From Scyliorhinus canicula (Eukaryota), in the NCBI RefSeq assembly GCF_902713615.1, contig NC_052149.1, positions 87,995,519-88,059,518 of the forward strand: DNA of 64,000 nucleotides, written 5' to 3'. The position numbers were made by a program, and so were the translations under genes. The notes under the pieces were generated by a model. The model was not told the origin of the DNA. It saw nothing but the letters and a program-made list of their open reading frames with translations, and made no database searches. The stretch's first letter is position 1, and every line of letters starts with the position of its first letter. Shown piece after piece: positions 1 to 64,000 of this stretch.

Positions 1-828
1 CTCATTAAAGCCTGTGAAAGATAAGATAGTAAATTCCATCTTGGCAGGGTGCTGCAGGGTGCATAAGGAAAAAATCATGGTACATGAACAGTTTACTGTT
101 TAACACTGACAATACTAATAAAACCTGAGGGAAAAAACAGGCACATTATTCCAAAATGAACACGGTTTATATCTGCCTGAAAGTTCCAGTCCTAAAGTAC
201 AAGCCTCGATCAATAATTAAAGTGGGCCCGGAAGATTTGAAGTGGTATTCTGGCCCTCCCAATCCAGGATATCATCTGTCACCCTTTGCCTCTATTCCAA
301 TTCTCCCTAGTCAGGCTAATCAAAATTATTGAGAAGATTTTTTTTGTAGAAGTGCACAAAGCTAACATATAAATCACCTGAAAATACTGAAATTATTCCA
401 TAAATTTACAGTAAATCAGAGATTTGAAAATGGAGAAATGTTTCTCAAACTCTAGTTCTTTCCACTTCCATTGTCTACAGAATCATGTAATATATCCAAA
501 AGGGATATGTGTATATCACATTCCACATTCAGGAAAATATTTTCCTATGGAAATTAATAATCTTACTCTATGATTTCTATACAGCATTGCTTATAAAAAT
601 TACCAGAAGTAAAACAAACATTTGTAAGAGTTCTGCTATTTTATAAGAAATCCTGTGCAACAAAGTAAATTACTTCTAGTTAGAAAGTGTCAATATTTCA
701 GATCCTACTTTTCAACTTTCCAGCAATAAGAACTGATGATTATGTCAAATGTAATATTCATTTTCTGCTTTATTTGCCAAAAGCTACAGGATACAAACTA
801 AGGTCAATCACTGCAAGTACAAAGATTT

Positions 829-900
829 TAGGTATATTGTTTATGAAGCTTACAGCCCAAACCAGAGAAAGCTGTGGCCTGATGTTCTGAAATGTAGCTA
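829..900 (+). promoter_or_regulatory. DIO1: SECIS element (form 1) in the 3' UTR of an upstream selenoprotein gene, probably DIO1
   Basis: Helix I 829-838 pairs with 891-900 (9/10). AUGAA at 843-847 and UGAU at 880-883 form the G.A/A.G core. Helix II is GCUUACAGC/GCUGUGGCC, with AAA (859-861) 11 nt after the core. Resembles the mammalian DIO1 SECIS as recalled. Gene identity is from synteny; no DIO1 coding exon is visible in the window. Confidence 0.85.
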
Positions 901-1161
901 AGAGCATGTAAATAAGTGAGATGAAGTTTTATATTCTGTACTTCTGTATATTAAACAATTACTACTCAACCAATGTTTTGAATGTTTTCATTGTATTAAG
1001 TGGAAAAGATAATTTATCCGAAAGGGAATGGAGTATTTATGTTACATTTAGTACCCCAAATTGTTTTAAATATAAAACCAATTCATAGTTGTAAGCAAAA
1101 TTGACATGAATGTCTTCAATTCAGAAGCTTAAGTATTGGTTGAAAGTTTAGTGTGGTGACC

Positions 1162-1167
1162 AATAAA
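1162..1167 (+). terminator. Candidate polyadenylation signal of the SECIS-containing transcript
   Basis: First AATAAA seen downstream of the SECIS. Confidence 0.4.
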
Positions 1168-1411
1168 CAAAGTCTGTGGACTGGCAGAATGAGGTGAAGC
1201 AGTGGAAAGTAAGAAAGTACAGTACAAGTACTGTTGGTGGGTCTGGAATTACTCTTGTGTCAGAAAAAATAATCATGTACCAGAGAAAGACCTTCCGAGT
1301 AGTGCAAGTTGAAGATGTTGCAGTAGTTGTGATGGACTATTCAGATGTTGATAAAAGATACTTTCAGGAGTTACTAAAGACGACTATGACAGTGTAGCAA
1401 AACAAGAAGAA

Positions 1412-1417
1412 TTTATT
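1412..1417 (-). terminator. Candidate polyadenylation signal of IFT25
   Basis: AATAAA on the - strand about 200 nt after the IFT25 stop codon. Confidence 0.45.
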
Positions 1418-1472
1418 CATATGGATCAATAATTATGCATTGTAACAAATATTGACAACATATTTGTACTAG

Positions 1473-1544
1473 GAGGTGGATTGACGACGCTAAATTGCCC
1501 CTCAATTGGTAAAGAATAATTGGGTACTCTAAAAAAATTTTAAA
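1473..1544 (+). mobile_element. 5'-truncated SINE in the IFT25 3' UTR
   Basis: SINE 3' part (aggtggattg...taaattgcccct...aattgggtactctaaa) between 13-bp TSD ATATTTGTACTAG at 1460-1472 and 1545-1557. Confidence 0.8.
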
Positions 1545-1617
1545 ATATTTGTACTAGTAATATTGTGCAGCTTCAGTGTTTGAAAATCTTGTTCTTCAAC
1601 AGTTGTGCTGCATAGAC

Positions 1618-1725
1618 TCAAGCACTTTCCTCTGTACCTTCCACTGTAACCTTGTGTATTGACACAAAGTGATCAAAACCAGATTTTATGAGAAACCGAA
1701 GGTGTGTGGCGCTGGTTCCATCCTG
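1618..1725 (-). CDS. IFT25: IFT25 coding exon 5 (last)
   Basis: QDGTSATHLRFLIKSGFDHFVSIHKVTVEGTEESA*; CAGCAG tandem acceptor, so the exon could start at 1722. Confidence 0.93.
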   Translation of the reverse strand, partial: QDGTSATHLRFLIKSGFDHFVSIHKVTVEGTEESA

Positions 1726-4700
1726 CTGCATAAGAAATATACTTTGTTACTTCACATTACCTTTTAAAAAAAATACTGCTATTCATTAGCTTAGTTGTAG
1801 AAATGCTGGTGAATGCATTACAGAGTTACATAGTCCAAAAGGTTCCAGGTTTGATTCCTGCTCTGTGCTCAGTTAGATTATTACAACTAATGGAACAAAG
1901 GGGCGCTAAATTGCTTTGATGTTTGAGTTAAGAAAAAAACTGTCTGTTCCTGTTCAGTGAAAACTACTGGAAAACACAATCAAGGGATAGGAACAGCTCT
2001 CAGCTTTTACACTGGTCAATCCTTATGTATGAATAGTGTCTAATCAGGCTAGGTGCTGGAGGCTAATGTTGTCAAGAAAGATAAAGCCTATATAGAGAGA
2101 TGAGGATAAAAATCAAACTTGATTTTGTTGAATTAATAAAATGGCATTATTTCTCATGTATATAATGCACAAGTCACAACATACTCATAGGTAAATTGCA
2201 TTTATCAATATTTAAGATGGATGTTTTTACACAGAATTGCATCAAATATATGGCAAATAAACAGGCCATTCAGCCCAACTAGTCCATGATGCTTCACAAG
2301 AGCCTCTCCATTTCTTTCTCATCTAAATCCTTTATATATTCGCTCCACTTATGTGCAGTGCATCTTGTGCTCCCAACATAATGAATATTATTTTGAACTA
2401 ACTATCAAAGATGATAAAATGCACGTTGTACAACACTGAATTTCCCCCACTTTTCACCATTGGAAGGTAATGGGCTTTCTGCTGCAACAGTGCTGTAGAA
2501 ATCAAGAACTTCAGTGGCATGCAAGAAATCAAGCTGCTCACTAGTCGCCTGGTGAGTTACCTACCTATAATCATTTTGTACAGAGTACTATATTATCGAA
2601 TGGAAGATGTATGTACTTACTGTAAATTCCTCCATTTGAAGCTGTTCCTCAGAGCGCTCAAGTTCTGGTAAAAAAGACAGCACACGAGGAAAATCACCAA
2701 ATTACCTAGAACAAAACAATTATTTTCCACAGTCATCTTGAAGATTTCATTAAAATGTTTGCTGAATGCACTTACCACTATTTGTTAAAGGTTCAAAATC
2801 TATTGGATCTCTTGCAACGCTTTTCTCAATACTCAGGCTGTGCACTGGAACAGTGATTCAAATAGGTGTTACTATTAAAATATATTGTAATTATTTTGAG
2901 TCTTGTTGTCTTTCTGCATTCTAATCAACAGTAACAAGATGGTTACATGTTTATTCGTGAACTTACACTGAAATATACACTCCTCAAAACTCAATATTTA
3001 TTCACTATACCTGAATTTCAGTAGCATAGATAATAAATAATTAACAACTTTTGTTCATTGCATCCTATTTTATACACCTACAAAACCAGGTAAAACTGCA
3101 TTTGTTACAATAAATTCTTAATATTATTTAATAGTTATTAATAAAGAGCAAAAATCTTACCATTATAACAGTGAATTTTCACAGAGCTAATTTTTATAAG
3201 ATTAGCAAAACTTAGGATAAATTCTTGAGGGAACATTCCTGTCGTGATCCAAAATGTTTCAGTATTACTGTAAGCAGAATTATGAGAGATCATAGATACT
3301 TCTATGACTTGGCATTTTTAAAAAATAATTTTCATCCCTCTTTTCTGATCCATGTTTGATTAGTTTCACAGTAGATGCCACCTGTTGATCCTTGAAGAGA
3401 TAGCCATTCTTCATATGAGCCTAGACAGAAACAACTTGCATTTATATAGCACCTTGTACATGATCAGCATCCCAAGGGGGTAGATAGTTAGGAAGAGGAG
3501 AGGAAATCAGCCAAAGTTTATGCTCCAGCATCTGAGCTATGATTTGTAATTCTTTACATTCTAATGAGAAATAAAAATATCCAAGGGGTTGACCCACCAT
3601 CTTGTGGTTAACTAAAAAAATTAAAAATAATATCAAACTTCAAGAAAAAGTGTATAATTTCTCAAAAATCGGTGGCATGACAGAAGATTGGACAGAATAT
3701 AAGAAACAGCAAAGAATGACTATAAGATTAATGATGGCAAAATTAGAGCATGACAGAAAGCTTGCTAGAAATAAAAAGACATCGTAAGCATTTCTGTAGA
3801 TAATTTAAAAATGGAGAGTTAACAAAGTGGGCTTTGGTCTTATAGAAAGTGAGTCTCGGGAATTAATTATGTAAATAAGGAGGTAGCCGATGAATTGAAG
3901 AGGTATTTTGCATCGATCCTCACTCAAGCATACAAGTAACATACCAGAAATAGTTGCAATCAGGAAATAGAAGAGAGGGAGGAACTCAAGAAAATTACAA
4001 TTACCTAGGAAAAGGTACTGAACAGATTGTTGGAATTGTGAACTGACAAGGCCACAGGTCCAGATGGACTTCATCCTAGGTACTTAAAAGATGTGTAATA
4101 TAGTTGATGCATTAATTTTAATTTTCCAAAAATTCCCTAGAATCTGTGATGGTTCCATTAGTTTGGAGAATAGCAAATGTAACACCTTTAGTCAAAAAGG
4201 GGGACAGAAAGCAGGAAACTAGAGGCCAGTTAACTTAACATCATAAGGTAAATATTCAAAACTATTCTTAAAGACTTCATAGCAGGGTACTCAGAAAGAT
4301 TCAATGTAATCAGACAGAGTCAACATGGTTTTGTGAGTGGGAAATTATGCGCGAGATTCAGAGCATTTTACGACTGCAGCATCTGGCCCCTAGGATCAGC
4401 GATCCTGCGCCGCACAGGGAGCCAGCACTTCACTGGAGCACAGCTCTAGCTGCCGATATGGGCACGAGCACAGACGGCGTGAGTTCCCGCATGCGCGCGG
4501 CTTGCCGTCTCTGCACCGGCCCTGACGCAACATGGCAGAGACCTGCAACATGGCGGAGACCTACAGGGGCCCGGAGCAGAGGAACATAGGCCCCCTCCCC
4601 ACCAGGCCGTCCCCTGCAGCCAGAACGCCGAGGTCCCACCAGGTAGGACCACACGAGAACGATGCCGGCGGGACACGGCCCATCGCGCGGGGAGAATCAC

Positions 4701-7700
4701 CGGGGCCATGTTGAGCAGAGAATCCCGCCCCATGTTTAACCAATTTATTGGAGAGTTTTGAAGAAGTAACATATGCTGTTGAAAGAGAGGACTGATGGAT
4801 GTGTACTTAGATTTCCAGAAGGCATTTAATAAGGTGTCACATCAGTGGTTATTGCAGAAAATAAAAGTTCATGCTTTAGCGAGGAACATTGGTATTGATA
4901 GAAGATTGCCAATTAACAGGAAACAGTGAATAGGCACAAATAGGTCATTTTCTGGTTGGCAGGATGGAATGAATGGCATGCCACAAGGATCAGTTCTGAG
5001 GCCTCAGCTTTTTACAATTCACATAAATGACTTGGATGAAGGGACTCAAAGTTATGATTGCTAAATCTGATATTGACACAAAGATAGGTGGGCAAGTAAG
5101 ATGTGAAGAAGCCACAAGGAGGCTACAAAGGGATGTCAACAGATTAAGTGAGTGGGCAAAGATCTGGCAAAAGGAGTTTCATGTGGGAAAATGTGAAATT
5201 GTCCGTAAGACACAGGAGCAGAATTAGGCCATTTGGCCGATCGAGTCTGCTCCACCATTCAATGAGATCATGACTGATTTGATATAGTCCTCAACTCCAT
5301 TTGCCCACCTTATCCCCATAACTCTTGATTCCCATACTGATTAAAAATCTGTCTATCTCAAAATAAAAAAGCATATAATCTAATTGCAGAGCTCTGAGAT
5401 GCAATAGGATCTGGTTGGTCTGGTGCATGAATTTCAAAAGGTTAGCATGCAGGTACAGCAAATAATTAGGAAATATGATAGAACACTACTGTTTATTGCG
5501 AGGGGTTGAATACAAAAGTAGGCAGGTTATGCTTCAGTTATACAGGGCATTGGTGAGACCATATCTGGAGTACTGTGTACAGTAATGGTCTCCTTCTTTA
5601 AGGAAGGATGTAAATGCATTGGAAGCAGCTCAGAGATTTACTAGACTAATACCTGAAATAGATGGTTGACTTACAAAGAAAGGTTGGACAGGTTATGTTC
5701 TACCCGCTAAAATTTAGACGGTAACTTGGTTAAAACATAAGATCCTGAGGGACCTTTACAGGGTGGACGTGGAGAGGATGTTTCCTCTTTCGAGAGAATA
5801 TAGAACTAGGTATCAGTGTTTAAAAATAAAGGGTCGTCCATTCAAGACAGAATTTTTTCTCTCAGAATTGTGATCTTTTGGAACTCTTCTTCAAAAGGCG
5901 GTTAAGCAGTATCGCTGAATATTTTTACGGCACAGATAGATAGATTTGTGATAAGCAAGGGGTTGAAAGGTTATTGTGGGTAGGTGCGAATGTGGAGCTG
6001 ATGTTACAATCAGAAGAGCAATGATCTTATTCAATGGCGGAACAGATTTGAGAGGCCAAGTGGCTTACTCATGCTCTTAATTCATATGTTCTTGGGTAAA
6101 GTTGATCATATGTTTCATTTATAATAATAATCTTTAGTAGTGTCACAAGTAGGCTTATATTAACACTGCAATAAAGTTACTGTGAAAATCCCCTAGTGAC
6201 CACACTCCGGCGCCTGTTAAGGTACACTGAAGGAGAATTCAGAATGTCCAATTCATCTAACGAGCATGTTTTTCAGGACATGTGGGAGGAAACCGGAGCA
6301 CCCTGAGGAAACCCACAGGGACACTGGGAGAATGTGCAGACTCTGCACAGACAGTGACCCAAGCCAGGAATCGAACCCAGGTCCCTTGTGCTGTGAAGCA
6401 ACAGTGCAAACCACTGTGCCACCTTGCTCATTTCGGGTAATCTCTTTATTTACCCAAGGTAGTCAAGAGGATACGTGCCCCATGACATTCAATGGCATTA
6501 CCAATGCTGAATCCCCCACAATCAACATCCTGGGGGTTACCATTGATCAGAACAAGAACTGGACTTGCCACAATAATCCCATGGCTACCAGAGCAGGTCA
6601 AAGGCTAGGAATCCCATGGTGAGTAACCTACCTCATGACCCCCCCCAAGCCTGCCCACCATCTATAAGGCACATGTCAGGAGTGTAATGGAACACTCTCT
6701 ACTTGGCTGGATGAGTACAACACTCAAGAGGCTCAACACCATACAGGACAAAGCAGCCCGCTTGATTACTCCCCCTTCCACAAACATTAAACCCTCCACC
6801 ATCGATGAACAGTGGCAGGCATGTGTACCATCCACAAGATGCACTGCAGTAACTCACCAAGGTTCCTTAGGCAGCACCTTCCAAACCCACGATCGCTACC
6901 ATCTAGGACAAGAGCAGCAGATACCTGGAAGCCCCACCACCTGGAGGTTCGCCTTCAAGTCACTCACCACCTTGACATGGAAATATATCACTGCTCCGCT
7001 CCTTCACTGTCGCTTGGTCAAAATCCTGGAACTCCCTCCCTAAATGTACATTGGATATATCTACACCCGGACTGCAGTGCTTCAAGAAGGCAATTCACCA
7101 CCATCTTCTGAAGGCAACTAAGGTGATAAATGCTGTCCCAACTGCGACGTCCACATCCCGTAAATGAATTTTTAAAAACCTGAATCATTCAGGAACACTC
7201 ACTGGAGAACAATGATTCTATCTTTCTTTCTCTGCTGCTCTGCAGGCCAAGCTTCTGATCTCAGCCGATCTGGTGAGGAAATAAGAACTAGCGAAATTGG
7301 GGGTGTCACGTGTAAGTTGTCTGCTGCAACCAGCATCGAAAATATGGGAAGGGGAGGTTGGTAGGACTGATGAGATATGGAATTGGGGCTGGAGGGAGCT
7401 TGCATATCTATAACGGCTCTCAGTTCACACCATTGTTACTGTACGTGTCAACCTTGGTTAGGTGGCATTCACGCCTCTTGATTCACAAGGTTCTGGATTC
7501 AAGTCCAGTTCAGGATTTGAGCACCAAAGTCAAGTCTAACACTCCAGTGCTGCACTGCCGGAGGTGCCATCTTTTAGACGAGATGTTAAGCCAAGGTCCT
7601 GTCTGCCCTTTCAGATGTACATAAAGACACCATGCCCAATATTAATCCCTCAGTGAACATAAATTACAGATTTGTCATCTCACTGCAGTGTGTGTGAGCT

Positions 7701-9827
7701 TGTTTTGCATAAAGTTGCCTGCTGTGTCTCCTACATTACAACAGTGATTACACTTCAAAAGCACTTCATTGGCTGTAAAACACTTTAAGTGATCTGGAGG
7801 GATTGAAGGAGCTGGAAGCGAAGTATGGGCTGGAGTAGGGAGAAATGTTTAGATACATGCAGGTTTGGGATTTTGCCAGAAAGGAGATACAGAGCTTCCC
7901 GAAGGAACCGGCCTCCACATTGCTGGAGGAGGTGCTGACGACAAGGGGACTGGAAAAGGGGGTAGTGTCAGCGGTTTACGGAGCTATTTTGGAAGAGGAT
8001 AAGGCACCACTGGAAGGGATCAAAGCAAAGTGGGAGGAAGAGTTGGGAGAGGTTATAGAGGAGGAGGTCTGGTGTGAGGTGCTCCGGAGAGTAAATGCCT
8101 CCACCTCATGTGCGAGGTTGGGGCTGATACAGCAGAAGGTGGTACACAGAGCACACCTCATGAGGGCGAGGATGAGCCAATTCTTTGAAGGAGTAGATGT
8201 GTGTGAGTGTTGCGGGAGCCTGCTAATCACGTTCATAAATTTTGGGCCTGTCCAAAGCTAGAGGATTACTGGAAGGAGGTTTTTATGGTAATTTCTAAAG
8301 TGGTGCCCGTGAAACTGGAATTTCTAAAGTGGTGCCCCCGGGAGGCCATATTCGGGGTGTCAGACCAGCCAGGGTTGGAAATGGGTGCGGAGGCAGATAT
8401 CGTAGCCTTCACCTCGTTGATCGTCCAAAGGCAAATCCTGATGGGATGGAGGGCAGCCTCTCCACCCTGTGCCCTGGCGTGGCGGGTTGTGAAGGTTAAG
8501 TTTGAACTGAGGGGAAGGACGGAGGGGTTCTACAATTCATGGGCATTATTCATTATGCACTTTCAAGAACTGGATAACATCGAACATTAGTTGGGGGGAT
8601 GTGTGGGAGGGTTGGGGGCAGGGGGGCTGTTTGTATTAAGGGTGACTATGGGTGATCCCTGGTTCCTTTTTGTCATTTGTTTGTGTAAACATGCAGGCTA
8701 ATGTTTGGGGTTTGGTGGGAAGATGGGATCGTTGTTATTGATAAGTGATCTGGAGGGTGTGAAAGATGCTATATAAATACAAGCCGTTTTTATCATTGGC
8801 CTGTATTTTGCGATCAGTCGCAAAGCAAGAGTGCCCACCGCTGACGAAGTACGTCTTGCTGAAAGATGTAGCATTTCTCTGTGAGAATTTCATCTCTATC
8901 ACTGTACAGTGGAACCGCAACTGATTGCAGCATTCTTTACTGGACATTTCAAACATGGAGCTGGAGTTATCGCATCAGGCTATCCAATCAGCCAATCACA
9001 TTAAAGGTTTTTCACAGGCACCCGACCAAGAAACAAAAAGCAGTGGAATGAATTCAGTTTTTAAAAAATAACAAATCGCATCTCTGTTAAAAACCCAGTT
9101 ACACCAGAGTGATATCAATGATTGTTAGCTCTGGGTGAGTAGAGGCCACAGCACAGCCTGTGATGGTGGTGCCCTGAATGACAGACCATGACTTCAGACT
9201 TGCATTACGTTCTGACGTTGCAGTCAGTTTCAGATGGGCAATGACAAAGAATGGCAATGGCAGTTCATAGCAAAAATATGGGTAATGATTCCCATGATCC
9301 CACCCCTCCTCCAGCACCACAGCCCTCCCAGAAACTGTGTTTAGCTAATTCCAGCCTCTTGACTGCAGCCAATTTTAACCGCTCTGCCGATGATGGTCGA
9401 GCCACCAGCTGTCAAAGGCCCTGATCCCTGGAATTCGCTCCCTAATTCTCTTCCTTCTTTAATAAACTCTATAAAATCTACCTGTTTGACAGATGACAGA
9501 GATTATGGTCATCTGCTATAATTTAATCGTGTGGTTAGGTGTCAAATTTTGTTTGATAACGCTTCTGGGGAGCACCTTGCTCTGTTTTACTTTGCTAAAG
9601 GCACTACCTGAATACCAGTTGTGGTTGTTATCTGAAGAGAAGAGAAGAGACTGATACCCTGGACACTCCTTGCAGCCTGTCCCCCCCCCCCCCCCCGCCG
9701 AGGCCGCCTCGGAGTGACGCCCAGGTCCTCACCCATCGATGATGTTCTCCGGTGGATGTTTCTCATCTCCAGAGGCCGCCAACACGACCTGCGTCCCCGC
9801 TACCATCAAACCAAAATCCTGCTTCAT
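1618..9827 (-). CDS. IFT25: Intraflagellar transport protein 25 (HSPB11), complete CDS: complement(join(1618..1725,2621..2664,2776..2844,3161..3267,9733..9827)), 140 aa
   Basis: Spliced translation MKQDFGLMVAGTQVVLAASGDEKHPPENIIDGNTETFWITTGMFPQEFILSF...ATHLRFLIKSGFDHFVSIHKVTVEGTEESA matches IFT25 motifs (DEKHPPENIIDG, TFWxTTGMFPQEF, FDHF). All introns GT-AG; 423 nt in total. Confidence 0.95.
2621..2664 (-). CDS. IFT25: IFT25 coding exon 4
   Basis: ELERSEEQLQMEEFT; acceptor ttttaccag, donor gtaagt. Confidence 0.92.
2776..2844 (-). CDS. IFT25: IFT25 coding exon 3
   Basis: VHSLSIEKSVARDPIDFEPLTNS; acceptor ttccag, donor gtaagt. Confidence 0.93.
3161..3267 (-). CDS. IFT25: IFT25 coding exon 2
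   Basis: NTETFWITTGMFPQEFILSFANLIKISSVKIHCYN; acceptor ttacag, donor gtaag. Confidence 0.95.
3600..6092 (+). mobile_element. Degenerate CR1-clade LINE (ORF2/RT remnant and 3' tail)
   Basis: Decayed CR1 motifs (PWLTK, QHGFV, LDFQKAF, PQGSVL, LVRPYLEYC) and a CR1-type 3' end. Confidence 0.85.
4349..4730. mobile_element. Non-autonomous DNA transposon (PIF/Harbinger-like MITE) nested in the CR1
   Basis: GC-rich insert splitting the CR1 sequence; termini gcgcgagattc and gaatcccgccc (imperfect TIR); 3-bp TSD tat/cat. Confidence 0.6.
6120..6428 (-). mobile_element. tRNA-derived V-SINE with L2-type tail
   Basis: Pol III B box (GGTTCGATTCC), V-domain, tail ...gcctacttgtgacactactaaagattatta. Confidence 0.8.
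6475..7170 (+). mobile_element. LINE 3' fragment (CR1/L2 group)
   Basis: RT C-terminal remnant INILGVTID...YKAHVRSVMEHSLLGW...LNTIQDKAARLI. Confidence 0.7.
7450..8785 (+). mobile_element. DeuSINE (SacSINE1-like) interrupted by an L1-like fragment at 7802-8741
   Basis: Deu-domain sequence (gtgctgcactgccggaggtgcc...cctacattacaacagtg...ctatataaat). The L1 ORF2 C-terminus lies between a 16-bp TSD TAAGTGATCTGGAGGG at 7786-7801 and 8742-8757. Confidence 0.75.
9733..9827 (-). CDS. IFT25: IFT25 coding exon 1
   Basis: MKQDFGLMVAGTQVVLAASGDEKHPPENIIDG; donor GTGAG; phase 2. Confidence 0.93.
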
Positions 9828-10035
9828 GTCGGCCTCCCCGTTGCCACAACAACCGGCCACTTCCGGTCCTCTCCGTAATCCCTCCCCAATGTTCAATATA
9901 GACTTCCGGTCCTTCCCCGTCTTCCCCACCCTCAAGTGTTCAGTTTATAGTTCCGAGCCCATGAGCTGCCAGGAAGCGGGAGTGTCACTAAATTGCGGAG
10001 TTTTACAGCTAAGCGGGGAGTCCCGGTGACTGTCG
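9828..10035. promoter_or_regulatory. Bidirectional CpG-rich promoter and 5' UTR region shared by IFT25 (-) and LRRC42 (+)
   Basis: CpG-rich island; ETS/GABPA motifs ACTTCCGG at 9859 and 9902 and CAGGAAG at 9970; X-box-like GTTGCCACAACAAC at 9840-9853; + strand donor G|GTAAGG after 10035 as a probable non-coding first exon of LRRC42. Confidence 0.75.
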
Positions 10036-12350
10036 GTAAGGGTGGTAGCAGCTGGCCATCTAGGATAAGTGTTGGTCTCGAGTGGGGAGAGATTTAAGAG
10101 AAGAGGATGGATTCTCATTCAAGCACTTGCTCCCTCCGCAGCCCTGGGCGGGGTCTTATTGTCAGGAGGTGACATTTGGTGCCACGAGTGAGAGCTGGAA
10201 GAGTTAGTGTAGAATGGAGGAGTTTTAACTCTGCATCTGGCCAGTGAGTCGCTGGACTAATTGTTTTTGGACCCCTACCAAAATTTTGTTCCTTGGCATT
10301 GATTCTATCCTTCCCCTGATTCCGCCCTCAGACTGAGTATTTGGTGAGATTTTAGTAGTTAAAGTTTAATCTTTAAAATTGATCTTGCATGAATGTCAGA
10401 ATAATTGACATTAATATTGTTTTATCATTTGATGTAATATATCTGATAAATATAATAGTGTCCACATCAAATTAATATTCTCTTTGTGGTGATTCAGTTC
10501 CACTCAGATGGACAACAGTATTTAGCATTTAAAAATGAACTCCACTGCAATTAATAATAATTCATTAGGCTCTTAACAAACAATCTGATAGGAAAGCAAA
10601 GCAATCAGAGTGTAGCCAATAACCCTGACAAAAGGATGCGCCACAAAGGACTGGCAAGATGCAAGACTAGCAAAGTTATGTCATGGCTGGTGTCCTGAAG
10701 CTGGATCACCCAACCTTTGCAAGTGGCAGGGACACCATTTCTACTTTTTTCTCATTCATGAGGCATATGAGCAGGTTTTGGAATGATAAAGTTTGGCTCA
10801 TCTTTAAAATGAATTTCCAAAAAAATGTTGAGGTATGAAGAAAAGGAACAACTTGTCGAGCAAAAATAAAGCAATGTCAATGTGTTAAATGGCTTAAAAC
10901 TTTTTTTAAAATGATTTGACAATAAGAGTGTTGTTAGAGGGTGAAAGTGCATGTGTCCGGCTCAGGGTGCTCACTTATTCATTCACTCACCCTCGCCTGC
11001 TGTGTGAGTATGTGTTGGTTTGTGAGGGTAAGTGAAAATCCTGAGGCTGGAAGTGAGCCAGACAAACTCATTTTCTCTCTCACACATACACACACCCTCT
11101 TGCCCCTCTCTCTCTCTTGCACGCACACTCTCTTCGCACACGGACACTCTCCTCTTTCTCAATCACAAAATGGGCTTCAATCTCTGTCGCCTATATGTCA
11201 ATATTTTCACCCTCATCCTTGTCTATTTCCATAATTGCTGAAATTCTAATCAAAACTCAATCTTCAATCTTTCTTTATCTGCCACCTGACTTCCACCCTC
11301 CATAAACCCTATTTTGTTGCATTCTATTTATTTAAAGTTCCAATTTCCCAATATACCTGCCCTAGATAGTCTCGGCTGGCTGCTTTAGCCGGCTGGTAAC
11401 AGATTGCCATTGAGGGTATGTGTTGCACTTGGGATCAAGTGGGGAGCAAATAAGGAGAAGAGGATGGACTCTCATTCAACTGCCACGCTTAGTCCCCAGG
11501 GCTGGGTGTCCCATTTAATGATGTGACCCCTAGAACAACTGGTGAAGGCTGTAAGAGTCTGGAGTGGAGATGTCTTAACTCTGGATCTGCATTGCTCAAC
11601 TAATTGTCTTTGTGCCCCTGCCAAACCTCTGTTGCTTTGGCACTGCCTCCATCTTGTCCCTGGTACATGAGTTGAAAATCCTTATCCTCCTGTACAAATA
11701 ACTTTACGGATCCACCTCTACCTCTGCAGCAGACTTGTATCCCTTTCTAAGTCCAGCCTTTTGTAAACCCTATAAATATTCACTCGCTGCACAATAGCCA
11801 TCATCTGTACTTCCCTTCCTAAACCTCCTGACAATCGTTTTCCACTTTCAAAAGTCACAGGAAACCTATTTTTCTTTGTCCAAGGTTCCATATGCACCTT
11901 TTCTAATTGTGGGTTCTAGTCTATGAAGTTCAATATTGGCAGGTCTTTTAAAGAAATATGAGGAGCCAAGAAGAAAGTGAAAAAGAACTTGTGACTAGAA
12001 TTCTCATGATTGTGCATGTGTAAAGCAAAACTGACAGAGCAAAATGTGACAACTGACTGTGTAGATAGATAAAAGTGTGGGTGGGAAGTGTCCATGTTCA
12101 TGCAGCATTGGGATCAGTTTTGAAACCAGCAATAGATCCTACAAAAAATGAACTGTTGCCATTGTCTTGTCACCAAGAATAGATAAAGCAGTGGATGTGA
12201 GTTTAAACCATTCACTAGAGAAATATAATTTTCAGAAATGTGCCCTGAATTATAAGAATCAGATTTTTGGATTTTGTTGCTTGAAGTTCTAAAAGTTTAG
12301 ATATATCAGAATTTAAACAAAAAATGTTTATTTTTTTCAGATTTTTTCCA

Positions 12351-12814
12351 ATGTCTTCACACACTAGTACAAGTCCTGCATTTGAATTTGGGCCTATCTA
12401 TGTACGTGAAAAGGGACAACTGCACCTGTTGAATGGTACTTCAAACTTGAGAAGCACTGGAAAATCCAAGTCACTGCGACTGTTTCAAAAGGGCTTCACT
12501 GTTAAACTGTGTATAGAAGATGGAGACAAGCCAAGCACTTGCAGGACTGATCACATTGTCTTCACATACACTAAGGAAGGGAGTCTTCGCTATTCTCCCA
12601 AGTCGCTTTTTGATGTAGTGCTTGGCTTTATAGCTGACAACATACAGCATGTTGACTCACTAATTGGCTTCCCTGAGCAGATTGCTGAAAAACTTTTCAT
12701 TGCAGTAGAAGCAAGGAAGAAATTTGTTGATCCTGACACGAGTACAGAGGCGCTACTTAAATTCAGTGAGGCTTACGGAAGTCTTGTGCTCCGGTCCCTG
12801 TGTTTACGAGACAG
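12351..12814 (+). CDS. LRRC42: LRRC42 coding exon 1
   Basis: Acceptor tttttttcag ends at 12340, ATG at 12351; [20 protein letters not shown]...LRSLCLRDR; donor gtacaa. Confidence 0.95.
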
Positions 12815-15800
12815 GTACAATCTTTTTTATCTGATCCAGTATGGTAATATTGAAAATTCCTGCCCTAATTCTCCGCACCATTCAGAAAAATTTCTGCATC
12901 TGAAACATTTCTTCTCTGTTCTCTTTACAAATGTTGACTGACTCTGCTGCAATTCCAAATTTTTTAGCTGGTGGGACTAGAGTTGACATTGGTGCTCCTA
13001 CGTTAGGGTAGGGGGAGAATGGGTATGAAGCCCAGTTGCTATCTGGTGATTGCTTTTGGAAGGTGCACAGAAGTGCACACCAGTTGAGAATAGTTGGGCT
13101 TGGTATAATGCGCTTCCTCCAACCCCATCAAATAGTCTGATGTCACTCAGTGTCTCTCTCACACACAGAATGACTACTTGGAAAAGGTACTTGAGTGCTC
13201 TCAATATTCTCCTGTTTGAAACTGCACCTTCAGGTGGTGCTAACATTGGTTGGGGCAAGGATGCAAGTTGTTTTGTTGTTCCACAGTACAATACAACTGT
13301 TTCATTAGATACTGGCAGTGTCCAATGATTATTATGTAATGATTTGTATTTAATAATTTAATGATCTTTAATAATATTTTGAAAACTTTTCTTTTTCACT
13401 TGCCCATTTCACATAATCTAGGGACCTACCATAGCTAGGAAAGCAGACAGACGATCTGCCTCCAAGACTCTGCTAGTTGCTGCTGTTGGGACATGTGTGC
13501 ACATGTCTAGGTGGCTACTCCCTCTGATCTTGCTGCTTGGATGCCTTGCAGGCTAAGCACCACCCTGCCATGGCACAACTAAGATCAAGAAGTGAAGTGA
13601 AGGAATAAAAGCAATATCTCTCTGCACTGTAGCATCACTCCAGTTTGGTTATTAATGAGATGTAAGTCACATTACACTCTTCTCTGACCAAAATTGTTAC
13701 CTTTTGAGAACTGTGTTCTGTGGTGTTAGACACTGGTATTTCAATCCTTGGCCAAGGTCTGAAACTAGCTAAGACTAAATTGATGAACTGTCTTTACTGT
13801 AAGAGCGCTGCATGAAATCAACTTGGCCTTAGGCAATCTCAATTAATTTGTTTTTGGAGAGAGGCCTATAACACAAAATTGCTCCTAATTTGGTTCAAAT
13901 TTACTGTTGCTCAGAGACCAAGATGGGGAATCAAAAAGGTTTTTGCTGAAACACATTACTGAGGCCGAGTAGAAAGACTTCACTCTGTACCTCAACTAGT
14001 GACTTGACCGAAGAGCACTGGATGCTCAAGGTGGCAAGTTCCAGTTTTCAGTACTAACAACCACAGAACTAACAAAATTAATAGCCTTCTTTTTAAAATA
14101 GCTAGTGCCAGAACCATTACAATCAGTTGTTTGGGTTTAATTTGGGAAAAAATAATTGATGAAATAGCTTTTTGGCTCATCAATAAAAATATTAGCTGCA
14201 ACAGCGGCAAAGAACACTTGGCAATTTAAAGTATTTATATTTCATGGGGTGTGGGTGCCACTGGCAGTGCCATTATTCATTGTCAATCCACAATTGCCCT
14301 TGAATGTAGTGACTTACTAGACATCTTGGAGGGTGGTTTACAAATTAGTTGAGAGTCAACCAGATTGCTGTAGATCTGGAGTCACGTGTAGGTCGGATCA
14401 GGTAAGGACAGCAAATCTTTCACCCTAATGGACATTTGTAACCAAGATAGATTTTTACAATAATCGACGATAGTTTCATGGTCATCATTACTGAAACTAA
14501 AGTGAGAGTGACTGCCCTTGACATCAAGGCAACATTTGACTGTGTGTGGCAAAATGAGTTAATGGCAATTAGAGAAAAAAAGGCTCCAATGGTTGGAGTC
14601 ATACCCGGAACACTGGAAGATGGTTGTGTTTGTTGGAGCTTAATAATCTCCGTTCCAGGGCATCACTCCAGGGGGTTCCTCAGGGTAGTGTCCTAGGCCT
14701 AACCAATCTCAGCTGTTTCATCAATAACCTTTCTTTCCATAATTGGTCAGAAGTGTGGATGTTGACGGCATGGTGGCACAGTGGTTAGCACTGCTGCCTA
14801 TGGCGCTGAGGACCTGGGTTTGAACTGTGTGGAGTTTGCACATTCTCCCTGTGTCTGTGGGTTTCACCCCCACAACCCAAAGATGGGCATGGTAAGTGTA
14901 TTGGCCATGCTAAATTGCCCCTTACTTGGAAATAAAAAATTGGATACTTTTTTTTAAAAGTGTGAATGTTGGCAGATGATTGCCCAATGTTCAATACCAT
15001 TTGTGACGACTCGTACTGAAGCAGTCCATATACAAATGCAGCAAAACCTGGCCAATATCCAGGCTTGGGCTGACAAGTGGCAAATAACATTTGCACCGCA
15101 AAAGTGCCAGGCAGTCACTGTCTGCAATAATAGAGAATGTAACCGTCTCCCCTTAACATTCAATGTCTTGATTGGCACCCCATCCTCAAACATTCACTAG
15201 CTCCACCACCAACGCACAGTGGCAGCAGTGTATACCATCTACAATACAGTGGAAGCAGTGTATACCATCTATAAGATACAGTGCAGGAGCTCAACAAGCC
15301 TCCTTAAACAGCATCTTCCACAACGGCTACTATCTAGAAGGACAAGAGGAGCAAACACATAGGGCCACCACCAACTGGACGTTCCTCTCCAAGCCACTCT
15401 CCATCCTGACTTGGAAATGTATCAGCATTCCTTCACTGTGGCTGGTTCAAAATCCTGGAACTCCCTCCATAACAATGTCGTGGGTGTGCCTACACCACAT
15501 GGACTGCAGCAATTCAGGCAGCTCACCACCATCTTCTCAAGGGCAATTAGGGAGAGGCAGTAAATGCTGGCCTAGCCAGCAACACCCACACCCATGAATT
15601 AAGTTTTTAAAACTGGCAATTTAGCGTGGCCAATCCACCTAACCTGCACATCTTTGGGTTGTGGGGGTGAAACTCGCGCAGACATGGGGAGAATATGCAA
15701 ACTCCACATGGACAGTGACCCAGGGCCGGGGTTCGAACCCAGGTCCTCAGCACCGCAGTCCCAGTGCTAACCACTGCGCCACGTGCCGCCCCGTGACTCT

Positions 15801-18800
15801 GGATTATGAGTCCAGTGACATGGGGCGGCATGGTAGCACAGTGTTTAGCATTGTTGCTTCACAGCGCCAGGGACCCGGGTTCGATTCCCGAGTTGGGTCA
15901 CTTTCTGTGCGGAGTCTGCACGTTCTCCCTGTGTCTGCGTGGGTTTCCTCCGGGAGCTCCGGTTTCCTCCCACAAGTCTCGAAAGACGTGCTTGTTAGGT
16001 AAATTGGACATTCTAAATTCTCCCTCAGTGTACCCGAACAGGCGCCAGAGTGTGGCAACTAAAGGATTTTCACAGTAACATCATTGCAGTGTTAATGTAA
16101 GCCTACTTGTGACACTACTAATTTTTTTAAAATAAATTTAGATTACCCAATTATTTTTTCCAATTTGGGGGCAATTTAGCGTGGCCAATCCACCTACTCT
16201 GCACATTTTTGGGTTGTGGGGGCGAAACCCACGCAGACACGGGGAGAATGTGCAAACTCTACATGGACAGTGACCCAGAGCCGGAATCGAACCTGGGACC
16301 TCAGTGCCGTGAGGCAGTTGTGCTAACCACTAGGCCACCGTGCTGCCCGTGACACTACTAATAAAGATTATTATTATTGCGTTGCTTATGTCTCCCCTAT
16401 CTATATCCCTGGTTCAAATACCAAGGTGGCCTACGTAGGGAAAGCCTGGTGTTTACCAAACCTTTTTCGTAATTGGCCTGGGAGTGGAGGCATGGATATA
16501 TCTCGTGTCCATGGAAATCAGATTCACTCCAGCATTTAAAAGCAGTGCTTTATCAGATGGAGGAGGAGTTCAAGAGGTGGGACATGCTGCCATTGTCGTT
16601 GGCGGGGAGGGTGCAGTCCATCAAAATGACGGTGCTTCCGAGGTTATTGTTCCTCTTTCAGTGCCTGCCCATCTTTATCCCCAGGGCCTTCTTTAGGAGA
16701 GTGACTAGCAGTACCTTGAGCTTTGTGTGGGCACATGGGACTCCGAGAGTGAAGAGGGTGTTCCTGGAGCGAGGGAGGGATAGAGGCGGGCTGGCGCTGC
16801 CCAACCTTCTGGGGTACTATTGGGCGGCCAATGTGTCAATGGTGCGTAAATGGGTGATGGAGGGGGGAGGGGCGGCATGGAAAAGAATGGAGATGGCGTC
16901 ATGTAGAGGTACGAGCCTGGGTGCCATGGTAACGGCGCCGTTGCCGCTCTCCCCTAAGAGGTTTACCACGAGCCCGGTGGTGGCGGCGACCCTAAGAATC
17001 TGGGGACAGTGGAGACGGCATAGGGGGGAAACAGGGGGCTCGATGGAGGCTCCATTGGGTGGCAATCATCGGTTCATCCCAGGGAACTGGGATGGGGGAT
17101 TTAGGGGGTGGCAAAGTGTGGGCATCAGTAAATTGAGGGACCTGTTTATTAGCGGGAGGTTTGCGGGCCTGGGGGAACTGAAAGATAAATTTGGGCTTCC
17201 CCAGGGAACATGTTCAGATACTTGCAGGTAAAGGCGTTTGCTAGGCGACAGGTAGAGGGATTCCCTTTGCTGCCCTCGCGGGGGACGATGGACAGAGTGC
17301 TTTCGGGGGTGTGGGTCGGAGAGGGGAAGGTGTCTGACATCTATAAGGTAATGCAGGAGGTGGAGGAGTCGTCAGTGGAGGAGCTGAAGGCTAAATGGGA
17401 GGAGGAACTCTGGGAGCAGATAGAGGACGGAACTTGGGCGGATGCCTTGGAGAGAGTCAACTCTTCCTCCTCATGTGCGAGGCTTAGTCTCGTCCAATTT
17501 AAGGTGCTGCACCGGGCCCACATGTCCGGGACTAGGCTGAGTAGGTTCTTTGGGGGTGAGGACAGGTGCACCAGATGTTCGGGGAGTCCAGCGAACCACG
17601 CCCATATGTTCTGGGCATTGTTGCACGTTTTACTTGAGTGTAATTCGCGTTTATTGGAGTGTATTAACACGCCTCCGTTTAAAGGCCGTGTGCTTAACAC
17701 TGCTAGGCTCTATATGTGTATTTTCAGCTCGGGAGTCGCCAGGTGCCGTATAAACACCTCACAAATATTCCACGGTCAGGTTCAAAGTAATAAAACGATA
17801 CACCGATTAGTAAGTTCCAAACGATTAGTATTTATTATGACAAATATAATAAATACGTATGCACACGCTAAGGGACTAAGCTACAACTAAACTAAGCGAT
17901 CAGAATACTTAACTAAACAGGAACAGGCAAGGTCAGGGAGCGAGGCCTTCGTTTCGATCTTGGTCTGTAACCTTCAGAGAGTGTGCTGGTCGCTGGGGGT
18001 CTAGTGGGGCTGGTTCGCGTAGCGAGCGTCGTATTGTCACTTACGGTTCGGCGGCTGGTGCTCAACGGCTGGAGTCAGGATACAAGTCGAAGTTCTGGGT
18101 CGAAGTCAAAGCCGGAGCACAAAAACAACAGACAGGACCATGTGTGGGGGTCTATCTTTATAGGGCCCCAATGTCCGTGCCTTTTTTGGGGCGGGCTTTC
18201 ACCTTCAGGTATCGATTGGATCAGATCCCAATCGATATCTTTTGAATTCCCCCAATGTGAGGGTCTCTCCTCGATGGAGGGGGCGGTCTCTATGGTGGAT
18301 ACTTCTGGTGCCGCTCTGTCTGGACATCCACTTAAAGTATCTATTCAAAACCCAAATGTTGCCATTGTGTGTGCCCAGATCTGGATTGCCTCATTAATAT
18401 GCAAAGCGTTTTGCTATTAACACCTTTGGTTTGAGATCTTCCACCTGGCCAGAAACTAGTTTTGCTGCTTGCAAAATGCTAATCAGTCTTTGCAGACTGC
18501 TTGTCTTGGCTAAACTGCTTTTTCCCTGCAGTCTTAGCAGTTCTCCATCTTGTTAGCCCAGTGTCCATCTTAGGTGGCTACAGCATGCCCAGCACTGGAA
18601 GAATTCTGGAAGGGGGTGGCGGGGACGGTGTCGAGGGTGGTTGGATCCAGGGTCAAACCAGGGTGGGGACTCACGATTTTTGGAGTTGCGATAGAGCCGG
18701 GAATGCAGGAGGCGAAAGCGGCCGGTATCCTGGCCTTTGCGTCCCTAGTAGCCTGACGAAGGAAGGATGCGAGGCCCCCAAGTGTGGAGACCTGGATCAG

Positions 18801-21800
18801 TGACATGGCGGGATTTATAAAATTGGAAAGGGTCAAATTTGCCCTGAGAGGATCAATACAAGGGTTCTATAAACGATGGCAGCCTTTTCTGGACTTCCTG
18901 GCTCAAAGATAGGTGTCTTGGTCAATAGCAGCAGCAACCCCGGTGGGGGAGGGGGGGGTGTGTAAGGGTGTTCCTTATTGTAGTTTCTATTATGTAACTT
19001 AATATTGTGTTAATTTGCGTTGTTGTTAAAATGCTGTGTTGTTCATGGAGGTGGGGGCGAATGTTTATGATTGCTAATATTGTTATTTTTGGTATTTTAT
19101 TATGGTTCGATGTTGTTGTATAAATTCAAAATTTTTCAATAAAAATTATTTCAAAAAAAAAAGCAGTGCTTTATATAATTTCAGATGTTTAATGGTGTCG
19201 GAAAAATTGGAAGAAATCCAGTCTTTTCGAGGTTTGATGTGCCTGGATCTGTCCAGCTGTAAGCTGGGGGATGAACACGAGCTCCTAACGCACTTGACAT
19301 CTGAAACCTTAGTGAGGTACGGTATGCGTTGTGGATACAACAAAAACATTATGAGAAATGTTTACCAGTTCCATGCAAAATAAATCTTCATGGCATTGTC
19401 TCATGCCCTGAGCAGACTTAACACATTAGCAGCATACTTGACTGGTACTTGAGTCCTTAAATGACTTGGCAGCTCCAGAGCAAAAGCAGTTCACAACATG
19501 CACTCAGTTATTTTCCTGACCATAATTAGGGCCAGTAATTTAGCAGTAATTTAGCAGAATTGTTCAGTGCTGTTGATTATTTCTCAATACCACCACTGCC
19601 CTGCTCCAATGGTCCATCTTCATAAAGTAGTACTTTAAATGTCTTTCCTTGTAAAGTTTAACTGTCTATTGACGTAAAAGCCTGCCTGATTCACTAATGC
19701 CCTTGTCTGGTCTGGCCTACATGTGACTCCAGATCTATAGCAATATGGCTGACTGTTATCTGCCCTCTGAAATGGCCCAGCAAACCACACAGTAGTAGAA
19801 AATTGCTACGAAGTCTGAACGGATGGAAACCAGTGTTGCAATCCCGGTTGAGGTGGTAACTAATTCCACAGGCCGGCCGCTCTGAATAAAGAAATTTATC
19901 TTCATCTCTGTCCTGAATGGTCTACCCCGTATCTTCAGATTGTGACCCCTGCTTCTGAACACCCCCACCATCCGAAACATCCTGCATCTACCCTGTCTTG
20001 TCCTGTTAGAATTTTCTAGGTTTCTATGAGATTCCTCCCTCATTCTTCTGAACTCCAGTGAATACAATCCTATCCAATTCAATCTCTCCTCCTACATCAG
20101 TCCCTGCCATCCCAGCAATCAGTCTGGTAAACCTTTGCTGCACTCCCTCTAGAGCAGGAACATGTTTCCTCAGATAAGGAGAACAAAACTGCACACAATA
20201 CTCCCGGTGTGGCCTCGCCAAGGCCCTGTACAATTGCAGCGAGACAGCCCTGTTCCTGTGTTTGAACCCTCTCGCTATGAAGGCCAACATACCATTTGCC
20301 TTCTTTATGGTCGGCTGTACCTGCATTCTTGCCTTCAGTGACTGGTGTACGGGGATGCTCCGGTCTCTTTGCACGTTCCCCTATCTATCTCAATGCACTA
20401 CCCCTAAACTCATGCACTTTAATTTTACACTCAAATCTCTTATGCGGGACTCTATCAAAAGCCTTTTAAAAGTCCAAATACAACACATCCATTGCCCCCC
20501 CCCCCCCCCCTCTGTCAACTCTACTAGTTACACCCTCGAAGAATTCCTGTAGATTTGCCAAGCATGATCTCCCCTTTGTAAATCCATGCTGACTCTGTCC
20601 AATCCTGTCACTATTTTCTCATTGCTCTGCTATAAAATCTTTGATAATGGATTCTAGAATTCTCCCCACTAGTGACATCAGGCTTACTGGTCTATAATTC
20701 ACTGTTTTCTCTCTACCTCCCTTTTTCAAATAGTGGAGTTACATTAGCTACCCTCCAATCTACAGAGACTGTTCCAGAGTCTGTCGAATGCTGGAAGATG
20801 ACCATCAATGCATCCGCTGTTTCTAGGACCACTTCTTTAAATACTCTGGGCTGTAGATTATCATGCCCTGGGGATTTATCAGCTTTGAATCCCAACAATT
20901 TCCCCAACAGCATCTCTCTACTAATATTGATCATCTTTACTTCCTCCCTCTCACTAAACCCTGCATTCCTCAACATTTCTGGTATCTGATTTATGTCCTC
21001 AATGTGAAGACAGAATCGAAGTGTGTATTTAATTGCTCAACCATTTCTTTGTCCCCTATTCTCCATTCCCCTCTTTCTGACTGTAAGGGACCTTCACTTA
21101 TCTTCACCAAACCTTTTTCTCTTTACATGCCTATAGAAGCTTTTACAGTCAGTTTTTATGTTCCCTGCAAGCTTACTTTAGTACTCTATTTTCCCCTTCT
21201 TAATCAATCCCTTGGTCCTTCTTTGCTGAATTCTAAACTGCTCCCAATCATCAGACCTGTTGTTTTTCTTGGCCATTTTGTAAGCTTCTTCTTTGGATCG
21301 AGTATTATCTTTAATTTCCCTTGTAAGCCATGGATTGGCTGCCTCTCCTGTTTTACTTTTGTGCCAGATAGAAATAAACATTGTTGCAATTCGCACATGA
21401 GCTCCTTGAATCTTTGCCATTGTCTATCTACTGTCGTCCCTTTAAGTAACATTTCCTAATCTATCATAATCAACCTGCACCTCATACCATCGTAGTTTCC
21501 TTTATTAAGATTCAGGACCCTAGTCTCAGAATCAAATTCTTCACACTCCATCTTGATGAAAAATTCTATCATGTTATGGTCACTCATCCCCAAGGATCTC
21601 GCACAAGATTGCCAATGATTCCGATCTCATCTCACATTACCAGTCTAGGATGGCTCGCTGCTGATAGTTGGTTCCTCAACGTATTGGTCCAGAAAACCAT
21701 CCCGTATACACTCAGGAATTCCGCCTCTACGGTATTGTGGCTTATTTGATTTGATTTGATTTGCACAATCTATATGTAGATTAAAATCACCCATAATTAC

Positions 21801-24800
21801 AAATATTCCTTTATCGCATGCGTCTCGAATTTCCTGTTTAATGCTATTCCCAGTGCAGTTTGGGGGTCTATATATTATTCCCACTAATATTTTTGCCCCT
21901 TGGTGTTTCTCCACTCTACCCACACAGATTCCACATTATCAGAGCTAATATCCTGCCTCATTATTGCACTAATTTCCTCTTTAACTAGCATTGCCACTCC
22001 ACCGCTTTTTTTTTGTCTATCCTTCCTAAATACTGAATATCCCTTAGTTCGGTGGCGCAGTGGTTAGCACTACCGCCTTAAGGCGCCGAGGACCCTGGTT
22101 TGATCCTGGCCTCGGGTCACTATCTGTGTGGAGTTTGCACATTCTCCCCGTATCTGTGTGGGTCTCTCTTCCCACAACCCAATGATGTGCAAGGTAGGTC
22201 GATTAGCCATGCTAAATTGCCCCTTAATTGGGGGGAAAAAAAAGAATTGAGTATTCTAAATTTATTTTTGAAATAGTTCATCCACCATATTGCGAGTGCT
22301 CCGCATGTTAAGGCACAAAACTTTAAGCTTGTCTTTTTAACATTACTTCTCTCGCTCCCAATATTTTTCACTGTGACCCTGTTTGAATCTGGCCCTCGGT
22401 TTCTCTGCCTATCACTTTTTTCTTATTCCCCATTCTGTCTTTTGTTTTTGTCCTTGTTTCCTCCTCCTCTAACTCCTTGCATAGGCTCACATCCCACTGT
22501 CATTTTAGTTTAAATCCTCCCCAACCACTTTAGCAAATCTGGAGTCTGGAGAAGGATGTGTAGATAGCCTGGGTCACATTGAGATCTAAAAAGACGAGGT
22601 GTTGGGCGTCTTGAAAAATATTAAGGTAGATAAGTCCCCAGGGCCGGATGGGATCTACCCCAGAATACTGAAGGAGGCTATAGATGAAATTGCTGAGGCC
22701 TTGGCAGAAATCTTTGGATCTTCACTGTCTTCAGGTGATGTCCCAGAGGACTGGAGAATAGCCAATGTTGTTCCTTTGTTTAAGAAGGGTAGCAAGGATA
22801 ATCCAGGGAACTATAGGCCGGTAAGCCTCATGTCAGTGGTAGGGAAATTGCTGGAGAGAATTCTTCGAGACAGGATCTACTCTCATTTGGAAGCAAATGG
22901 ACATATTAGTGAGAGGCAGCATGGTTTTGTGAAGGGGAGGTCGTGTTTCACTAACTTGATAGAGTTTTTCGAAGAGGTCACAAAGATGATTGATTCAGGT
23001 AGGGCAGTGAATGTTGTCTATATGGACTTCATTAAGGCCTTTGACAAGGTCCGTCATGGTAGACTGGTACAAAAGATGAAGTCACACGGGATCAGGGGTG
23101 AGCTGGCAAGGTGGATACAGAACTGGCTAGGTCATAGAAGGCAGAGAGTAGCAATGGAAGGGTGCTTTTCTAATTGGAGGGCTGTGACTAGTAGTGTTCC
23201 GCAGGGATCAGTGCTGGGACCTTTGCTGTTCGTAGTATATATAGATGATTTGGAGGAAAATGTAACGGTCTGATTAGTAAGTTTGCAGACGACACAAAGG
23301 TTGGTGGAATTGCGGACAGCGATGAGGACTGTCAGAGGATACAGCAGGATTTAGATCATTTGGAGACTTGGGTGGAGAGATGGCAGATGGAGTTTAATCC
23401 CGACAAATGTGAGGTAATGCATTTTGGAAGGTCTAATGCAGGTAGGAAATATACAGTGAATGGTAGAACCCTCAAGAGTATTGAAAGTCAGAGAGATCTA
23501 TCTGTACAGGTCCACAGGTCACTGAAAGGGGCAACACAGGTGGAGAAGGTAGTCAAGAAGGCATATGGCATGCTTGCCTTCATTGGCCGGGGCATTGAGT
23601 ATAAGAATTGGCAAGTCATGTTGCAGTTGTATAGAACCTTAGTTAGGCCACACTTGCAGTACAGTGTTCAATTCTGGTCGCCACACTACCAGAAGGATGT
23701 GGAGGCTTTAGAGAGGGTGCAGAAGAGATTTACCAGGATGTTGCCTGGTATGGAGGGCATTGGCTATGAGGAGCGGTGGAATAAACCCGGTTTGTTCTCA
23801 CTGGAACGACGGAGGTTGAGGGGCGACCTGATAGAAGTCTACAAAATTATGAGGGGCATAGACAGAGTGGATAGTCAGAGGCTTTTCCCCAGGGTACAGG
23901 GGTCAATTACTCGGGGGCATAGGTTTAAGGTGCGAGGGGCAAGGTTTAGAGGAGATGTACGAGGCAAGTTTTTTTACACAGAGGGTAGTGGGTGCCTGGA
24001 ACTCGCTGCCGGAGGAGATGGTGGAAGCAGGGACAATAGTGACATTTAAGGGGCATTTTCACAAATACATGAATAGGATGGGAATAGAGGGATACGGACC
24101 CAGGAAGTGTAGAAGATTTTAGTTTAGACGGGCAGCATGGTCGGCGCAGGCTTGGAGGCCTGTAGAGTCTGTTCTTGTGCTGTACTTTTCTTTGTTCTTT
24201 GTTCAAATATTCCCCCTCGGACAACAGTCCTGGTCCTGCCCAAGTACAGCCCACCCGGTTTGTACTGGTCCTACCCCCACCCCCCCAGAACTGGTCCCAA
24301 TGCCCCAGAAATCTGAAACCCTCCCTCTCGCACCATCTCTTCAGCCACGTATTCATCCAATATATCCTGCTATTTCCACTTTAACTAGCACGTGGCACTA
24401 GTAGTAATCCTGAGATCCCTAGCTTTGAGCTCCGACTTCTCAACTTTCTTCCTAACTCCCTATATTCTTCTTTTAGGGCCTCATCCCTTTTTTTAACCTA
24501 TGTTGTTGACACCAACGTGTACCATGACCACCGGCTGTTCACCCTCCCCATCCAGAATGGCCTGTACCCGCTCCGAGACATCCTTGATCCCAGCACCCTC
24601 TTCAGGCGAACTTTATTTTCTCGAGATTGAGAAACCTAGCCATGTCAGTAACCCAAGTCTCTACACTCGGAGGCTTCGAGTCCCTGCACATTAATAAGAT
24701 CCGTCGCCAGGCTACCAGGGAGGCAAAGGCCAAGACGTCGGCCTCTTTCGCCCCTTGCACTCCCAGTTCTTCTGACACTCCAAAGATCGCCACCTCCGAA

Positions 24801-27125
24801 CTCGGCACCACCCGTGTTTTGAGTACTTTGCCTTAGCGAAACCCTGCCCAAACCCTCTAACCTTCGGCATGCCCCAAACATGTGAACATGATTTGCCGGG
24901 CTTCCTGTGCACCTCGCACACTTGTCCTCAACCCGAAAAGCTTGCTCATCCAGGCCACCGTCATGTGTGCCTGGTGGACTACCTTGAATTGTATCAGGCT
25001 AAGCCTGGCACATGATGAGGATGTATTAACCCTGCTTAGTGCATCCACCCATAGACCCGCCTCTATCTCTCCTCCTTGCTCGTCCTCCCACTTGCCCTTA
25101 AGCTCCTCCGCATCCAAAAGTTCCTGGTAAATATCTGATACCTTCCCCTCTCCCACCCAGGTACTGGAGACCGCTCTGTCCTGTATCCCCCGTGGCGGCA
25201 GCAGCAGGAAGCCCGGAACCTGCCCTCTCAAGAAGTCTTGCACCTGCAGATACCTAAACCCATTCCCTGCTGGCACTTCAAATTTATCCCCCACAGCTTT
25301 CAAGCTGGGGAAGCTCCCGTCTATAAATAGATCTCCTATCCTCCTAATTCCTGCCCTTTGCCATCTCTGGAACCCACAAACCAATGGTTATTATCTTCAC
25401 TCGTGGGGTTTTACCCGCCCACACAAAGCCTGAAATAACCTCATTCACCCGCTTGAAAAATGCCCTTGGGATGAAGATGGGGGGGCACTGAAAGACAAAC
25501 AGAAATCTGGGGAGGACAGTCATTTTCACAGTCTGTACCCTCCCCACCAGTGATAGCGGGAGCATGTCCCATCTCTTAAAGCCCCCTTCCACCCTTCCAT
25601 TTGTTCTACCAACTGGGACAGGTTTAACTTGTGCAGTGCCTCCCATTCCCGGGCCACCTGGATTCCCAGATATCGAAAGCTCTTCCCTACCATTCTAACC
25701 GGCAGATCTCCCAGTCTCTTCTCCTGTCCTCTTGCCTGGATCGCGAACATCTCGCTTTTCCCCATGTTCAATTTATATCCTGAAAAATTACCAAATTCCC
25801 TGAGGATCTGCATAACTTCCCCTATCCCCTCCAACGGGACTGAATTATACAAGAGCAGGTCATCTGCATAAAGTGAGACCCAGTGCTCCACCTCGAACCA
25901 GCCCTTTCCACTTCCTAGAGGCTCTTAACGCCATGGCCAATGGCTCTATGGTCAGAGCAAACAGTAACGGGGAGAGGGGGCACCCATGGCTCGTCCCTCG
26001 ATGTAGTTTCAAATACCCCGACCTCAGCCGGTTCGTACGCACACTCGCTACTGGTGCCTGATTAGAGCAACTGTACCCAATCGATGAAGCCCTCACCAAA
26101 CCCAAACCTTCCCAGCACCTCTCACAAGTAACCCACTCCACCCGATCAAAAGCCTTCTGTGCATCCATCGCTACTACCATCTCCATCTCCCATCTTTCTG
26201 AGGGCATCATAATAACATTTAAAAGCCTTTGAACATTGGCCTTGAGGTGCCTGCCCTTTACAAATCCCATCTGGTCTTCCCCTATCACCCCCGGGACACA
26301 ATCCTCTATCCTTGTGGCCAGTATCTTAGCCAGCAGTTTGGCATCCACATTCAGTAGAGAAATCGGCCTGTATGACCCGCATTGCTCTGGATCCTTCTCC
26401 CGTTTCAGGATCAATAAAATCGAGGCTTGCCACATTGTTGGGGGAAGGACTCCCTTCTCTCTTGCTTCATTAAATGTCCTCACCAGCAGTGGGCTCAATA
26501 TTTCTGAAAACTTCTTATAGAATTTCACTGGGTAGCCGTCCAGCCCCGGGGCCTTGCCCGACTGCAAGCCCTCCAGCCGCTCAATTATTTCCTCGATTTC
26601 AATTGGGGCTCCCAGCCCTTCCACCAGATCCTCATCCACCCTCTGGAACCCCCCCCCCCCCATAACCCAAAGATGTGCAGGGTAGGTGGATTGGCCACAC
26701 TAAATTGCCCCTTGGAAAAACTGAATTGGGTACGCTAAATTTAAGAAGAAGAAAAAAACTGACCCAAAAACTGCCTCATCCCCTCTACCCCCGCCGGGGG
26801 GTTCCGACTCATATAATTTGCTTAAAAAGTCCTTAAACATCTCATTCACCCCCACTGGGTCCAGGACTGTATTCCCACCTCTACTCTTTACAATCCCTAT
26901 CTCCCTGGCCGCCTCCTTTTTCTGAGCTGGTGCGCTAACATTCTGCTCGCCTTTTCCCCATACTCATAAATCCCCCCCCCCCCCTTGCCTTCCTCAGCTA
27001 TTCCACCGCTTTCCCTGTAGTCAACAGCCCACCTCCACTGGTAACCTCCGCCGCTCCCTCAGTAGCCCCAGTCCAGGGCCTCCAAGTATCTCCTGCCCAC
27101 CTGGAGTATCTCCTCAACTAACCTA

Positions 27126-27159
<34 letters not shown>

Positions 27160-30100
27160 TCCTTTGCCGTGACTAGTATCCTCCCTGTCCTGGATTTTGA
27201 CCGGTCCAATTCCGGATCAATGATTGTAGCCCTCTCTAAGCACAACAGAAACACGTTTGGAACTTAACCAACCAACCCCACAAATACAAACACCTTTGTC
27301 CAGCAGGAATATAACTATAGGTTTTACCCTTCCAGGCACAGAAATATTAAATTAAACAAACTTAAAATTGTACTGTATTTCTAATGTTTACCAATGCAAA
27401 TATCAATCCCTTCAAAACTACCTAATGGCGGCTCAACACCACCTTCTCATGGGTAATTAGGGATGGGCGATAAATGGTGGTCCAGCCAGTGATACCCACA
27501 TCCCTTACGAATAATTATAAAAACAATGATCTCTGATGGGGTCACTTTAGTGTTGGATGATAATAAAATGGTTATGACAAAGTCCCGTTTCCCCACACAC
27601 TCACACACCACAGTGACCTTCGATGTTGCCTTTTCTTCTTGCAGTCTCATCTGCTTATACCTTGGGGATAACGGGCTTTCAGATTCTGGTCTGCGGAAAA
27701 TGACTGCACCCATCCGAGTGAAAAAGAAAGGTTTGGGGAATCTGGAAGTGCTGGATCTGTCTGGTAAGTTTATAGGTATTCCAAGTAACTCTGGGTAATT
27801 CTTTTTCAATAACAAGTTTTTAAAAAGGTTATCAGTGCAAAACTAAGGTAACAAATGTTGTGGAGGAAGAATCTTGTAGGGGTCCAGCCTGAGGGCTATG
27901 GTGACGGCAGCATTGCCACTGGCACCAAGGAGATACATGGAGAGCCCAGTGGTGTACAGGACCAGAAGGAGAGTGTAGAGCTGCCGAGAGGAAACAAGTT
28001 TAGATATTTACAGGTAAGGGACTTTGCACGAAAGGCTTGGAAAGAGTCCCTCAAGCTGCCGAAGTATGCCCTCCTGGAGCGGTTGCTGCTCCCGGATGTG
28101 GAATGGGAGGGCAGGAACGGAGACATATATGGATAGCTGGGAGAACAGGGGGGTGAGAAGTTGATGAAGAATAAGGAGAAGTGGGGGGGGAGAGATAAAT
28201 TGGGGAGTGTGGCGTGAGGCATTACGCAGGGTAAAAGCGACCGCCTCATGTGCAAGGATGAGCCTGTACAATTCAAGGTGGTACACGGTGCATATGCCTC
28301 AGGCGAGAATGAGTGGTATCTTCCAGTGAGTGACAGACGAGTGCGATAAGTGTGACGGGGGCCAGCAAACCACATACATATGTTCTGGGGCTGTGAGAAG
28401 TTGGGGAAATACTGGGTGGGAATGTTTGCGACACTAAGAAAGATTGTGGGGAGGTCGGGCCGGACCCTGTGGTAGCTACATTCGGGACATCAGATAAGCC
28501 GGAGCTGATGGAGAGGAGGAAGGTCTATGTCATGGCCCCGGCGAAATCTTATTGAAATTGCGGTCAGCTTTAGGCTTTGGACCGCCGACAAGGTACACCA
28601 CGAGTCCGGTGGTGGCGGTGACTCTGAGGATCTGGGGGCAGTGGAGGCGACACAGGGGTGAGGTGGGAGCCTTGATTTGGTCCCCGATTCGAGAGAACTA
28701 TTTGTTTGTTCCGGGAAGGATGGATGGGGGGTTTCTGAGTTGGCATCGAGCAGGAATCAAAAGAATGGGGGACCTGTTTATTGACGGGGCGTTTGCGAGC
28801 CTAGGGGCGCTGGAGGTAAAATTTGGGCTACCCCGGGAAACGCTTTCAGGTATATGCAGGTGAGGGCGTTTGTGAGACGACAGGTGAGGGAATTCCCCCT
28901 GCTTCCAGCACGCAGTATTCAAGACAGGGTGATCTCGGGGGTGTGGGTTGGAGAGGGCAAGGTCTCGGCGATTTACCAGGAGCTGCAAGAGGAGGAAGAG
29001 GCCTCAGTGGAGGAGCTGAAGGGCAAGTGGGAGGAGGAGCTTGGGGAGGAGATCGATGTGGGTCTGTGGGCTGATGCCTTAAGTAGGGTTAATTCTTCCT
29101 CCTCTTGTGCCAGGCTCAGCCTGATACAGTTGAAATTTGTTCACAGAGCGCAGGGGTGGAGGACAGATGTGTGAGGTGCTCAGGGAGCCCAGCAAATCAC
29201 GCTCATATGTTCTGGACGTGCCTGATGCTGGAGGGGTTCTGGAGGGGCTTTGCGACGACTATGTCCAAAGGGGTTGAACACCCGGGTCAAGCCAAGCTGG
29301 GGCATAGCATTATTCGGGGTATCAGGCTTTTTTTAAAAAGCCGCCCTCAATTATTTTAAAGTGTTGTTACTGCTGCTATTATGGAGCCAGTTAGTTTAAT
29401 ATCTCATCCAAAAGACAGCACCTCGGTTCTCCTCTGAAGTGTCAGCCTAAACTATGTGCTCAAGTTCCGGGGCAGGGCTTCAGTCCACAGCTTTTGACTC
29501 GGATCTTTTACATACAGATCGAGCTGGCAGTTGGGGCTGCGATTTAACATCCAAAAGACAACACCTTCAACAGTACAGGATTTCCTCAGTACTGCACTGG
29601 AGTGTCAGTCTTGAATTTTGTGCTCAAGCCCTAGAGTGGGAATTGAACCTCAAACTATGATTCAGAAACAAGTGTGCTCTCAAGTGAGTAGAAGTGAACC
29701 AAGGTTAACTCTGCAGTGCAGGTGTAATTAAGTGCATTACAAAGAAAGGAAATCAATATGGAGTGATTTTACCATTATGATGCAATGGCAGGACTTTGCA
29801 GATGAGTCAGTGGTTAAGAGCATAGCCCATGGGAGTAGTTGGAGCATGCGCAGTATGTGCTGGCGCCTGGGAAAGAGACGCTTCTTTGTTTCACGGGCAG
29901 CGGGGTATTCGAAGAGGAAATTTTGCAAGTGGAAACTCAAACAAAACGTTGCAGAGATATAACAGAATCACTCGCGACATCAGAATCTGAATAACATCGG
30001 CCTTTGAATGTGGAAAAAAAAGAGCATAGCCCACATTAATAATACAAACCAGGAGACTCCAGGTTTCAGTCCCGATCTGTGCTGAAATTGTTATCTTCAG

Positions 30101-33100
30101 GAATGCTTCTCATGTATAATAATTCAGGAAACGTGATGATGTTGAGGGACTGAACCTTTAGCATGTTGTAAACTGTCTTGGGTATTCGCTCTGCCTCAGT
30201 TGGTAGCCCTCTCACCTTTGAATCAGAAAGTTATACGTTCAAAGTGGTGGGCAACAAGGTGGCATGGTGGTTAGCACTGCTGCCTCAAAGCGTCAGACAC
30301 CAGGTGCAATTGCGGCCTTGAGTGACTGTCAATGTGGAGTTTGCACATTCTCCCTGTGTCTGCGTCAGTTTCCTCGGGATGCTCTGGTTCCCGCCCACAA
30401 TCCAACAATGTGCAAGTTAGGTGTATTGACCATGCAAAATTGCCCCTTAGTGTCCAATGGTTAGGTGGGGTTATGGATAAAGGGTGGGGGAATGGGTCTA
30501 GGTAGGGTGCTTGTTCAGAGGGTCATTGCAGACCTGATGGGCTGAATGGCCTCCCTCTGCACTGTAGGGATTCTATGCAATCTCATCCCAGGACCCGAGC
30601 ATAAAAATCACTGACACTGCAGTGTAGTACTGAAAAATTGCTGCTCTATCACATGTACTGTCTTTCAGATAAAATGCTAAGCCACATCTGCCCTCTCAGA
30701 TCGATTTAATAGATCCCATGGCGCTATTTTGAAGATGTCCTGGGCAAATATTTATCCCTCAGTCAATATCACAAAAACAAGTTTCATTGTCATTATCACA
30801 TTACTATTTATGGAGCCTTGCTGTGTGAAGATTGGCTGCTGTATTTCCTACATTACAGCAGTGACTCTATTAAATTGTCTATAAAGCACTTTGGAGCATC
30901 TGTGGTTGTGAAAGTCACTATATAAATGCTAGCTGTTTTAAAATCTGGAGGACACTTCTGTGTGCAATCTCTGTACAAACTACACTGAAAGATTATGGCA
31001 TTACATTAAATTAGATCCGGCAGTGTAGTGGTTACAGGCCAGCAATCCAATGATCAGAATTGCAATCCCAACATGGCAAGGTATGAAATTGAATTCAATA
31101 AATTGAGTAACTTGTGAGCTGGCACACAAAAACATTGCAATAAAACTTCTGTACTGTTTGAAAAAACCCAACTGGTTCAGAGTGCCACATTGTGTGGTTG
31201 ACGTTTAACTCACTTTTTAAGGCCCACCACCACCTTGAAGGAATTATGGATGGGTAATAAATGCCAGTCCTCCATATCCCAAGGACAAATATGAAGAAGA
31301 TGTACAGCTTTGTCTTGCAGAAATTACAGAATAAAGTAAAATCAACATTCTGGGATGTTGTCAGTTCACTTCAAAAATTAAAACATCTTAGTTTCAACAG
31401 TAGGTTCGTTCAGAGTTCTCACAGTAGGTTCCTTAAACGGAAACCAATTATTACCTCCACTGTTGTTTTTTTTTTCTACACCAGATAATCCCAGAATCAG
31501 TGAGCATGGAATACGATATTTGTGCTGCTTTTCAAAGCTGAGGGCTCTGGCTATCTCAGGAACTGGTGTTGCGGTGAGGATATATAAGTTTCCCATTTAA
31601 AAGCCGTTATCTCTGTGGTATCCAGGGGGCAGCACGGTGGTGCAGTGGATAGCACTGCTGCCTCACGGCACCAAGGTCCCAGGTTCGATCCCAGCTCTGG
31701 GTCACTGTTCGTGTGGAGTTTGCACATTCTCCCCGTGTTTGTGTGGGTTTCGCCCCCACAATCCAAAGTTGTGCAGGCTAGGCGGATTGGCCACACTAAA
31801 TTGACCCTTAATTGGAAAAAATGAATTGGGTACTCTAAATTTATGAAGGAAAAAAAAATCCCTATAGTCTCCAAACTGAAGCTGATTCCCTTTTATTACT
31901 ATATATTTGATGAGACAATTCTTTGATATCAGCTACAGATGGGTGGCACGTTGGCGCAGTAGTTAGCATTACTGCCTACGGCGCTGAGGACCCGGGTTCA
32001 ATCCCGGCCTTGGGTCACTGTCCCTATGGAGTTTGCACATTCCCCCCGTGCCTGCGTGGATTTCACCCCACAACCCAAAGATGTGCAGGTTAGGTGGATT
32101 GGCCATGCCAGATTGCCCCTTAATTGGAAAACACAATAATAATTGGGCACTCTGGATTTAAAAAAAAAAAAGGATTTCAACTGCAAATTTAATTAAATCT
32201 AACTTGTTAACACCATCATATATCTGGAATATGTAACATTTGGGAAGTTGGCAACAAAACTTTTCAAAAGAATCGCAGCCTTGATGTCTGTGATTAATCT
32301 CTGACCACATTTCTACTCCATCACCAAGACTGCCTATTTTCACCACTTATTATTGCATAACTGTGTCCTTGCTTCAACTCATCTGCTAAAACAGACATCC
32401 AGGCATTTGTTACCTCTTTTTTTTTTGAAAATGAAAATCGTTTATTGTCACGAGTAGGCTTCAATGAAGTGACTGTGAAAAGCCCCTATTCGCCACATTC
32501 CAGCGCCTGTCCGGGGAGGCTGGTACGGGAATTGAACAGTGCTGCTGGCCTGCCTTGGTCTGCTTTAAAAGCCAGCGATTTAGCCCAGTGTGCTAAACCA
32601 GCCTCTAAATGTGAAGTTGTGTTTTTTTTAAAATAATTTTTATTGGAATTTTTTACAGAAAATATAAAAATATAACAAGTATAGCAACAAGCAGTAATAT
32701 GCAACTAACAGCCCCATAACACCCACAATTCCCCCCATACCGTAACATCACATGTATCACACTCCCCCCACCCCCCCCCAACAAGACAACTTAACCATAA
32801 ATTAAAATTAAATAAATCAAATTTAAATAAAATAAGCAAACATAATCAACGTCTCCCCCCCCCCCCCTCCCACTCCCCCGGGTTGCTGCTGCTACTGTCC
32901 CAGTACCCTATCGTTGAGCCAGAAAGTCGAGGAAAGGTTGCCACCGTTTAAAGAACCCTTGCACAGATCCTCTCAGGGCGAATTTAACCTTCTCAAGCTT
33001 AATGAAGCCCGCCATGTCATTGATCCAGGTCTCCACGCTTGGGGGCCTCGCGTCCTTCCATTGTAGCAAAATCCTTCGCCGGGCTACTAGGGACGCAAAG

Positions 33101-36100
33101 GCCAGCACACCGGCCTCTTTCGCCTCCTGCACTCCCGGCTCTACCCCAACCCCAAAGATCGCGAGTCCCCATCCTGGCTTGACCCTGGATCCCACCACCC
33201 TTGACACCGTCCTCGCCACCCCCTTCCAGAACTCCTCCAATGCTGGGCATGCCCAGAACATATGGGCATGGTTCGCTGGACTCCCCGAGCACCTGACACA
33301 CCTATCTTCACCCCCAAAGAACCTACTCATCCTCGTCCCAGTCATGTGGGCCCTATGCAGCACCTTGAATTGTATGAGGCTAAGCCGCGCACACGAGGAG
33401 GAAGAATTTACCCTCTCCAGGGCATCAGCCCATGTCCCGTCTTCGATCTGTTCCCCCAGTTCCCCCTCCCACTTCGTTTTCAGCTCCTCTACTGACGCCT
33501 CTTCCACCTCCTGCATAAGCTTGTAGATATCGGATATCTTCCCCTCTCCGACCCAGACCCCCGAGAGCACCCTGTCACTCACCCCCCTCGCGGGGAGCGC
33601 AGGGAATCCCTCCACCTGCCGTCTAGCAAATGTCTTTACCTGCAGATATCTAAACATGTTTCCCGGCGGGAGCCCAAATTTCTCCTCCAACTCCCCCAGG
33701 CTCGCAAACCTTCCGTCGATAAACAGGTCCCTCAGCTGTCTAATGCCCGCTCTATACCATCCCCGAAATCCCCCATCCATGTTCCCCGGGACGAACCTAT
33801 GGTTCCCCCTTAACGGAGCCTCCATCGAGCCCCCCACTTCTCCCCAAGTCGCCTCCACTGCCCCCAAATCTTGAGGGTAGCCGCCACCACCGGACTCGTG
33901 GTATACCTCGTGGGAGGGAGCGGCCACGGCGACGTTACCAGGGCCCCCAGGCTTGTATCCCCACAGGACGCTCTCTCCATCCATTTCCATGCTGCCCCCT
34001 CCCCCTCCATCACCCACTTACGCACCATCGACACGTTGGCCGCCCAGTAGTACCCTGAGAGGTTGGGCAACGCCAGCCCCCCCCCATCTCTACTCCGCTC
34101 CAAGAAGACCCTCTTCACTCTCGGGCTGCCATGCGCCCAAACAAATCCCATGATGCTGCTGGTCACCCTTTTAAAAAAGGCGCATTTGTTACCTCTTTAC
34201 TTGACTACTCCAATGTTCTTCTGGCACGTTTCCCATTGTCCGCCTTACATGAGCTCTTCCAAAACTACTGCCCTTACCATAAATTTCACCAAGTTACATT
34301 TGCCCACCACCCTCCTGATTACTGGCCACAACATAGTACTGGCACAGAAACGTACATTGGCTCCTGGTCGAGCAATGCCTCCAATGTAAAACTGCTCTTC
34401 TTTCCCAAAGCTGTGCAGGTTAGGTGGATTGGCCATGCTAAATTGCCCACGGTGTCCAAAGATGTGTAGGTTAACTGAGGTTACAGGGATCGGGTGGGTG
34501 AATGGCATGGAAGGATGTTCTTTCGGAGGGCCAGTGCAGATAGGCTAAATGGCCTCCTTCTGCATTGTAGGGATTCTATGGATTCCTATCTTTGTAACCT
34601 CCTCTGGCCCTATGTTCCTCTGTGATCTCTGCACCCCTCCAATTCTTCCCTTTTGCGTGTCCCAACTTGAACCACTCCACTGTTATCGGCAGTGCCTTCA
34701 GCTGCCTAGGGTCTCAGCACTGGAATTTCTTCCCCTCACTATTTCTCTTTTAAGATGCTCCTTTAAACCAAACTTTTGGCCATCTGCTCTAATATTTCCT
34801 CATGTAGTTTGTTGTACAATTTTGATTACATTCCTGTGAAGCAACTTGGGATATTTTACTACATTGAGGATACCACATAAGGGGTGGCACGATGGCGCAG
34901 TGGTTCGCACTGCTGCCTCACACCGACGAGGACCCAGGTTCGATTCCAGCCCTGAGTCATTGTCCGTATGGAGTTCGCACATTCACCCCGTCTGCGTAGG
35001 TTTCATCCCCACAACCCAAAGATGGGCAGTGTAGATCAATTGACCACGTTAAATTGCCCTTTACAAAAAAAGAATTGGGTACTTTAAATTTATATTTTTT
35101 TAAAAAGGGTACTACACAAGCACAAGTTGTGCTCCAGCTTGTAATTTATCTCTTTGTTTGAGTGACAGTTAAACTGCTCAAGCTTTTCTCTTGGTGTTCC
35201 TGATTTGACTCCCTCTGTCCGATTATTACCCGGTAATTGTTTCTATGTAATACATGATCCTCTGCCTTGACCTTTTTGTTTCATTTTTATTCACTCTCTC
35301 TTCTGAAGGCACTAAATCTTACAGTACAGTTCCACACGCACCAACTGTCAAGTCCAAATGTCTGTTCTGTTTACCTACGTCCCTTGAATATTGGTAGTCC
35401 AGTGTACTCATTGGTAGAAAAGAGCACCTGCCAAACCTGATTCGGCCCTTGTGCAATATCTGGACACACAATGTCCACTGCGGCTTGTTGGACATTGGTC
35501 AGGAGCAGTAGGTTTGATTTTTTTTTCTCTTCCCTTTTACTTGTCCATCGGTGCTGAGACCAATTGTAATACTTCAGCCGCTGTCCTGGTAGAGATCAGC
35601 AAACTCAGTACAACCAGGGTGACCAGCCATCCCTTATTTTTTTTTAATTCATTTTTTCCAATTAAGGGGCAATTTAGCGTGGCCAATCCACCTACCCTGC
35701 ACCTCTTTGGGTTGTGGGGGCGAAACCCACGCAAACACACGGAGAATATGCAAACTCCACATGGACAGTGACCCAGAGCCGGGATCGAACCTGAGACCTC
35801 GGCACCATGAGGTAGCAGTGCTAACCACTGCACCACCGTGCTGCCCAGCCATCCCTTATTTTATGGGACAATCCCACCATTGAGCCCATTGCTCCATGAC
35901 CTGGGCTACATACATCCATAATGCTGCTTTTCCCAAATGGCGTTCAGATAGAGAATCAGCCATGACCATATTGAATGGTGGAGCAGGCTTGAGGGGCCGA
36001 ATCACCTGCTCCTATTTTCAATGCTTAATTTAAATCACGTGCTAGTGCTGTTATTGCTCCTATTTGCATATATTAAACAGTTCTCGCACCCCAGTCTCCT

Positions 36101-39100
36101 TCCCACAGCTCTGGCAGCACCTATATCCTCCTCCTCCCCCCCCCCCCCCCCCCCCCAACACCACTCTAATGGGAGAAAGTCCCTTACTTTTCTTCATGAG
36201 AGTTGATTACCCTGAGTACAACTTAGGGAGGAAACCTAATAAATGTAATGTTGGGTGGCGTATTGAGAAATCGAGTCATCGGGGGAACAGGTCACTGTAA
36301 TGTTGTAATCTTTCGTACAGTTTTCTGCCAATAATCTGTTGCTGTAAGATCTCATCAATATATCCAAACAGCTGAGATCTACTTTTCCCAATTGTCGAAA
36401 GTAAATGATGTAAAAAAAAACGTTTCTCACCATGTTTAACTTTTCTTTGTAATAGCCCGACTGTTCATCAGTCCAAACAATTCAGAGTAAGTTGTCGCTC
36501 TTTCCTGCTGGTGAACCCCTGGAGGAGTTTAAGCATTCGTGCTGCAAGACAGAAGGCTGGGCCGAGCAGGTACTGAATGTGGTAGAAGTGTTCCAGTTTC
36601 CCAGTGTGATTTTGACAATACAAGCTGCGTTTAAAGTTTTCAGATGTGGGTGTTTTAGTAGTTCAGTTCTGAGACCTGAGACCCATCCCCTCCTGATTAA
36701 TAGGTTGAAAGATTCCTTTTAATCTGCTTGTGAAAGTCCCAGGTGAAAATAAGTCTTTCTATCTTTTGGCTTAAAGCATAATTCTACTGCCAAAGTAACA
36801 CAAATTTGACAAGCTCAGCAAAGTCATACAGCTCTATGCGCTCTCTGAAGTTCATTTTAAGACACATTGTTTGGGAGCTTTACCCAGCATCTGGCGATTA
36901 CGGAACTAGATCATGGAGCTTATTGTGCTTTTTTCCCCCTGTTCATTCATGGGGTGTGGGCGTCCTTGGCTGGGCCAGCATTTATTGCCCATCCCTAAAT
37001 GCCTTTGAACTGAGTGACTCGCGAGGTCATTTCAGAGGACATTTAAGAGTCAGCTACATTGTTATGGTCTGGAGTCCCATGTAGGCTAGACTGGTAAGGA
37101 TGCTAGACTTACTTCCCGAAAGGACGTTAGCCCTGATGCCAAGAACCTGAAATTGAAAGCTCTTCATGCTCCAGTGACATAATTGTTCTAATTATTGGCA
37201 GTGTTTCTGGGGCTTCATCAAGAATGCAAGGGGTCACTGCGTTGAATCACTCACTTGGGATGAGTTTTGGGCATTTGCAGAATGAAACTTTGATAGCGGT
37301 AGATGTTTTGTCAAATTGCATTGGAAAAGGAGGGAACTTGAGACAGTTTCACTCTGCAGAGTAGCATTTCCTGTCAACCCATTATGTGCATGAACGTTTG
37401 ATAAAAGTTGCCCCTTTTAACTGTATGTCAATAAAATATATATTCCTGCTTTGATGTGTTCACCTCCTCAATGTAAATGAAAATACTTCCTCATTTACTC
37501 TGTATTGCCTCACAAGCAAAACTCATCTTCCTGTAAAGAATATAGTAGTGCAGTGGTAATGGTACTGGATGTGCAACTCGGAGTTCATATGTTAATATCC
37601 TTCTATGTTAAGTTGTGAGATGGGACTTTAAACCTATAGCAGAATGTTACATCCCCCCCCCCCACCCCCCGTGATTTGCAGCTGGAGGGAGTTTTGGGGT
37701 ACCCGTATAATTCCTCAGATGGCATTCCCACTGGACTCCCACCCACCCCTCACCTATCTGCAATTTTACAGTGAGGCAGTCGAGGGTGAGGCTGATTTTC
37801 CCACCCTTGCTTGGATTTTGCCCTTATGTGGCCAATTAATGACCATTTAAAGGTCATTTCCCACCCAGTCTCCATTATCTGGTTGGAAGGAGTAGTTCAG
37901 GGGCAGGAGAAAAAGCCCCGAAGGTGCCCCTGCTCCGGCCTGGGATGAGCAGGGCAGTGGTGGGGGGAACCTCCTTTCAACATTAGATAACCCCCCCCCC
38001 CCACCCCAAAAAGGTACAATCCCTGGCGGTACTGTTTCCTCCCCCATTCACCCTCAGTGGCCTCTCCACCCAACACCCCCACTGTCCTGATCCTAATCCC
38101 CCACCTCCTAGATATCACCTCCTCTCCATTAGGCTCCCTGCAACCCTGACAACATAAAACTCCTGGCCCTGGTAATTTGTGGACTGGCAGTAGCAAGATG
38201 ACCATGAAAGTTGCTGGATTGTTGTAAAATCTCAACTGATTTATTAACACCACGGGAATGTGCCATCCCTTCTCAGTATGGCCTACATTTGATTCCATCA
38301 CGCTACATAATCGAGTCCTCGTGTCTTTTGAAGTTACCCAGAAAGCCACACTATTGCTGGGAGATAAAATACATTTTCATATCTTTAGTGATATTTCTGT
38401 TCACCCAGAAAACAATTACATTTTGTTCGCTTACTTGTCGAATTTTTGTTTAATTTTTTTTGTTCTTCAGGTGGTTTATCAGTGGGGACGTGTGTCTGTC
38501 AGACGACGCGAGAATATTGGAGGCAGAACAGTGGCACAACAGTTCTGTAAGTATCCTGAACGGAGTGTCCAACTTGATCGTTGAGAAGCCTTGTGAAACC
38601 CTGATGTTCACCTAAATCCAATAAATTGGAACCTGGTCAGATTGTGAGCTTTGTGTCCTCTTCCCAACGTATGTTCTCACCTATCTTTGTGTTATCAGCA
38701 AATTTTAGCAACCATACATTCGGTTCCTTTATCCAAGTCATTCACATAAATTTAAGTAGTTGAGACCCCAGCACTGATTCCTGTAGCACTCTATTCATCA
38801 CATTTGCCAAACTGAATATGAAACATTTATACCTACTGTTTCCTGCTAGCTAACTGATCCTCTATCCATGCTAATATGTTACCTCCTAGACCACAAGCTC
38901 TTGTTTTGCATCATACCCTTTGTTGCGGCCCCTTGTCAAATACCTTCTGAAAATCTAAGTATAGCCCATCCACATGTTCCCCTTTATCCGTGTTACTTCC
39001 TCAAAGAACTCCAATAGTTTAGTCGAACATGATTTCCCTCTTACATAACCATGTTGACTTCGCCTGGTTGCATTGAGATTTTCTAAGTGTCCTACTATAA

Positions 39101-40884
39101 CCTCCTTAATAATAGATTCCAGCATTTCCCTATGACAGACGTTAAGCTAATTGAAATGAAAAAATGAAAATAGCTTATTGTCACGAGTAGGCTTCAATGA
39201 AGTTACTGTGAAAAGCCCCTAGTCGCTACATTCCGGCGCCTGTCCGGGGAGGCTGGTACGGGAAGTTTCCTACTTTCTGTCTCCTTTTCTTGAATAAAGG
39301 AGTCGCATTCAATGATTTGCAGTCTGACAGGACATTTCCAGAATGTAAGGAATCTTGGAAAATTAAAATCAATGCATCTACTAAGTCAGTAACCACTTCT
39401 TTCAAGACCCTAGATGAAGTCCATTAGGACCTGGAGATTTGTCAATAGCCTTTCCTGGTGATTGTAATTGTTTTAAGTTCCTCCCTCCCTTTTCACCTCT
39501 TTATGCACACTTATTTCTGGGATATTATTTGTACCCTCCACAGTGAAAACAGATGCATTTCCTCACTTTATTTTTTCATTTTTAAATCCTCTGAAAACTC
39601 TTATCTGTTTTTGTATTTCTAGTGAGCTTTCTCTTGTACTCTTAATTTCTCCCCTTCTTAATTTTTTAGTCATATTTTGCTGTTCTTTATATTCTGTCCA
39701 ATCTTATGACCTGCCACACATCTTTGTGAAATTATACACCTTTTTTTTCAATTTGATACTATCTTTAACTTTTTTAATTAGCCGCTGATGTTGCATCCTT
39801 CCCTTGGAGTCTTTGTTTCTCGCTGGAATATATCTTTTGAGTATTCTGTATCTCCTATCACACAAAGCTCTCTGTTGGGTGCCATTATTTAATAAATCAA
39901 CCTCTATGTTTCACATCCATATATGTTGTAAGCCACATTCAGCGTGTCCGCCTATCAACTTCAATAACGTATGTTTGTTAATTTGCCTGCTTTCACTCCT
40001 GAAGATGCGGGTTCTTGCGAAGAAACACTTTGACATATACTTTCTACTGCAGAATTTCTCCCTATTTCCATTTTTGACATATAACCTAGGCAATGAGATG
40101 GATTGACTGAGAGTGGCAATTCTACCCAGATACACCTCCCATCCAAATATAATCTCTGTGCGGCAATCGGCAATCAAGTGCGGAAATTGTGGGGCAGCAC
40201 GGTGACGCAGTGGGTTAGCCCTGCAGCCTCACGACGCTGAGGTCCCAGGTTCGATCCCGGCTCTGGGTCACTGTCCGTGTGGAGTTTGCGCATTCTCCTC
40301 ATGTTTGCATGAGTTTCGCCCCCACAACCCAAAGATGTTTTGGCTAGGTGGATTGGCCACGCTAAATTGCCCCTTAATTGGAAATAATGAATTGGTAACA
40401 CTAAATTAATTTTTTTTAAAGTGTGGAAATTGTGGCTGATCAGCGTTCATTTCTATCTCCTATGCATTGCTGCCATGACATTTTTTTATGAAAGGAAGTA
40501 TTCGACTAATCCATATTCAGCTCCTATTACAATGCCACACCATTCAATTAATTTGTAAAGAAAAAACCTTAAATCCTCATTATGCAAATATTAGAAACCA
40601 TAAATGTAATCAATTTCACTTATTTCGCAGATGGAATAAACAAATTGACCAATATAGGAATTGATGGACTTTCAAATGGTGTCCAAATCATGGAGCCTAT
40701 CAGGATGCAGTTTTACAGAAAAGCCAATAAGGATCTCTGTGCACAATCCACTGTGACTTCTACATTTGGGGCCAGAAAGAGAAATGGTGGCCAAGTTGAA
40801 GTAACTGGTTGTTCTTCCCCTCTTACGAAGCGCAAGCGTGCTGAGCTGACCGTGGATGATTGGGACGTGCTGAATTGTTATTGA
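12351..40884 (+). CDS. LRRC42: Leucine-rich repeat-containing protein 42, complete CDS: join(12351..12814,19185..19316,27645..27763,31485..31573,36456..36569,38471..38546,40631..40884), 415 aa
   Basis: Motifs GPIYVRExGQLH, [65 protein letters not shown] and [10 protein letters not shown] match LRRC42. Phases consistent; 1248 nt. Confidence 0.95.
14240..15600 (+). mobile_element. Degenerate LINE fragment (same family as 6475-7170) with a SINE nested at about 14765-14955
   Basis: RT remnants [39 protein letters not shown]. Confidence 0.7.
15607..16375. mobile_element. Cluster of three SINEs (about 15607-15793 -, 15822-16375 +, nested 16122-16348 -)
   Basis: tRNA heads and V-domains; the nested copy is flanked by the TSD GTGACACTACTA. 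Confidence 0.8.
16554..19158 (+). mobile_element. 5'-truncated L1-like LINE (ORF2 C-terminal half, 3' UTR, polyA)
   Basis: ORF2 motifs [17 protein letters not shown] and GGLALPN, CCHC knuckle; AATAAA at 19138-19143 followed by an A tail; 16-bp TSD AAAAGCAGTGCTTTAT at 16538-16553 and 19159-19174. Confidence 0.92.
17619..18582 (-). mobile_element. Solo LTR (964 bp) nested in the L1
   Basis: TG...CA termini; 4-bp TSD GCAT (17615-17618 and 18583-18586) splits the L1 codons for FWACP; TATA-like and AATAAA motifs on the - strand. Confidence 0.85.
19185..19316 (+). CDS. LRRC42: LRRC42 coding exon 2
   Basis: [43 protein letters not shown]; phase 2-2. Confidence 0.94.
19880..24597 (-). mobile_element. 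Degenerate, near full-length CR1 LINE (ORF1 esterase, EN and RT remnants), interrupted by a SINE and a younger CR1
   Basis: ORF1-like [24 protein letters not shown]; [11 protein letters not shown]...IMGDFN; [17 protein letters not shown] and [13 protein letters not shown]. Confidence 0.85.
22540..24202 (+). mobile_element. Younger 5'-truncated CR1 LINE (RT domain)
   Basis: ORFs 22599-23273 and 23360-24049 with [30 protein letters not shown]; CR1 tail. Confidence 0.92.
24600..27390 (-). mobile_element. L1-like LINE fragments (RT, C-terminal and EN remnants)
   Basis: [45 protein letters not shown], with frameshifts and deletions. Confidence 0.88.
27645..27763 (+). CDS. LRRC42: LRRC42 coding exon 3
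   Basis: [39 protein letters not shown]; acceptor ttgcag, donor gtaagt. Confidence 0.94.
27855..29325 (+). mobile_element. Two tandem L1-like ORF2 C-terminal fragments
   Basis: [31 protein letters not shown] motifs. Confidence 0.8.
30190..30935 (+). mobile_element. DeuSINE (SacSINE1-like) with an HE1-like V-SINE nested at about 30250-30577
   Basis: Deu-domain and tail; the nested SINE ends in the CR1-type tail gaatggcctcc...gattctatg. Confidence 0.75.
31485..31573 (+). CDS. LRRC42: LRRC42 coding exon 4
   Basis: [30 protein letters not shown]; acceptor caccag, donor gtgagg. Confidence 0.92.
31623..32172 (+). mobile_element. Two short A-tailed V-SINEs (about 31623-31858 and 31941-32172)
   Basis: A and B boxes, V-domain, tail aattggg(t/c)actct...aaaa. 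Confidence 0.8.
32420..34181 (-). mobile_element. 5'-truncated L1-like LINE (32622-34181) plus 3'-transduced flank containing a SINE (32427-32621)
   Basis: ORF 32908-34017 is the ORF2 C-terminus; two A tails; 17-bp TSD GCATTTGTTACCTCTTT at 32403-32419 and 34182-34198 encloses both parts; target is an old L2 remnant. Confidence 0.88.
35641..35845 (-). mobile_element. Short A-tailed V-SINE
   Basis: 17-bp TSD CAGCCATCCCTTATTTT at 35624-35640 and 35846-35862. Confidence 0.85.
36456..36569 (+). CDS. LRRC42: LRRC42 coding exon 5
   Basis: [38 protein letters not shown]; acceptor aatag, donor gtactg. Confidence 0.9.
38471..38546 (+). CDS. LRRC42: LRRC42 coding exon 6
   Basis: [25 protein letters not shown]; acceptor cttcag, donor gtaagt. 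Confidence 0.9.
38690..39800 (-). mobile_element. Old CR1 fragments with a small SINE tail insert at about 39150-39265
   Basis: Reverse-strand remnants of [21 protein letters not shown]. Confidence 0.7.
40191..40418 (+). mobile_element. Short A/T-tailed V-SINE
   Basis: 15-bp TSD AAGTG(C/T)GGAAATTGT at 40176-40190 and 40419-40433. Confidence 0.85.
40631..40884 (+). CDS. LRRC42: LRRC42 coding exon 7 (last)
   Basis: YGINKLT...IRMQFYRKA...[13 protein letters not shown]; acceptor ttcgcag. Confidence 0.92.
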
Positions 40885-41135
40885 GGAGAGACCTATCGTC
40901 CTAAAAGAGTTACTCTGCATGCAAGCTATGTGAAAAGGATTTCAGATGATTCACTAGTTAACAAGGCCCGGATGGTTGAATTGCATCATAATTAAAGATT
41001 TCAACATTCATCCTTTGCCTGGCTAAGATGAAAGTATTGCTGGTCAGTTTACAATGTTTCTGATTACACATATTTCTCATCTTGGTTTCTGGAGTTAAAT
41101 TGCTTTTTGAGTTGTATGATAAACGGAAATTGAGA

Positions 41136-41141
41136 AATAAA
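41136..41141 (+). terminator. Candidate LRRC42 polyadenylation signal
   Basis: AATAAA about 250 nt after the stop codon. Confidence 0.4.
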
Positions 41142-43705
41142 TTTTTTAAAGTTGTGCAAGATGAATCCCGCTGACAGTCCCTCAATTGCCAATTTTCCTT
41201 TATTCTGTGAGTGTCAGCCTCCTTTTCTCTTTATTTTCATGAGCTTCCTTTTCTCTTTATTTTCATGTCGCATAAATGAAAATAGCTTGCCGATAAGTCC
41301 ACAGCAGCCCATGGATGTTCACTCCTCTTGCTGGCCCTCTGTGTAGTGTTTCTCTGTGGTGACTAAAATCAGAGATTGGATGGGGAGGAGGGAATTAAAC
41401 CTCATCTCAGTACAACAGTGGCAATAAATGTTGATGTCTTTTCAGCATTTAGTCATTTCTAAGGGTTACCATGCACATTTATTTTGTGATACTTTCCTTT
41501 CTGAACAAGCGGAAGTAACTCTTGTACATGATGTTCAGAAAATTGATCCTGCTTGGAGAAGGATCCAGGATCGGATTCAGCCACAGACAACTAATGATCT
41601 GAAACCATTTACTTAACTTGAAAACCATTAGTAAGAAACCCACTGAGCCTATTTCCATCCTGCCTTGTCAGTGCTCACTAAAAGCAATACAAGCAAAACC
41701 AGTGGAATAAAGATATTTGCAAATAAACCCTGAGGTGGCAGCACTTGGACGTTGCCGATTGAATCTGGGTAGATGTGAAATAAAGAAATAGGTGATCTGA
41801 GGTTTTTGAAAGTCGTTCAAAAGTTTGATGCCCTGGAGGATGGTTTCATTTCATATAAACTTCTGTTGTTTCTGAATAAATGTGAATTAAACCGCATGGC
41901 AAAAAAATTGTTGTAAACATTTTGGGAATGGTAGCCTGCTATTACATTATCAGGGGACAGGTTTGTGCAGTGAGTTAGCACGTTGTACTTTCACCTGAGA
42001 TAGAGGTTAAAATCGGAGTTGGACTGATGAGATAAAAGTCCCTTCTCTTTGCCAGCTGTGTGTGTCATCCATTAAATTAAGTTGAGTAGTTTAGAAATTG
42101 CCGATTAGTTTTAATTTCAGAAGGTTTATGTGTGAAATAGAAAGACTTGTCCTGGTACAAAATTCTCCTTTGGACAGAGAAGATTTAGAAGAAATTTGAT
42201 GTGTTCAAAATCATGAAGGATTTTGATAAGTAAATAAGGAGAAACTGCTTCCAGTGCCAGAAAAGTCAGTAATCAGAGGTTACTGTTGTCTACAACTTTG
42301 ACCAGTTTATACTAAAATTTGTTTACCCAGGTGCTCTTGCCCATAAGACCATAAGACATAGGAGCAGAATTAGGCCACTCGGCCCATCGAGTCTGCTCCA
42401 TCATTCAATCATGCCTGATGTTTTTCTCAGCCCCATTCTCCTGCCTTCTCCCGATAACCCCTGATCCCCATATGAATCAAGAACCTATTTATCTCTGTCT
42501 TAAAGACACACAGTGATTTGGCCTCCACGGCCGGCAGCTTTCCACAATAATTCCATTGTCACGAACCACACATGGTATCAGTGAGGATATCCCAACTTGG
42601 AACATCGGTTCATGGGCATGTATACTTAAGTGAAGCCCCAGTGAGATTAACATGCCCAGTCGTTGTGTAACAATTATTGATGATTATTCATTAAATTAGA
42701 GACAAATATACACAAACAGGTCAACCGTATTCTAGGACAACTAAGTATACGAATCACTAAACACACAGTTTATGTAGAACGTACCTCTTGTTCCAAACTA
42801 TATCTAGATTCCTGAACTCCTTAAGACTTCCCCTTTCTTAAACAGCATCCAAATTTAAGTCAATCTAGAAGTCAGATCCAGTTTATAATTGCCACACAAT
42901 ACAGTGCGGATAGTCAAGTCTGGGAAACGTCTTTTCCTGGTCCAGCAAAGATAGTTAAATTGCCTTTACGAAAGGTTTCTGCACGACCTTCGCTCTAAGA
43001 CTTAGGTGCTAGCCTAATTTCCTGGCTGTTAGATTTCAAACTCGCCTCTCCGTCTGTTAGTGTATACTGCCTCTCTGCTTCTAGGGTGCTGGCAACTATT
43101 TATCATTTGTCTAGCCACCTACATCTTGTTACTTTTAGAATTGCATCTCACTGTGCCTCTTGAATACTAGCTACTGTTATCACTAGGCAGATTTCTACCT
43201 GTTGCTGGGCAGACCCATGCTACCTGTTGCTGGGCAGATCGCATTCTATCATGCCTTGTTACATTTGCGTTAGTGCTGTTACTAGACAGGTTTCTACCTG
43301 TTGCTGGATAGATTCATGATGCCACCAATCACACACATCTAGCTGTACAAATTCTACTCACATTTTTAAAAGCTTCATTAAATGCTGTTTTATTTTCTAA
43401 TCTGCTTATCTAATATTTTTACTATCATTTACCATCAAAAGATACAAATCCATTACATGAAATGTCTTATTTCAAATAAACTTTACAATACAAAAAAACA
43501 TGTAATTGTGACATAGCTGAAACTTAGTAATAGTAAACAAGGAGAAAACATTTGCACAAATCAATGGAGCTTGATCAACATTGGATTCTGTTGAGTATTG
43601 ATAACCTTTTAATGTACAATATTGAACAACCTGATCACAAAGCAGCATTAGGGAGATTGGCAAACGTGTAATTCTGGAGCTGTTAGGTTAACAGCTGAAA
43701 GACAT

Positions 43706-43897
43706 TGGACTGTATTCTCCGGTCCCCCAGTCGTGTGTTTCTTGGCAGCACGCTGTTCGCTGGCAGCTGGATTCTCTCTTCCCGCCACTTGTCACTGGAA
43801 CTTCCCATTGAAGCCATCCCATGCCACAGGGAAACCTACAGGCGGGGTTGCACTGCTGGTGGAAACAGAGAATCTCAACGGCCAGAGAATTCCAGCC
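43706..43897. mobile_element. Short MITE (Harbinger-like) near the LDLRAD1 3' end
   Basis: Imperfect TIRs ggactgtattctccggtc and gccagagaattccagcc. Confidence 0.5.
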
Positions 43898-44077
43898 GTT
43901 GTGTGTGTATGCAATGCAATGCTGCTTTTTCCAAAGCCATCTGCAGATCAAAGATTAATTTCTCAGGTAAATGAACCATAAAATGATAAGTATGTTGTCC
44001 TGGTTTAGTAATATGGTGTTCTTGTTAGTCAGGCTGTCATTTCCCTTTGTGACGTTTTTTGGAACCCACTTCTGATA

Positions 44078-44226
44078 TTAGTTTGCAGCACAGGTGTACT
44101 CGTCTGACCAATCCACACAGTGCTGAACATTATCCCTGCACAGTTGTCTGGGAATGCAGTTACAGTATTGAGAGACAACAGATTCGCAATTCCAGTACTG
44201 TGGCCCACATGGAGGACAGTCAGACA
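44078..44226 (-). CDS. LDLRAD1: LDLRAD1 coding exon 6 (last)
   Basis: SDCPPCGPQYWNCESVVSQYCNCIPRQLCRDNVQHCVDWSDEYTCAAN*; acceptor ttttttcag. Confidence 0.94.
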
Positions 44227-47200
44227 CTGAAAAAAAATATAAAGAGCAAAAAATAGTCAAGATTGTATGACACTGAAAATATTAAAATCAAATAGGTGTT
44301 TTGGTAGTAGAGAACTTGTGTTGCTGAAAAAAGGCATACAGTCAAAGCTTTTCATTTTGCAGTCATCAGGATAGATTCACAAGAATACTAACTAAAAGGA
44401 ACTACAATTTATGTTACGTGAGATGTGTGCTGATTGGTTGGCAAATGGACCCTGATTGGTAGAGATGTTGCCAGAGTGCACCAGGGAACAGTTAACTTTC
44501 AAGGTTTTGTTTAAATTCAAAAGAGGCAAGGTGATTCTGATAGGTCAAGGCATTGTCCTGAGGAATGAACCAGGGACTGACCGACTCCCAAGCTTTTGAT
44601 TAATTGAAAAATACAGTGTGGCTTAATTATGAGTGCGAGGAGCTAAATATATTCACAGAGGGCTCTGCCCTTTGTAGACAGAAAGAAAATGTCCACACAT
44701 TGCACCTTTTTCAACTAAATAAAATATAGGGGACAGCCATTCCCTGGTTCATTAACCTGCTTGGTTTGAACTGAACAAAAGGTTGGCAGTTAACTACCCT
44801 GATGCATCCTCTATGGCGATGCCTCTACCAATCAGTGTCCACTTGTAAATCAGCACTCCCTTCTAATGAAATATGAATTGTTCTTCCTTTTATAATTGGT
44901 ATTCCTGCAAATCTGTCCTGATGAGTGCAAGACAAAAACTTTGACAGCATGTCTTTTTTCAGCAAATTTAAATCAGTACATATTAGGGACATATAAATAT
45001 GGGAAATTTACTGCATAATAGGATTAGATACACTGTAAAGTTCCCTTTGCTCTACCCTGGAATAGGAGGCAGTCACAACCTCCAGTGCCCACTGCCCTGG
45101 TCTCTTATTTCTCTGTTTCCTCCACCAGCCCTACATAGTCTGATGGATCTTGCTGGTGAGTGAGATTGCCATTTCCTTTTTTATTAAATCCCCCCCCCCC
45201 CCCCCCCCCCGAAGTATTGCTACCTTTCTGCACCTACTACAGTATTAGTTTTGAAGTAACTGCTGCCTCCAGAGGTTTCAGACCCACTGAAGCAATTAAC
45301 AGCTCCAGATGTAGCTCCAAAAATAAAGGTAATTACAGGCGCATGAGGGAGGAACTGACGAAAATTGACTGGAAGCAGAGCCTAGTGGGAAAGACAGTAG
45401 AACAGCAATGGCAGGAGTTTCTGGGAGTAATTGAGGACACAGTGCAGAGGTTCATCCCAAAGAAAAGAAAGGTTATCAGAGGGAGGATTAGGCAGCCATG
45501 GCTGACAAAGGAAGTCAGGGAATGCATCAAGGCAAAAGAGAGAGCCTATAATGTGGCAAAGAGTAGTGGGAAGTCAGAAGATTGGGAAGGCTACAAAAAC
45601 AAACAGAGGATAACAAAGAGAGAAATAAGGAAGGAGAGGATCAAATATGAAGGTAGGCTAGCCAGTAACATTAGGAATGATAGTAAAAGTTTCTTTAAAT
45701 ACATTAAAAACAAACGGGAGGCAAAAGTAGACATTGGGCCGCTCCAAAATGACGCTGGTAATCTAGTGATGGGAGACAAGGAAATAGCTGAGGAACTTAA
45801 TAAGTACTTTGCGTCAGTCTTCACAGTAGAAGACATGAGTAATATCCCAACAATTCAGGAAAGTCAGGGGGCAGAGTTGAATATGGTTGCCATCACAAAG
45901 GAGAAGGTGCTAGAGAAACTAAAAGGTCTGAAAATTGATAAATCTCCGGGCCCAGATGGGCTACATCCTAGAGTTCTAAAGGAGATAGCTGAAGAAATAG
46001 TGGAGGCGTTAGTTATGATCTTTCAAAAGTCACTGGAATCAGGGAAAGTCCCAGAGGATTGGAAAATCGCTGTTCAAGAAGGGAACAAGAAAAAAGATGG
46101 AAAATTATAGGCCAATTAGCCTAACCTCGGTTGTTGGCAAAATTCTAGAATCCATCGTTAAGGATGAGATTTCTAAATTCTTGGAAGTGCAGGGTCGGAT
46201 TAGGACAAGTCAGCATGGATTTAGTAAGGGGAGGTCGTGCCTGACAAACCTGTTAGAGTTCTTTGAAGAGATAACAAATAGGTTAGACCAAGGAGAGCCA
46301 ATGGATGTTATCTATCTTGACTTCCAAAAGGCCTTTGACAAGGTGCCTCACGGGAGACTGCTGAGTAAAATAAGGGCCCATGGTATTCGAGGCAAGGTAC
46401 TAACATGGATTGACGATTGGCTGTCAGACAGAAGGCAGAGAGTTGGGATAAAAAGTTCTTTTTCGGAATGGCAACCGGTGACAAGTGGTGTCCCGCAGGG
46501 TTCAGTGTTGGGGCCACAGCTGTTCTCTTTATATATTAACGATCTAGATGACGGGACTGGGGGCATTCTGGCCAAGTTTGCCGATGATACAAAGATAAGT
46601 GGAGGGGCAGGTAGTATTGAGGAGGTGGGGAGGCTGCAGAAAGATTTAGACAGTTTAGGAGAATGGTCCAAGAAGTGGCTGATGAAATTCAACGTGGGCA
46701 AGTGCGAGGTCTTGCACTTTGGAAAAAAGAATAGAGGCATGGACTATTTTCTAAACGGTGACAAAATTCATAATGCTAAAGTGCAAAGGGACTTGGGAGT
46801 CCTAGTCCAGGATTCTCTAAAGGTAAACTTGCAGGTTGAGTCCGTAATTAAGAAAGCAAATGTAATGTTGTCATTTATCTCAAGAGGCTTGGAATATAAA
46901 AGCAGGGATGTACTTCTGAGGCTTTATAAAGCACTAGTTAGGCCCCATTTAGAATACTGTGAGCAATCTTGGGCCCCATACCTCAGGAAGGACATACTGG
47001 CACTGGAGCGGGTCCAGCGGAGATTCACACGGATGATCCCAGGAATGGTAGGCCTAACATACGATGAACGTCTGAGGATCGTGGGATTATATTCATTGGA
47101 GTTCAGGAGGTTGAGGGGAGATCTAATAGAAACATACAAGATAATGAATGGCTTGGATAGGATGGACGTAGGGAAGTTGTTTCCATTAGCAGGGGAGACT

Positions 47201-50200
47201 AGGACGCGGGGGCACAGCCTTAGAATAAAAGGGAGTCACTTTAGAACAGAGATGAGGAGAAATTTCTTCAGCCAGAGAGTGGTAGGTCTGTGGAATTCAT
47301 TGCCACAGAGGGCGGTGGAGGCCGGGACATTGAGTGTCTTTAAGACAGAAATTGATAAATTCTTGATTTCTCGAGAAATTAAGGGCTATGGGGAGAGAGC
47401 AGGTAAATGGAGTTGAAATCAACCATGATTGAATGGTGGAGTGGACTCGATGGGCCGAATGGCCTTACTTCCACTCCTATGTCTTATGGTCTTATGCAGC
47501 ACCGCCCCCCAAGGGCAACTTAAGCAGAGGCAAATATGTTTCCTGACTGCTGGTGGGTTGGCCAATTAAGCCTATCTAAAGGATCTTATTGTCATTGGCC
47601 CACATGTACTTTCCCCATCCAAGGTATAACTGACCCGAAACCGTGGACTGTTACATAAACAATTGTAAATCCACAAATGTTCGCCCCTTCCAGCTGCTGT
47701 TGAACGTGCAATGTAAAGGATAGTTTCAAATTCACGAAAAATCTGAAACAATATTTGTACTGCTTTCTTAAAACAACTTTGCACCATAAACACAAAATCT
47801 AACAAACTCTAAGGCAGAGGAAAGTCTAATACTATTGATTTACTAGACGCTGGTACGAATTTATGCTCACAGGGCCCAGATTCATCCGAGCAATCTCCAC
47901 AGTTGTTGAACCCATTGCACACTTGATCCGTGTAAACCCACGAGCTAGGATTGCCACATCTGAACACAAGATAGCTCGGCAGATTGTGCGGCAAGTCACC
48001 TGGCAGGACAGAGCAGGGCATCAGCTGAAGTCACTTAAAAACTAAATTTAAATACAAACTGAAAACTACAATAGATACCTACTGCACATTGCAGGTTCCT
48101 TATTCGCAGCATCCAAGCAATCTTTGATCTGGTGACAAACTTGAGAAGGTTGCAAACAGGTGATGCTGTTGTCACACAGGAATCCGGAGTGATTATTTGC
48201 AGTTAAGCAAAATCTGCTCTCTGGAAAATATATATTTTGAATTTTAACATTGTTTACTCTTCCAACCTCTTCCTGCAACTCGAAAAAGGTGGAATTTCCT
48301 CTTGAAGCATTTTACACTTTGCGCCAAAGGAAGTACCAACAAAGAAGTATGGCAAAACAAAAGATAACTCTGGAGCTAAATTACAAAATCCAAAGATCAT
48401 CCCTGTAGTTTGATGTCTTGACATCAATCAGCGCAGACAGATGAGGCAACAGTTACGGTCAACAGGTCAAGAACACGAATGAAAAAAAAACTGAAACACA
48501 TATTTTGTCCTGGTCACTATCCTTTCACTGTTGCTGGATGTGCACATGGAGACTGAGTGATAGCAGGATTGTTCTAGTTTTTGATACAGCCCATGATAGT
48601 ACAGACACTCAATAATGTATTGAAAGGCTGCCCTTTGAACGAAGCTCTTGATAGCTAAGAGAGTGAATACCACAAGTGAAAAACATCTTATTTTAAGCGC
48701 ATTGCAAGATGGTGACAGCAATTAGGTCGAGGGACGTGAGACCAAGGGCTTGCGCAGTGAAGCGCAACACAAACTGGAGGAACAACATCTCATCTTCCGG
48801 TTAGGCACGCTACAGCCTTCCGGCCTGAACATCAAATTCAACAACTTCAGATGATCAGCCCCACCTCGACCCATTTGTTTTCATTTCATTTTAACTGTCT
48901 TTTACCATTTCTTTCTTTCCTGCACCTTTCTCCTCTTTGCTTCCCCCTTCCCCTCCACCTACAGTTCATCCTCTGATGTTAGTTTCCCTGCTGTTTGACC
49001 TTTCACATCTTTTGTCCTCTCTGGGGACTGCCATTAGCACTCTTCCCCCTTGGTTTCTGGCTGGGTTTCTGTGGCTATGACTCATCTTTCATTCTCACTC
49101 CACAGTATAAATATTTCCCACTCTCTCTGTCTGTTAGCTTTGACAAAGAGTCATCGGACTCAAAACGTTAGCTCTTTTCTCTCCCTACAGATGCTGCCAG
49201 ACTTGCTGAGATTTTCCAGCATTGTCCCTTTCGTTTCAGATTCCAGCATCCGCAGTAATTTTCTTTTATCAAGGGCTTGCGCCCTGTGAGTGGGATGACT
49301 ATGTGTTCACAAGCACTGTGGCTTGGAGTTTCTGCTAGGAATACAATCAGCACAATGTACCCATCACTGCACCAGTTATGCAAAGCAAAGTTACATTCGG
49401 GTTTCCACACAAATTAACGTGGCCTGAAAATAAAATCTCTCATGGCTCAGTTCAATTAAGCAGTGTGATCAATCATTGTCAATTTGAGACTGAAACACGG
49501 CATTCTCCAGCATCACAAAGAGGGAGTGGAATTGCCAGGAAATGAGTCATTCCCTTAAACTGACTGATTTAATACTCTTGACCTTAGTTTTCAATTGGCT
49601 GTGATTAATTAACTGCTTTGATCAATGCTTTGTGCACAATTCCTGTGACCAGCAGTCAACTGAAGTCACAAAAGTGTGCCCTGCTCTGCTGCCATTTATT
49701 CAGTTCATGCTGTTAGGATATTGCGGACCAAACCCCGGTTTTTGTTAGGATACCAGACGAGAATCTTGGGTAGGGTGTGCGGACAGTCTGGGTCATCTTG
49801 ACATCGAAAAGGAGGAGGCATTGGGTCTTCTAAATGACGTTAATGGTAGATAAATCTCCTGGGCCAGGTGGGATTTACCCCAGAATACTGAGGGAAGCAA
49901 GGGAGGAAATTGCTGGGGCCTTGACTGACATCCTTGTATCCTACAGGTTGAGTTGGCTACAGTTGAGATCCCAGAGGACTGGAGAATAGCTAATGTGGTA
50001 CCGCTGTTTAAAAAAGGTAGCAGGGTTAATCCAGGAAACTATAGGCCAGTGAGCCTCATGTCGGTAGTAGTTAAATTATTGGAAAGAATTCTCAGGGATA
50101 GGATTTATACCCATTTGGAAACAAATGGATTCACTAACGATAGCATGGTTTTGTGAAGGGGTCGTGCCTCACTAACTTGATCAAATTTTTTGAGGAGGTG

Positions 50201-53200
50201 ACAAAGGTAATTGATATAGGGAGGGTGGTGGATGTTGTTTACATGGACTTCAGTAAAGCCTTTGATTCATGGCAACCTCGTACAAAAGGTGATGTCACAT
50301 GGGCTCAGAGGTGAGGTGGTAAGATGGATACTGAACTGGTTCGGTCACAGAAAGCAAAGAGTAGCAGTAGCAGGGTGTTTTTCTGAATGGAAGGTTCTGA
50401 CTAGTGGTGTTCCACAGGGATCTGTGCTGGGGCCTCTGTTGTTTGTAGTATACCCAAAGGATTTGGAGGAAAATGTAGCTGGTCTGATTAGTAAGTTCAC
50501 AGATAGTGTTCAGGATTGTCAGAGGATACAGCAGGACATAGATAGATTGGAGACTTGGGCAGAGAAATGGAAAATAGAGGTTAATCCAGACAAATGTGAG
50601 GTAATACATTTTGGTAGGTCTAAAATAGAGGGGAAATATACTGTAAATGGCAAAACCCTTGGGAATATAGAAAGTCAGAGGAATTGGGCGCTCACCACAG
50701 ATCTTTTAAAGTGACAACACAAGTGTGCAAGGTAGTCAAGAAAGCATACAGAATGCTTGCCTTCATTGGACATATATCGAGTATGAAAAACTGGCAAGTC
50801 ATGCTACAGTGGTATGGCATCATGGTACGGCTGCACTTGGAATATTGCGCACAATTCTGGTCGCCACACTACCAGAACGATGTGGAGGCTTTGGAGAGGG
50901 TGCAGAGGAGGTTTACCAGGATGTCGCCTGTTTTGGAAGCTGTTAGCTATGCAGAGAGGCTGAATAGACTTGGACTGTTTTCATTAGAAAGACGGAGGTT
51001 GAGAGTGACCTGATAGGCATCTACAAGATTATGAGGAGCATGGATAGAGTGGATGGGCAGGCATTCTTTCCCAGGGTGGAGGAGTCAGTCACCAGGGGGC
51101 ATAGGTTTAAGGTCCGTGGGGCAAAGTTTAGAGGAGTGACTGCCTAGAATGTATTGCCAGGGAAGGTTTAGAAGCAGATACATTCATGGCGTTCAAAAGG
51201 CATCTCAACAAATACATGGATAGAGGGCAGCACAGTGGCTAGCACTGCTGCCTCGTGGCGGCGAGGTCCCAGGTTCGATCCCGGCGCTGGGTCTGGGTGG
51301 AGTTTGCATTCTCCCTGTGTTGGTGTGGGTTTCGCCCCCACACCCAAAGATGTGCAGGGTAGGTGGTTTGGCCACGCTAAATTGCCCCTTAATTGGAAAA
51401 AAATTAATCGGGGAACCTAAATTTTCTTTTTTTAAATACACGGATAGGATGTGTATAGAGGGATATGGCACAAGGAAGTGCTGAAGGTTTTGGCCAAGGG
51501 TGTTATCATGACTGGTACAGGCTTGGAGGACCAAAGGGCTTGTTCCTGTGCTGTATTGTTCTTTGTTTGTTCTTTGTTTGTTTGAGAAACTCCAAACAAT
51601 TTGCAATTTGTAAAACTGAGGAAAGGATACTTCACCCCAGGAGTGATGACTCTGACCTATAGCATCTTTTATGTTAAAACAGACTTTAATTGGGCAGCAT
51701 GGTGGCACAGTGGTTAGCATTGCTGCCTACGGCGCTGAGGACCCGTGTTCGAATCCCGGCCCTGGGTCACTGTCCGTGTGGAGTTTGCACATTCTCCCCG
51801 TGTCTGCATGGGTTTCGCCCTCACAACCCAAAGATGTACAGGATAGGTGGATTGCCCGCGCTAAATTGCCCCTTAATTAAAAGAAAAAAAAAACAGACTT
51901 TAATTAAATCACAGAATTAGCCACATTAGTTGAGCACAGTGGGCTAAAGAGCTGGCTTGTAATGCAGAACAAGGCTAGCGGCGCGGGTTCAATTCCCGTA
52001 CCGGCCTCCCTGAACAGGCACCGGAATGTGGCGACTTGGGTTTTTTCAAAGTAACTTAATTGAAGCCTACTTCTGACAATAAGCTACTATTATTATTACT
52101 AACATCGAAGACATAGCTTTACAATTAACAGTTAAACAGTTTAAATAAAAGGAAAAAATTTCAACTATCTCCACCTGCCACTATATATTTTCCAACTAAG
52201 GAAACTAATACAGTTCAAAATGCACTCATAAATAAAGTTAACAAATCAGGGTTACTTGTTGTTCTCTCTGCAGACCTTTGGAGAAAGAACCTTTCTAGAA
52301 CAAGCTGAAAATCCTTCTGTCTTGTCAGACTCAAATCCTATAGAAAACTGCCAAAAACGACATTAATTAAATTATTTACATCCACCAAAATGTTCCATGA
52401 CCTGCTTTCCTGGGACTAAACACAATCCCTCAAATTAACTACACTCCAGGGAACCTCCAGCAATCAAAACAATGTTCCAATAGCCATCTCTCTGTAAACA
52501 AGTAAATGGTTAAAATCAATGGTTATCTCAACTTTTACTATCCCTTAATCACAGCTTTAACATACAGCATTCCCTATATGTATTTGAATCCATGGGTTAT
52601 TAATAACATTACAACAACTAAATATGAAACATAATACATAACAATTTCCTTCATTCATCACAAGGCTAATTTAAAGTGACTACAGCATCACTAGAGTCAG
52701 AATTCAAGTGTCTGTTGGTCACTACAGATACAGATGGTTAACTTCCACAAAATGAGCACAATGTGAATGCCAGGGTGCAATCAGTGGAAAATCACCAGGC
52801 CAAACTCGGAACATGGCCAGTAATGAGAAGGGACTAATTTGGACAAACCAGCGTAAAAGATCACATGGATACTCAGGTGTATTATGGTTACGGATACAAC
52901 TCACTTAAGTTAAAAATTCAACTAGCTTTGTTACTTGATTCCCAGATTCCCCTGTTATCTGGGCACAAATACGAAAGCTCTGGCCGGTGTATCTAACCTG
53001 GAGTGTTTTTACGGATGCCAAAGACCACGGCACATGTCACGGCAGCAACAATAATTCCCAGTATCAGCATCACAACGACAGAGATCCAGCAACACTGCCT
53101 GGAGCAGCAGCAAGGAGAACCACGCTGGCTACAGTCCCAATAATCTGAACAAACACAAACATAAATAAGTTCCCATTCTTCTACAAAATCAAACCTTCAA

Positions 53201-53473
53201 TGAAATGCATGGTGAATCTGAAACAAAAGCAGCCCAAATTTCCTGCTCCCCACATTTACCTTTCTTGCTTTTGTTGGATGTCATGGATATCGTTGAACCA
53301 AAAGGAGAGACATCAAAACTTGGCTAAAAGTTGAAGGAAAGGAAAACAGAAGTAGGAAATGTTAGTAAAATGTGCACAATCTTGCATTGAACACTATAAT
53401 ACTATTACTCTAGGCTATCAGTCCTCTTTGATACCGTGCTGATATTTTCTGGGAAAGTCTTATTAAATTTCAT
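44078..53473 (-). CDS. LDLRAD1: LDL receptor class A domain-containing protein 1, complete CDS: complement(join(44078..44226,47871..47999,48083..48220,52998..53144,53260..53323,53435..53473)), 221 aa; an in-frame ATG at 53494 would give 228 aa
   Basis: MKFNKTFPE start (human MNKVFPQ as recalled), Cys-rich juxtamembrane segment and TM helix, three LDLa-type modules (GFLCDNSITC, NNCGDCSDE, QHCVDWSDEY). Phases consistent; 666 nt. Confidence 0.92.
44321..44965. mobile_element. Fold-back element of two inverted Penelope pLTR-like arms, each with a minimal hammerhead ribozyme motif
   Basis: Termini ttgctgaaaaaag and cttttttcagcaa; arms align by eye over about 270-290 bp; CTGATGA at 44918-44924 (+) and 44363-44369 (-). 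Confidence 0.7.
45332..47495 (+). mobile_element. Young 5'-truncated CR1 LINE, antisense in the last LDLRAD1 intron
   Basis: Open 439-aa RT/C-terminal ORF 46097-47416 (FADDTK), one frameshift near 46072; tail tcttatggtcttatg. Confidence 0.93.
47871..47999 (-). CDS. LDLRAD1: LDLRAD1 coding exon 5
   Basis: DLPHNLPSYLVFRCGNPSSWVYTDQVCNGFNNCGDCSDESGP; acceptor tgccag, donor gtgagc. Confidence 0.94.
48083..48220 (-). CDS. LDLRAD1: LDLRAD1 coding exon 4
   Basis: SRFCLTANNHSGFLCDNSITCLQPSQVCHQIKDCLDAANKEPAMC; acceptor ttccag, donor gtaggt. Confidence 0.92.
48756..49269 (+). mobile_element. 5'-truncated Penelope-like element (GIY-YIG C-terminus and pLTR)
   Basis: SEAQHKLEEQHLIFRLGTLQPSGLNIKFNNFR*; pLTR end cagatgctgccagacttgctgag; 13-bp TSD CAAGGGCTTGCGC at 48743-48755 and 49270-49282. 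Confidence 0.85.
49711..52662. mobile_element. Solo-LTR-like element expanded by a nested CR1 (about 49765-51590) and three SINEs
   Basis: TGTTAG...ATCACA termini with near-TSD atgc/aggc; internal CR1 RT ORFs 49953-51013; SINE 51692-51889 has a 16-bp TSD. Confidence 0.6.
52998..53144 (-). CDS. LDLRAD1: LDLRAD1 coding exon 3 (transmembrane)
   Basis: DYWDCSQRGSPCCCSRQCCWISVVVMLILGIIVAAVTCAVVFGIRKNTP; acceptor gttcag, donor gttaga. Confidence 0.9.
53260..53323 (-). CDS. LDLRAD1: LDLRAD1 coding exon 2
   Basis: PSFDVSPFGSTISMTSNKSKK; acceptor ttttag, donor gtaaat. Confidence 0.8.
53435..53473 (-). CDS. LDLRAD1: LDLRAD1 coding exon 1
   Basis: MKFNKTFPENIST; donor gtatca; phase 0. Confidence 0.75.
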
Positions 53474-53565
53474 TGTCTTCGGTTCCTGCTGCATGACCAG
53501 AGTTTTATTCCTGGGGAGACTGTGGTTCGCAGCAGCAATCCAGCAATTTCTTTCAATACCAGTCT

Positions 53566-53578
53566 GTCACTTAGTAAC
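53566..53578. promoter_or_regulatory. RFX X-box upstream of LDLRAD1
   Basis: GTCACTTAGTAAC fits GTNRCY-N-RGYAAC, about 90 bp upstream of the ATG at 53473. Confidence 0.5.
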
Positions 53579-53869
53579 TAAATGAAACATAAATAAAGAA
53601 AACAGATGGAGTTTCTGTTTGTGCCAGGACTTTACCAACGTAAATATTGTTCGATATTGCAGCACATAAATCATGGACTTCCAGATCTGTCAAAAACAGC
53701 CCACAGTATTATACAAATAGAATCGCCTGGATATAACCACCGTGAGAGAGGAACTCAAAAAGACTGAATTCAAGGGGTTACTGGGCAAGTTTTTGAAGTT
53801 AAAATTCCTGCACCTTATATTTTTGTCTATTTGCTGTTGGTGTAAATTTGTTTCAACAAGATAAAGAGC

Positions 53870-54182
53870 ATCATAGTAGTACAGTGGTTAGCACAGTTGC
53901 TTCACAGCTCCAGGGTCCCAGGTTCCAGAGTCTTCACATTCTCCCCATGTCTGCATGGGTTTCCACCAGGTGCTCCGGTTTCCTCCCACAGTCCAAAGAT
54001 GTGCAGATTAGGCGGATTTGCCATGATAAATTGCCCTTAGTGTCCAAAAAGGTTGGGTGGGATTAATGGGTTACGGGGATAGGTGGAGGTGTGTGCTTAA
54101 GTGGGGTGCTCTTTCCAAGGGCCGGCGCAGACTCGATTGGCCGAATGGCCTCCTTCTGCACTGTAAATACTATGATTTCATG
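53870..54182 (+). mobile_element. HE1-like V-SINE with CR1-type tail
   Basis: tRNA head, V-domain, tail gccgaatggcctccttctgcactgta. Confidence 0.8.
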
Positions 54183-54714
54183 TGCCAGATCAGCAAGAAC
54201 TTTATTTGCAATTTTCCATTGATTGCAGCGAATCTTAAGATTTCCTTGAATCTACTAAGAAATTGAACACATTTCTTAGAAGGATTATACCAGACGTTGT
54301 ATGTTGAATGATGTGATCTAAACGTTTTGAATTGATTTCATGACGTCTGTCATATTTCATACCAACACAACTAGCCAAGCTAAACCTACAGTCACAATCA
54401 TTACTTAGGCAGTCACTATTGAACATTGCCAGGTTACCCAATTACTTGGGAAGAATGTGGCCAGTGCCACTCATTTGGGAGGTTCTAAATGAAGGGGGCA
54501 GTTCATGATTTATTACTGAATTATACCTAGGGTTTTATTGTACCAACAAATGGCTTGCTGTATTAAAATTCTTTCTCCCAGTCCATTGCAAATTGCTGCA
54601 GATCCATAAGCAGTTTGTGGTTGGTTGAGACATTCACCTGTTGAATCGAATGGTTATAGGTTCAACCCTTTCCAGAGTCTTGAATATGCCCAAGACTTCA
54701 ATGCAATGCTCAGA

Positions 54715-56845
54715 GATACCATTTCTCAGCATGGTGTACAACCTGATGAAGAGAAAACTGCAGTTATTCAGAACATGAAGATATCAGAAGACAAAAAGGC
54801 TATACTCAGATTTTTAGGCTTTGTCGACTTTCGAGGCAAGTTCATCTCCAACTTGTCAGCAAGAACAACAGCTTTAAGAAACCTAATAAAGAAGTCTACA
54901 GAGGACCATCAGAAAGAGTGGCAAGATTTGAAACTCCAATTCACGTCCGCATCAATACTAGCTCTCTTTGATCCTAAAAGAGCAACCAAAATATCCACTG
55001 ATGCAAGTCAGAATGGGATAGGCACAGTTCTCTTACAAAGAGATGAAAATTCATATTGGGTCCCTGTAGCATATGCTTCAAGAGCAATAGATCATAGAAC
55101 AGTACAGCACAGTACAGGCCCTTCAGCCCACAATGTTGTGCCGACCATTTATCCTAATCTAAGATCAACCTAACCTACACCCCTTCAATTTACTGTCGTC
55201 CATGTGCCTAAGAGTCGCTTAAATGTCCCTAATGACTCTGACTCCACCACCTCTGCTGGCAGTACATTCCACACACCAACCACTCTCTGTGTAAAACATC
55301 TACCTCTGACATCTCCCCTACCTTCCTCCAATCAACTTAAAATTATGTCCCCTCGTGACAGCCATTTCCACCCTGAGGAAAAGTCTCTGGCTATCCAATG
55401 ACAGCAATGACAGCGACGGAATGCAGATACGCCCAAATTGAGAAGGAATGTCTAGGTCTATTGGCAGAAATACTCAAATTCCATGATTATGTCTATGGGC
55501 TTCCCACCTTCACAGTTGAGATTGATCACAGGCCGTTAGTCCACATTATCGACAAGGATCTCAATGACATGACGGCAAGACTTCAGAGGAAGTTTTAACC
55601 TAATCTACACGAAAGATTTAATTATTGCAGATACTCTATCACACTCCATCACGTCTGTCAGACAACCATTTGAATTCATACGTGATGTCGAAGCTCAGGT
55701 GAAACTCTGTACAGAAAACCTACCTGCATCAGATCAGAAGTTAAATTTAATCAGAACTGAACCAAGAAGGACGTTACCTACAAAGGGTCATTCACCACCT
55801 TCAACATGGGGGGCTGAAAGGGCAGTGTCCTCAGTACAGAAACATTCAGTCAGATTTAACCATTGTAGATGGTCTACTCTTGAGATTCGACCGAATTGTA
55901 AGTCCACAATGACTTTGTTCCATGATACTTGATCAGATTCATGAGGGACACTTCGGGATCGAAAAGTGTAAATGACGAGCACGATAGGCAGTCTACTGGC
56001 AGGGAATAAACAGAGACATTACTTTTGTTTTTTTCTTTTTCTATTTACTTTTTAAAAATAAATTTAGAGTACCCAATTATTTTTTCCAATTAAGGGGCAA
56101 TTTAGCATGGCCAATCCACCTATCCTACACATCTTTTGGGTTGTGGGGGTGAAACCCACAACAGAGACATTACTGACAAGGTTATCGCCTGTGAAACTTG
56201 TCAAAAACATAAACCTGCGCAATGCAAGGAGACTCTGCAACAACAAAAATTAGTTATTTCTCCTTGGGCCAAAGTAGGAATTGACCCATTTCATTCGACT
56301 GGTCGAGATTATGTTTCAATTATTGATTACTACTCTAATTTTCCAGAAGTAGCAAAACTTCCGGATTTGACTTCAAAATCAATTATTAAAGCATGCAAGG
56401 AAACGTTTTCAAAGCATAGAATACCTGACACCGTCATGTCGGACAACAGTCCATGCTTTGACAGTTTTGAATGGGCCGAGTTCTCAAAGAAGTATAACTT
56501 CACGCATGTGACATCCAGTCCTCACTACCCTCAGTCCAACGGTAAGGTAGAGAAGGGTGTTCACATAGTCAAGCAGTTAATCAGCAAAGCAATTGATTCG
56601 GTGTCGGATATCCATCTTGCGTTGTTATTCTATAGAGCTACACCGCTATCTTCTGGACTCTCACTGGCTCAAATATTGTTTAATCGATATCTCAGAACTA
56701 CTTTACCAGCCATTCAACTGCAGAATCCAGATCACTTGCCAGTGCTAAAGAAGATAGAAAATCTACGTTCACATCAGCGGTCATATGACAACAGAAATGC
56801 ATCTCAACTGGAACCACTCACTCCAGATGACCTTGTAAGAAGAGG
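54715..56845 (+). mobile_element. Degenerate Gypsy pol fragment (RNase H and integrase) with nested CR1 tail and SINE
   Basis: ISTDASQNGIG...PVAYASRA, YAQIEKECLG, IDHRPL, integrase PWAKVGID...MSDNSP...SSPHYPQSNGKVEKGV. Confidence 0.88.
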
Positions 56846-57061
56846 TCTGAAGACAAACCATGAACTGAAAGCAGAGCTTGTTGTGAAATAAGGTGCCTCT
56901 GTGAGTCATATAACTCTATCTAGAAAGCTGCTAAAAGTTTTGAGTACTGCATTCTTGAAACTGAAGAAAACCTGATTGAATTAATCTATAGGAAAGTCAT
57001 CACGAACTGTCGACAAAGACAGGGAACTATTTTTTTTCCCAAAGAGACTATGTGTTTATTT

Positions 57062-60000
57062 CTTTTTTTTAAAATAATTTTTATTGAAAATTTTTTACAA
57101 AATATATAACAACAAACAGTAACAAGCAACAATAAAACAACATAATAATAAGCATAACACCCCCAAGACCGTAGCCACGCATATATCGAGCCCCCCCACC
57201 CCCCAAAACCCAGTAAACAACAAGAGAACTGGAAAATAAATTAAAATAAAATAAAATAAACATAGTCAACGCTCTCCCCCCCCTTTTTTCCCCCCCTCCC
57301 CCCTCGGGTTGCTGCTGCTGCTGACCTAGTTCCCTATCGCTGAGCCAGAAAGTCGAGGAAAGGCTGCCACTGCCTAAAGAACCCTTGTACCGATCCTCTC
57401 AGGGCGAAATTGACCTTCTCCAGCTTAATAAAACCCGCCATGTCATTGATCCAGGTCTCCACGCTTGGGGGTCTCGTATCCTTCCACTGTAGCAAGATCC
57501 TCCGCCGGGCTACTAGGGACTCAAAGACCAAAACACCGGCCTCTCTCGCCTCCTGCACTCCCGGCTCCACCCCAACCCCAAAAATCGCGAGTCCCCAGCC
57601 TGGCTTGACCCTGGATCCTACCACCCTCGACACCGTCCTCGCCACCCCCTTCCAGAACTCCTCAAGTGCCAGTCATGCCCAGAACATATGGGCATGGTTC
57701 GCTGGACTCCCTGAACACCTGACACACCTGTCTTCGCACCCAAAGAACCTACTCATCCTAGTCCCGGACATATGGGCCCGGTGCAGCACCTTGAATTGGA
57801 TGAGGCTAAGCCGCGCACATGAGGAGGAAGAGTTAACCCTCTCCAGGGCATCCGCCCATGTCCCATCCTCGATTTGCTCCCCCAGTTCCCCCTCCCACTT
57901 AGCCTTTAGCTCCTCTTCTGACGCCTCCTCCACCTCTTGCATTACCTTGTAGATATCAGATATCTTCCCATCCCCGACCCAGACCTCCGAAAGCACCCTG
58001 TCCCTCACCCCCCTCGCGGGAAGCAAAGGGAATCCCTCCACCTGCTGCCTAGCAAATGCCTTTACCTGCAGGTACCTGAACATGTTCCCCAAGGGGAGCT
58101 CAAATTTCTCCTCCAACTCTCCCAGGCTCGCAAACCTCCCATCAATGAACAGGTCCCTAAACTTTCTGATGCCCGCTCTGTGCCAACCCTGGAACCCCCC
58201 ATCAATGTTCCCCGGGACGAACCGAGGGTTCCCCCTTAGCGGGGCCTCCATCGAGCCCCCCACTTCCCCCCTATGTCGCCTCCACTGCCCTCAGATCTTG
58301 AGGGTAGCTGCCACCACCGGACTCGTGGTATACCACGTAGGAGGGAGCAGCAACGGCGCCGTTACCAGGGCCCCCAGGCTTGTACCTCCACAGGACGCCA
58401 TCTCCAACCTTTTCCATGCTGCCCCCTCCCCCTCCATCACCCACTTGCGCACCATCGACACATTGGCCGCCCAATAATACCCCGAGAGGCTGGGTAATGC
58501 CAGCCCCCCACCATCTCTGCCCCGCTCCAAGAAGACCCTCTTCACCCTCGGGGTCCCATGCGCCCAAACAAAGCTCATGATGCTGCTAGTCACCCTCCTA
58601 AAAAAGGCCCTAGGGATAAAGATGGGCAAACACTGAAAAAGGAACAAGAACCTCGGGACCTCGTCATTTTGACGGACTGCACTCTACCCACCAGCGATAG
58701 CGGCACCATGTCCCACCTTTTAAATTCCTCCTCCATCTACTCCACAAGCCTGGTAAAATTAAGCTTGTGGAGAGTCCCCCAACTCCTGGCCACCTAACCC
58801 TAACCCTAAAACTCTTCACTGCCCTCTTAAACGGGCCTCCCTCCTCCTGATCACCCGGGTGCACTACAAATACCTCGCTCTTGCCCAGATTCAGCTTATA
58901 GCCCGAGAAGCCCCCAAACTCAGCCAACAGCTCCATCACCCCCGGCATTCCCCCCACTGGGTCCGCCACATACAGCAGCAGGTCGTCCGCATACAGCGAT
59001 ACCCGATGTTCCTCCCCACCCCGCACCAGACCCCTCCACCTCCCCGACTCCCTCAACGCCATAGCCAGAGGTTCAATCGCCAGTGCAAAAAGCAAGGGGG
59101 ACAGGGGGCACCCCTGCCTGGTCCCACGGTAGAGCCTGAAGTACTCTGACCTCCTTCCATTAGTAACTACACTCGCCATCGGGGCCTCATAAAGCAACCT
59201 CACCCATTTGATGAACTCCTCCCCAAATCCAAACCTCTCCAGCACCTCCCACAGGTACCCCCACTCAACTCTATCAAAGGCCTTCTCTGCATCTAGCGCC
59301 ACCACTATCTCCGCCTCCCCCTCCACCGCCGGCATCATAATAACATTTAACAATCTCCGCACATTCGTGTTAAGCTGTCTTGCCTTGACAAATCCTGTCT
59401 GATCCTCGTGTATCACCCCTGGCACACAGTCCTCTATCCTGGTGGCCAGGATCTTCGCCAGCAACTTAGCATCCACATTGAGGAGCGAGATTGGCCTGTG
59501 TGATCCACACTGCAGGGGGTCCTTATCCCGCTTCAGGATCAAAGAAATCAGCGTCCGTGACATCATCGGGGGAAAAGCCCCCCCCCCTCCCATGCCTCAT
59601 TGAAGGCCCACACCAACAGGCGGCCCACCAGGTCCGCATCCTTTTTATAAAATTCCACCGGGAACCCATCCGGCCCCGGCGCTTTCCCTGACTGTATTTG
59701 ACCAATCCCCCTGACTAGCTCCTCCAACTCAATTGGCGCCCCCAGCCCCTCCACCAGCTCCTCCTGCACCTTTGGGAAATGTAGCCTGTTCATAAAGCTC
59801 TCCATCCCCCCCCCCCCAACCGGTGGCTCCGACCGGTACAGTTCCTCGTAAAAGTCCCTAAAGACCCCGTTCACCTCTGCCCCCTTCAGCACCACATTCC
59901 CACCCTTATCCATCACTCCACCAATTTCCCTAGCCGCATCTCGCCTACGGACCTGATGCGCCAGCATCCTGCTCGCCTTCTCCCCATACTCATAAACCGT

Positions 60001-61745
60001 GCCTTGCGCCTTCCTCCACTCTGTCGCCACATACAGCAGCATGGTAGCATTGTGGATAGCACAATCGCTTCACAGCTCCAGGGTCCCAGGTTCGATTCCG
60101 GCTTGGGTCACTGTCTGTGTGGAGTCTGCACATCCTCCCCGTGTGTGCGTGGGTTTCCTCCGGGTGCTCCGGTTTCCTCCCACAGTCCAAAGATGTGCAG
60201 GTTAGGTGGTTTGGCCACGCTAAATTGCCCGTAGTGTTGGGTGGGGTTACTGGGTTATGGGGATAGGGTGGAGGTGTTAACCTTGGGTAGGGTGCTCTTT
60301 CCAGGAGCTGGTGCAGACTCGATGGGCCGAATGGCCTCCTTCTGCACTGTAAATTCTATGTAATTCTATGTGTCTCCGCCTTTCTGGTGGTCAGCAAGTC
60401 GAACTTGGCCTGCAAGCTACGCCGTTCCCCCAACAATCCCTCTTCCGGGGCTTCTGCGTACCTCCTATCCACATCTAGGAGCTCCCCCACCAGTCTTGCC
60501 CTCTCCCTCCTTTCCCTATGGGCCCGGATGGAAATCAGCTCCTCCCGGATCACTGCCTTCAGAGCCTCCCAAACCATCCCCACCCGACCTCCCCCGTATC
60601 GTTGGCCTCAAGGTACCCCTCAATACTTCCCCGGACCCGCCTACACACCTCCTCATCGGCCAGCAACCCCACGTCCAGACGCCACAGAAGGCGCTGGTCC
60701 CGCACCTCCCCCATCTCCAGATCGACCCAGTGCGGAGCATGGTCTGAAATTGCTATGGCCGAATACTCGGCATCCTCCACCCTCGGGATCAATCCCCTGC
60801 TCAGGACAAAAAAATCTATTCGGGAGTAAACCCTATGGACATGGGAGAAAAAGGAATACTCCCACGCCCTCGGCCTCCCAAACCTCCAGGGATCCACCCC
60901 TCCCATCTGGTCCATAAACTCCCTCAGCACCTTGGCCGCCGCCGGCCTCTTACCCGTCCTTGAACTGGACCGGTCTAGTCGGGGATCCGGCACCGTGTTA
61001 AAGTCTCCCCCCATGATCAGGCCCCCTGCCTCCAGGTCCGGAATGCGGCCCAACATACGCCTCATAAAGCCAGCATCATCCCAATTCGGGGCATATACGT
61101 TTACCAGCACCACCTTCTCTCCCTGCAGCCTACCCTTCACCATAACAAACCTGCCCTCCTTGTCCGCCACCACCTCAGACGCCTCGAACGCCACCCTCTT
61201 CCCCACCAGAATCGCCACCCCTGGTTCTTCGCATCTAATCCTGAGTGGAAAACCTGCCCCACCCATCCCTTCCTCAGACGAACCTGGTCCGCCACCTTCA
61301 AGTGGGTCTCCTGGAGCATAGCCACGTCCGCCTTCAGCCCCTTCAAATGAGAAAATACCCTAGCCCGCTTAACCGGCCCATTCAGCCCCCTCACGTTCCA
61401 GGTGACCAGCCGGATCAGAGGGCACCCCGCCCCCCTCCCCCGCTGACTAGCCATAGCTCATCGACTGCTCACCCCAGGCCAGCACACCCCGCCCGACCCG
61501 TTCCCCATGACAATAGCGCCTCTCCCCTACCCCCCCTGGCCCACACCAGCTCCTTCTTGGCCTGTCCAGCAGCAACCTGGTATCCCCCCCACCCTCCTCC
61601 CCCACCCCACCCCCCTCTCCCACCCCACCCCAGGCTAGGACCCCTCCTTGCCGCGACGCACCCTCCATGGTACTTCCGTGAGTCAGCTGACTTCTGCTGA
61701 CCCCAGCAACTCCCGCCAAAACCCGGCCCCTCCCGACATGGGGTC
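57062..61745 (-). mobile_element. L1-like LINE with nearly complete but frameshifted ORF2 (start 61454), interrupted by a SINE (about 60025-60370) and by a Gypsy element at its 5' side
   Basis: EN motifs LVTWNVRGL, LQETHL, GGDFN, YSRIDFF, ISDHAP; RT motifs QGCPLSP, LYADD; CCHC knuckle; AATAAA and A tail. Confidence 0.93.
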
Positions 61746-64000
61746 TGATGGAACCATCAATTCAGCGAACACGTGTAGTTGGATCTGAACAGAGGCTTTA
61801 ATACACTTACAATAGAGCCAGCCTATTCGTCGTTGAACTTCAGGTGAAATGGCAGGCTGGCTCTAAGGCACTGATCTTTATATATCGGTCCCAGAGGGAG
61901 GAGTCCTGGGTGGAGCCAAGGGAGGAGCCCAGTACAAACTCTTGCGTACTACCAGAGCGACTCCCCCTGATGGTCGGATAGTGCAACTGCACTTACAATG
62001 GTGGATAGTGAACATATATACACGGAGTTATATTGGCAACTATATACAGCATTGATCTTACAACGGGTAGATAACGAACATATATACATGGAGTGATATT
62101 GGCAACTATATATAGTGTGAATCACATTCACCACATTCACCTCACCCCTTGTTAAAAAATCAAGTCCGGCGGGGGTAATGGCTCAAAGAGTCAGTCTGTC
62201 CGGTGGACGAATTGTCCGTTTTAATCTGCGGAGCACCAGGGTTGCAGCCTCTTGCGGTGGCTGGGCGGTCGTCGAGGTCTGGGGTACGGTTGTCGGCTCC
62301 GGGGCGAGTCTTGTCCGAGCTTCATACACCTCCTGGTCAAATGGAGACTGGGGGCGCGGGGGGGAGGGCTGGTGCTGGCGCTCGGGACTGATGGAGTGAG
62401 CTCGCAGAATCGGGGGCGCAAGGGTGCGGCCGCATAGGGAACGGGGAAAGGAGTTCCTCGGTGGGGGTAGATGGGGGCTGGATCCAGCGGGTGCCAGATC
62501 CCGGAGGGATACTGTGTCCTGGCGACCGTCCAGGAACTCAACAAATGCGTACTGTGGGTTGGAATGAACAATGGGGTCGGTCTTGTGCGCCCTGACGTAC
62601 TTCCTTAGGAGAACCGGGCCTGGCGTCCTCAGCCATGCCGGAAGTCAGACCCCTGTGGTAGTGCCCCTGGAAAAAATGAAGAGCCGCTCGTGGGGGGTTT
62701 GCTTGGTAGCTGTACACAGGAGGGATCTAATTGCGTGGAGCACGTCAGGGAGGACTTCCTGCCATTGGGAAACTTGGAGCTTCCTGAACCTGAGGGTCAG
62801 TAGGACGGTCTTCCAGACCGTCGCGTTCTCCCTCTCCACCTGTCTGTTCCCCCTGGGGTTGTAACTGGTAGTCCTGCTCGAGGCGATGCCCTTGTCGAGC
62901 AGGTACTGACGCAGCTCGTCACTCATAAAGGACGAACCCCGGTCGCTGTGCACATAGCTGGGGATACCGAACAGGGTGAAGACACTATGCAGGGCCCTAA
63001 TGACTGTGTGGGAGGTCATATCGGGGCATGGGATGGCGAAGGGGAATCGGGTGAACTCATCAATAATGTTAAGGAAGTAAATGTTTTTGTTAGTGCAGGG
63101 GAGTGGCCCTTTGAAATCGATCGCAAGGCGTTCAAAGGGCCTATAAGCCTTGACCAGGTGGGCCCTGTCTGGTCTATAGAAGTGCGGTTTGCACTCCGCA
63201 CAGATCGGGCAATCCCTGGTGACCGCTTTTACCTCTTCGTTGGAGAAAGGCAGGTTCGGGCTCTGATGTAGTGGGCGAGCCGGGTGACCCCTGGGTGGTA
63301 GAGGTCATCGTGGATGGCTTTTAGGCGGCTGATTTGCGCGCTGGCGCATGTCCCGCGGGATAGGGCATCCGAGGGCTCATTGAGCTTCCCCGGTCGATAT
63401 TTGATATCGTAATTGTAGGTGGAGAGTTCAATCCTCCACCGAAGAATTTTGTCATTTTAATTTTGCCCCTTTGCGAGTTGTCGCACATGAAGGCGACCGA
63501 CCGTTGGTCGGAAATGAGGGTGAACCTCCTACCTGCGAGGTAGTGCCTCCAGTGACGAACAGCCTCCACGATGGCTCGTGCTTCCTTCTCGACTGAGGAG
63601 TGTCGGAGTTCTGAAGCGGATAGAGTACGGGAGAAAAATGCAACGGGCCGCCCTGCTTGGTTTAAAGTGGCTGCTAGCGCTACCTCTGAGGCGTCGCTCT
63701 CAACCTGAAAGGGAGTGGATTCATCCACCGCCCGCATGGCTGCTTTGGCGATGTCGTCCCTGATGCAGCTGAAGGCTTGGCGTGCCTTAGCAGACAGGGG
63801 AAATTGTGTGGCCTTGAAGAGTGGGCGGGCTTTGTCCGCATATTGGGGGACCCACTGTGCGTTGTACGAAAAGAGCCCCAAGCACCGTTTGAGGGCCTTG
63901 GGGCCATGGGGGAGGGGGAGTTCTAAGCATGCGGTCTGGGTCTGGGCCCAGGACTCCGTTCTCCACGACGTAGCCGAGGATGGCTAGTCTATTTGTGCGG
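61746..64000 (-). mobile_element. Gypsy LTR retrotransposon, 3' part (RT end, RNase H, integrase, PPT, 3' LTR 61746-62135)
   Basis: LTR TGTGG...CATCA on the - strand preceded by polypurine tract aaggggtgaggtgaa; VESDASE, EKEARA, VHSDRGSSF, YNPRGNRQVER; RT-RH-IN order. Confidence 0.92.

Follow-up and report, generated by a model that had tools for sequence, protein, structure and literature searches.

A conserved hairpin between DIO1 and IFT25/HSPB11 in the catshark Scyliorhinus canicula, and its probable identity as the DIO1 SECIS element

Genes and features at the locus

The DNA analysed here (hereafter, the window) is a stretch of 64,000 nucleotides from the catshark Scyliorhinus canicula (RefSeq assembly GCF_902713615.1, contig NC_052149.1), and all positions are counted from its first letter. 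A complete IFT25/HSPB11 gene lies on the - strand at 1398-9827, with the start codon near 9827 and the poly(A) site near 1398. Its coding exons were assigned to 3161-3268, 2776-2844, 2622-2664, and 1618-1725; three of its introns were backed by RNA joints, and the protein shares about 97% identity with IFT25 of Scyliorhinus torazame. Minor alternative RNA joints of the same gene were seen at 2701-3157 and 2845-3163. Note that, at position 1486 in the IFT25 3' UTR, the assembly has G, whereas C is the letter in every read and contig of four runs taken from different studies; the discrepancy is either an allele of the individual used for the assembly or an assembly error.

On the + strand, the beginning of the window is best explained as the distal 3' UTR of the iodothyronine deiodinase gene DIO1, the coding exons of which lie upstream of the window, and within this region stands a two-helix hairpin at 826-903. 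The hairpin, which was unannotated until now, is the expected orthologue of an element of a very well-known kind, the SECIS (the signal by which a UGA codon is recoded in selenoprotein genes). The features are collected in Table 1.

Table 1. Features assigned at the DIO1-IFT25 end of the window (strand given relative to the deposited sequence)
Feature	Positions	Strand	Evidence or remark
Distal DIO1 3' UTR, probable	1-1000	+	Stranded oligo-dT reads opposite to IFT25 over 201-1000; colinearity with zebra shark
Whole hairpin, putative SECIS of type 1 architecture	826-903	+	Unconstrained fold; sub-threshold full-length SECIS_1 match; 94% identity to zebra shark
Helix I, 5' arm	828-838	+	Pairs with 891-901; G.G mismatch 832/897
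Internal loop, 5' side, 4 nt	839-842	+	
AUGA, 5' half of the putative SECIS core (UGAN)	843-846	+	Invariant in 5/5 aligned species; aligned to AUGA of SECIS_1
Helix II, 5' arm	847-856	+	Pairs with 871-880; C.C mismatch 849/878
Apical loop, open, 14 nt	857-870	+	Unpaired AAA 859-861
Helix II, 3' arm	871-880	+	
UGAU, 3' half of the putative core (KGAW)	880-883	+	GA 881-882 opposite G845 and A846
Internal loop, 3' side, 7 nt	884-890	+	UGAA 888-891 runs into helix I
Helix I, 3' arm	891-901	+	
ATTAAA, likelier DIO1 poly(A) signal	950-955	+	Reads zero after bin 801-1000; kept in zebra shark and L005
AATAAA, alternative DIO1 poly(A) signal	1162-1167	+	Unreached by + strand reads in X35
IFT25/HSPB11 3' UTR	1398-1617	-	AATAAA 1417-1412; about 50-fold fall of depth below 1400; loose ends at 1398
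IFT25/HSPB11 last coding exon	1618-1725	-	Stop codon 1620-1618; RNA joint 1725 to 2621

Architecture of the hairpin

An earlier note on this DNA, made from the letters of the sequence, had described a two-helix hairpin with AUGA, UGA, and an apical AAA, and had read it as the SECIS of a selenoprotein gene outside the window, likely DIO1. The hairpin itself was confirmed: the letters match the description, and RNAfold without constraints gave the same two-helix hairpin as the minimum-free-energy structure. Helix I has 10 of its 11 positions paired (one G.G mismatch and one U.G pair), and helix II has 9 of its 10 positions paired (one C.C mismatch and two U.G pairs; letters of the + strand in both cases); in the catshark copy, the core and the AAA are intact, as are 19 of the 21 stem pairs.

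The SECIS core has been published as UGAN/KGAW (PMC3753652), with tandem sheared G.A/A.G pairs beside a regular helix and an internal loop (PMC3753652, PMC1874613). The UGAA/UGAU of the window agrees with this core: AUGA at 843-846 is followed by A, which gives UGAN on the 5' side, and UGAU at 880-883 gives KGAW on the 3' side. As in type 1 elements, helix I lies below an internal loop, which has 4 nt on its 5' side and 7 nt on its 3' side, and the AAA of the apical loop begins 12 nt past the core (A846), within the approximately 10-13 nt that characterise type 1 placement. The apical loop was unpaired in both the minimum-free-energy and the centroid folds; since it carries no extra helix, the architecture is therefore type 1, the type under which the human DIO1 SECIS is listed (PMC2761289).

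Neither 820-910 (z = -0.5) nor 826-903 (z = -1.3) has an unusual folding energy, and energy alone does not discriminate the hairpin. The - strand of the same region gave a different fold, and the SECIS motifs were not found in it. A reading of the - strand as an element of a long IFT25 3' UTR was also considered and was rejected, as the motifs and the G-U pairs fit the + strand only.

Conservation of sequence and structure

The window was compared with four orthologous loci: zebra shark (L004), the lizard Pogona (L003), and two ray-like contigs (L002 and L005). Window positions 659-1078 align to 15672-15278 of the zebra-shark locus on the - strand. In the identity profile against zebra shark, conservation in the region peaks at 826-903, with 94% identity; most of the UTR reaches 40-60%, and the last coding exon of IFT25 reaches 88%. 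The orthologous zebra-shark element has ATGA at 15506-15503, TGAT at 15468-15465, and a perfect helix I of 11 bp. The ray-like contig L002, which joins the 3' ends of LRRC42, IFT25, and DIO1 and of which IFT25 is closest to that of rays and skates, aligns well to the window over 800-915 only.

AUGA and AAA are invariant in all five aligned species, and UGAA 888-891 is kept in the four cartilaginous fishes. UGAU is identical in catshark, zebra shark, and lizard; the two ray-like contigs have UAAU in its place. Each of the five orthologues folds into a two-helix hairpin, of which the catshark copy is the least stable. At 832 the catshark copy carries a derived change from C to G, which breaks a pair of helix I (G.G), and where it has the C.C mismatch 849/878, both ray-like sequences have an A-U pair.

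The pair counts cover the four cartilaginous fishes and, because MAFFT misplaced the helix I of the lizard, do not include that species. In the resulting 84 stem cells, 94% were paired (97.7% of the cells of helix I and 90% of those of helix II), against 27-43% when the partners were slid. The structure was maintained, and 13 of the 21 pairs vary among the four species; in helix I the variation includes a double change from UA to CG and a CG/UG/UA series. A shuffle control on the stem pairing was not significant, being without power at four sequences. G-U pairs make up 13 of the 84 stem cells, and on the - strand these would be A.C mismatches; the structure is thus specific to the + strand, that is, to the strand of DIO1.

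The UAAU of the ray-like contigs lies at 1788-1791 (+) of L005 and at 2469-2466 (-) of L002. In both, the canonical G of the core GA is absent and both stems are kept; these two orthologues would fail the KGAW feature. No other SECIS candidate was found in the 3' UTR of L002 or L005, and L005, in which the element has UAAU, keeps the DIO1 frame open through an in-frame TGA. As judged from the sequences, the A.A pair may be tolerated, or selenocysteine decoding may have been lost.

Gene order and the link to DIO1

The tail-to-tail order of DIO1 and HSPB11, which the earlier note had carried over from human, was recovered in sharks and in a lizard. In S. torazame, the tail-to-tail neighbour of IFT25, 2,989 nt past the end of the IFT25 coding region, encodes a T4_deiodinase domain, and in white shark, zebra shark, and Pogona a gene of 246-253 aa has the same place and orientation. 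The IFT25 locus of pike has no DIO1 neighbour.

The zebra-shark locus contains an intact DIO1, with exons carrying an in-frame TGA and with the stop codon at 18912-18914. The element orthologous to the catshark hairpin (15506) is the sole SECIS candidate in the 4.2 kb between this stop codon and IFT25. In the ray-like RNA contig L005, the DIO1 frame (in-frame TGA at 299-301, stop codon at 668-670) and the hairpin (approximately 1738-1813) are on one molecule, the hairpin being located 1.1 kb past the stop codon. In the lizard, the sole Rfam match between DIO1 and IFT25 is SECIS_1, in the syntenic place, and the sequence of this element is similar to that of the catshark around AUGA, AAA, and CCUGAU. 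The same lizard locus carries an intact Tc1/mariner-like transposase ORF of 344 aa (L003 18057-19091, +) in the last intron of DIO1.

Continuity from the DIO1 coding sequence to the hairpin was seen in the other species only; for the catshark, the link is given by orthology of the hairpin to the sole candidate past zebra-shark DIO1 and to the element on the L005 mRNA, which supports the assignment to a DIO1 gene outside the window. Positions 1-1000 are colinear with the DIO1-to-IFT25 interval of zebra shark, and by scaling this interval the DIO1 stop codon was estimated at about 1.4 kb before position 1, which would place the hairpin about 2.2 kb into the 3' UTR. The best explanation of its placement is the distal 3' UTR of DIO1, about 2 kb past the stop codon, with the poly(A) site following some 0.1-0.3 kb later.

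Transcription and transcript ends

The direction of transcription was read from a stranded oligo-dT run (X35). In this run, all reads of IFT25 exons and intron joints were on the + strand, so that reads on the - strand represent + strand RNA. Over 201-1000 the reads were on the - strand, with depths of 0.57, 0.47, 3.19, and 1.23 in the successive 200-nt bins. The run therefore shows + strand RNA across the hairpin region; this support consists of about 11 reads from the one run.

No reads of + strand RNA were found beyond 1000 in X35, which suggests that the DIO1 transcript ends near 975 and uses the ATTAAA at 950 in preference to the AATAAA at 1162. The earlier note had assigned 1 to about 1190 to the DIO1 3' UTR; the assignment as UTR stands, with + strand RNA over 201-1000, and its end may have to be moved back to about 975, as the reads stop by about 1000.

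Transcription from the opposite side was also seen. In a single-cell run (X34), the hairpin region was covered by IFT25-sense read-through only, at 1-4% of the IFT25 level, and this read-through crosses the DIO1 3' UTR, giving a convergent overlap of transcription at 1-1400 on both strands. Assembled RNA contigs merge the 3' ends of both genes, at the catshark locus and in L002. The Logan contigs of two runs (X5 and X6) reach from about -121 to 1503 and also cover introns of IFT25; as evidence of mature mRNA these contigs were set aside, owing to the intron coverage, the lack of strand, and a depth that is a contig-wide mean.

Comparison with the Rfam SECIS model

The covariance-model check that the earlier note had proposed gave a mixed result. 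With the whole window and the Rfam gathering thresholds there was no match, and with 700-1000 (301 bases) there was no match to SECIS_1 (RF00031) at E <= 10. When the 78 bases of 826-903 were searched, SECIS_1 scored 12.4 bits (E = 5.8), under its gathering score of 35, and by the criterion of Rfam the catshark element is a non-member. The alignment nevertheless runs over all 64 model positions (window 835-893) with AUGA, AAAC, and CUGAUG matched, and SECIS_1 was the best of 4227 Rfam families on 826-903; no other family fits the hairpin.

The same model was applied to the orthologues. The lizard DIO1 SECIS scored 28.8 bits, likewise under the cut-off of 35, the two ray-like elements scored 17.4 and 17.1 bits, and the zebra-shark element gave no match at E <= 10 (roughly under 18 bits). 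Since the lizard, ray-like, and zebra-shark elements are also under 35 bits, the SECIS_1 threshold is uninformative for the DIO1 element; the catshark score came close to refuting the assignment, and the test, which the lizard element fails too, is too strict. At the threshold of Rfam, DIO1 elements go unrecognised in sharks, rays, and a lizard alike. For comparison, SECISearch3 uses an Infernal model of its own, with a recommended threshold of 10 (PMC3753652).

Identity and predicted function

From its descent and architecture, the + strand hairpin at 826-903 is very probably the type 1 SECIS of catshark DIO1, and the reading of the earlier note is supported. Among eukaryotic SECIS elements, that of vertebrate DIO1 was the first to be described (Berry et al. 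1991, Nature 353:273; cited in PMC2761289). The catshark element has in common with it the DIO1/IFT25 tail-to-tail neighbourhood, the strand, and the type 1 architecture, and shares with the lizard element the core letters AUGA ... AAA ... CCUGAU. It differs in having one mismatch in each helix and a function that is predicted only, and the distance from the stop codon to the SECIS is also different: about 2.2 kb in catshark (an estimate) and 3.4 kb in zebra shark, versus 0.9 kb in lizard and 1.1 kb in the ray-like mRNA. As the expected orthologue of the first SECIS described, the element by itself changes nothing biologically. It supplies the 3' UTR signal for a correct annotation of catshark DIO1, and the case illustrates that a SECIS can be located from the sequence alone and that a selenoprotein gene outside the window can be deduced from its SECIS.

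The manner in which the element would act can be drawn from established SECIS biology (PMC3753652, PMC2761289, PMC1874613). G845.A882 and A846.G881 would form tandem sheared pairs and thereby a kink-turn-like core, to which SECIS-binding protein 2 (SBP2) would be expected to bind, and helix II would hold the unpaired AAA at a fixed distance from the core. SBP2 and the AAA would then bring eEFSec and the selenocysteine tRNA to the ribosome, and the in-frame UGA of DIO1 would be decoded as selenocysteine rather than as a stop. The predicted core resembles the kink-turns bound by proteins of the L7Ae family in its tandem sheared G.A/A.G pairs, helix, and internal loop; unlike in these, the internal loop of a SECIS is larger, helix II has a fixed length and carries unpaired A residues, and the role is in translational recoding, not in RNP assembly. 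Present-day use of the catshark element in selenocysteine insertion is a prediction, which we regard as moderately probable.

Alternative readings

The strongest alternative concerns the present-day function and is a sub-case of the proposed identity: DIO1 may recently have been disabled in the catshark, with the element still transcribed and nearly intact and yet out of use. No C-terminal DIO1 ORF (75-240 aa) of the catshark species was found in the protein collection, in which those of the ray-like species and of S. torazame are present, and the derived G at 832, with the least stable fold among the five orthologues, would be weakly in keeping with such a loss. Note that the failure to find catshark DIO1 in the searches of the protein collection is weak evidence, as full-length selenocysteine-containing proteins seem to be absent there. 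Against such a relic, 19 of the 21 stem pairs are intact, as are the core and the AAA, the identity of 94% to zebra shark leaves no visible decay, + strand RNA is present, and a deiodinase is annotated at the locus in the sister species S. torazame. We consider the relic rather unlikely. If the DIO1 frame were truly broken, an intact SECIS would mean that a shark lost its type I deiodinase very recently.

Quite unlikely, in our estimate, is the more unusual case of an intact and transcribed SECIS standing behind a truly broken catshark DIO1 frame, or being kept for a role other than selenocysteine insertion into DIO1. We would judge in the same way the related case of ray-like UAAU elements that are still functional, which would be natural SECIS elements without the canonical core GA.

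A conserved RNA or DNA element of some other role that is merely SECIS-like, such as a convergent 3'-end regulatory hairpin or a small-RNA precursor, could account for the stems kept in the two ray-like orthologues with UAAU for UGAU, and the IFT25-sense read-through across the region and the contigs from RNA runs that merge the 3' ends of both genes would fit with it. Such an element would not be expected to have every SECIS-defining motif at canonical spacing, invariant in sharks and lizard, or to have G-U pairs that tie the structure to the DIO1 strand. Moreover, SECIS_1 alone among the Rfam families fits the hairpin, and if the role were another one, the intact DIO1 genes of shark, ray-like species, and lizard would be left with no SECIS candidate. 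This alternative is very improbable, and the DIO1 SECIS remains the preferred reading.

The rarity of the hairpin was evaluated with a motif-plus-stem pattern (ATGA, AA 10-13 nt further on, GA, and helices I and II of at least 9 pairs with at most one mismatch each), which was drawn up after the candidate had been seen. On both strands of the 64 kb (128 kb in total), the pattern matched at position 843 only. In first-order Markov sequence, 0.05 matches per 128 kb were obtained at this 9/9 setting and 0.1 at 8/7 pairs; with looser settings, the simulated counts were near the observed ones. When the search space is limited to the approximately 2 kb of + strand that follow DIO1, about 0.001 matches would be expected by chance. 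An accidental hairpin of AT-rich non-coding sequence, with ATGA, AAA, and TGAT present by coincidence, would agree with the z values of only -0.5 to -1.3, the SECIS_1 score well under the Rfam cut-off, and the post hoc pattern, but in view of these low expectations and of the sequence conservation data, by which it appears already contradicted (826-903 is the best-conserved stretch within 1.8 kb, and orthologous hairpins with stem-preserving changes occur in three other cartilaginous fishes), its probability is negligible.

Other features of the window

Several further features were observed in introns of IFT25. The regions 5200-5800, with very high contig depth, many variant letters, and loose ends, and 6250-7100, with SINE-like ORF translations, are interspersed repeats. 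At 7845-8590 (+), in the first IFT25 intron, ORFs of 138 and 127 aa overlap each other and resemble part of a protein from a transposable element.
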